Positions 1-64,000 of a stretch of 64,000 nt of DNA are shown here, piece after piece. Position numbers and translations under genes: made by a program. Within the stretch, counting starts at the first letter, position 1; every line of letters starts with the position of its first letter. The stretch spans positions 1,188,406 through 1,252,405 of the forward strand of contig RHPI01002262.1 of the NCBI GenBank assembly GCA_009103225.1, read 5' to 3'. The DNA is from Chlorokybus atmophyticus. Its lineage: Eukaryota; Plantae; Mesostigma and Chlorokybus algae. The notes beneath the pieces are model-generated. The model had not been told where the DNA came from. It was given only the letters and a program-made list of their open reading frames with translations, and ran no database searches.

Positions 1-25
1 CGATGGTATGCACTTATCGAGGACC

Positions 26-683
26 GGAAGGACCATGGATGGTCCGTCCCTCGCGGGCCAGGCACTCGTGGTCCGCGGGTCACGGACCATGTACAGTCTA
101 CCCCCTTTAAGAGCATACTCTTTATTCTCCGCTATCTTATGCTCTTGGCGGGGTACTTCTCTTGATGTCAAAGAGCATAGTATGCTCTTGGACATCAAGA
201 GCATAAATATTCTCTAAGCGCGGTTTCATCACGTCCATCACGCCCATTGCGCCATCACGCTCGTCACACTAATTGTGCGTCACACTTTGCCTATCTATGG
301 GTGTCAGGAGCATAAATATGTCCTAAGCACAATTTCATCACATTCATCACGCCCATTGCGCCATCACGCTCGTCACGTTAATTATGCATCACACTTTGCC
401 TATCATGCCCTATTCATCACGCACGTCACGCGTTATGCCACACCCGTCATACGCTGCTCCCCCGACCTTACAACATTTCTCACAAGACTCTGCAAGAACA
501 ACATGAAATATAAATATGTTTTCGCGGTTAAGCAAATTCTCTTCGGCATCAATATTTGCCTGCGTTCCATTTGGTAATCTCATTTTCTATGCTGTTAGCG
601 GGGTTATCCTCTTGGAGCGAAGTCTCTTAGCCAGGGTAGACTGTATGGCCCGCGGGTCCGTGGAAGGACCATGCATGGTCCTT
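26..683. repeat. Palindrome-rich non-coding element (MITE-like or TE subterminal region)
   Basis: AAGGACCATG(G/C)ATGGTCC occurs at 28-45 and 664-683, with flanking CGCGGGCC/GGCCCGCG in inverted orientation. There is a 21-bp-stem hairpin at 159-201 (1 mismatch) and no coding signal. Confidence 0.45.
199..405. repeat. Two diverged direct repeats with a 109-bp period
   Basis: GAGCATAAATAT...CATCACGCCCATTGCGCCATCACGCTCGTCAC...CACACTTTGCCTATC starts at 199 and again at 308. Confidence 0.8.
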
Positions 684-2696
684 GAACGTCAAGCCATGTG
701 ATTGCGTCAGCGAGTGGTTGGAACACTGCAGCGGACGCAGTCGTAATGATGCTCTAGCGTACGAAGATTGCCGTGGAGGCGATGCCCGGTTGGGGTTGCT
801 TGCACGCGGCAGCACAGATCACAGAGGAACTGGCATTGGGTGGGATGGTGTGAGCACATGGCAGTAGCGAGTGATGCGTATTGTGGTGCTGTGTTCACGC
901 TTGTGTATTCTTAGGCATGGCAGCAAATGACACTGTTAACACTTGATTGTCGAATGCGCGAGCGCTGCGCAGAGTGTTGACCTATATGCATGACTGCTAT
1001 AAGTGCGATTTGCATGCACATGCAAGACAAGCATAGTCGCAGTGGTAGATTGTGTTAAAGGTGAGGGCTGGGTCCGAGGATGTAGGTTTGCTCAGGGGTG
1101 GTGGTGCGGTGCTGCTCGGAAGGTAGTTTGTCACGGTGTTGACATTTGTTAAGGTTTTCGACTGCTGTAACTTGCTACTCTGCCTGCCCATGCATGCCTA
1201 CGTTGTGCACTCAGGTTGGTTGGTTGGTTGGTTGGTTGGTGTTTGCTATCGCTGCTGCTGCCCAATTAACGGCATTGCATATAGGTCAATTAGCGCATAG
1301 TAGTAGCCCCGGTTGTATTGTAAGTGTATGGCCTTGCTTGCTAGCTTGTGTGTGCCTGTGACTGTTGGCTGCTGTGAGCACAGACTGCATGCTTGCTTGC
1401 ATTCTGGCAAATATGATTCATACCCTATGCATTTACATAGGTGCAGCCCCGTTAATGCTAACAGATTGCCTAGCTGTTGCTTAAGACGTGTGTGGGGCAG
1501 CTAATGCGCTTTGTCATGCACATTGCGGGTTGATTGCATAGTGTGAGCTGTGGTGTAGGCATGGTCGCTCAGTACGTACCATGACTTCTGTGTGTTGCTG
1601 TTTGAGGTATATATAGTTTAAGTGCTCGAGTAAGCTGTTTGCCCTCCTTTTGGCCCCTCTGTTCGGCCATAGATGGGTGACGAGTAGCATCCACATTAGG
1701 GTTGAGCAGCGAGGCATAACAGAAGGTTGCAAAGCAGAGCATGATGCAATAGCTTTGATGTAATTTGTCCTGCACCGCACTAGTTATTGAACATATATAG
1801 AGGCATACAATAACCAACCCGCGTCTCAACCAACAACAAAGCACCACAGTGTGCAGGTTGCCTTGCGCAAATGGTGGCTACAGCCAAGATCCTTCCTGCA
1901 CTACGGATCATAACGTTAGCGTGTATAGAAATTGCGCGCAGCAAATGCCCATTTCAATCATACCACACACGCCATACATTGTACCAACACACTTACCTCG
2001 TTGCTACATACACATGCCTCACATTATACCAACACACTTACCTCATTGCTTCATACACGACCACATTCCTATGGCTATGTTTACACATTGCTGTTGGTCA
2101 TGCATGATTGCATTGCAGGTGCAGCTACCTGGATGCACGTGGTACACCAGCCTGGCTAGCAGTTTGGTGCAAAGCAAGTCAGCAACATATTATTGTGATA
2201 GTCCCTCTAAACAAGGTAGCAGTGACCACTGGTGCCAGCAAACCAACCAGTGACTTGTTGCATTGTGCACAAACAAGGTGGGGACAACATGCAGGATCGG
2301 CGCACTTCTCTGCACAGAGAACGACAAGGACATTACTCAGGCATGCATGCACAAAGACTAACTGGTCCATGTCGCACAGCAGGGCATAACGGACATTATA
2401 TGAAGCAACTCAATAATGCTTGCGAGGCCACAGGACAGACATAGCACAGGCACGCAGCATGCAAGAGCAACGAAGCCATACCCCGCAATTCAGACATTAG
2501 AAGATGTGTCCTCAAGCTAGTAGCAAACACAGGCATCCCGCCATTGCTGCATAACGCCATAACTAGACTACACAGAGTTAAAAAAGGAGGGGATGAGGGG
2601 CGAGAGAGAGGGCATAAGTTTGCTGGCAAACACTGGCTGATCTCTAGAACAGCTTGCCGCAGATCAATCAAGCAGGCCTGCATATGATGATCACAT

Positions 2697-4121
2697 CTAT
2701 CGCTTGCTGGCTGCCACAGACACGCGGATGACACGTCCCTCAACACTCTGCAAAGAAAGCATATGAGTGAACGTAGAAGAATAACAGATGGCCTCCCGAC
2801 TTGTTCAACATACTGCCAACGTACTGCACACGAAGCCTGAACAATGCGCACCTGGCCGTCAAGCTGCTCAATGGCCTTGTCAGCCTGCTCAGCCGACTCA
2901 TATGTCACGAAGCCAAAACCCTTGGAGCGGCCCGTCTCGTCAGTCACCACGCGGGCCTGAAGTATGACAAATGATGTTATATACAATTCATGTTGTTCAC
3001 AGGTACACACACATCCTTCGACATGCCACACTACAGTCTCACGCCCATCAACTACAGCTCAGAGAACAGGAGATTGAGCATGCAAAGTGGCAACAAGTTG
3101 TGCAATCTCACCTGAGCAACCTTGCCGTACTCGCTGAAGAGGTCAGCAATGGCCTCGTCGTCCATGGACCAGGCGAGGTTGCCAACAAAGAGCTTGGCCC
3201 CCGGGGCCGGGCGGGAGTACGAGCCGCGGTCGCCGCCGCCCATGCGTCGCTCACCGCCACGTCGGTCGTCGCGCTGCATCCTGCGGTCGCCGTCCCGGCC
3301 ACCCTCGCGGGGACCCCTACGGTCGCGGCTGGGAGGAGCGGGGAAACCCACCTGAAAAAGAGGGAAATTGAGCCCATGCTCACATGCAAAACATCGGCAA
3401 TGGGCGGCTAATTGTCTAACAACACAGTTGAGCCCATGACATGGCGTAAGCAAGCAAGGCAATGACTGAAGGCAATACAGTGCCGGACATGCAAGAGAGG
3501 GTGACTATGTGGCAATTGCAAACTTCTGCACAACTTGCTGGACAGTCAATGCATCCAGACAGACAGGCAAAGAGAAGATGTGTATTTGCATGATTCAGAA
3601 AAAAATCCGGTGCTTGCCTTGATGGTGCGGCCGCCGACAGAGGCTCCATCGAGCTGGCCAAGGACGCGCTCGGCCTCCTCGGTGGAGGAGAGGGTGACGA
3701 AGGCGTAGCCCTTGCTGCGGCCGGTGCGGGGGTCTGTCACCACGTCGGCGTTCTCCACAGCACCATACTCAGCGAAGGCGGCACGGAGAGACTCGCCGTC
3801 CATCTCGTAAGGGAGGTTACCGACGTACAGGCGGTTGGAGGGGGTGGGTGGGGCGTCGGCATTCTGGTCGCCGCCACCCACACCCTCGTATGACTCCTCG
3901 TGGGCGCTGGCCGGGGCGTCGACATTCTCTTCGTGCACAGCCACGCAAGCCACAACGGCGCCGACGGCGGCCAAACCCCTGGATGACCTCACGGACACCG
4001 ACGACGACCGGGAGGCGGCGAGGCCGCGGGCCGGCGCCGCTGGCCTGGCAGCAGGTGCCCTCTTGGCCACAACGGGCCTCACTGTGGCCACAGCCCTCAT
4101 CGTTGACGCCGCCGCAGCCAT
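2697..4121 (-). CDS. Chloroplast RNA-binding protein (cpRNP, CP29/CP31 family), two RRMs, ~299 aa
   Basis: Model join(4121-3618,3351-3112,2956-2852,2747-2697) is in frame. Ala/Ser/Arg-rich transit peptide. RRM1 has LYVGNL and RSKGYAFV; RRM2 has LFVGNL and RSKGFGFV. Intron 1 has a GC donor. Confidence 0.93.
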
Positions 4122-4690
4122 CTTGAACGTCGCTTACACCTCCGCCGCCGCCGCTGCTACAGCCGCAATCCAAAGAGACTTTGCCTGGAGCTTCGTTTGC
4201 GCTTTGATGCAACGCGTGAACCGAGTTGTGCCACAATATCTTCTACAGAGCAGTATACCAAGGAATTCTACCCGCAACAGGATGGATATCCATGTTGATA
4301 TACTATGTTTTACAACCGCGGTTAATGCTAGCCGCGCTCGCCGCCGCCGCCGCCGCCGCCGCCGCTCTGTTACAGTATTCCGTAAGCCGCTCCAAAACGC
4401 CTCCATTGCGAACTCCTGTATAGCGCGGTAGCACGCGGGCTTCAGCTAACCAGGTAAATGCTGACCAGAGTTACTCAAACCCGTTTTGTCGTCTGTGGAA
4501 AGTACAAGCCGGCCTGCGTTGCGCTTTCGACACAGGCAGGTCGTAAATATCTTCTCCTGAATGTACGGATATCTGCTGTTGGGGCTCACTTCTAACCGAG
4601 CTTGCCTTATCCACCAATTGACAGCGGCTGGGCTTGAGCCACGTCGACAACGTGTTGAATACATCCTGATTGATTGAGCCGGGTTGGAAG

Positions 4691-4754
4691 GTCAGGGTTT
4701 AGGTTGAGTTAGGGTTTGGTTCATGGTTGGGTTTAATTAGGGTTAGGTTTGCAG
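4691..4754 (+). promoter_or_regulatory. Degenerate telomere-like (telo-box) tract in a probable 5'-UTR intron ending just before the ATG
   Basis: TAGGGTTT at 4710-4717 plus CAGGGTTT, TTAGGGTT and TTAGGTTT variants. Acceptor TTTGCAG ends at 4754; a candidate donor GTAAAT is at 4454. Confidence 0.45.
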
Positions 4755-4756
4755 GC

Positions 4757-6140
4757 ATGGCGGCGGCGGTGGTGTGCGTGGCGTCGTCGGTGGGGTTGGT
4801 CAGACCGTGGGAGTGCAGGAGTAGCAGGTTGCTGTCCATCAAATCTTGTACCTCCCGTAAATCTGTGGCAGCCAGGAGGAGAAACTCTCCTACCGGCACA
4901 CAGCGCCTGTGCGTTAGGGCGGCGGTGACTGAGGCGGCACTTGCTGCGGCGCAACAGGAGGCTGCTCTCGCCGCTGTCATCGCTGCGGAGACTCTCTTCT
5001 ATGCTGCCACGTCGCCGGACCGGAAGTGGGTCTACGTGGCAGGCGGACTGGCGCTCCCTGCTGCACTCGTAGCGGTGGGTGCTTTACACATGCATTATGG
5101 TGCCCAGAGGCAATTGAGAAAGCTACTTCATGGCAAATGCAATAATATATGTTCAGCATGTTTCAGCAGTAATGCGTCACCCTTAGTGCAAGCAAAAGCT
5201 ACTCATGTCCATTGCATGCACACGCATGTCCATTGCATGTACACGCATGTCCATTGCATGCACACGCATGTCCATGCACAAAGAACGTCTGTGCAAGAAA
5301 GCGTCTAGATGTGCAATCATTCATGTGTATGTTGTGATTAGCATCACTTTATGCACAACTTGTCTCTCGGATGGTTGTCACTCCAACGCATGCGGCACAT
5401 GCAGGCGCACAAAAGCGCATGCACACATAAAGGCAGACGATGCACTGTCCTGCTTTAAGCATCTGACCGTTGACACCGAATATATATGCACACGCGCACA
5501 TGCATGCAAGAGTGCTTGGCGGTTGCAGTTTCTTTGTTTTCTTTTTTTTTTTGGCCTTATCGCAAGATCAAGTTGATATACTGTCTAGTGTGCATGTGTT
5601 GCTCACTGGCTGTTGTTGTCTTGCATTGTAGTAGCTGTCATTGCATCGTGTTGCTGTATGATAGTCGTGTTGCAACGACCACGAGGTGTGCAAATTCCCG
5701 CACGCAACACATCTGATCCCAAGTGTTGCTGCCATGGTGCTGCATACAGAAACTTGACGCAATACACAACAGTGCGTCAAAATTTTGTTAACGGGTTGAA
5801 AATGGACTGAACTTCTGCGCAGGTGTATCCACAAGTTGCTACTGAAAGCCCATCCACTGGTTTGTTGCTAGCATCCGGCCTGTCGGCCGCCTGCTTACTC
5901 CTATACATCAGGAGGTTTCAGGTTCGCATACAGTTTGTAAGGGCACGACACATACATGTCCTGTGCACAACTGCCACAGAAGTTTTCATGTTGCCTTGTT
6001 GGTGACATTGTGCTTTCGTGCATGAACAGGACACCAAACCTGACCCGAAAGAGTGGCCCGGCCCAAGGGCATGGCCGAGTTTTGGTGCACTTGCCAGTTT
6101 CCTGGCAATACTTGGGTTCGTTTCAGCATTGACACACTAG
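4757..6140 (+). CDS. Small plastid-targeted membrane protein of unknown function, ~175 aa
   Basis: Model join(4757-5074,5823-5921,6030-6140) has GT-AG introns and stays in frame. Transit-peptide-like N-terminus, about three hydrophobic segments, and a YIRRFQ|DTKPDPKEWPGPRAWP motif. Confidence 0.75.
5204..5275. repeat. Intronic 21-bp tandem repeat, about 3.5 copies
   Basis: CATGTCCATTGCATG(C/T)ACACG repeated in tandem. Confidence 0.85.
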
Positions 6141-6703
6141 TAACACTCCGTTCCGTTTCTGCTGCGTTGGATCAGTATTACTTTTGGTAGGCGACGAGTA
6201 TGCACTCAGCGTGTTGACACTTTAGTATAATACTATTGATAGGGTATGTCTAGTGGGGTTGGTTGATAGGGTTGCCTTATGTCTTTTCAGGCAAACAGTT
6301 TTGGGGCACGCTCGTGTCTGTGCATTTCGAGGCATGCTATGGCTATTTTGTGGCTGATGTTACTTCGACCTTTGGGTGATCTAAATAAGTTCTTGCGTTG
6401 TCGCATCAATTCATGCTGTATGCTTGGACAGTCATGTAAGGTATATGCTAGGCTGTACTCTTACACGGCTTTTGGCTGCATGATGACGCTGCGCACAGAT
6501 ATGTGAAACCAATGTCGCATTGGACAGCTTCGCTCAACAACACATTCTGCTGATGTGTCTGTTTATTTGTACTCCACCTTAGCAAGTGCTTATACCATCC
6601 AGTGCTGTGCAAACATGTTTGTGCATGGACAGACAAATTGCATCATGTGACAATAATATGCCAGTGATTATATATGCACAAAGTTTACATGTGGTGGCTG
6701 TTC

Positions 6704-8730
6704 TCATCTCCGTGTGCGCATGGTATCACCCAAGCGTGGAACATCAACGACATGCACGGCATCCGCGCTCACCACCGCCAAGTCCCTTCCGTCTCTGGAA
6801 AACTTTACAGAGTGTACAGCTGCACACAAAGGTACATTGTCAAGTGGTATTAAAACCAGCGCACGAACGCGAGTATGCACGCACGTATGTGTAGCTAAGT
6901 TTGCACACGGTTGTGAGCATGATTCCTTAGAGCTCTGCATCTTTTCTATGTGCGTGCGACTACATATGTTCAAGCACCATGCACGCGTGCGCCCACACAC
7001 ACCTTTCTTGAGGCCTTCAAGGCGTCCAACAACCTCCCCCGTGTCGGCCCGCATCACCCTGGCCTCGTTGCTCCCGCTCCCGCCTGCCGCCACCAGTTTG
7101 GACGATGCCGCCGACGACGAGGAGGAGGGTGGACACCAGTCCGCAGCGTACAGCTGGCAAGCCTCTGAGGCCTTGGCTGCTAACGGCCACAGGAGGGACT
7201 TGATGAGGCTGCCGCTGGCGTAGTCCCACACTTGCAGAGCATCCGCCCTGAATTGAGAGTCAACATGTTGCGTGTGTGTGCATGCGTACCTGTGCGTACG
7301 TGCGTCTGCATGCGTGCATATGTGCATGTGCGTGTCCGTGTGCGTGTGTGTACATGCAAGCTTTGTGTGAATGATACAAGCAAGCGTTTGTCCTGCTTGC
7401 CTTCTCCATGAGCCAGTGAGGACTTTGGTGCCGTCGGGGGAGAAGGCAAGGGCGTCCCCGCAGACCCGCGCGCCAAATATGGACCGCATTGATCGCCCCA
7501 CACGCAAGTCCCAAACCTGGAGGGGATACATATACTCAGTCAATGACTTGTGCATTGCCTTTCCTTGGCTACTGCTATCAAAACTTACATGGATTCCACA
7601 CGAGTACACTACAGCTTAGCATGTGCATGTGTACGCACACATGCATGCGTGTATGTGTGTGTGCGCGTACACGCCCGTGCTGGCAAGTGCATCTCAAGTG
7701 TGCATTGTTGCATGTGTGCGCATGTTTGTGTGCGTGTTACCTGGACGGTGTTGTCCCAGCCTGCGCTGAGTAGATGGTGCTGGTGGTTGGGGTGAAACGC
7801 AAGGGCATACACGCGGTTGGAGTGGCCCGCAGCGGGGTAATGACTATCATTGTCATGCATGCTATTCATATGGTCCTCCACGCCGTGACCCCCGCCGTCC
7901 CTCAGCACATGCGTGAGGGCGTTGGCGGTGTCATCATACACACGCACGGCGCAATCCCTCCCCGCCGTTGCAAACACAGCCCCATCGCTCTCCCTGTACG
8001 CCACAGCATACACATGGTTGTTGTTGCTGTTGTGGATGGAGGTGTTGTCAACAGGGACCTCCGCGAGCTTCTGACCCGTCGTCGCGTGGAACCGCGCCAC
8101 AGTCCCCGCCGCTGACGCCGCCAACAATATGTTCCTCGTGTTGCTGCTGCTGCTGCTGTTGTTGTTGTTATTGTTGTTGTTGTTGTTGTGATTGTTGTTG
8201 AGGTCTGGCTTGAAGGCTATGGCGGTGACTGGGGTGAAGCCGCCTAGATCCAGAGTGGTTCTGAGCTCCCATGAGGAGGTGGAGGCGGACGACGATGATG
8301 ATGTTGACGTCTTGCCGTACACCCTGACGGTTCCCCTGGATGTTCCCGCCGCCCACAGGAGCCCTGACGGCGCCCAGGAGAAGGAGAAGGCCTCCTCCGC
8401 CGCCGACATGGGGACCACATGGCTGGGGACCAGGGCGGGGGTGTCCGCCGGGAGAAGGGCGTCTTCCCTCGCCTCATCTCTCGCTGACACGGCCGCCGCC
8501 GCCTCCGCCGCCGTACCCTGGATGAGAGCTCTCTCCCTCGCCGTCATCCTTGGCGTCATTCTTGGCGTCGTCATGGTCGTCGCGGTCGTTGTCGGCATTG
8601 TCGTCGTCGGCGGCGGCTTGTCCTCGCCAGCGTCCCAGGAGCCATCCTCCCTGTCCCGCTCCTCCTCCCCGCCTCTGCTCACCCTCCTCCACCATCTCGC
8701 TGGCGCAGCTGGCTCGAAGCCCAATCCCAT
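6704..8730 (-). CDS. WD40-repeat beta-propeller protein
   Basis: Model join(8730-7741,7516-7401,7247-7003,6819-6704). WD motifs include GHSNRVYALAFHP..LLSAGWDNTVQVWDLR and LQVWDY. Intron 2 has a GC donor. Poly-Asn/Ser/Thr insertions. The first ATG is at 8730 (the ORF-track start at 8766 is GTG). Confidence 0.88.
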
Positions 8731-8910
8731 CGCCGCCGCCGCCGCCGCCGCCAACAGAAACGACACGTGGCAGCAGCTGACACTCTCAAGTCACGTGACA
8801 GTTAGACTCTAGCTACGTAACAGGCTTGTGACGTAACCAGCAAGTGACGTCACTGATAGGTTACGCGACTTGTTGCTTACGTAACGTCTGTGTTGAACTG
8901 TATCTCATGC
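8731..8910. promoter_or_regulatory. Compact bidirectional promoter dense in ACGT cores (G-, C- and A-box-like)
   Basis: Lies between divergent ATGs at 8730(-) and 8911(+). CACGTG at 8764 and 8792, TACGTA at 8814 and 8878, GACGTA at 8830, GTGACGTCAC at 8844, AACGTC at 8883. Confidence 0.6.
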
Positions 8911-11195
8911 ATGTTGCTGGCGACGTGCTGGATGAGGGCGGCGGTGGCGGTGGCGGCGTGGTCGGGATGGGTATCTTGTAGTCAAAGAGAGATTGTTGCT
9001 GTGCGCTGTGCCGCCGCACCCATACCGCACCGCCGCCGCCGGGGCGACAGGCCCGCAACTGACGTGGCGCCACAGCGCCTTCGCCAATTCCCAGAAGACA
9101 ACAACAACAACAACAGCCTCAAGTCCGACACAATGAGGGTGAGAACACAAGTTGTTTGTCTGTTTGAGGTCGCATCATTGTCGCTAAACATGCATGTTGG
9201 GCAGGTGTTTGCGGTGTCGGATGTGCATACGGACTACAAGGACAACCTGGAGTGGGTGCGCAACCTCTCCCCCTCAGGCATGATGCAACTTTGCTTGACC
9301 AAAGTCCTTGTGTACACAGCTTTAGTCCACGCCAACCCTAAACAGTCTCATATCGTGTTGCAGTGTTCGCTCGTTTGTTTTGTGGACTGTTGTGTTCGTG
9401 CATTGACAATCTCACACACTCGCACAGTCCATCTTACATCCATGACTTCTGTTCCAATCTATGCGTGCAGAGCATGCGGCTGACACGATCATCGTCGCTG
9501 GAGATATATCCGACGACATCAATACGCTTGAGTAAGCGCACACGACACGCTTTTGTCAATTGGTTGATAGGTTGGAGTAGCTCAGTTTGGTCCTAATGGA
9601 CTTGGTCATGTGTACATGTGTGCGCGCAAGGGGGCGCACATTCCCGCGCGTGCGTGCGCGCGTGCGTGCGTGCGCGCGCTCATAATTTAGTCCCGAAGTT
9701 GTTTTCTTTCTTTCTTTCTTTCTTCTTGACACGGTTGCTGTGTTCAGGCTGACATTGGGACTATTTGCCGAGCGATTCAAGCATGTATTCTTCGTGGCTG
9801 GCAACCATGTGAGTATCAACAACCTCTTGTACCTCTCCCGCTCATGCATTGCGACAAGTATCCGTCTCACTGATGATATCAGCCTCGCAGGACCTTTGGG
9901 TGCGGAAGCCCGCCCCTCAGCCGCGTGACTCGGTATCGAAGCTACGGGCGATAGATGAGATCTGTGAACGATTGGGAGTGCTGATTCGTCCCACTCGGGT
10001 CGGAGATATCAAAGACGGCGAGGGAGATGTTGGGAATGGGGGACTGTATATCGTCCCGCTGCGTTCCTGGCATCATCAGAGTTGGGACACCGAGTCGGAT
10101 ATCACCGAGTATGACATCCCGCCCATCCAGAAGGTGGGCTTCTCGTCCTCGTCTCGGGTTGTGAAAATGAACAATATTGTTAAGCTATAGGCACATGCGC
10201 ATGCACACGCATGCATAGACCCGCTTGTGTGTGCACACGCGCATACACGTGTGCACAGACGTGCCCACCGACACGTGCATACATGCACACACGCACATGC
10301 ACGCACGTACACTCGCACAAAGTCACACACATACATGCACACACACGCACACACGTACACATGCACACATGCGCATGCACACATAAGATACCCATATGGC
10401 TAATGAGCAACTGTAATGTACCTGTCATCGCTTGTGCTATACCTCTAACGCCCAGAGGGTTGGGGCAGATGTCAATGGACTACAGGGTGTGTTCCTGGCC
10501 GGAGTCCGATATCGCCGCGGACTCATCGATGGACAGCGTTGCTCGCTACTTCGACGACCTCAACGAAAGGCCTGAATTCCGCTTCGATCCCGCTATCGCC
10601 GCCACGAGTGACGACATCCTCACCTTCTCACACTTCTTGCCAAGGCAGGAGCTTTTGCCGGAGAAGCGAAATCTGTTCTATCCCAACCTGCCCAAAGCCT
10701 CCGGCTCAAATTACTTGGAGAGGAGACTGCGCGGGATTCATGGAGAGAACGGCAACCCAAACGCTGTTCATTTGTTTGGGCATTCCCACTTTTCATGGGA
10801 CGCCACACACAACGGAATAAGGCGAGTGAAAGTGGAACTATGTTGGGTTGCAGACATTGGGTTGTATGTGGAGTTGGCATATACGTACTTGTTGTTGTGG
10901 CATTATCTGTGTGCGCTTACGAACATGTTGTATGCATGTGTTGACTTCTGCTTCCTGCCATAGGTATGTCCAAGCGCCGTTGGCGTATCCGAATGAGAGG
11001 CGTCACAAGATGAATGGGGGTCTAGCATGGTTGCCGTTTTGCATCTATGACAGCGTAGGGGGAGGTTTCCCGGCACCAATCACTGCGCATTGGTCTGACT
11101 ACTACAAGAACAATGCTCGTCAACCCGACAACCACGAGCTCGCACACTGGGTTCAGCACATGTATAAACCTGTAGGCCATGAAGTCAGGGCATGA
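8911..11195 (+). CDS. Calcineurin-like metallophosphoesterase, PptH/ACP-phosphodiesterase-like subfamily
   Basis: Model join(8911-9138,9205-9277,9471-9531,9748-9808,9891-10133,10469-10821,10964-11195). All five motifs are present: SDVH, AGD, AGNHD, FSHF, FGHSH. GC donors at 9278 and 10822. The start could be 8932. Confidence 0.88.
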
Positions 11196-12409
11196 TGGTA
11201 GCCATTAGTATATATAGTTTGCAGCATTGTTAACTTAGCTGGACTATTTTTATTCTTGGTTGGACTATTGTTATTCTTGCTAAGTAAGCGGCATTCGCCC
11301 CATGTACAATGCCAAGTTGTCAGACAAGAGAGTGTCATGACGCCATTGGCATACGTATTGAGTTTGGTGTTATGTAAACATGACATATTGTGGCAATGCT
11401 CTGCTCTGCCCTGCTCTACTGCTACGCTGGACTTGCAGCACATCTGTCATGCTGACACACATGCCATGCTAACACATGCCAGCCCCAGCCTATCCGATGT
11501 AATAACGCGCAGAAGCGCGGAAAGTCATGGAGGGTAAGACTTGGGAGACTAAGCGGAGCCGTTGCCCATGTTGGCTACTTCTTACGTGTGGCGCTGTGCC
11601 TTGAACGCGTTGTTGAGGGGCCAGCACATTGCCATTCTCTGCTAAAGTACTGACTAACACGACCTGGCTGCTTGCCCACACCACCTACCACAACCAACCT
11701 CCACCCCGCCACACTCCACTTGACTACTTGCCATGCTGCTTGCAATGACTTTATCTTGCGTAGTAGTCATGCTGTGAGTTAGTCGTACCATTGTCTTCTT
11801 GCCTATCCAAACGCTCGTAGTAGTCACTGTTCTTAAAGTCACAATGACAAATTCTGGTGGGCCAACGCAAGGGGTGTTTCCCTTCCTGAACCCATTTGTG
11901 TAAAAGATCAGAAAGTTTTTTGAAAAATATCATGATCGACCTACTTCAACTTTACACTCTATGTGTGAAATTTTTATCAAGCGACTCGAACCGTCCAAAA
12001 GCCCAAGGTCTGAACTTCCAGCTAAAGTGGGTTAATCGATCTCAACATAGCAAAAACAATATCGAACGGCTTCATCATTTGCAGCATTCATTATCACATA
12101 GGAAGATCATGAGCCATGTTCTCCCTGCGCGCTACTTGCACGATGTTGTGGTTGTGGAAGTGACCCACCCACGCACTCGCGCGCGCGCGCGCGCTGAACA
12201 TGTGTTCACATGCACTCTATAAGGGAATTTATGATTACGATGTTAGCAATTAAGAGTCAACATACATTGTTAATGATACGACTGTGCCACTAAAACATAA
12301 TACTGCTATGACATTATGTGATATTATTATGTTGCAACACAATTGTAATATCATATTATGTCATATTGAATGCCAAGCCCCGAAATAGATTAAAGTCCAA
12401 CCACATTTG

Positions 12410-12690
12410 GTGCATACCATCGGGAACAAGTACTCGTACCAGTATTTGTACTAATTGACCCAGTCAGAGTCCCCTTTTCTATACAGCCCCCCACCTCATT
12501 AAGAAATGACATTATTAATACTGCAAAATTTAATTTAATCGATATCTATAAAGGGGAAGGGGGGGGGGGGTCCGACCGGGTAAATACGATATGCACTTAT
12601 TGTATTTATGCACACTCATAAGAGTGCATGGTTTACTCGTTGAGTGCATACTTGGGTTAGTGCATGAACTATAAAATGGGTCCCCATGGA
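12410..12690. repeat. Short non-coding element sharing a motif with the window start
   Basis: GTGCATACCATCG (12410-12422) is the exact reverse complement of window bases 1-13. CGATATGCACTTAT (~12587) resembles CGATGGTATGCACTTAT. Internal G-run and several AGTGCAT repeats. Confidence 0.35.
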
Positions 12691-13066
12691 ACACTCACTG
12701 ACGACACTTCACATGCACTGCTGGTGGGTGTGTGCTACTGATGTGACTGGGGGCCCCTCTAGATCTATATTACAACGTGCAGAGTACCAACATGAACTAC
12801 TGACGTTGATTCTTTCAAAGAATTTAGTGGGAGAGGCTCGTTTTTGACTTCGGTGTAGTGACTTTGTCCAAGTCGCAATCGGTAGCAACTCATGCTTTGG
12901 CCCCGCAACCAGAGCAGCGCCGGTGCATGCAAGCTCGTTTCCAGGCGGCAGCAGCAGCAGAGCCAAGCAGGAGGAGGAGGCAGCGACAGCGACAGTTACG
13001 GAGCTGACAGCTTGCACACTTGCGGAAAGGGGGAGGCAGAGAAGAGAGCAGGCCCTGTTGAGGACC

Positions 13067-14855
13067 ATGCAGGCAGCGGCTGAGGTGAGCAGTTGTAACG
13101 CAGCATGCGTGTCACCACCGGGTAGTGCTGCATGCGTGTGTGCATGCTCAAGCATGTATGTCTGACGTTGCACATGCTTGCTGCTTTGTCACAACACCGT
13201 GTCAGCGCACAGTCCTGCAGTAAGTTGTTGAGAGTTGTAAAATAGGTGGCAGCATGCTACTAGTGTTGCAGCACTGCAAGCTTGCAAGTAAACCATTCCT
13301 GTGTTTTGATTTAAACAAAATTTGTAAGACGGTCACAAACACAATGGAGACAGTGTCAGTGAGCCTTGCATTCAGTTTGGCACAAGCCAGAGAGACGTTT
13401 CCATGCATACAGACGCCGAGCTGCATGCCCTCGCACTGGCAACTGGCTGTTGTTGAGCCAGCCAGTAGCCATAGCTTGAGTGGAAGGCAGTAGCAAGACT
13501 GCAGCCAAGGCTTTGTTGCTGCTTAAGCTGGCGGAAGGCAGTAGTAGCTGATGTTGGCTGGTTAGAAGCATACCGCAGGTGGCCCAACTGCATGTACGCC
13601 TCACCATACCGTGTGATGAGGCGTACAGTAGTGCTGCTGGTTGTGATTGACAGTTTAGCTGCGTCAGCTGTGTGGCAGCTCATACATGCTACCATACATG
13701 AAGCAAGTACCTAGCTTAGCCAGCCAACTTTAGTTGGTCAAGCATGTGGCCAGCAAGTGGCAGTTGGGAGGGCTTAATTGCAGCGTGACAACAAAGACTG
13801 GTATAGACTAAGCAACTCATCAAGTTCAGCAAGTTGGGATTGCACATGCTTGCGAAAATGGCCATGCTGCGCCGCAGTATGGCCAGTTTTGACAAGCATT
13901 GCTGCCAGCAAGTCAGTACCTGGCTCAGACGCTTGACGCAAATAGGAACATCACACTTTTCGAACATATTGCGTGTGAGAAACGGTAGCATGTGCGCAGT
14001 GGCGACAGATTCGGCCTATGCACACAAGTGCAGCACTAAAGCACCAACACTGCTGACTGAGTGCTTGTGAGGGAGCAAGACACGCAGTGTGTGACTTGCA
14101 TGACTGGTCATAGTTGTATGCTTATGCTCCTTTGACATAGGCATCACGGCTGAGGATGCGAAACCTGCCCTTGACTGGGAGGCAGTCCCGTGTGGCTGCG
14201 TCTTCGCACAGTCCCGCTGCCCCATTACCGCAGCCTCGGCGCGAGACACGCATGCAAGCGCAGGTACAGGCTTTCAGCTTGGTTATGCTGTAGCGGCAAA
14301 GATCAATCGCCTACAGATCAGCCATGCTTCTGAGCACATGCATACGTGTGAAGGCATCGAGAGTATTGCAATGACACTTGTACAAGCCAACACAATACTT
14401 GACTTTCGCTCAAGTTTATGAGCGCAGGCACAAGTAGCGCATGGACATGCTTCAGACCAAGGCAGTAATGATGCCGACATTGCAGCTTTGCACACCCAAC
14501 AGGCCACCCTTGCAAGTGACATCCATCAGCTACATAATCTGGTAAGGGCAGAAGCAACACCAAGACTCTCATGCTGTACATAATGATTGGTGTCACACAG
14601 ATTGACACGCTTGTTGAGCGTGTGGCCGCTCTTCATGCGCAAAGCCAAGACGCAATATGCCTCTGGCGGCAGCAGCAGGACAGTGTGGCCAAATTGGAAA
14701 GCATCAGTCAAGAAAGAGAGGCTGCTGTTGCGAGAGTGAACCTATTGGAGCAGAGTTTGAACTGTGTGCGCCGCGCACAGAGGCAGTCGCTCATTCTCAA
14801 TGCTGTGGCTTGGACAATTGCCATCGTACTCGCTTTCATGCTCAGACTGTTGTAG
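13067..14855 (+). CDS. Probable tail-anchored coiled-coil protein; internal exons and start uncertain
   Basis: Donor GTGAGC follows ...MQAAAE. Exon-like segments lie at ~14140-14265 and ~14430-14541. The last exon (IDTLVERVAALHAQSQ...ILNAVAWTIAIVLAFMLRLL*) is a coiled coil followed by a C-terminal hydrophobic helix. Confidence 0.45.
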
Positions 14856-14998
14856 AACAAACCCACCTACAACTTGACTACTAACACCAACTGCCCCTCT
14901 CTGTGCTGACTTCTCGTCCACTGCAATAGACTCACTACTGGACTACACAAAACACACTGTTGTATGCACACGCGCACATATCACACATGCGGCGCATA

Positions 14999-16961
14999 TC
15001 ACAGGCGTCTCAATATACGGCGGCGGCGTTCAGCTTGTGCAGCGTGCAGGCTTCCCCACTTGCTAATGGCGGTGACTTCAACATCGCATTTGCGGTACAG
15101 ACGCATGGGCGCCCACCCCTGGTTGAGAGGGTTCAAGTCCACCTGAGAGACGTCACGCGCAAGGCAAGTAAAAGTAAAGTAAAACTTGCGCGGTGACTGA
15201 ATGACTAAATAACACTGAGAGCGTACCGCATAAGGCAAGTTGCTGAAGCAGGAGTGTGTCAGACAGTACTCTGATGCAGCATCTGCTTTTGTAATCTGCA
15301 AATCATTTGCCAAAATGTCAATGGCACATAAATGTGCTAAAAGTCACACATACGCGCACACATATGCTCGCAGCCCCCTGCATTGCATGCAGGTGCATGC
15401 AGGATAAGTGCCAAGCACCAACACGCAAAGACACATGCGCAGGTGACTGCAATTGCCATGCATGCATGCATGTCTGACAGGGGGCAGTAGTGGTAGACTT
15501 GGAGGTAGTTAGCAGGCAGCATGTAGGCGCCTTGTCTCGATGGTCGATGTGGTGAGTGTTGGTGGTGTTGGCTGAATTGCATGTGCACGTAGGTTTGCAT
15601 GTTATGCATTGCCTCTTGTATCTTTTGTGCACACATATGCACACACGCACACTCAGGTACCTGCAATTTTGAATGCACGCATGCGTGCGTGCGTACGTGC
15701 ATGCAGGCTCACGCACACGCAAGCATGCATGCGCACACATCAGTCTGACTCTGTGGTGCAACCACCACACGCACCAGCCGTTGTTGCCGTGTGGAAGCCG
15801 CATGCGACTCCGAGCACCCGAGACACAGTCGCACCTGAAGTCAAGGAGAGCTTAGCTGTTGCACTTACTTTGCTGTCAACGCACAATAAAACCACAAAAA
15901 TGATGATAATGTTCTCGTCTCCTAATCCACTCACCCTGAGAGTGCCAACAGTCAGCGTGCGCGCGCACATCTGGCCGCACTCGAAGCAGCTGGAGGCAAA
16001 GTGCCGCGCATAGCAGTTTCGCCAGCTGTCAGCTCCGCCGACACCATCATCGGCAGCAGCCTCTAAACTCCAGCCGCGCGCTTGACACCGCCCCTTCCAG
16101 AAGTGCTCCGCGTCGCTCACAAGCGAGCGCAAGCCTTGACACGTCTGAAAAAAAAGGTGTGCGCATGCGCGGGTGCGTGTGCGTGCGCCTGTCTGTGCGT
16201 GCATGCGCACATGCATGCATGCGCGTGCACACACGTTGCTGTATATGCACGCACGCACGTGTGCGTGCGTGTCCACAGACACGTGTGTGTGTGTGTGCGC
16301 GCGCGTGCGCGCGTATATGTGCGGACGGGCGCTACGCGTATGCGTGGCTGTGTGCCTTGTCATGACAAACGTTGTGACTAGCTTTGTCAATGAAGCTCAC
16401 AGCTGCAAGCGAGTATGTGAATCGAACGGAAGTCATGCGTGCCAGCTTTTTCACATAAGACAGGCAGGATGGTTCCCTTCAGTGCATACGAGTAAGTAAA
16501 CGTGAGCAGCATGTGGTCCAAGTTGCAGTTGATTGAGATGATGCTATAGATTGAATATGATTATTGTAATTCATGTGGATTATTGTGGACCTGTTGCTGT
16601 ATGTGCTAGTTGTATAGTGAGATATGGACCCTTTGTGCACTTTTTGGAGATATATTAGAGTTCATAGGATCATGTGGTCCTACGCCATCACTTCCAGCGT
16701 CCGGATGCGAATCAGCAAAACAACAAACGTTGCAGGCTCGCGGCAAACTATGAAGTACTAACCGATACAAGCGGCAATCACCCAACATAAACCACACACC
16801 TGCGCCAAGTTGCACAGATCCTGGTCGCTCAGTCCCGCCAGCAGCTCCTCCCACACCTCCGCCGGCACGGCCAGCAGCCCCGTTGACGCCTGCTCCTCCT
16901 TCCTCTCCTTGTCCTCCACCTCCACCTGGTCCTGCTCCGCCCTCCGCCTCCTCTTAGCCAT
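14999..16961 (-). CDS. F-box protein fused to an XPA-like C4 zinc finger and XPA C-terminal-like DNA-binding domain, ~214 aa
   Basis: Model join(16961-16800,16144-15935,15834-15775,15295-15227,15142-14999), all phase-0 GT-AG. F-box: LLAVPAEVWEELLAGLSDQDLCNLAQTCQGLR. Zinc finger: CFEC-x14-CLGC. XPA-like: LITKADAASEYCL...NPLNQGWAPMRLYRKCDVEVTAISKWGS. Confidence 0.8.
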
Positions 16962-17032
16962 ACTCAGCCAACTGGTGCTGAAACAAAAAGAAATGATCCG
17001 CACCGTGTGCTTTCTTGCAGAGAACTCTCAAC

Positions 17033-19064
17033 ATGGCTGCGGCGGCGGCGGTGGCGACGGCGGCGAGGCCCTGCTCGTCTCACTCGACCACCTCGTCGTT
17101 GTCACGGGTGTCGTTGCCATGCGCCGTGCGAGCCAGAAGAAGACAAGGGACTCCGCCTCTGCTGCTGCCGCATCCTGCAGGTAATGCATGCATGCATAAA
17201 AAACTGTTGTACACTGTTGTACAGCGCGAAAGTTCTGTAGAAAATCAGATGTAAATCGTACTTGTGGATCGCGTCATTGTTAAGCTGACACTTCTACCAT
17301 GGAGATCACAAGCACATTGCCAGTGGCACGCAGGTGAGCACAATGGGTGTCCATGACGCACAGCAGCTGCTAACCTCCTTGCCGTGGCTGTTTATGGCAG
17401 TTCTATCCTATGTGTACTGTAATCTGAGTGCTTTCAAACAGTCTGTTGTACACAGAGTCATGTGCACACGTACCCGAACACGCACAATCCGGTTCGAGAG
17501 AGTATGCCTCTTTGTTTGCGTCAACTTCTGTCCACCCAATGAGAGCCCATCCTCAACCGCACCAATCTACTCTTGCCTGATACATCTGTCAAATTGCAAC
17601 CTCAGGTCACATCAGGCCTTCATCAACCTGCAAGCTACGAGTCGTGGCGCTGCAGACGACCGCGCAGGACTCCAACAACGACACCAATGGCGACAGCAAG
17701 GACAGCTGGGGACCCCCCGCTGGATGCAGCCGCTTCTCAGTCACACTAAAAAGGCCCCTCGGTGAGCAAAGAGGGTCAAAGATTGAAGCATGCTACCTGA
17801 TATGTACAGGCATTTGGGTGCAAGTGTACGTGTGTGCGTGCTTGTGTGGGTGCACATGTGCATGAGGGTGTGTATAATGTGAGGATAAAGGGAGCGAAAC
17901 ATGTCAGCAGATGCGTGCACGCGTGTTTGGGTTTTGTGCGTGTGCACGCATACGTCCTATGCGCGCGCAAGTGTGTGTGCGTACTTATGACATCCGGACG
18001 TCTGTCTACATACCTTGTATACGGCTTATTATTCTTTGTTGTTAAAAACGTATGTGATGGATGTATCCATGCAGGGTTGATTTTGGAGGAGGACAAGGCT
18101 GGCAACATCTTCGTGGGGGAGGTGCAGAAGGGCGGGAACGCGGAGGCCGAGGGGAGCGTCACTGTTGGGGACCAGCTCATTGCCACTTCAGCTGGTACAC
18201 AAGACAAATCAGTCGTGTTGGACGAATGCACCGCGCACACAATCTTTGTACACGCGCGCGTATTCCCAGGCACATGCTCGAGCGTGCGCACGTGCACGCA
18301 CACGCACACGCGCACACGCATGTGCATGCGCAAACATGTACATCTGCACCCGTGCGCGTAGCTATGACGGTGTGTGTGTGTTTGTGCGCAACCATATGTG
18401 TAAGCAAGGCTGTTGAGTGATGTGTTCCATCCCCTAATGTTTAACACGAGCATGTGACATACTCGTGCTGCGCGGCAGTTGTATACACGAAGGCGCAGCG
18501 GTACGGCGAAGTCAACGTGCGAGGGGGTGAGCAGGTTGTGAGGCTCAACGTGCGCGGAGAGGTAGGCACTGTTGTACTTGGTTACTATGATTTACTTGTT
18601 ACTCTGTCATCCAGTTGAGGGTATGGCCAACATGACCCAACAACAAGTTGCAATGCAGGATTTCAAGACTGTCATGGCCGCCATTGGCACGCATCCCGGC
18701 CATATGGAGGTGCGTATTGTCAAGGGTGTACATGCACAGTATAGTGTGTACTTGCACGTCATGCACACAATCATGTCACAGTTTTGCATATTGTACAAAC
18801 ACACTTCCATCACAAAGACACTTTTGCATCTCATCGCAGGTAGCTTGTGCATACATGCGTGCTGCTTCAACTGACACACCATGCATAACCAACCTATGTT
18901 TGTACTGTCAAGCGATTGAACAGTCTTTCTGGATGTTTACATCAAGTTGTTTTGTTGTGACCACTTTTGTTGTGACCATGAGTTTCGTTGTGGCTGTTTT
19001 GCAGGTGAAACTAGAGTTTCAGAAGTGCGAACCAGGCCGAGGCCCCCTTGCCAATTCACGCTAA
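17033..19064 (+). CDS. Plastid-targeted PDZ-domain protein
   Basis: Exons 17033-17180, 17606-17761, 18075-~18194, ~18479-18561, ~18659-18709, ~19005-19064. Transit peptide. PDZ: KRPLGLILEEDKAGNIFVGEVQKGGNAEAEGSVTVGDQLIATS. Confidence 0.8.
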
Positions 19065-19644
19065 TACTTTTTGAGAAGCACTTTCATAGGGCTGACGGTC
19101 TGCGTGCGGTAGTGCGTAGGGCTATTTGCTTAGGGATACATAAAATACCTTTCAAGGTGCTTATCTGCTTGTTTGCACAGTGGAACCAGTGTGGTTCTAA
19201 ATCAGAACAACTGGGCTGTTTGAAACTTCGGGGAGAGATTTTCAGGTAGAGCGTGCAGCGGTTTCCAAAGATTGACCTGCATTTGATTCCATTACAGCCA
19301 TGGTGCTTGTGTCTTTGCTTTTTGGAGCGAGCACCCTTTATTGTTGCAATGACGGGGACCAATTGACAGTCATGGAGCGTGCAATGTGGTTGTGTTCTCC
19401 CACTGACACACTTGATGTAATCGGGAGAGCACAGCACCTTCCATTCTTGCGCTGTGCTCAACATGTGCTATTGCAAAACATTGTGTCGTTTGCAACCATC
19501 ATTTCTGCATGTTGGGAATGAAAGCGCGAGCGCGCCAAACCGGAAACTGAGATATATTCCTGAATACATACGCATTTATCTAGTAGGCTACGCAAAGTGA
19601 TATTGAGTACGACTTATGAGTGAGAAGCACACTATTGTTACTGC

Positions 19645-22600
19645 TTAATCTATCTCATCCAAATCTGGCCTATCTGTCCTTATCAGTGCACCCAACGAAT
19701 TTCTGCGCAACGTCCTTTTCCACCAAAACTTGACATGAATGCCAATCTGCCTCCCGTGCAACCGCCACACGACAACCCCACACACCAACAACCCAACAAC
19801 AAGCGCACCCACCCCTGCGTGCCACCCCACATAAGCCCCTCCAATCCCCTCATTACTGCTATCATGACTATATCCGGAAGCCATAGCACCTCCACGCCTC
19901 CCTCCAATGGAGAATAAGTTGTTACTACTCGGCTGCAAAGGCTGTGCCAAGGGCCTTATTGACGGCATTCCATCACTTGTGCTGTCGGGTGCATGTTCAT
20001 GAGGGGTTGAATGAGTTGAAGAAGCTTCCTTTTGTTCTGCTGCTGTTGTTGGGTTTGATGCCGCCAACAACTGCAATAGGGTCAAAAATGCCGCAGTCCA
20101 GTTCGCCACCGTTTGCTGCGTAGTGGGGATTAGCGCTGTCAAAAGAGTGTTCTGTATTACTGGTAAAATGTAAAATGACTGATTTATGTATGTATTGTAT
20201 TGACTGAGTATTAGGGCTTGCTCGAGTCAAAGCCCCACTTGTTAACGGTGTAGCTGACCTCAAGAAGTGGCTTTGTGGTTGGATTGAACATGCGGAAACA
20301 GTCGTTGCTGTTTGCATCAGTGTCGCCAAAGATCTGCACACACAACACGCATGTCAGTACATATTTCGCAGTACAGCAGCACAGCAGTACAGATTTAGCA
20401 ATGCAAAAGCGTGCAAGTACGCACGCACACCCACATGTACATGAGCACACGCACGTAGTCACACCTCAAAAGTGTACGCGTAAGGCACTTTCATGCTCTC
20501 GTACATGTAGTCCGTCGTGGTCCCGTGCGCAAGATATCTGCATTGCACATTGTCACTTGAGCCGATCACCATACCATGTAAACTCTGTTCCAGAAAAGAG
20601 AACTACTTCCAGTATCTACGGATACGCACATAGTATAGGTACACATGTATACATGTGCAGCTGCGTGTGTGTACTTGCATACGCGTACCCACGTGTGTGC
20701 GGGTGAGCATGTGCGCGTCTGCCAAAGCGTGCATATGCGCATGTGCATGCTTATGCGCGCGTGTTTGTGCGGTTGTGTGCGTGCATGCGTGTGTCGATGT
20801 GTGTGCATGTTCCTCAGTTACTGCAAAAGTGACGCACATACCCAACGCTTTTCCCGCCGCTTCCGAGCGCGCACTTGCGGCAGTGCCGCACGCTGACGGT
20901 CTCCGCCACGCCCGCCATTGCTGCGCCCACGGGGCCGCCCACGGGACTCGCCACGTGGTCGTACGGGATGAACATCGCCTGTTTGTACATGTGTGTGGGT
21001 ATCAGAGAGTGTGTGCGCGTGCGCGTGTGTGTCCGGCAGTGTGTCACGTGCGCATGCACACGCACACGCACACGCACGCACTACCATTCTTGCTAACACG
21101 CAGACGCACGCGCACGCGAGCACACACCTCCATTCCAGAGTGTACGGCAGCCCACAGGTGCGGTCGGAACGCCCTTGCGACGCCTCTCACGATGACGGCC
21201 TCCGGCTCCGAGAACGGCCCCGTGCCGGGATACTCCTCCGAGGGATCGTAGTCCTGTTTTCGGTTGCGTGTGTGGGTGTTTGCGCATGCGCACATACACG
21301 CGTGAGCGCGCATGGGCAGGGCATGTGTGCGTGTGTGCGTGTTTGCTGTGCATGCGGTTGCTGTATGTGTAGCCTGTAAGGTTACCTTCTCTTTTTTGCC
21401 CCAGTCCACAGCCCAGTTACGGTTGAGGTCCACACCCCTGCCTGATGATAGGGAAGGTGAGGATTGACCACGTGTGTCAAACTTGTTCAAGTTGCCTCGC
21501 ATGCACACGCACCGTTCTTGCGCTCGCACAACTTCCCGCTGTCCACAAGCTTGCGCCCGTTCTCGTTCTCCAGCGGCAAAATCTGCATGATGTCAAACAG
21601 CTCAAGCATACATGCACATACACACAGTCGTTACTCGTTCAAGCACAAATTGTTCATTCGTGTGCTTCATACTTACCTTAAGCGTGAAGGCGTCCATGAT
21701 CTGCCGCACGCGCTCCACTTCATCTGCACACACTCGTGAAAACACATTCATCAAACCACCACCACCACAACAACATTACCGGGTGTGGGAGGGCCGTTCC
21801 CTGCAATGGACTTCTCGCCTGTGAGTACTTCCAGCAGCCTCAAACCCACCTCGGCCGTGATCAGCTCGCGCCCGTGCTGACCGAAACTCTGACAAGAGTA
21901 GCAGCAAGATGAACGTGTTGGATCGGTGTCGTGGTCACCCATGCATGCACTTGCCAATGTATCAAACTTGCTACACGTGGTTGCATTTCTACGCGCACAT
22001 GTGCCTCTGCATGCGTGCGTGTGTGGTTACGCGTGCGTGCGCATGTACGAGTGCGTGCATGCGTGCGTGCGTGCGTGCGTGCGTGCGAGTGAGTGTACGC
22101 GTGCGCCTGCCTACACATGTGCGTTTGTGCATGTGTATGTGCACGTGCGTGTGCACCGCGCGCGGACAAGCAAGGAGGCCTACCAAACCACACCAATAAG
22201 GCGTGATTACTCTACCAAGTGTGACTTCCACACAACAACAATGCCCTTACAAGAAGCGCGCGCAGGCGGGAGTTGTTGTTGTTGTTGAGCGTGGCCACAG
22301 CAACTCTGGCGGTGTAGGAGCCGTGATCATCCGTTCGCTCCTCGAACGACAGCTGCCACATACAGGAGCTTATTGAGCCATGCATTCCCACACTCGCTCC
22401 CAAGACACACATTATGACTTGGTTTGTATGAACCTGCATGACGTCGGGGTGCCTGTCTGCAAGGGCCTTGACGGCTTCGATGATGCCGGCACTGTGGGAG
22501 CAGTTGCAAGTTGGTTGAGATGAGTATGTTGTGTGTATGTGCGCGTGGGTGTGCGTGTGCATATACGCTTGGGTGTGGGTGGGTGTGCGCTTGCGTGCAT

Positions 22601-23674
22601 GTGTGCATGCACGTGAGCGCGTGCGTTTGTGAGGGCGCGGAATACCGCGTTTGTGCATGTGTGCGCGAGCATAGACGTATGCGAACGACTGTGTGCGTGC
22701 GTACGTGCGCATGTGCCTGCGCGCGTGTGTGCGTGTATGCGTATGCGGGAAGGGGGGGGGGGGGGGGGGGGNNNNNNNNNNNNNNNNNNNNNNNNNNNNN
22801 NNNNNNNNNNNNNNNNNNNNNNNNNNNNNNNNNNNNNNNNNNNNNNNNNNNNNNNNNNNNNNNNNNNNNNNNNNNNNNNNNNNNNNNNNNNNNNNNNNNN
22901 NNNNNNNNNNNNNNNNNNNNNNNNNNNNNNNNNNNNNNNNNNNNNNNNNNNNNNNNNNNNNNNNNNNNNNNNNNNNNNNNNNNNNNNNNNNNNNNNNNNN
23001 NNNNNNNNNNNNNNNNNNNNNNNNNNNNNNNNNNNNNNNNNNNNNNNNNNNNNNNNNNNNNNNNNNNNNNNNNNNNNNNNNNNNNNNNNNNNNNNNNNNN
23101 NNNNNNNNNNNNNNNNNNNNNGGCGTGCATGTATACGCGCAATCACATGCACACACGCACGCGCAGACTCGTGCGTGTGTGCTCACGCTTGGTCCAGTGT
23201 ATGCGCTCGCTAGGATTAGGGCTCTGGTGTGCACACACCTGCCTGACAGCTTTGACTACAGCTTGCACCATGTTATACTAACAGATATTTGACTATAACG
23301 GGTTGGTCCTTGAGACATATGCCTTCAAGTCAAGTCTGTTGGGCTGACCAAGTCACTGCTGGCTGTGCAGTACACAAGTGCTAAACCTTCTTGTTACCAC
23401 AACAAATGCCATTTCAACACGCCATACATCTTCTTGAAAGACTGCTAGATGATCACGATAACATCGCAGTCAGCTTGGTCAAAGCTAGCATTGCACAGTC
23501 AGGCTCCACTGACCCAGTGTGGTAATAGGAGTAGTCGGGTTTGGACCATTGCTGCGCGGAAGCGGCAGCGCTGCTCCCGGCGGACAGCAAGAACAATGTG
23601 AGCAAAGCAAGAGCCGCCCACCACAGTGCAGATCCACCCCTGACGACACCGCCGCCGCCGCCAGCCCCCGCCAT
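19645..23674 (-). CDS. Zinc metallocarboxypeptidase (M14, CPA-like) with signal peptide and C-terminal TM helix
   Basis: About 12 exons. Motifs GQHGRE (HxxE), RKNG|RGVDLNRNW, GPFSEPE, VHSG and AYTFE|IFG. N-terminal signal peptide and a hydrophobic helix GVGALVVGLLVCGVVVW. An N gap lies in intron 1. Confidence 0.9.
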
Positions 23675-23764
23675 GCCCTGACTGACTGTTGCTGTTGCTC
23701 AATTGACCGCCGTCAAAATTGATTGATTCTATGATGTGCAAAATTGCAACCCTGCATGTGTGTC

Positions 23765-23846
23765 GCGGTCGTGTCCGAGTGGTTAAGGAGATTGACTCGA
23801 AATCAATTGGGCCCTGCCCGCACAGGTTCGAATCCTGTCGGCCGCG
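23765..23846 (+). tRNA. tRNA-Ser(CGA)
   Basis: Acceptor stem GCGGTCG/CGGCCGC with G discriminator. D arm TCCGAGTGGTTAAGGA. Anticodon arm ATTGA-CT-CGA-AA-TCAAT. Long variable arm. T loop GGTTCGAATCC. T-runs follow within 35 bp. Confidence 0.97.
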
Positions 23847-23898
23847 CAGATGTTTTCTCCCTTGATGGAACACATTTTTGGCGGTTGCCTATCTACTA

Positions 23899-24511
23899 GG
23901 GTGATTTGCCATACTTCGGACACGTAAATAAGGATAGGCTGTAGCTAGCATGGTATGTATCTGTTCGACGGGCTAAGTGGCTCGTTGGATAGTCTAGGGT
24001 TTGACGGTCCTGATGCGCTTTTAACTGCGTTGAAAGGATAAGTACAGCCGTCACACCAGCCTGACAAGTAGCAAGGTGTGTGGAATGGCTGCAGAAAGTT
24101 ACTTTGCCCAACTTCGGAGGGCCGCAATTGGCTGTGTGGCAGCCAACTGTGGCGGGGAGTTGGCGGCAGACAGCGAATCGGCTGTGCTGCAAGATCGGGC
24201 TAACAGGTTTGCGCCTTTCACGCGCTGTCCAAGTTAATGGCTTGGAGCTGTGGGCGGCGATGTAGCTGCGGGCGATCTTGGGCGAGGCAAGCGGGCGGTG
24301 CCAGCGCAGGCGACGACCAAGCCGGAGTGCGGGAGGTTAAGCAGCACTTCTGGTGAGCAGTCGTCGCCGAGTGTTGGCCCTAAGCCTGGTGTGCGTGTGG
24401 GTGTCTGTGTGTGACTGCAGTCTCATGCGTTGCCAACTGTGCGTGTGAGCGGTTTTGTGTGCATGTGTGCATGTGCGTGCACGATTGTGTGTGTGCGAGT
24501 GTGTGAGTGTT

Positions 24512-24542
<31 letters not shown>

Positions 24543-27500
24543 GGNNNNNNNNNNNNNNNNNNNNNNNNNNNNNNNNNNNNNNNNNNNNNNNNNNNNNNNN
24601 NNNNNNNNNNNNNNNNNNNNNNNNNNNNNNNNNNNNNNNNNNNNNNNNNNNNNNNNNNNNNNNNNNNNNNNNNNNNNNNNNNNNNNNNNNNNNNNNNNNN
24701 NNNNNNNNNNNNNNNNNNCCCCCCCCCCTCATCGCACGTGCCTGAACGTGTGCATCACCGGCTACCCTTCCATGCGTTTCGCTGCTGATTTAGTTTTGGG
24801 TGTGCCCACTCGTTGGAGCGTGTGCTACAGCGGCGTGGTAGGAGGTTTCGTGCCAGGTGGACCTATTGTGCAGTTGTACGAGGGGCCTTGGCCCAGTGAT
24901 TGCCTATTTGCTGACCATTGACTATTTGCATGTTGGTGCTGTGTGTTTGTGTGTTTATGTTGTGTCGGTGTGTGGTTCTCACATGCGTGTGTGTGCCCTT
25001 GCAGTTGTAAGAGCTGTGAACATATGCCGTGTGCACACTCTTTTGTGCATGCTTGTCCATTACTCACACTGCATGCATCTCATGATATCTGGTCAATGTC
25101 TGTTGCATCGCACAGTGCAATGTTTGTGTTGCACGCTACGCTAATCTGCTTGGCAACACAACGACGCCTATGTACAGGGTTTGCTAGGTCCAACGTAGGT
25201 GTGCTCGGGCTGCTGCCTTGAGGTTGAGCAGGCTGAGAGCGGGCTCTACTCCAGCCAGAGTGGCATCCACAGCACGGGTTGCCAACTGTAGCTCTGAGGT
25301 GGTGGGCGACATGGATGGGATGCGAACAGCAGCTGCACTCCTCGTAGGGCTTGCCATTGGTGCGAGGCCTCGCGGAGGGGTATGTAGCAGTCCTTCATCC
25401 TCGCGCTGAGTCTCCAAGTCAATAGTGACTGCACTGGGCCCAGCAGGTGTGTTGATGTGTGCAGGCCCTAATCTTGCAACTGCCCGCACCTGTTCCAACA
25501 ACTTCTTTTGTTTGGCAGCCAGCTTCTGGTCCTTCACCAACTGCTTTTGCGCTGCCACAAGCTCCCTCTTCTTGCGAGCTGCCTCCTTCTGAACTGCTGC
25601 CACCTCCTTGTTCTTTGCTGCCTGCACCTTCCTGCGTGCAGCCTCCTCTTTGCGGGTTGCCACTGCATCCTTCTTCCTGCGTCGCTCATCCTGCTTGGCT
25701 TGCAGCATGGCAATGTATCCTTGCGATGTAAGCATCACAGACCCCGGCAGCTGAGGTGCCTTCTTTGTCTTCCAAGTACTTGGTCCTGCTTGCTGAAGTG
25801 CAACCTCAATGTCGATGTTGATGTTGCTGTTGGGTGGCCCTACAGATGCCGCTGGAATGTGGTTCTCCTTGTCACACATGCTCTCGTCGTCCTCAGTCTC
25901 ATCCGAGTCCTCACCCTCTGACTGCATAGGAATCCCTTCACCGTCCAGAGCAGGGCCCCCAAACTCATGCTGCAGCTGAGCATGAGCAAGATCAGGTGTG
26001 ATGTCTTCCCCCACGGGCTTCTCCATCTCTGGTACAAGATCATCAAATGCGTGGACGTTCACAGGCCAAACACCTGGCAGGTATTGGGGGGTGCAGTTAG
26101 ATTGCATGCACACTCATCACGTTGTTGTGGGGGGTGAATGCATGCAGTTGCACATGTGCATTGGTGCAGCATGCATGCGCATCACACATAGCATGTTGCT
26201 GACCTGTCTTTTTTAAGCCATTGATGATGTTGCTTGGTGTCATGGCCTGATAGAAGGGTTCGCAGGTCAACTTGACGAACTATAGCTTGGTGATAGGACT
26301 GTAAGCTCCTCGACCCTCCACGCCAGGAATTGCTGTCTGTAGTGCTCATTAAGGGATCGGAAGCAGCTGACGTCTAAGACCTGGTTGCACACAATACACT
26401 CCTATCAGCGTAAGATCAGCACATGATGCAAGCAAGCTGGTGTGCATACTCTTAACACACATGCATGTGCGACACTGACACTATCTTCTTGCCTGCATCA
26501 GGTGGGTCATGTGTGGCGGAAATGTGAGCATGTGAACACCTGTAGCTCGAGCCCGCTCCAACAGCTCTGGGTTCATGCGGGAGGAGTGCCCGTCCAACAA
26601 CAGCAGCACTGGCCGGAGCACTGACACCCCCCCAGGTATGTACTTGACAAACTCCTTGAACCAGTCACAAAAGATGTCAATGGTCATATATGCATTCTCT
26701 TGCATGCGCATGAAGCTGCCAAGCGGGGCATGTTTCATGTAGTTCTTGGTGTAACGGATCCCCTTCAAGATGTACATCGGCGGCATCCACATCCCTGCAG
26801 CACTAACACATGCCATGACACTCATGTGTTCACGACTGCCGCATTGGTTGTAATAAGGGTTCCTGTAGCCCTTTTTGCAGATCACCTTAACCGTACCTGA
26901 GGAGGCGAATATGTTTGGCAACATCGCAATGTGCATACGCTCACACTTGTGCAAGTTGGCAGACTCACCCAAGTTGTCCGGCTCAAAGCCGGTTTCGTCA
27001 GCATTGAAGATCCTAGTCGGGTCATCAATGCCAAGCTCAGCCAAGGTGCGTGTGTACAAGTCGTAGAAAGCACAAACATTTTCTCTGGTGCAGGCCTGCC
27101 ACCTTCTCCGGTCCAAGCCCTTGGCAACTCTGGAGGCTAAGTTGTGCCTGCTCATGAACAAGCGGAGCCACTTGTAACCTGGCAGCCCACAGCGACCGAA
27201 GCGATTGAGACGTCCCCCATCTTCAGCGCGTAGTATATGCACCACCTGCCACTTGCACAGGTAAGTAATTTGGGTATGAGCTGACTTAGTCACTCGTATG
27301 CATGCACATACATAAGACCATGCACGCATTATCACACCTAGCATGCATGCACAGGTGCCACACACATCGACACCATACTTGGCGTGTGCAGTGCAGTTCA
27401 CACATAGCACACACCTTCTGAAAGACTGAACATCTCGTCACAGCGTAGTGGTGATCTGCGCTCTAGTTGATCCATGCCACAAGTTCACACTCCTCCTCTG

Positions 27501-28653
27501 TAGTCATCACAGGAGCACGGCCAGGGCTGCGAGGGAGCTGGAGTTTGAAAGGGGTCGAGCAGTAGTCAGCAAGTGTGGACTTGGGTATGCCATGTCTAGC
27601 AGCTGCATGCCTCAGGGGAGTCCCAGCCTTCACCTCTTCCACAGCAACACCCAACTTCAGTAGCAGACCTTGCCCAGCCCAGTTGATGTAACGCATGCCA
27701 AGTCTCTTCGTGCTGCCTGCAATGGAACGCAGGGCAGCCTTGCTGCGACCCCTGTGGCGCTTGAGAGGGCAATGGGCAGTCGGGGTGCTGGCACTGCGCT
27801 TGCTACAGCCAGCAGGCGTGCTGTCCTGCTGACAACCACACGCTCAGTCACACAACCATCATATACACACACACACGGGGGCTATGACGACAGGGTGCAC
27901 ACATGCAGCATACATGCTGCAACACTACCACCGTAGCTGAGTCCCCAACACCCACCCATCCGGATGCTACCTTAGCATGCTGTATGGCAGACAATAGCCT
28001 GTACAGTTGAAGACAATGGGTAGTCACCTCATTAAACTGGTTGCTATCTTGCATGCTTTCACTTTCTTGCGCTGTACGTTGTTGCAGCATGTCACACAGC
28101 AGAGTGCACACCCCCCTTCCCCCACATATGGCTCGCAATCAGTCAACTCATTGTATACACGCCATCACCCCACCTACACAACCATGGCCATCCTCACCGC
28201 CACACTACACGCTATATTTCTCACAACAGCTCTCGTGCACTGCGTTTTTATACCCTCGAAATTGCATACCAACCTTGCCCGCCATAACTTTTAAACTAGA
28301 GCGGCTTAAAACAAACCATTTTGTGGGTGTTAACTAGACTATAAGGGCTATCCGCAGAGCCTATGAGCTTTTGCATTGGTTAAGTACACGCTTATCCTTG
28401 GAAGTTCAAAGTTAATCAACACACCAACTGTGTTGAGTAACTTGCATTAAGGCAGTTACACGCTAGTCTTGGCGCCAATTACTTGCATATTTGCTTTGAA
28501 AAGTTCGGATAAGGTAGGACAGGATAGTACCTACCAGTTGCACAAAAAACGTCGCGATTTGGGCGCCAAACACGCATGCCACTGCCTGACAAGCACGTAC
28601 ACACAGCGTGCGTCCGAAGTTAGGCTAACGTCCAAAGTTAGGCACGGTCACCC
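23899..28653 (-). mobile_element. pogo/Fot1-like (Tc1/mariner superfamily) DNA transposon, ~4.75 kb, inactive copy
   Basis: Imperfect TIRs GGGTGA..TGCC..ACTT(C/T)GGAC. TA flanks at 23897-98 and 28654-55. Subterminal GTCC(G/A)AAGTTAGGC direct repeats. Joining the flanks restores one unit of the adjacent 175-bp repeat. Confidence 0.85.
25184..27696 (-). pseudogene. Intron-containing pogo-type DDE_1 transposase pseudogene
   Basis: HTH-psq region (AARHGIPKSTL), CENPB-like HTH (GYKWLRLFMSRH), and the triad NADETG, LLDGHSS, Q|VLDVSCF. Lesions: TAG at 27463-65, a frameshift near 26300 and TAG at 26280-82. Four introns, one GC-AG (26492-26381). Confidence 0.88.
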
Positions 28654-28655
28654 TA

Positions 28656-29335
28656 GGCTTAGATCTTGAATGCGCTTTTACTCGTGTTTAACTTACACTG
28701 GAGAAGTTACAGTAGAGACTGCACTGGCATGCAGAATGCGTATGCGAGCATTTGTTTCACTTGTACGCGATGCAAGCATTGAGCATATAGTCAACTTACA
28801 CACGCTGTGGACTACATGTTTGGCGGCCTACTTATTCAGCTGGGATCCGAGATTCGCTGAGACTCACGTGTGTAATTCAAAAAGTTGAGATTGCATTGCC
28901 ATGCAGCATGCGTATGCGAGCATAGATTTTACTTTAATATGTGATGCAAGCATTGAGCATATAATCAACTCATACACGCTGTTGGCCACATGTTTGGCGG
29001 TTGCTTACTTATTGGGCCTAAATCTAAAATGCGCTGTTACTCATGTGTAATAATAGAAGTTGAGATCGCATTGCCATGCAGCATGCGTATGTGCGCATAG
29101 GTTTTACTTTTATACGCGATGCAAGTATCGAGCATATGGTCAACTCATGCACGCTGTGGGCCACATGTTGAGCGATTGCATATTTATTGGGCTTTGATGT
29201 AAAATGCGCTACTACTCATGTGTGTAATCAAAGAAGTTAAGTTTGCATTGCCATGCAGCATGCGTATGCCAGCATAGGTTGCATTTTTGTACGCGATTAA
29301 AGCATCCAGCATATGGTCAACTCATCATACACCCA
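28656..29335. repeat. Diverged tandem array of ~175-bp units (about 4 copies); the first unit begins at ~23871, before the transposon
   Basis: Anchor (C/T)ACATGTT(T)GGCGG-like motifs at 28813, 28987 and 29162. GCATGCGTATG at ~28735, 28907, 29080 and 29258. Confidence 0.88.
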
Positions 29336-29663
29336 TAACAATCAGTCTGATTGATGTTTTAATCAACCCACAAGCAGTAATACATGAGCAGATAATAAGA
29401 CATCATATCACAAACATTGTGCATGTTTGGCCAATATGTCAACAATCAAATGTGTACTCGAGAAAAACGCTGTAAGCATCAACTGGCACACCGCACTGTG
29501 TTCTTCTACATATAGATGTGCCACAATGAGAAATCCGGTCAATAAGAGATACATCAGTGGAAGATGCAATCATCATGATAATTTATATTTATCTACACAT
29601 ATTGTATGACAGTGAAGCTTTGTAGCATGTCTTACTCACGCATTGAGCTGTTGCATCACATGC

Positions 29664-29667
<4 letters not shown>

Positions 29668-29711
<44 letters not shown>
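29668..29711. repeat. (TC)n microsatellite
   Basis: About 22 uninterrupted TC units. Confidence 0.95.
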
Positions 29712-29715
<4 letters not shown>

Positions 29716-31245
29716 TATCTATCTATATATATATGTGTATTAGCAATTCTCTCATTGCAACAAGTCTCTTTAAAGCAGCATATAGGCAAGTTACTGGGAA
29801 AAATAAAGCCAAATCATATCAAAATTAAGCAATGTATTGTGTAGTGTAATGCGGTGTGGGGTACTTCTTGTCTTGTTCACATACCAAGTTAATTAAGATT
29901 ATAAAAAAATTAATACCGTAGTGCCACGAGATCTTCGTAGAAGAGAAAACTCCAAGAGGGCACTTTACGAATGATGGTTGATTGCAATGCATATTGCTAT
30001 AATACTAAAGTTCAATTAAAAAATAACTTAAATTTTCTAGCGGAGCTTTTTTTGAACATTTTGAACACGCAGCACTAAGGTGTATGGGTGTCGACTTTAT
30101 GATCTCATATTGTGTACAACGGTAAGGCAACTCAAGTTGCTATAATGTTGTACGCAATGTTGATGTTCATGTTCAACATGGCATCTTAAGATGAAGATGT
30201 GTGCTGAATCACCTGATGATGCAGCGCGAGCTCAAGATAAATGCTAGCCGCGAGATTAGCAAGTCCATTCGTCGGTTCACGAAAAGATTCAGCAGATTCC
30301 TGCAGCCCTTATGTAAGCATACATTCGCTTCTGCCAGCTGTGCGGTCGATTGATGCCCTTGACGAGGAACGGCAGACTTGCGGGGAGCAGAGCAGAACCG
30401 TTAGTGTAGGCTGTGTTTTACCGTCACGTCAGACGACGAGATGCGTCAAACTCGCTCGCCGTCTAAGTTGATAGTTAAAGACGATTCTTACAAGCCAAAT
30501 GCAAACTTAGGCGGTGGCGGCGGTGGTGTTGTCGTTGTCGTGGATGTCGGTGGTGGTCTTCATGGTCGGCCCCCAAGACATGTGAAAGGAGGCAGGAATC
30601 TGAGGGAGGTGGATTGATCGCATGGTGAAGCACGTCTCTTGCCGCTGCAGGCTGATCACTGCCTGCTGTCGTGTAAGCTGCGTGCTTGTTGCTGGAAGCT
30701 TGCGTTGGCTGCTGTTTCAAACCTGTTACAGTTTATCCCTTGTGAACATTAACCCCTTGTTTAATTCAGTTGTTTGCTATCCGTCAATTTCGTGTTGTGA
30801 GAGTCATACTTGCTAAACCTGCACTGGTATTAGCAGCTTTGAGAACCTGTCATCAAGGTTTGCCGTGTGTTTGTCGGCTGTGCTTGTGCGCCAGTTGTGG
30901 TTTTATCTTGTGCAGCAAACCCTAAGCCAGCAAGTTACGTCACTCGCATTTTGGGCATGTAGGTCCCTAACTTGAACGCTGCTCAGCGCATTGTGATCGA
31001 ACACTACCACAGCAGACCAAAAGAGGTTCTCAGTCATGTTTCTCTTTGCAGCTGTGCTGTTTCAAGCGTTGTGTTAAAACCTTCCTATACTTACGACATT
31101 TATGTACTCATAACCAAGCTTGCTGCAAGCATATAACAAGCAGACTTGAGTAACTTTATCAACAGCAGGGAGGCTGTGAACAAGGGAGCACTGGACAGAA
31201 GAAGCAATGCAGTGCTGCTGCTGCACAATGCTGCCCGTAGGTAGC

Positions 31246-37120
<5,875 letters not shown>

Positions 37121-38376
37121 TGTAGCAGAATGGGAGTGAAGCTAGTTTATGCACACCAGTACAAGAAAGGGGGAAAACAAAGAAAACGAGCGGGTGGGTG
37201 GTTGAGGGCTTTGCTATTTGTGTGTGGTTTGTTTGCTATGCAGTTTTGGAGGAAGCGGTTTTACTTAGAGCTTCAATCACGTTTACTCTCAACATTGTAC
37301 AGACAGCGCAAACGTTTGCCTTTTAGCTTTATTACCCAAAGCTTGTATCAATATACTTGTGCGGCGTCATATGGTGGCGCTTTCTTACCCATGAAAAGCA
37401 TGTGAACTGCTACCCGTGTGCTTGATTTCTGCGGTCTTTTGCGCTTCTTTGTGCTGCTTTGACACACAAGCTGGGGTTGTGTGCCACCTGATTGCAGCAG
37501 TGTTGGTTCGCTGATTGGGTAAGCATTGTGTGACAGCCGAGTCTGCGCATTCAGCATCAGTCACAGTGCAGGTACCAAAGCGGCTGATACATGCATGACT
37601 AACAGGGGGGCGGTAGTAGTAGAGTGTAGGAGGCGCGCACGCGCATCGTGTAGCCCGATGGTTTTGTATACAGTCAGGTGAGTGTCTTGCATGCTGCGTG
37701 ACATCATGTCATGAGTTGAATATGCATGCGCATATGCCGTCCGCATTGTTTGTACGCTGCTCTTGTATGACGCGTGCCCCAATGCAATACTCACTAGAGA
37801 AAAACAAAATCACTTGATCCTGATCGATTGTGGTGCGTCAATCCCTTGCTCGGTGTTGGGCTACTGTTTGGGCCATGTGTGCTCTCTATACATATAATGT
37901 ACATGCATATATATTGTGCGAAAGTTGTGCAGATTGTAGCTAGTGAACACACAGGCAGGCACACTAGCGGGACATGAGCATGAACCTTTTTAGCAACGTG
38001 CTTAGAGCGTAGCTTACAACATCACACCATCTTCATTATCACCTGCTACCTGCTTGTGCCAATTGTGTAACTCAATTGGCTCACACACAGATAGCAGCGC
38101 ATGCATATGGCCACACGTCACTCACAAAACTTTCATGCTTGCAGTAGCTTCTTTTGTTCTGGTTATGAGCACGTTGCGCATCCTTCTGAGCACGCCACAT
38201 GAATGTGGACCACCTATGTGTGTATTGCACACGTAGTTCTCATGCTCGCTGATCAATGGTTTGTTGTGCATGTTGGGACACACACAACCGTGTGTGGGTC
38301 CGCATGTGTCATGCACAACGGTTGGATAGAGTGCCTCACGCGAGGTGCCAACACGAAGTCACAAACTGCATCTTTG

Positions 38377-39944
38377 TTACAGGAGCTTCAAGTGCCCAGT
38401 GATGGCGTCTATTAGCTCCACAGGTCCTGCATGATACGACATGTGCATCAAAGCCTGTCACTAACGTACACGACCGTGCGTAGGTGATATGCATGTGTGA
38501 GAGAAGTTGTGGCTGCATAACTGTACCTGGTCCGACGGCAAGGACCGTCCTCGAGCCTGCAACCCCAGCCAACACATTAACTTGTTGGAAGTGCTTGTTG
38601 CAACAGTCAAGCGCAGATGTGACTGTGAAAAGGGTACTTGTGCATGTGTGTTTGCGTAACAACATATGGAGACGCACACACGCGCACGCGCGCACGCACA
38701 TGCATACGCTTAGGCACGTGCATGCGCGCACGCGCACAGAGACATACGCATGCGCACACGCACGCACACATACCCTCAGTAACGATAAGCCCATGCGCAA
38801 GAACACTCACGCGCGTATGCACACACTCGGATATATCTGCACAGACGCACGTGCACGCACAAACACACCTGCTGCAATCTGCGTGCGGCCGGCATCTATG
38901 ACGTCATAGGTCGGCAGCTTCGCCTCGCGCGCAGTCTCCTAACATGACAACACATCAATTACAATCACAGCCTATCACTGCTACATAATGAGCGCAAAGG
39001 CCTTGCGGCCCAACATGACTACACGCATCAACTCATACGCGCTCTCGTTTGTTTTGTCATGAAATACACACCTGCAGCCGAAGCATCTCTTCCTCAGTCT
39101 CACACTTGACAACAACCTGAGATCAAAAGCCACACATCAACAGCAATGAATGAACTGGACAGAACAGGAGAGTCAAACCACCGATGCATGCATCAACAGT
39201 TGGATGAGCTCAAAGCGTTGGCTGGATTGTATGCAATGGATATTGTTGTCTTTTCAAGGTGTTTCTAAATCTGTTGATTTTATAAAGCACACATGCGAAA
39301 CGGACCTTAGCTTGGCCGCATCGCTCCCACGCTTTCAGCATCTGCGGTCGCCTTTTGAGTAGCCGCTTGTACGCTCCCATCGTCGCGTGGCTGTTGTTGG
39401 GTTGTGGCGAGGGGGAGGAGAAGGAGAATGGTGTGCGTGAGTGCTGACGTTGGTGAGCAATGGCGGACAACAAGAAATGGGTGCACACCCACATACGCAC
39501 GCGCGCAAGCATGCGTAGACACACACGCAGATGCACACGTACGCAGGCGTGCGCGTGCACGCACGTGCACACATATGCGTGTGTGCAGGTACGCAAACAC
39601 ACGCGCACGCACACTCACAGCCACATATGCACGCACGCACCTGCACTGCGCTGCAACCTTGCCCTTCCCCATCTTCAAATCATTTCGCACGACAAGCACC
39701 TGCACCAACACAACAACTCTCGCACCCGAACCAATCTCAACAACACGTTGCCTCGCCCTCTTACCATCTTGATATCAAAGCTGTAGTCCTTCATCGCCAG
39801 CAGCGGGTCGACATCGGTCTCCTCCTCCCCTGGCGAGGATATCGAGAGGGAGCGGGGCCGCCATGCAAAGATATCGACACCGTTGCGGCCGATGTAATAA
39901 CCGGCACAGAAGGCCGCTACAACCAGACTGGACTTCCAATCCAT
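38377..39944 (-). CDS. PTH2: Peptidyl-tRNA hydrolase 2
   Basis: N-terminal anchor followed by KM|[71 protein letters not shown]. Confidence 0.95.
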
Positions 39945-40786
39945 TGAGGATTTCTACTTTATGGCAGTGGAGACGCAAAGGTTATCCTGCAATAATAACA
40001 ATGGGTTCAGGACAACACAAGCAACAGCAATGCTGCTCTGCTCTGATAGGTAGTATAAAACACGTCAAACAAACAAAGAGATGATTCGGTCCTCTGTCTG
40101 TCTGAGTTGCTTGCTGCGCGTTGGCTGCAGCAAGCAAGATCATGTCTGTGTTGCAGTGGCATTGTTGTGTAGTAAGCATGAGTCGTGGCAGAGTAAAGAA
40201 CAAGGCAGAAATGTGGCCAATTAAACATGCATGGTATAAAAAAAAACCGGAGCGAGCACGCATATGTGGTCTGCATGCCAGTGCAGTCTCAACTTCTTTG
40301 CTTGCACGCGCGCGCGCACACGCATGAACGCATTGTGGCACGAGTGCACTCCCAACGTGAAAAGAAGTAAGGGTTGAAAGTACGACGGTATCATGCATAA
40401 TCGTTGATACTCAAACAATACAATACCAATGCTGATTGATAAATATCCTACAAGTCAACAGTCAGAAGCCACATGACAGCCAGTGTGCATTGTCTCTTAC
40501 CTGTCCTCTGCCGAAGCAAGCAAGCACTTCTCTGCGAGCGCCTCACACCTGCCATCCACACCGGTCACCAATCACCAATCAGCTACACTGCCTCCCCCGC
40601 CATGCATGTCGACCACTGCCTATAACCACAATGCCGCCGCCGCTTGGGTAATAACATATATTCCAATATACAGTGCCATCTGGTAACCTTTTCCGGCTGA
40701 GCCACGCACTCCACTTATAAGCATACAACACAACATGCTCAGATGTGTCTTATAAGTGTCATGTGGTTTCTTATTTGGGGCTGGTG

Positions 40787-43257
40787 ATGGCGGCAACGAG
40801 GAGGACGACGGCGGCGGCGGCGGCGGCGACGGCGAGGATGGCAATGCCAGGGTGGAGGGGGGTAGCCCTGATGGCGCTGCTGCTCCTGGCGGCGGTGGCG
40901 GCGGTGGCGGGGCATGGCGCTGGCGAGCAGGTGCAAGGCGCTTGTTGGGGCTGCTGCATTACAGTTTTTCATGCATTGCTGGGCGGGAGAGATGGCATTG
41001 ACAAGAGCAAGAATGTAGGAATATTATATAACAATCAGCATGTCCTATTTGACAAGCAAATTGGACAGTACTGAATGCTGGGGTTAAGCAATCAGCATGA
41101 TGTTGCTCGTCAACGAAGTGTGTCAGGACATGTCCAGTGCATGTCATCAAGTATGCTTGGTTGTGACTTTCCCTGTCTGTATGTGCGTGCGCAGGAGTGG
41201 TTGACCCAAGGCTTCACCACCATGAAAGACAGCCACGACCACCATCATGACCACACCCACCAACATGCACATACACACGAACACAGCTTCCAAGGCGCGC
41301 CCCTCAGCCGAACAGGCAAGACATCTGGTTAATAACTGGAAAAGGGTGCAGTATTAGTACAAGCACTATATTGAATGTTGAACAGCAACGGGATTGCAAC
41401 CACCAAATCTGTTTGCCTCCTTCTTGTCAACACAGAAGTGTGGCTCTATGGGCTCGCGAGCTCTCTCGTGGTGTCGTGTGCAGCGCTCGTCTGCCTCGCA
41501 GCCATACCATTCCTCACCCGCAAAGGTGAGGGGGGAGACGTGACACGCACAATACAACACACAGCATACTTCATCGACATGTGTGTGTGCCCATGTGTAT
41601 TTGTGCATGCATGCGCGCGCATGACCACTCATGCGTCTGTGTGCGTGCTTGTGTGCGTGCATGCGCACGCATGCGTGTGCGTACGCGCGTATGTGCGAGT
41701 TTCGTGTTGATGCCTGTGTGTTTTTCACTCCTTCATCTTGTCGATCAGGTGTGGTGTCTGAGGATGCTGCGTCTGTGATGACGGCCTTCGGTGCGGGAGC
41801 CATGCTTGGGGATGCATTCCTACACCAGCTACCGCACGCCTTCAACAAAGGTGGGCGTCAACCACGGTACATCCTACGCGCGCACACACACTTGCAGATG
41901 CACGCGCACAGATATACACACATATACACCTGCAAGCGAATGCCCGTGCGCATGCACAAGGATGAATGCACACACGCGTAACCTACACACATACTCTGCC
42001 GAATCTGTGGCTGTCCTGTACATGTCACGCATGACACACAACTCACAGAGCCATGTGTACACGGACTGTGTGCGCAAGTGCGCGCGCGCGCGCGCGTGTG
42101 TGTATGTGCGTGTCTGTGTCATCGTGGCATGACAACATCTCATCACGCAGGCTCCCACAACCACGACCACGACCACGACCACAACCCCAGCGCCCCCGTC
42201 CACGCCCACTCCCTCGCCGACCTGAGCGTCGGTCTCTCCATCCTGGCCGGCCTCCTCCTCTTCTTTCTCGTCGAGGTGGCCGTCCGCGCCGGCTCGACCA
42301 ACGGCCACGCTCACCATCACCACCATCACGGAGGACATCTGATGACTGAAGAGCGTGGTGGGGAGGGGGTGAAGGGGGGAGAGGGGCCGGAGGGGCTGAG
42401 GAGGAGGAAGGAGGGTGGGGAGAGGAAAGAGGGGGAGAAGGTGGGGAGTGAGGGTAGGGAGGGTGGACAAGGACAGGATCGGGTGGGGATGAGGACGCTC
42501 GGGTACCTCAACCTCTTTGCGGATGGCGTGGTGAGTCCTGGTTCTGTTTAATCATGGATGTGTGAAGCGTGCTTGGGTCGTCACTGGTTGGCTGGTTTAC
42601 TTGCGTGTGCATGTGCATGTGCGTGTACGAGTGTGTGTCTGTATGTGTATCTGTCTTCTGTATACTTGGGTGTGCGCGTGTGCACACACTTACGCGTACA
42701 TACACACACATGCACGCATGTGCGTGTATGTCTCTGTCTCAATGTTCCCTTCACCGCAGCACAACTTTACAGACGGCATGGCGTTGGGCGCGGCCTTCTC
42801 CAGCCGCGGGTTCGCCGCGGGTTGGGGCAAAACTCTCTTCATGATCGCGCACGAGCTTCCACAGGTACACCCCACTAATACACCCATATCACCCACACAA
42901 TAACAACAACATACCCTTGCATATTGGTTGTCATCACACGCGCAGGAAATAGGAGACTACGGCATACTTTTACGCGCGGGCTTCGGCGTCATGAAGGCGC
43001 TTTTACTCAACTTCATGTCGGCTTTGTTGGCTCTGTTCGGGACGGCTTTCGCGATCATAGTGGGTGGCGGCAACAACACACATACGCACATTATCGACGC
43101 GTCTCTGCTGGAGGGCTTCACAGCGGGCGGGTTCATGTATATCGCCCTCGCGGGTGTCGTGCCTGATATCCACGCCAACCGCACGTCCACGGGGATGCAG
43201 CTGGTGGCTGTGCTCGCGGGTATGGGCGTGGCGTTGTGGATATCGACTGTGGAGTGA
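40787..43257 (+). CDS. IAR1: ZIP-family (LIV-1 subfamily) metal transporter, IAR1/ZIP7-like
   Basis: Signal peptide and His-rich tracts. Motifs GAMLGDAFLHQLPHAF, GYLNLFADGV|HNFTDG and HELPQ|EIGDYGILL. Confidence 0.9.
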
Positions 43258-44389
43258 TGCGCAAGAGCATTTGAGCAACCACACGGTCAATAACATGTTG
43301 TGTGAAGTGGTTGTGAACACTTTGCGGCTACGTATTAAAATATCAGAGCACAGATGGCAAGCAGCTGGGGGAGCGGTTGTTTAACGTGCACGTGAACACA
43401 TGCAAGTGAGGTTACACATGTTGGTGACACAAGCGCAGGAGTGCCCGTTGGGTGCGCAAGAGACGAAGTGTGTATAAGAGTGAATGCGAGACGGTGCGAT
43501 AGCGAGTCAGAACAGTGTATGCAATGCTGTGATTGTGCCCAACACGGCATACCAACACAGTCTATGACACATGTGCCGCAAGGGTTGCGCCGCCAGGGGG
43601 CGCAGCAGCAGAGAGGGTGGGAGACAGAGGAGAGGGAGCGGGAAGGGCGGTGTGGTGGCGGAGAAGAAGACGGAGGAGGGCGCAGAGGGGGGGAGTCCTG
43701 CTGGTGTGTTGTCGTTGCCGCTACTGCCGCGTGGTACAAAACTCACTGCATCGGCCATGCGGGCAGGTCAACGCATATGCATGTGCATGCTTGCATGGCT
43801 TACCAGGTAGTAGGGGTAGAGTAGTGGTTTAGGTAGTGAATGAACCCGGTGGTTGACTCGACAATAGTGTGGTTGGTACGTGCTGTCTCACTCCGCATGC
43901 TACTGACTGTGCATACCACTATGCATGTGCATTTCCGTTTCACACTGTTTGTACATGCATGAGTAAACCACATCACACACAACAATCACGTTTGATAACC
44001 ACCGGGCTATGTAACAAGCTAGCTACCTACCTTCACTACAGGGGATACCCCGTTGGGTGCGTGCGCACGTGGGTGTGACTTTCCATTGTGTACATAAAGG
44101 GTAAGCTGCTATGTATAACCGCGCAGCACTAACTGCACAGCTGTTCTCTACCCGGGAAGGAAGTAGAGAGTAACGATATACACTCTGCGCGTGTGTACGT
44201 TATTTACATATGTTGAGAAGGTGTGCAAGCAGGCAACTGCACATGCGAGAGCGCAAACGAAGCTGTCACAAATGCGTGTGTAATGTATACTGATATGTCA
44301 AATTGCGCAGGGATATACAGCAAAACCGAGTTTGATAGAAACAGGTACGCACACACACAACACTAATCAAGTCCACACAGATTGTCCGC

Positions 44390-45840
44390 TCAGCGCGAGC
44401 CCTCCTTGCCAACACCCTCCTGGTAGTCGGGCTCGCAGAACTCCCCGCCGAGGTCGTCGCACGCCTCTCCCGGGAACACCCTGCCAGTAACACACGCGTA
44501 CACACATGACATTACGGTCTTTTCGTGCCAAAGTGCATGGAGAAGCACTCGCGCACACACTTATACTTGGGTAGATTTGTGTATTCTAGAGTGTTCCTTT
44601 CCATGCATGCTGCTCAGATGCATAATCCCAACATTGCCTCACCACGTCATCTGATGTGTAGATGGACACAGCAAGCGTGTGCATGCCATGCCTGGTTGTT
44701 ACATGTCTGTAGTATATGCACACACCATCTACGTGTGTGTCATATGTGACCAATGTGGGGTGTATACATACAACCTGTGATGATTTGCAAACAGTGCTGA
44801 CATGCGCACAGTTCTCATGTATCTTGCACTTTACATGCACGCTCTGCTCAATTGTGAGTATGTCATGCATGTGCTATGTTGTGCTTACGTCTTATTGGAT
44901 GATTCGTAGTTGACGTAGTCGCGGTCGGGCTCGTCCTTGCTGCTGTTGTTGCGCTGGCGCGGCTGAGCCTCAGAGCGCACCTCCTTGCCGACATTGTTTT
45001 TTTCACGCCAGTCAGGCTCGCAGAATTCCCCGCCCAAATCGTCGCACGCTTCGTCAGGAAACACCCTGGAGAATGACACAAATGTCACACATGCTAGTTC
45101 GCGCTAAGCACATGCATGCATGTGCTTACGCGAACGTGCACAGGCATGCGCACACACGCGCATTAACAATGCTGCAACGTGTTGTTGTAATTGTGCTCTA
45201 ACCATAGTGCACAGCAGTTTGTACGTAAGACATCAATACCAAGTTCCAAAGCACACAATAGCAGTGACAAATTGCAAGTCCTTTCACATGTGTAGTTGTC
45301 ACTGTGAGTATGCAAACAAACCGAACAGCAACCAACAGCATCATTTGCACAATGTTATATGTTCCATTCAGTGGCAATGCCATAATTGTACTGCAATCAA
45401 AAGCAATGCCTGAATAGATGTAATTGACGGCTCACAAAGGCATGCTTCAGAGTGTGAGCCACTCAGTGACGTTTGAATGGTGAAGCGGAAAGGCACACGC
45501 ATGTAACAGGCATGCAGAGAGAGAGAGAGAGAGAGAGAGAGTACACACCATTAAGCGAAACACACGTCTCATCTGACCCAACCAGCCCAACCAATCCCAC
45601 TTACGATTCGTCTTGCTTGTCGTACTCCACATACTCCTCCGCCTGCTTCTTCTTCCCACCCCCAAACAGCGCCTGCGCCGGGGAGGAGGCTCCCCTACTA
45701 CTGTGAGACTTGACCACCTTGGCCTTCAACAACGATCCGCCCTTCAACGGCCGCACCGACCGCACCGACCGGCTGCTGCTGGGAAGCCTGGCAGTCATGG
45801 GCACTGAAAGGGACATGGCCACGGCTGCCGTAGCTGCCAT
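44390..45840 (-). CDS. LIR1: Light-regulated chloroplast protein Lir1 homolog, ~167 aa
   Basis: Model join(45840-45605,45065-44889,44480-44390) is in frame. Transit peptide plus two repeats, VFP(D/G)EACDDLGGEFCEPD(W/Y), each preceded by a Y(V)xY motif. This matches the Lir1 EACxxxGGExC repeat. Confidence 0.88.
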
Positions 45841-46602
45841 CTTGTTATATGTGACAGCTTCTCCTTGGGGGGGGGGGNNNNNNNNNNNNNNNNNNNNNNN
45901 NNNNNNNNNNNNNNNNNNNNNNNNNNNNNNNNNNNNNNNNNNNNNNNNNNNNNNNNNNNNNNNNNNNNGGGGGGGGGGGGGGGGGGGGGGGGCGCTGCTT
46001 CACCTCCTTGTCCTAAGCCTGGTCCACGTCCTTGTCCTTGTCCTGCACCGCCGCCCCCGCCGCAGGAAATGTGGTATGCAGCAATGGAAAGCAGTAGTGT
46101 TATCTCAAGTGCTTACAAACGGATATTCTGATGAGATCGGCGATATCGGTCTGTGCTTGCGGGCTAAAGCGCAACAGGGGCTAGACAGCGAGTATTATGC
46201 AATGCATCGGGTGGGAAACCGACCACGGAGAATATCTTGTTTTTGGGCTGACGTCAGCAGGTCGGCCCATACGGTACAGAGTATAGAGTTGTGACATACA
46301 TACTGTACCCCTATGCAGGTGAACTATCCATTGAACGAGGCTACACAACCAGTCGCCGGGTGATAGGTCGGTCATTGTAGCTAGGCGCTCGTCACGTCCA
46401 AACAAGTAACGTGACATACTACATAATGCGTGATGCGTTACGAACCGCCATATAAGGAAGGCCGTAACTCACGGCCCGTGAGGTTATTGTTGCCCATTTG
46501 ACCCGACGTCTCATGGGAATTGGCGCATCGCAAATCTGTTGTTGGCTCGTAAGACGTCGAGGCGCTCAACGGCAAACGGCGCCTGCGTCCTCTAACGGCG
46601 GT

Positions 46603-46979
46603 ATGGCTCGCACCAAGCAAGTTGCGAACAAAAAGAACTCCTGTCCCTCCCAGTCCCGCACCCCCCGTGCCCCCTGCCCCGCCTCAGCAACAAAAGTAAG
46701 TGGACGTTCGCATGTGCTGTGAACGATTGATGCGCCTTTAACAAAAACCCCGCTGACGACTTGTTGCTCAGCGGGTCGCTCAGGGAGAGGCGTCGGCTGC
46801 AAGATAGCACGCAGCCTGTGATTCCGCGTGGTGCGTTTGCTCGTCTCGTAGGTGACATCAGTCGGAGTATGCAGGACTCTGATGCTGCATTTCGGCGCAC
46901 ATACTCTGGCATCCATTGGCAGGCTACTGCACTAATCTCGTTGCAGTATAACATCTGCAGGTGTTGGGGAGACACGTAG
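46603..46979 (+). pseudogene. CENH3: Truncated centromeric-histone-H3-like relic
   Basis: MARTKQ start with a divergent tail. Histone-fold segment LQDSTQPVIPRGAFARLVGDIS..IHWQATALISLQ has A for Q68, W for F84 and a long loop 1. The frame is broken between the tail and alphaN, and most of alpha2 plus alpha3 are not found. Confidence 0.7.
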
Positions 46980-47088
46980 TGATTTACAACGAGTAGATTG
47001 CGTGCTGCTGGATGTCAATTGTCATTATGTAATAAAAAGAGAAGCATTCCATAAGGTTAGGCTGGGTTGAATAGTATTTGGTATATAC

Positions 47089-47147
47089 GTGCAGACATCT
47101 GATAGCTATAAACTCGAGGCGAGTTAATAGCTATCAGATGTCTGCAC
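47089..47147. repeat. Long hairpin (perfect 21-bp inverted repeat plus 6-bp inner stem)
   Basis: GTGCAGACATCTGATAGCTAT (47089-47109) pairs with 47127-47147. AACTCG/CGAGTT encloses an AGG loop. Confidence 0.9.
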
Positions 47148-50015
47148 ATATACACCTCCGATACCAATGTGAGGCTCTGATTAACTGATTCAGTGAACAA
47201 ATTGTTAATTCACTTGTAAAATATCCTAAGTGAACTATCAACATAAACTATTTAGTTCAGTGAATCAATCAGCCAAGTGAACTAATTCTGTCAATCGCGG
47301 GTGCTTTGTAAATATGCAACACTTGTGCATAAGCATGTACCCCTCTCACAACATCCAACTTAGGCGTGTGAACAAACGATCTCAGATAAAAGGGGTTACT
47401 ACCCAACCAGCTTTCTTACAACAATCAAGTTGTAACCAAGTGAACCACAAATATACCATCTTAGTATAAGTGTAAAACACTGAGTACCTGGAAAGGCTTT
47501 GGTATGGCGTTCCCTTGATTGGCCTCTCTCAGATCACCCAAGAACTTTAACCCTTAGTGCCGGCCTTTACTCCGCATACAACTCGCTGAAGACAACTGAA
47601 TGCCGACTACTTGGCACTGCCCCTTTTTATACTCCGGGGTTCCTGTGCCTTTGTTAGTTCATTACGCCCGATCGAACCCTCGAAAACTATTTTCCGAATT
47701 GCCAACGCTTTTGAGCGAACATCGGAAATCTATTTCAAAGTATGACCCCTGATGCGATTCTCCTATGTTCATAACTTTCAACCTTCCTATAAAGGAGTGA
47801 GTTAGTAGTGCGGAAGCCCATATATTGATTTACAACATAGTTCGACAATCCCTATCCTCGGGAACTGTACTATGTCGGAGTCTCCGATGGTACCTACCAT
47901 TGTCGTGAATACGATAGTGAGGTACTTTTTTAGTACTTCATCTATTGCAGCATTCTGTGCTCAGTGAACTGGCGTATGTCGCTTTAACGCCAACATCTAA
48001 ATATTTAACGGGTTGATAAATCCATGGACTTAACGTTTTGTTAAGATACCCCTCTTAGTCTAATAGATTATAAGGACTTTTTGTTCATAACGGTAGCTCA
48101 ATTCGTCCCATTAATCTTTAATGGTCAATGGATTCCAAAGTCTTTTGACTAAGGTCTTAGAAATTAAGCTGTCACGTTAGCCAATGCGGAATCAAGCTCT
48201 TTAGACGGCTCGTGTGATACGGCGTGAGGATTTCAACCCTAACGTCGCTCGAACGTAAGCGCAAACACGCTACCATAAATGCAAGTCAAACAAAAACGCA
48301 TTAAACAACAATTACTCGTATTGTAAATAACAATAGGAGTACAAGATGCGATGAGCATGAGGAGAACATGGAGTTGGATGACAATGCAGACACAGACGAG
48401 ACTATGACGGACATTGATGCCGATCAAGATAGTAATAGTAGTGATGAAGGTCTCGAACTAGATGGGGGTGATAGTGGTGCATGCGGTGGTGCTGCGGCTG
48501 CGGTCCCTATATGTGTGGGTTGACTCGTTTAATACGTGATGTGGGTCTGTAAAAAGAGCGTGTTGTTGTTTGAGTCATCAACATGTACTGTGTATCAAGT
48601 TTTTCGTTATGTGTGAATGGTATGTAGCATTATGGTCCCAATATTCGTACGTTGCATTTAATGCAAATATGATAATATAAGTAACGCATTAATTCGCACG
48701 CCCGGATTTGCTAGTACAAATACGCAAATTGTTAAGCATATATATAAATTAATCAATATTTGCTATACTTTAAGAGGTGTGTAAATATTAGTTTCATGTT
48801 AGCTTCATATTTATTTCACACAATTTCCAATATATGCAAAGCATGCAACGTTGACATGTGACAATTTTGTAGTATGTAGTTTGATTGTATATATGTAGAT
48901 CATACCTCGTGCATTATTGCAAATAAACCATGAAGTTTATACAAGTTAAATCTCCGTAATTCGCAGCCATGAAAGGCACAACATGCAGCATGGAGGTTGT
49001 TTATACTTGCTTGTTTATGTGTTGCTATGCTTGCTGCTGCTGCTTACAATGTGCACAAATATATGCACATGACAATTTTAATTATTGCATAACTTTAATG
49101 AAGTATGTAGCTGGTATTCTATTCGATATTGCTATATATATCAAGGGTGCGCATGCATGATATACAAGCAGTGCAACAGTTTGCGCTGCATTTTGCTGTA
49201 TATGTGTAAACGCACAAACTGCGTCACAAAATTGTTTATGATTATTGTCTGAAAAAGTTGTAAAGCAATTGAAGGCGTGAGTAAGTGGCATCGTTTCAAA
49301 GTACATCATTTTTTTTACAACTTAAAAGGCTATGATTGCGGCTGAGATATAACAGGTTTATCTGCAAACATAGCAAAAATATAAACACATATAAACACAA
49401 CTTTTGCTCGTGATTGGGGCTAGCGATGTTAAAGAGCACCAGGTTAAGATCATACATACCATTAATTGTTCGATTTTGATTAATTGTTTAATGAGTATGA
49501 TGCTCAAATAATGGTAGTCCACTTCAGCCACGCAGAATGAAATAATACGCTGCAACGTAGTGTGACTTCATGTTATAGTATTTGTGCAATGCTGTAATGT
49601 GGCGCAAATAAACACGCATGTCACCCAAGTCATGCTTTGACAGATTTGATATTTTATATAATGCGCATCACCGATGTTGCAATGCGTTGTGCTAAACAGT
49701 GCATGTGTTTGTGCGCATTGACGTGTGTAGTTTTGATAATAAGATACATACAGTCTAAGCAAAATGTATGTATGGTATTGTGTTGTACCTAACATGAAAC
49801 CCATAACCAAATTGACATTGCAATGTAGCTTGTCAATGTAGCTTCTTGTTTTTTACCGGTTCAGTTCATGCCCAAACCTAGGCCCTCGGCCCCGCGCGCT
49901 CCCGCTCTTGCTCGTACAGCGAGGGCACCCTGCCCCGGCAGTAGGCATTTACCGATGGATTTTTTAGCGCCGAGCGGGCAGGTCACGTGATGTCCACCGG
50001 CCTGCCTGCCGCTGA

Positions 50016-53000
50016 GGCGGCGGCGGCGAGGATGACGATGGCGCTGACGTGGTCATCCAGTTGCTAAGGTAGGGGAAGGGTGAAAGGCGAAAGGGGAGGT
50101 CTAGCAGACTGGCGATGTTATTAAGCGGGGGATGCTAACAACTGGTGAGCTTGTGATTGACGTGCGTGTACATGTACGTGTGCGTGTGCGTGTCAACGCG
50201 CGCGTGTTTGGACTACTGGAATCTATGCTCATTTCAGTGACTACAGAGGTGGCAGATGCTCTGTATCTTAACGCTATGATGTATGGACTGTTACACGACT
50301 AAACCAGACAACCACATCTGTAATAATTACTCATCCAGAAGCACGCACAGCTCACTTATAGTCACAACCTCATGCGACTACACTGCATTGTCAGTATTAC
50401 AAAGGTATCATGATGACGGAAAAAGTCGCAACCCACTCGCTTATATGGCACAGCAACAGATCTTAAGCAAAAGTACATACCGTGACGCAGAGACTAGTGT
50501 TGTACAGTACCAGTCTCTCCGTGTAAGTTGAACTTGTGTGTGCGTCATGCCTCTTCCAGCAGCCAAGAGTCTTCGTACAGATCAAGACACGCACGCAAAC
50601 GCACTTCTACCGCCCCCCTCCCNNNNNNNNNNNNNNNNNNNNNNNNNNNNNNNNNNNNNNNNNNNNNNNNNNNNNNNNNNNNNNNNNNNNNNNNNNNNNN
50701 NNNNNNNNNNNNNNNNNNNNNNNNNNNNNNNNNNNNNNNNNNNNNNNNNNNNNNNNNNNNNNNNNNNNNNNNNNNNNNNNNNNNNNNNNNNNNNNNNNNN
50801 NNNNNNNNNNNNNNNNNNNNNNNNNNNNNNNNNNNNNNNNNNNNNNNNNNNNNNNNNNNNNNNNNNNNNNNNNNNNNNNNNNNNNNNNNNNNNNNNNNNN
50901 NNNNNNNNNNNNNNNNNNNNNNNNNNNNNNNNNNNNNNNNNNNNNNNNNNNNNNNNNNNNNNNNNNNNNNNNNNNNNNNNNNNNNNNNNNNNNNNNNNNN
51001 NNNNNNNNNNNNNNNNNNNNNNNNNNNNNNNNNNNNNNNNNNNNNNNNNNNNNNNNNNNNNNNNNNNNNNNNNNNNNNNNNNNNNNNNNNNNNNNNNNNN
51101 NNNNNNNNNNNNNNNNNNNNNNNNNNNNNNNNNNNNNNNNNNNNGATTGTGGGTGGGTGGGTAAGAATGTTGCACAAAGAGGAGAGAGAGACAGGACACG
51201 TGTACGCGCAAGCACATGCATACAAATAATTGGGGGGGGTACCAAAGACGACGACGGCGAAGCCGCAGTTGGTTTCGAGCACGGCAGGTTGCGACGCGCG
51301 TTGGAATATCTCCCGCACGTAGTAAACCAGCCCTCCGTCGGCGGGTTTGGGGGCATATGTGAATGTGGTGTGGAGGGGTGGAGCAAACCCCCACATACAC
51401 ACGTACGCACGCACACACTCACGTACACACGCATGCGTTGTGCAAGCCAATGCACATGCCTCAATTACTCAGCTTATGTCCACACACTACCACTCTCTCC
51501 AATTGACTCACGAACATGAGTGTCCTGTGTTTCAGCACAGCCCCAATTGTCTTCACATGGCTGCAATGCATCCACCCGAGGACGTGCCAGCAGCACCATC
51601 AGCCGATATCAACACCGATACCACCGTCTCCCCACGCCGCTGCCAGAGCACTCTCCCAACACCAAGAAAGCCTTCCGTATCAGCGTTCGTATCGCCCCGC
51701 AGCATCGCGCAAAGTATCATCCGAGGAGGGGATGCAGATGCGATATCCATCAAGCGACCGAAATCCGCTGGAGAGTACATGAACATGAACCTCCTCTCCA
51801 GCCCTCGTTATAAGAACCAGCAGCGCCAACATGGGGAGAGTTTCAACGGGTCGCAAACAGCAAGATATGGCTCCAGACCCTCCACTGCAGCCACAACAAC
51901 ATCCACATCAACAACAGCAGCATGGGCAGCAAACACCACATCAGCAACGAACACAACACCAAGGAGGAAAACACCCGAGTGGGTCGCATCCGTGCGAGCA
52001 GAGTTGGCTCTAATGAAGCACAAAGACAAGGACAAGGACAAGGACACCACCTTCAACAACAAGGACAAGGACACTGTCATGGCGGTGCAGAGGGATGCGC
52101 GTGTGCAAGGTGAGGTGGCGCGGGCGGTGCGGGCGCACGAGGAGGCCCTCCATGCCATGGCAGCCACGCACAACCAGCTGCGGGATGTCCGCATGTAAGT
52201 GTGTGGGTGTGAAGTTTGTAGGAATTGTGCACTTTCCAACATAATCCTATGCATCCACACGCACATGCACACGCACACCTTTGCACACCAGGGCGCATGC
52301 ACACGCACACGAGCGCTTCCCCCCGCCCCCCCTGCCCCCCGGCACATGCACATGCACATGCACGTCCATACAGCAGACCGCATGCAGAAGTATACGCACG
52401 CGTGAGCGTAGTCGCGCACTTGCAGGTTGAGGGAGGAGCAGTTTCGGCATGCCCAGGCTGAGCTGGAGATCTGCTGCTGCGAGACAAGGAAGCGAACCAC
52501 AAGCCCGGACGCGGGCGAGCGAGGCACACAGGTGGGGCTTGCCAACATATGCCAATTGGGGATGAAAGCTGTGCAAGTGCTGACTTGCTTGGTGTGCACA
52601 CACCACCCACATTCGCACGCACGCACACACGTGTATGCACGCATGCGTGCTCGCGCACTCACGCGCAAACACGCATGCCAGTTGGTCTCGGACATGGAAC
52701 GCAGAGTGCAAGACATCCTCTCCTCCACGGAAGAGGTACACACAGGCACGCACGCGCAAGGCACACACGCACACGCACACGCACACGCACACCCACCCAC
52801 CCACCCACTCCCCCTTACCCCCCTTGCCAAGGTAAAGATGCAATCCAAGACCCACCTGTGCGTCCTCGACCGCCTCCGTCGCTCCGCGCGTGCCGCGGTG
52901 AGGCTGATCGAGGGGATGCGGGAGAGCGTGGAGCATGTGGGTCAAGCAGGGGAGGGGGAGGAGGAGGGGCTGCATCGGGCGAGGGAGGAGTGAGTGTTGG

Positions 53001-56000
53001 GAGGGGGAGGGTGGGCGTTGGGGTGTTTTGGTGGTGGTGGGGGGGGGGGTATCTTGACTGTTTTTTTGTAGGTGCTACCACGCGCAGCAGGAGCTTGAGC
53101 GGGAGCGCGCCGCGCTGGCTGAAAGAGCCACGAATCACTCCCAAGAGGTTGGAAACACAACATCAGCGCAGTGATTGATACAAACGGAACGGAAAAGTAC
53201 AATACTCAACAACGAGTGTTGGCGTGTGGGTCTGTTCAGTTGTGTATATGTGTGAGTGTTGGCGTGTTGGTTGGTTGCTTGGTGTACGTGTACGTGCATG
53301 CGTGTATATGTGTTTGAGTGTAGCAGTTGCGCGTGAGATGTACGCTGATTGTTGAGTACGCTTGTCCACCAAGCATGTGTTTGCTGACTGCGTCAATGTG
53401 CGTATCCCTCAGTTGGAGCTTCTACGTGGCATGGCTTCCGCCCGCACCTTCTCCATCTCCACTCGCGCCTCCCTCTCCGCCCGTCGCGACCGCCTGTTCG
53501 AGAGCGTCGCCAGCAGCGGCGGCATCGACGACGACGCCAACCCGCACGGCAGCGTGGACGACGCCAGCAACGGCCACGTGGACGAGTTTGCGCGACGGCA
53601 GAATAAATACGCGCAGTCACTTGCAAAACTCGCAATCAGCGCGTTCAAGTCGGGCGGACCAAAGAAGAAAGAAGTGAGTGACTTGGCGTGTGGGTGGGCG
53701 GGCGGGCATACGCGTGTGTTTTTGTGTGCGTGTGCACGTGTGCGCAATTATGATCACATATATGCACGCGTGCGCAAGCATGAGTGCTTGTTTGTTTGCA
53801 TGCGTACATCTGCACGCACGCGCACAGGCACAGGCATGCACGCACACGCACATGTACACGTATATGTACATACACGTACGCGTACATGTACACAACCGTG
53901 CGCATGAGCGTGCTTTTGCGCTTGTGTACGTGACTGAGCGTGGATGCATGTCACTTGGACCAGACGCCGCAGAAGAAGAATCAGGAGGAGGCCATACAGG
54001 AAGCCTTTGAGAGGCTAAAGGCGGTCACTGGGCTGAGCGGTGAGAGAGACGACCTGTCTCCGTTGTATCTGTGAATGTGTATGCTTGTGCAACTTCACAA
54101 CGTGATCGCGTGACGCAACATGTGTACTTGTGAGCGCGCGCGTATCTGTTACTCTTATGCGTGCGTGTGTGTTTTCAGAGCTTCAGGCCATGACGGACCT
54201 GGTGATCGCGCGTTGCAAGGCCGAGAGCATCCTGCAGGCCGAGGTCGAGAGGGCCGAAGCAAAAAAGGCGCTCCTCCAATCGCAGGCAGTAAGTGAACTT
54301 GGGGGGTATTCTGTGTGCATGTAGCAACGCTAGAGGCACTTCAGATGCAGCTTGGTTGTGTTAGGGTGGGCTTAGTTGATTGGTAGCAGTGTTACACGCA
54401 CGTTGACGCAAGCACGCACGCACGCACGCGTGTGCACGCACACACACCCGTACGCAATCATTGACGCATGCACACTCGCACTCACACTCACACTCACACC
54501 CGCGCACGCTCGCACGCTCGCATGCACACACGCACAACAAGAAACACGCCCCAGGTCAACCTCCAATCCCGCGTGTTGGAGCTCCACTCCCACGGCAAGG
54601 CCTCCTCCAAGCTCGCCGACGAGTTCGAGGCGCCGCTGAGACGGGCAGCAAGGAGAGCGGCCCACGCCAGGGAGCGGGCGGACGAGGCGGAGGGAGGGGT
54701 GAGGAGGGCGAGGGACTGGTGCGGGGGGATCATGGAACGAGTCGCGAGGGTGGAGGTGAGAGACGCATGGATGCGCTTGCGCATGCATACACATAGTAGT
54801 AGCGCGCGTACAGTTACACACACACGCACACGCACACGCACACGCAGGCTACCTGGGACACGGTCACCCGCGCCTCCGTCTCCGACCGCTCCCTCGACCG
54901 CGACACGATCATGTCCTTCGCCACCATCAACTCCCGCACGTCCACCACCACCACCACCACCACCCCCTCCTCCAGTCTCGTCCTGACCGAAGACCAGGCC
55001 GCCCGCGTGATGGAGCACTTGTGTTACAGGCTCACGCACTGCCTCGCGACGGCCGTGGCGCAGTTCCCCGCGGTGTTTGAGGGTGGGAGTAGTGGGGATG
55101 TGTGGGGTGGGGGGTGGGGTGGGGTGGGGAGTGGTGGCGCGTCGCCTAATGGGGAGGTGGAGAGGACGGCGGCGTCACCGAGCTCGCGGAGGTGCGGGAT
55201 GATGTTGGTTTTGGTGGAGGTGGTCAAGGTGTCGGTGGTGTTGCGGTATGTGTGTGACTTTGCGTGTGTGTTTTCGTAGAGCGTCGAGGGCTGTGGATTG
55301 GGTGAGGCCCGACAGCGCACCCTCCTTCCTACGGTAAGCTAAGCTAAGCTCGTGACCGCACTACACAAACATCATAAAGTGTGTAAGTGCACGACGTGTT
55401 CATCACTTTGTGGATATCTGACTACGCAATACGTCTCAACAGGCCGTCGTTACCTATCACGCCCCGAACGTCACTGCGCAGGCAGTCCATAACCACCCCA
55501 CAGGCAAGAGAGAAGAGTATACACACGCACACGCACATGCACGCTACCCCCCCACCCCCCACCCCCCACACACACACGCTCCCACACCCACACACGTTTC
55601 AGCAGGCTATGGCAGCTGTGTCCGTGGTATCCGCCCCGCAGTGGCCCGCAGCCGGTCTGCCGCTGTCGCCCCCCGCGCCCGCGCGATACAACGTCCGGGT
55701 GCGGGACGGCAACAACAGTGACAACAAGAACAAGGAGGAGCGCGCGGGAGAGGGGAAGGAGGAGGAGAGTGAGGCGTCATCCAGCGGAGATGTGAGTAAC
55801 GTATCGTGCGTGTGCGCGTGCGTGTGCGTAAAGTTGTTGTTGTGGGATGTATGAGAGGTGGTTGTGTGTGCAGGAGCTTGAGGTCATGAGCGATGACGAG
55901 TTTTGGCTTCGAGAGCGGAGGTGAGTGAGGACATGCATCTACTGCTGACTGCATGTCCACAGCCACTACTCATGTTTGTAACTGTGCAAGAATACAAGCA

Positions 56001-56922
56001 CGCGTAGATCGCACCCACCCTCACCCCCACACACATGCACTCACGTGCAAACATGCGCAGACACAAACGCACTGAACGTATCTTTGCCTGTTCATAGGGA
56101 CCGTAAACGGGTTTCTTCGGGCATCACGCGCTCGCACGATCTGTTGGTAAGTGCACACTATAAACAACCATGCCTACCTCGCTCATGAAGACGGTCGTAG
56201 CAACAAACGCTCCCGTGCGCGTGCGCACACATATACACACACGCACGTGTGCAGGAGTCTCACATGTTGAAGCGGAACGCGCTGACTCCCCGCGGGCGCA
56301 TCCTCGCGGACGTGGCTGCGCGGCGAGCCCACCGGCTGCGCACAGCTTCGACCCAACAACACGCGTCGCGACCGTCGTCGCCGACACGCTTCGAGGCCAG
56401 AACACACGAGTTGATGGTAAGAGAGCAAAGTGCGTACTGATGAGCAACCAGTAGTGCGTTGGTAATCACACTCGCACACACGCACATGCACACGCACACG
56501 CACACGCACACGCACACGCACACGCACACGCACACGCACACGCACACGCACACGCACACGCACACGCACCGATGCGCCTTACACGCTCTCCGACGCCCAT
56601 TCTCATGCACGCACGTGTTCACGCCCATGCAATCACCTCCGCACACGCACGCACGCACGCACACACACACACAACCTTGATCTCTGCACAGGTCGATCTC
56701 GGTGTCCTCATCCCCGCCGTGTCTATATCCTCCTCCCTGCCGCCAACCCCGCATACACCCACCCACTCATCCCAACAACAACAGCAATCGCCTCACGCAC
56801 TGCGAGCGCGCACGGACACGCTGCCGTGGCAAGTCAAGCGTAGTAACAGTGGGGAGAATATTAGTAATAAGAGTCCAGGGGGGATTGCGAGACGGATGCA
56901 TGCAAGGACGGTGGGGGTGTGA
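50016..56922 (+). CDS. Large multi-exon coiled-coil protein, weakly like outer-dynein-arm docking complex subunits; start uncertain
   Basis: About 18 phase-compatible exons. IQEAFERLKAVTGLS|ELQAMTDLVIARCK and YNVRVR recall ODA1/ODA3-type segments. GC donor at 55504. An N gap lies at 50623-51143. Confidence 0.6.
56488..56569. repeat. (GCACAC)n intronic hexamer repeat
   Basis: About 13 perfect units. Confidence 0.95.
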
Positions 56923-57375
56923 AGGAAATTGTCGTGTCGTATTGGGTGCGCTTGCGTGGGTGGGTGCGTGGGTGCGTGCGTGCAACTTAGCGCACACGCG
57001 CTCGCGTGTGTGTGTGTGTGTGTGTGTGTGTCCCCACACAAGCGCATAACGTATCTTCGTCGCGGTGGGTGTCATGTCACACACAAACAACCGCATATAG
57101 GGCCATAACTGACACAGCGTGTAATCCCATGATGTGGCTGCACAACTGGCCGCCCGAAAAGCAAAGTGCACCATGAAAGAGGCAACTAGAAGTGATGGAG
57201 TATGACCCAGAATTGTTACTACTACCTAACCAATTTGTAAGAAGCCCACGCACACGGCTGTGAAGAACATATGTACACTACCGCTTTGCATCTGACGACC
57301 ACCAAAGGCGAGAACGTTGCTCGCATCTACTATACAAAACTGTCATTCGACTACGAGGTGATGAAACTCTTGCAT

Positions 57376-60300
57376 TCACCCGCAGCGGTTGGGCACGCCA
57401 CCTGAGTGCACAAGCATGCATGAGCACATGCACATACAATCAGACACAATGTGAAGAGGAGTACGTTGTAAGATGGTATGTATGTGCACACCTCCGCCGC
57501 AGGTCTGTGCGGATTGAGCGCAGCCGCCGCAGTCGATGGCGCGACCGCAGGCGTCCACACCGGTCCCGCACTCGTAGCCAAGAGCAGCACACCCGCCCGC
57601 AACACAACCTGCTTGTAGCAAGTTCATGAGGCACAGACATATACACACCCACGTGCACACACGCAAGCACGCGCAAACAGCATTGCACGTATCCTCACCG
57701 TTCGGTGCAGCCTTGCACGGCAGCCCTGCACACACACGCGCCTCACGTGTTACTACTCTTCACCCTCGACCACACCACGCACCGTATCAAACCCCACGCT
57801 TACCGATGTTGATCGCGTACGCCTTGCCGGTGCTTGCGTTCGGCACCGAGTAGAGCGTGAACGGCGCGACCAGGAGGGAGTGTCCACGTGATGTGTAGAC
57901 GGCGCTGTTGCCGATGAAGTAATCGCGGTCGAAGTACTTGGAGCGGTCACCGTTGTAAACGTCAGGAACAACTGGGAGGGGGGACGAGTGGGTGGGTGCG
58001 TGTGCGTGTGTCTACGCACATCAACACACACACGTATTCACGCACGCACACACTTACGCCTTCGTCATCAAGCGCATATGCCAACGAACTCACGCGCGCG
58101 CACCCATCCACGTGCCCGCACAGGCACCCACCCACCCACCCACCCATCCACACACATACACACACACACACACAACCACGCTCGCGCGCACTCATACACG
58201 CACACAGTCATGCCCACACCCACGTACTGTTAGCGAGCGTCGCGACGTCCCATCTGACGCAGCTCCCCGGTCCAAACCAGTTTCGTGTGGATCGTTTGTC
58301 GAGCTTGCACTCGGTCAGGAGGAGCCGGTCGCCCTGGGTCCAGATCAGGACGCCGGTGGAGGTGGGGAGCAGCTGGAGAGGCTCCTCGACTGAGACACAC
58401 GCATGAGACAATGCAGCTCAAAGTCAATGAGGAGATAGAGACCATCGCTGCATGTGTGCTCTATGTGTACATATGCAAGCACATGAGACCAGTTGTTGTG
58501 TGTGTGCATGCGGGACACGCACGCACACGCACACCCACACGCACACGCAAACACACAGGGAAGCATACTGTTGTACCGTATCTCCCCGTCAGTCCCAGCG
58601 CGTCTCTCTCCAAGTCGTATCTCCTGCACTCCAGCGTGGGCACGCAGACCCACACGTACACTCCCTCGCTCCACGTCAGGGGATCTGAACCATCGGTGTA
58701 GTGCATCAGGAAGAGGGCGCGGCCGGCGTAGGAGGCGGCCGTCGCGGGGCTGTACGGGAAGGGAGCGTTGTCTGGGGGGAGAGAGAGAGAGATGTGAGAG
58801 GGAGGGGGAGGAGGGGGAGGATGTGGGCAAGAAGTAGTGCGTGCGTGCGTGCGAGTGTGTTGCACATGTACTGACACGATGGTTTAGCACATGCACTTAT
58901 AAACTCATGTGTGCGCATGGCACGCACACATGCATATAGGCTTGTTCGTGTGTGTACACATGAGTACAAGTATACAAAAGCACATGCACGCTTGTGCACA
59001 ACCCCGCACACGTAAGCACACACGCGCGAGCACGCACGCACACGCGCATGCCCACCTTCCAGCTCTGTCCGCAACTCCACGATGCTGCACGCCTGCGCCC
59101 CGAACCCACACCTCACCACCACGGGCCTGTTCCCTCCTCCCGTCCACGGCAGGTTCACGTACACGGCGCCGCTATCCGCCGCGAGGGCCACCATGTTGGT
59201 GTTGGGTGGCGTGAACGACGGGAGGGGGACGTTGATGCATCCGGTTGATGTTGGGCCAGTGTTGGGGTCGCATGACCACAAGTCAACGTAAAAGTATTGC
59301 TGGTTGTTCGTGTCAAACTTGCTGGCCTCGATCGCTATGTAGAGACGCCGGTTGGTTATAAGCAAAGCCTTGGGGGTGGATACGAGAATCTCCGGGCCTG
59401 GGTATAAGGGTATGATCAGGGTGTTGGAGTGATACAACAGTAAGATGGTAGTCACGTACGTGTGTAGAGTGTGTCGCGTGTGTCGAATGCGGTGCATGTT
59501 GATAGATCTCTGCTGTTGCATCGGACGATGCCCACGGTCTCGTCGTTGGCGGCCAGAATCTGGAGAACCGCCGTGAAGTAGAAGTGGTTGCGCCAGACAG
59601 CCACGGACGTAAGACCGTTGACCCAAACTGCATGGGGAGATGTCTGTGTGCGTGCATGCGAGTCGTGCGCACACACACACACGCACGCACAAACACATAG
59701 ATACATGTGTGTCTGTGTCTGTGTCTGTGTCTGTGTGTGTGTCTTGTGTTCAATTGCGCATGTGCGTGTGCACGTCAGCGTGCATGGATGGGAGACTCAC
59801 AACCACAATGTCTCATGTCTTGCTTACTGTTGTATCCTGGCACGGAGGGTTGGTGGACAGAGCAGTCGGTTCCATCCACGCGGCAGTCGTGGATTTCGAG
59901 CTGCTGGCGATTGCGGCTGAGAACGAACAGAGCTCTCCCGTCATCGCCGTTGGGGATGACGGTGAAGGGCTCCTGGTCAGACGTGCTCACTGCGTATACA
60001 CAACCGTACACTCAAGTGCATATCAATGCGTCTGTGCGTGCATGTGGTGTTGCGTGTGGGTGTGCACATGCGTGCACATGCCTTTGCAAGTGCGCATGTA
60101 CCAGACAGACTACATGAAGTCTATCAGTTTACCAGTTGTGAGCTCTGTGGCTGTTACTGTTGGTCCGGCTTTGTTGGGCGCATTGCAGCCTGCAAGGTAA
60201 GCACTGTAAGCTTCCATGCGCTACTGCTTGTGGCTGACTTTGCCAGGCAAACAAGAGAATGAACAAGCAAGCATGCAATGTTGTTGCTTGAAGCTCTGTG

Positions 60301-60431
60301 TGCTGCCCACCAAAGAAAGACAAGTTGGGGCAACTGTTGCTGTCATAGTTGTTGTTAGCCAGCGCTGGGCAGCAGCTCAGAGCTGCTACCGCAATCAGCG
60401 ACCCAATACACAGAAGCGCAGTCCCCTTCAT
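57376..60431 (-). CDS. Secreted Cys-rich protein: probable disulfide-stapled beta-propeller plus a C-terminal Cys-rich module
   Basis: Signal peptide MKGTALLCIGSLIAVAALSCCPALA. About 11 GT-AG exons, all introns phase 1. Six hydrophobic-x-x-C..C repeats. Ends in CVAGGCAALGYECGTGVDACGRAIDCGGCAQSAQTCGGGGVPNRCG*. Confidence 0.8.
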
Positions 60432-61668
60432 TGCAGCAGCGACTATGACAACAAAAAAAACACTACAAACTTCCAGAACAGATGCACATAACACAGCCTT
60501 TATCACTGCGCTCTGTCTGTTACTAGGCCTACACGTGGCATTACTTGATAAGGCGTGTTGAACCATGGAGGACTGCATGTAACCGAGTCGGTCATGATCC
60601 GACAAAGAGATGGCATCGCAAGGACAGACTTGGCAGGCCGTGGCGTCATTAGGCATGTAGTGTCTAGTGTAGGTGTACAGGTGAGTAGTGTACAGGTGAG
60701 TGGTTGTGTACCGTGATGGTGTAACGGAGACTTATGCTTATAGTTGCTCTTGCGACTGGCCGCCACGAGCTGGAAACGCGTCGGACGCGTTGAAGGAATG
60801 AAGCGACCTTTTTCTATTCACCTAGATTTCATGGCATGTGCATGAGGCATTCAACACCAGACCAGAGGTCAGATAGATGAAGCGTCACTCGATCTTTTCT
60901 TGCACGCGGCTGACATAACGGCACTGCTTGCGTGGCTGGTGTCAGGCTGCCCTTGCTTTAAGAAACGCGGTGTTTCTGCTCTGATGACTCTGGCAACTCG
61001 GGTGCAATGGGTGTGTTGTAGAAGACCATCAATGACTGCAAATTTGACCTTATTCATGTCTGACAGTTCGCGCAACATTGAACATGCAGCTACTTGGTAC
61101 GTGGATTCAGAGGCAATTACATGGTTGCAGTTTATTAATTTGTTTTATTTATCTTGCAACATCAATAACCATTCATGCATTATAAATTAGCAATTATGTA
61201 CATAATTGTTGAGCAATGCTTGTGCAATAATAAGTGATTTACTTACTTGCACTTAAGGCATGATAAAACAAAAGCAAGATCCCTCGTGTGACGAGAATAG
61301 ATCACGAGATGAACTGGCATAATGTGATGTAACACTCTACTTGCTATATATTATATAGCTAAGCCATGTTAGAATGGCTGTAAGCGAATACATGTGCCGA
61401 TTTCAATATATGAATGGCATCTTGTTTATTTCAATGTTTGCATATGCGCGTATACAACTTTGTTGAACACATTTTAATATACACGAAATGATTCAGCTAT
61501 TCGCTATGCATAAATTGTTCGGCTTTAGCCCCGCTGCGAGAGGTGACATGGTGTGATGCATTATAAGTATATACAAATTCAGATTCAGATTTTTATTGAT
61601 AATTACATCATCATTAACACATATATGAACTGCAGAAAGACGAGATGGCTGTTGTACTATTCGTATAC

Positions 61669-61673
<5 letters not shown>

Positions 61674-61716
<43 letters not shown>
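61674..61716. repeat. (TA)n microsatellite in an AT-rich island
   Basis: About 21 TA units. Confidence 0.95.
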
Positions 61717-61722
<6 letters not shown>

Positions 61723-64000
61723 ACAATATAATTATATATATTGAAAAAAATAGTGGGAATCAATATGAACACGAATATGCTAACAGCTTGTGAACGTGTT
61801 GCCGACTCGTATATATGCCTTATATGCATGAATAACATTACAGGCAATACGAAAAAATTGATGAAGTAATGAAATATTAAATCAATGTGAAGATAAGTAA
61901 GCTACTGTAGCACGACTGTAATCCAAAGTCATATAACAACTGTCAGCACAGCGTGTCCTATGAAGTTGCAATGTGCAAGCATGATAAACAAAGCCGACTC
62001 AGGCAATTATGAAGATTGACTTACATTATTATAAATACGTGCTCAAAAACCCATGTTCAACTCACATGCACACTCATCACCAAGTTTGTGTTGTTGTGTA
62101 ATTAATAACACCATTAATATCGGCACCATGCGCACGCGTGTGTTGTTCACCCACAAGCACTCTACGCTCTTTTATGCAACTCATTTATCCATCAAAGCAT
62201 TTGATTTTTGATGTATGGATCCATCCGTAAAAAAGCCATTAACAGAATGTCGCACGTTTCATAACTCACATGCTCAAGAGGATACGACTTGAAACTGCTT
62301 GTAAAGGATGTAGCCCTAGTTGCATTAAAACTGTACTACAATAGTTTTTAATATAGATTCCGGCTAGCCAAGTTCTAAACACACATAGCAAAATCATTTG
62401 TAAAGTACGTGAAAGCCTTGCAATGCGCGTATTCAATTCAGTTCTTCAACAAGCAAACTTGAATTTGCATGCAAGTATGCTACTATACAAATGACAATCC
62501 GTAACTCTTGAAGTGCTGTCCGTAATTTGACACACGTATTTATCACAACGTATGCATGGTAAGAATATATATTCAACACAGCGTAATTGGCTTAGTGATT
62601 ATCACCACCCGTTTGAGGCTGTTTAAATTGCTACGATATGAGCTGCATGTTTCTTAACTATATAGTTTACAATGCAATATTGCATATATTTAAGTTTCAT
62701 ATGTGCATAATGCGCTAGTAGCATGACGTGCATATCTGTTGTGTATTCGAAGTAAAACCAATCAACATTCCACTTAATACGCTATTGCATTGCTTTAAGC
62801 ATATATAAATGACGTCAAAACCGTTTTGTTAACGTTACGTTAGCTGCTGTATTTATTCAACTATTGGTACACACAAAAAGTATTGAAGTCGGACTTTCTT
62901 AGCCACCAGGTTGCAAACTGTTGTGTATTAACATATTATGTCGTGCCATATACATGATATATATAAATTCAATATTATAAGGCCAACACGAGAGAAAATG
63001 TAGCACCCCCACATCATACATGAATATGCGGGTGCTACATTTTAATCTATCCTGTAGCACCGCCACACTTCTACAGTCACGCACGAATTGCAGCGCGCAT
63101 GGGTAATCATTATATTGGTTGCCTATGGTGATTAGGGCTCTACTAATAGGACCATCGACCCCTTATTGCCATAATTCGGAGTCCACCGGCCCGCGCTGTC
63201 GTGGCTACCACGTGGGTACTCGCGACCCCGAGGGATCGAAGGCTATAAGAAAGATTATGTGGCGGTCGTGAAAGTCACTACCAAAGATGTCGCCGTCTTC
63301 TTAACAGATATCTTCTGTTTGGCCGCCAGAAATCTTGTGCCGTCAAAAGCAAAGTTGTGGCTCTCGTCGAGATTTGCCGCCATTCAAAAGTTATTGCCAG
63401 TATACGAGGTATATACGGCCAGTATGGCTGATGATTTATTAACTACCAGAATTTCGGGCCGTTTTGCCCGGGGGCGATCGCCATAGGCAGCGAAATGCAG
63501 ATAACAATACATGCTGCATCAAGCAAATCATGGCTCTCATGTGTAATACTCCGTTGACAGGCTGTGCTCAGCCTTTCAACTCTCAACTTATGCAATAATG
63601 CATAAAAATATGATCACTGCACATGTACATGCACCATGTGCACAAGTTCACACACAATGTATCTGCATAATAGACACATATGTCTATTATGCATATGGTC
63701 ACATGCACAGTGTCAAATAGCGTTGAGTATAATACAACTTTTAGTGAGCCTTGCCGAGTGTTGAACTGTTCATCTATATGAATACATTATTATAAAATGG
63801 CATTCATATTATAATCCAAAAGGTTTTTGCTATGGAGCAAAACCAATTTGCGCATGGAGGTATAATACAGAGATGCACAAACCATAGTTATTATTATCAT
63901 ATTATAGCAATATATGTGTACATGTGTGTGTGTGTGTGTGAGTGTAGGCGGATTATACAAATTGAAAAAAAACGCCTCATGCTGTTTTATCATGTGCGAT

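Follow-up and report, generated by a model that had tools for sequence, protein, structure and literature searches.

The alga Chlorokybus atmophyticus expresses a small protein in which an F-box is followed by a core of the XPA/Rad14 type as its sole further module, and this architecture marks a single, conserved clade of proteins from green algae. We consider it reasonably probable that the protein is a nuclear substrate receptor of an SCF (SKP1-CUL1-RBX1) ligase, whose XPA-type core would bind DNA structures. It is recognised as an open question how nucleotide excision repair operates in the green lineage when XPA is missing (PMC10810185; PMC12707071). The same two studies back the statement, made for land plants in a preliminary description of the locus, that green plants lack a canonical XPA. 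The family described here is the nearest thing to XPA that was found in green algae: its DNA-contact residues are kept, and a ubiquitin-ligase module stands in place of the scaffold arms of XPA.

The gene lies in the window, the whole stretch of 64,000 nucleotides that was analysed, where it runs on the minus strand from 16961 to 14999 and encodes 214 amino acids in five exons (Table 1). Minus-strand translation gives the same exons as the preliminary description had proposed, and, joined in sequence, they encode exactly the protein of the publicly available Chlorokybus model Chrsp22S03473 (P0001; eukprot jgi/Chlat1/3318/Chrsp22S03473). All four introns are in phase 0 and have a GT donor and a pyrimidine-rich tract ahead of the AG acceptor. 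Because intron 4 contains no in-frame stop, an open reading frame of 104 amino acids spans exons 4 and 5. Compared with a related strain, the coding sequence shows four synonymous differences and one non-synonymous difference. Intron 1 is of low complexity and rich in GCATGC and GTGCGT. Intron 3 consists of low-complexity sequence together with short pieces that are found in other transcripts too, and short unrelated contigs have loose ends in it at 15426-15466 and 15576-15628.

Table 1. Features of the Chlorokybus F-box/XPA-core gene in window coordinates. X1 and X2 denote the two runs that yielded spliced contigs.
Feature	Position	Strand	Length	Residues	Content and support
Exon 1	16961-16800	-	54 aa	1-54	Start codon, MAKRRRR basic cluster (NLS-like), acidic helix
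F-box part of exon 1	from 16871	-		from 31	First two thirds of the F-box, placed by Pfam
Intron 1	16145..16799	-	655 nt		GT..AG; joint 16144/16800 in X1 and X2 contigs
Exon 2	16144-15935	-	70 aa	55-124	End of F-box (to 16082), helical linker
First zinc knuckle (exon 2)	15988-15977	-		107-110	C107-F-E-C110
Intron 2	15835..15934	-	100 nt		GT..AG; joint in X1 and X2 contigs
Exon 3	15834-15775	-	20 aa	125-144	Second zinc knuckle, then connecting segment ending in R143-L144, invariant across the clade
Second zinc knuckle (exon 3)	15825-15814	-		128-131	C128-L-G-C131
Intron 3	15296..15774	-	479 nt		GT..AG; joint 15295/15775 in contigs
Exon 4	15295-15227	-	23 aa	145-167	First half of XPA_C core (ITKADAASEYCL...), including K147
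Intron 4	15143..15226	-	84 nt		GT..AG; joint in X1 and X2 contigs
Exon 5	15142-14999	-	47 aa + stop	168-214	Second half of XPA_C core: N171-P172, R181, KWGS, terminal basic helix ERRRRILRRL
Wedge aromatic (exon 5)	15115-15113	-		177	W177
3' UTR	14786..14998	-			X1 contig piece 14786-15140, X2 contig piece 14814-15140

The locus is a genuine, expressed Chlorokybus gene. Two runs from different studies each yielded one spliced contig (760 nt in X1, 794 nt in X2), and both contigs join all five exons at exactly the modelled junctions. Their coverage of exon 1 extends over 16800-16926, with the first 32-35 nt of the coding sequence and the 5' end outside it; the transcript presumably starts in a head-to-head gap of 72 bp. 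At the other end the RNA reaches 14786, and the 3' UTR therefore runs into the end of a plus-strand reading frame that converges on the gene (14571-14855). Could the exons for the F-box and those for the XPA-like part still stem from separate transcripts, or the reading frame be spurious? The runs behind the contigs are only presumed to be RNA and the contigs stop short of the start codon, yet single spliced molecules from two studies link the five exons at canonical junctions, the architecture recurs in some 40 representatives of clusters, one of them a single reading frame without introns, and the predicted structure is of high confidence. Such an artefact is extremely improbable, and a chimeric gene model was rejected on the strength of the spliced contigs and the intronless homologue. 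That both sets of exons belong to one transcript, as the preliminary description had taken them to do, is borne out by the contigs of both studies.

Sequence profiles recognize both halves of the protein. When the whole protein is searched, Pfam XPA_C (PF05181) scores 36.6 bits against a gathering cut-off of 25 (E 4.3e-9), and residues 31-75 match F-box-like (PF12937; 30.0 bits against 24.3, E 4.6e-7) as well as F-box (PF00646; 24.4 bits against 20.5). The profile check that had been suggested for the spliced protein thus holds for the F-box and XPA_C and fails for XPA_N (PF01286), for which there was no Pfam match on the protein even at E up to 10. As XPA_N is reached by only 13 of 71 canonical-type matches, it is a weak criterion. 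Cation_efflux also gave no Pfam match on the protein. The zinc finger can be read from the cysteines C107, C110, C128 and C131, whose CxxC-17-CxxC spacing is the same as in XPA and replaces the CxxC-14-CxxC given originally; the quoted motifs, that is the MAKRRRR start, the F-box and the XPA_C-like stretches ITKADAASEYCL and NPLNQGWAPMRLY...KWGS, are all found in the spliced protein.

Searches with single exons point in the same direction. Exon 4 alone matches positions 5-21 of the XPA_C profile and exon 5 alone positions 34-51, in co-linear order; exon 5 also matches Rad14 and XPA in a PDB sequence search, in which exon 4 alone finds no match. Exons 1-3 searched singly return only Pfam noise because intron 1 splits the F-box. 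For the complete protein, Rad14 (3.7e-6) and XPA (4.4e-6) lead the PDB matches over residues 106-209, both zinc knuckles included, and the protein terminates where an XPA-type core terminates. Run against the PDB, a profile built from the family gives E-values of 9.6e-21 for Rad14, 1.9e-20 for XPA, 4e-10 for Fbw7 and no better than 6.8e-9 for SLC30A9, and FBH1, KDM2A and KDM2B are all among its F-box matches. Among the aligned relatives, 27 of 38 match F-box-like.

Since a single-sequence AlphaFold model was poor (pLDDT 42), an AlphaFold2 model computed from the alignment was used instead (pLDDT 91.4, pTM 0.79). It predicts an F-box with a helical linker (residues ~28-104) that is rigidly attached to an XPA/Rad14-type core (105-214) composed of a C4 zinc finger and an alpha/beta XPA_C subdomain. 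In Foldseek, 15 of the top 16 matches are Rad14/XPA entries, with SLC30A9 (2enk) at rank 16 and Skp1-bound F-box proteins next; the DNA-binding domains of Rad14 and XPA thus rank first in the structural comparison that had been proposed. Residues 28-106 of the model superpose on the F-box and linker of Skp1-bound Cdc4, FBXO3 and FBXO31, so that a three-helix F-box fold is followed by a linker bearing the presumed target-binding domain. Predicted structure, sequence, clade-wide architecture and the single transcript all strongly support the original reading of the protein as an F-box, an XPA-type finger and an XPA_C core.

Which of the residues through which XPA touches DNA have been retained? 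The wedge position, known from XPA W175 and Rad14 F262 (PMC7038936), is occupied by W177 and is aromatic in 32/32 clade members. Backbone contacts in XPA are made by K141, K151, K179, R207 and R211 (PMC9739396), and four of these five are kept in Chlorokybus: K141, K179, R207 and R211 align with K147, R181, R209 and R213. The fifth, K151, is T157 here and R in 19/32 clade members, and only 14/32 have K where XPA has K141. The zinc cysteines are nearly invariant in the clade (C128 in 31 of the 32 members scored; C107, C110 and C131 in all) and are kept in all canonical XPA-type matches scored (50-52 per column). The core has a median net charge of +9, compared with +2 in canonical XPA cores, and a pI of 9.7. 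The conserved contact residues and the strongly basic domain speak for the putative function as an adaptor that would bind damaged or branched DNA.

At the same time, compared column by column, the DNA-facing surface of the clade is partly remodelled relative to XPA. Where XPA has K167, 45/52 canonical sequences carry K or R and 27/32 clade members carry D or E, the H171 position has become V, I or L, and R143, R184 and D187 are invariant residues specific to the clade. In the alignment and column scoring, the acidic residues of the XPA zinc finger that bind RPA70AB (E106, E111, F112 and D114; PMC7038936) are not kept.

These changes bear on the question of what the core recognizes. The protein could be an SCF receptor whose XPA-like core, instead of DNA, binds a substrate that is a protein, the fold having been re-used as a protein-binding module, which we regard as rather unlikely. 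Most F-box proteins bind protein substrates through a C-terminal domain, and the remodelled surface, with its charge reversal at K167, lost H171 and new invariant residues, would suit such a role. A related domain is moreover found in SLC30A9, where this fold occurs outside nucleotide excision repair proteins, a point that speaks against the DNA-binding reading. The core of XPA also binds a protein itself, RPA70AB (PMC7038936), but the residues used for this are the ones not conserved in the family. A wedge aromatic without exception, the retention of most backbone contacts, the very basic core and a family profile far nearer to XPA/Rad14 (1e-20) than to SLC30A9 (7e-9) likewise favor DNA over protein as the target.

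The family search returned 236 matches, about 40 representatives of which combine an F-box with an XPA-like core, and full-length members carry this core at their very C-terminal end. The architecture is shared by about 30 clusters (50% identity), which make up one clade in the domain tree (SH-aLRT 95), separate from canonical XPA and with the Chlorokybus protein as sister to all other members. The clade includes Coccomyxa, Ostreobium and marine picoalgae; Coccomyxa and Ostreobium are the organism names among the cluster members, most of which are environmental or Logan sequences. One homologue is an intronless single reading frame of the same architecture, and basic N-termini recur among family members. 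Word-index protein searches with the whole protein and with exon 2 found only the protein itself, and the corresponding search with a profile yielded, in essence, a single marine clade.

The survey of the architecture that had been called for thus gives a green-algal clade, but one to which the architecture is not confined: further F-box + XPA_C proteins of unassigned origin (P0063, P0087, P0100) branch outside it. An Ascomycota F-box cluster is a weak structural match (TM 0.34); if this match is real, fungi that have Rad14 also carry such proteins, and the architecture is not simply a replacement for a lost XPA. The search that gave the Ascomycota cluster also showed a Nucleocytoviricota cluster. 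No land-plant member occurs among the named matches, which leaves the relevance of the family to the land-plant XPA puzzle unproven. Arabidopsis SKIP31, considered as a possible plant counterpart, appears in the literature in gene lists only, with no link to XPA, and was dropped as unsupported.

How would an F-box/XPA-core protein work? As an SCF receptor, its predicted F-box would dock on SKP1, while the basic core, like Rad14 and XPA, would recognise the structure of DNA and not its sequence. Such structures would include single-strand/duplex junctions, bubbles and kinked duplexes, with contacts presumably made through the aromatic wedge W177 and the basic residues K147, R181, R209 and R213. 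The core may in this way bring the ligase to proteins located at such structures, with candidates among the factors of repair, replication or transcription that have stalled at a lesion. An SCF adaptor that couples recognition of damaged or branched DNA to ubiquitylation, as the preliminary description had suggested, is plausible, and the family could provide this link in a lineage without classic XPA.

A different role would be that of the working XPA of the lineage, which verifies damage and acts as the repair scaffold while the F-box serves only self-turnover or is vestigial. Green algae and plants do carry out excision repair without a canonical XPA (PMC10810185, PMC12707071), and conservation of the core domain for DNA binding is good. 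However, the F-box takes the place of the N-terminal region that binds RPA32C and ERCC1, and no motif for either partner is conserved N-terminally in the family alignment; the protein lacks the C-terminal extension that binds TFIIH, the interface for RPA70AB has not been retained, and land plants are missing among the named matches. With the parts that bind RPA32, ERCC1 and TFIIH gone, the protein would not be an XPA-like scaffold, and a functional XPA orthologue was rejected for the lack of these partner-binding regions. The conservation of the F-box across the clade further means that it is not vestigial. We therefore hold a working XPA to be very unlikely.

Can the family be placed in a larger evolutionary picture? 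An XPA core might have been wired to an SCF ligase in the ancestor that green algae share with plants, so that in XPA-less green algae the recognition of opened or kinked DNA triggers ubiquitylation of lesion factors instead of XPA scaffolding, and the family might later have been lost towards land plants. We consider this history unlikely; if true, it would represent an unrecognised branch of eukaryotic excision repair or of the clearance of stalled complexes. As far as we know, ubiquitylation would be aimed at DNA structures in a new way by an SCF receptor that is based on the XPA fold, and its significance would hold even if it were not a repair factor. The family offers a testable candidate: the proteins are small, some homologues are intronless, and algae that can be grown in culture (Coccomyxa, Ostreobium, marine picoalgae) carry members. 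In the literature we found no functional study of it, only a passing mention of an 'F-box clade' by Kose et al. 2023.

Among known systems, XPA and Rad14 are the closest, sharing the C4 finger with the XPA_C alpha/beta core behind it, as well as the wedge aromatic and most of the backbone contacts. There are several differences. Residues 1-104 of the Chlorokybus protein comprise a basic/acidic helix, F-box and linker, with the F-box preceding the core, and nearly all full-length clade members end 0-7 residues after the core, compared with 50-190 residues in canonical matches; the C-terminal extension of XPA, which binds TFIIH and lengthens the DNA-binding helix, is absent from the Chlorokybus protein. 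To these are added, within the core, the altered K167 and H171 positions and the RPA70AB interface.

In their survey of XPA, Kose et al. 2023 (PMC10810185) came across an 'F-box clade' of remote homologues with F-box or F-box-like and XPA_N/XPA_C matches, and set it aside as an outgroup whose function was not studied. Their clade is described as without conserved cysteines and as occurring in species that also have XPA, whereas the green-algal clade keeps the four zinc cysteines almost throughout; theirs may instead correspond to proteins of the P0063/P0087/P0100 type or to the Ascomycota cluster. SLC30A9 (ZnT9/GAC63; PDB 2enk) shows the weaker similarity noted above and offers no C4 finger that aligns with the query; its XPA_C-like domain is joined to a cation-efflux transporter instead of an F-box.

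The idea of bringing an SCF ligase to DNA has precedents. FBH1 (F-box DNA helicase 1) and KDM2A/KDM2B (FBXL11/FBXL10) each combine an F-box with a DNA-binding module of their own. The modules in question are a UvrD-type helicase and a CXXC CpG-binding finger; they have no relationship to the XPA fold and are part of much larger multi-domain proteins. In excision repair, DDB2 (CRL4-DDB2), CSA (CRL4-CSA) and the yeast Rad7-Rad16-Elc1-Cul3 complex each have a cullin-RING ligase whose substrate receptor is a sensor of lesions or stalling. A summary of DDB2 and CUL4 is given elsewhere (PMC12707071). All of these rely on DDB1/CUL4 or Elc1/Cul3 and on WD40 or SWI/SNF ATPase sensors without any sequence relationship to the F-box/XPA-core proteins; what they share with the function proposed here is the concept, a lesion sensor that is itself a ligase receptor.

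The gene on the minus strand encodes what is almost certainly an F-box protein with an XPA-type core. When the whole protein is compared with Pfam, XPA_C scores 36.6 bits (cut-off 25) at residues 143–188, F-box-like 30.0 bits (cut-off 24.3) at residues 31–75, and F-box 24.4 bits (cut-off 20.5). Exons 4 and 5 also match XPA_C singly, at the co-linear profile positions 5–21 and 34–51. Rad14 and XPA supply the nine best matches among all PDB sequences (E 3.7e-6 to 3.3e-5), in an alignment that spans residues 105–209 and includes both zinc knuckles. The finger reads C107-x2-C110-x17-C128-x2-C131; the spacing of 14 given in the preliminary description has to be corrected to 17, as in XPA. A structure model from the single sequence is poor (pLDDT 42), and a model with an alignment of 38 relatives reaches pLDDT 91.4 and pTM 0.79. 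In Foldseek, DNA-binding-domain entries of Rad14/XPA take ranks 1–15 and SLC30A9 (2enk) takes rank 16; Skp1-bound F-box proteins rank next. The combination of an F-box with an XPA-type core, first read from the sequence alone, is thus borne out by Pfam and by the best PDB sequence and Foldseek matches. The family profile matches XPA/Rad14 (E about 1e-20) far better than it does the SLC30A9 domain (6.8e-9).

Exons of the F-box/XPA-core gene, in order of translation
Exon	Position	Strand	Residues
1	16961-16800	minus	54
2	16144-15935	minus	70
3	15834-15775	minus	20
4	15295-15227	minus	23
5	15142-14999	minus	47

Joined in order, the exon translations yield the five-exon, 214-residue protein as first described, and they are identical to P0001, a public Chlorokybus atmophyticus model (eukprot jgi/Chlat1/3318/Chrsp22S03473). 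P0001 was retrieved by a search with exon 2 as region of a stop-free ORF and used for the whole-protein analyses; the exons had been searched singly beforehand. The gene is already public, as a proteome entry with precomputed Pfam labels. All introns are in phase 0; they start at a GT donor, and a pyrimidine tract precedes the AG acceptor.

Two runs from different studies, X1 (2013) and X2 (2021, a slightly different strain), supplied contigs that were placed on the locus; that these runs are RNA is a guess, though the spliced contigs imply it. Each run provides one spliced contig, of 760 nt (X1) and 794 nt (X2), in which all five exons are joined at the exact predicted junctions, reading CT..AC on the plus strand and hence GT..AG on the minus strand. 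Since each contig joins all five exons, separate transcripts for the F-box and XPA-like exons, which the preliminary description had named as contrary to its reading, can be dismissed. Set beside these contigs, an artefactual gene model appears extremely improbable. The strains differ within the CDS by four synonymous changes and one non-synonymous change (A34P). At their 5′ limits (16926 and 16863) the contigs stop short of the start codon, and the ATG at 16961 is supported by the basic N-terminus of the same kind (MPxRKRR...) that opens family members.

Introns 1 (16145–16799) and 3 (15296–15774) are full of low-complexity sequence of the GCATGC/GTGCGT type. Short contigs from X2 and from a third run, X3, match 15426–15466 and 15576–15628; their loose ends are unrelated, so these pieces of intron 3 are also present in other transcripts and look like dispersed short repeats. 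The 3′ UTR extends to at least 14786 (X1 contig) and therefore overlaps, over 14786–14855, with the last part of a plus-strand ORF (14571–14855) that converges on the gene; by appearance this ORF is coiled-coil-like and ends in a hydrophobic, tail-anchor-like segment. On the other side lies a head-to-head neighbour on the plus strand with a likely ATG at 17034 and an N-terminus (MAAAAAVATAARPCSS...) that resembles a transit peptide. Only 72 bp (16962–17033) separate the two start codons; this gap is covered by no RNA contig and holds acceptor-like sites (tttcag / cttgcag) facing both directions.

How widespread is this architecture? An exhaustive HMMER search gave 236 matches at E up to 1e-3, 29 of them at E up to 1e-10. 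All matches were then scored with profiles made locally from the best ones. About 40 representatives combine an F-box with an XPA-like core, and the full-length ones carry the core at the extreme C-terminus, with 0–7 residues beyond. In the remaining matches the core sits mid-protein, followed by 50–190 more residues; these are of the canonical XPA type, with XPA_C in 70 of 71, XPA_N in 13 of 71 and an F-box too in only three. In a core-domain tree the F-box proteins with a C-terminal core form one clade (31 rows, SH-aLRT 95), in which the Chlorokybus protein stands as sister of all other rows (support 94). Being unrooted and based on 112 columns only, the tree shows a clade set apart, and does not tell whether this clade descends from XPA or originated alongside it. 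The members that have a species name are Coccomyxa elongata CAL8464873.1 and Ostreobium quekettii CAD7695895.1, annotated 'F-box domain-containing protein'. MMETSP transcriptomes and abundant clusters from marine metagenomes supply further ones, a JGI protein bears the label 'XPA protein C-terminus', and a close homologue without introns is one single ORF. No land-plant names occur among the 30 matches looked up (they include 19 of the 28 non-query matches at E up to 1e-10), an absence that is suggestive, not proof. P0009, a 188-residue relative from a Logan contig, has a very similar finger (ALNVGTLRIRLC) and departs from the family consensus just past LPYA|V, the exact position of Chlorokybus intron 4. 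It resembles an unspliced read-through from a gene that shares this intron position and may be a paralogue or a sister species' orthologue.

Residue columns were compared between 32 clade members and 50–52 canonical-type sequences scored per column. The four zinc cysteines vary little or not at all in either group (clade: C128 in 31/32, the other three in 32/32), and N171-P172, M180, L182 and Y183 are kept too. The position of XPA W175 / Rad14 F262, the wedge at the single-strand/duplex junction (PMC7038936), is aromatic in all 32 members (F 22, W 9, Y 1). The DNA-backbone contacts of XPA, K141, K151, K179, R207 and R211 (PMC9739396), align with K147, T157, R181, R209 and R213, respectively, and position 157 is R in 19/32. 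The core of the clade is strongly basic: its median net charge is +9 (canonical median +2), and its pI 9.7. Other positions depart from XPA: H171 is replaced by V, I or L, the K167 position holds D/E in 27/32 clade members versus K/R in 45/52 canonical sequences, the acidic RPA70AB-contact residues of the finger are lost, and R143, R184 and D187 are near-invariant and clade-specific. Weighing both sets, we lean slightly towards a core that binds DNA; that it is instead a protein-binding module is rather unlikely.

Could the protein be the lineage's actual XPA? An F-box stands in place of the N-terminal RPA32C- and ERCC1-binding region of XPA, and the C-terminal TFIIH-binding extension is missing. 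The DNA-binding core is thus present, but the protein does not qualify as a working XPA scaffold, and this identity is very improbable. Most likely, the Chlorokybus protein would act as a nuclear SCF substrate receptor, whose XPA-type core may dock on junctions, bubbles or kinks in DNA, thereby directing ubiquitylation to proteins at such sites. A function in the DNA-damage response can be proposed tentatively.

Similar fusions are seen elsewhere. Kose et al. describe an F-box clade without the conserved cysteines, in species also having XPA (PMC10810185); the green-algal clade does not match this portrayal, as its finger is kept. Their description may fit P0063, P0087 and P0100, relatives outside the green clade with an F-box and an XPA_C-like domain, a non-aromatic wedge position and a C-terminal extension of 150–200 aa. 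An Ascomycota 'putative F-box' cluster is a further candidate for this description, as a lead only; its model matches residues 100–214 weakly (TM 0.34). A Nucleocytoviricota cluster likewise shows a weak structural match to the Chlorokybus model. The fusion may have more than one origin or may predate the green lineage.

Full-text literature searches found no functional study of the family. F-box proteins with DNA-binding modules of their own are known in FBH1 and KDM2A/B, and in DDB2, CSA and Rad7-Rad16 a lesion sensor serves as the receptor of a cullin ligase. For DDB2 this role is also covered in PMC12707071. All these systems set a precedent for the logic, not for the XPA-type fold.
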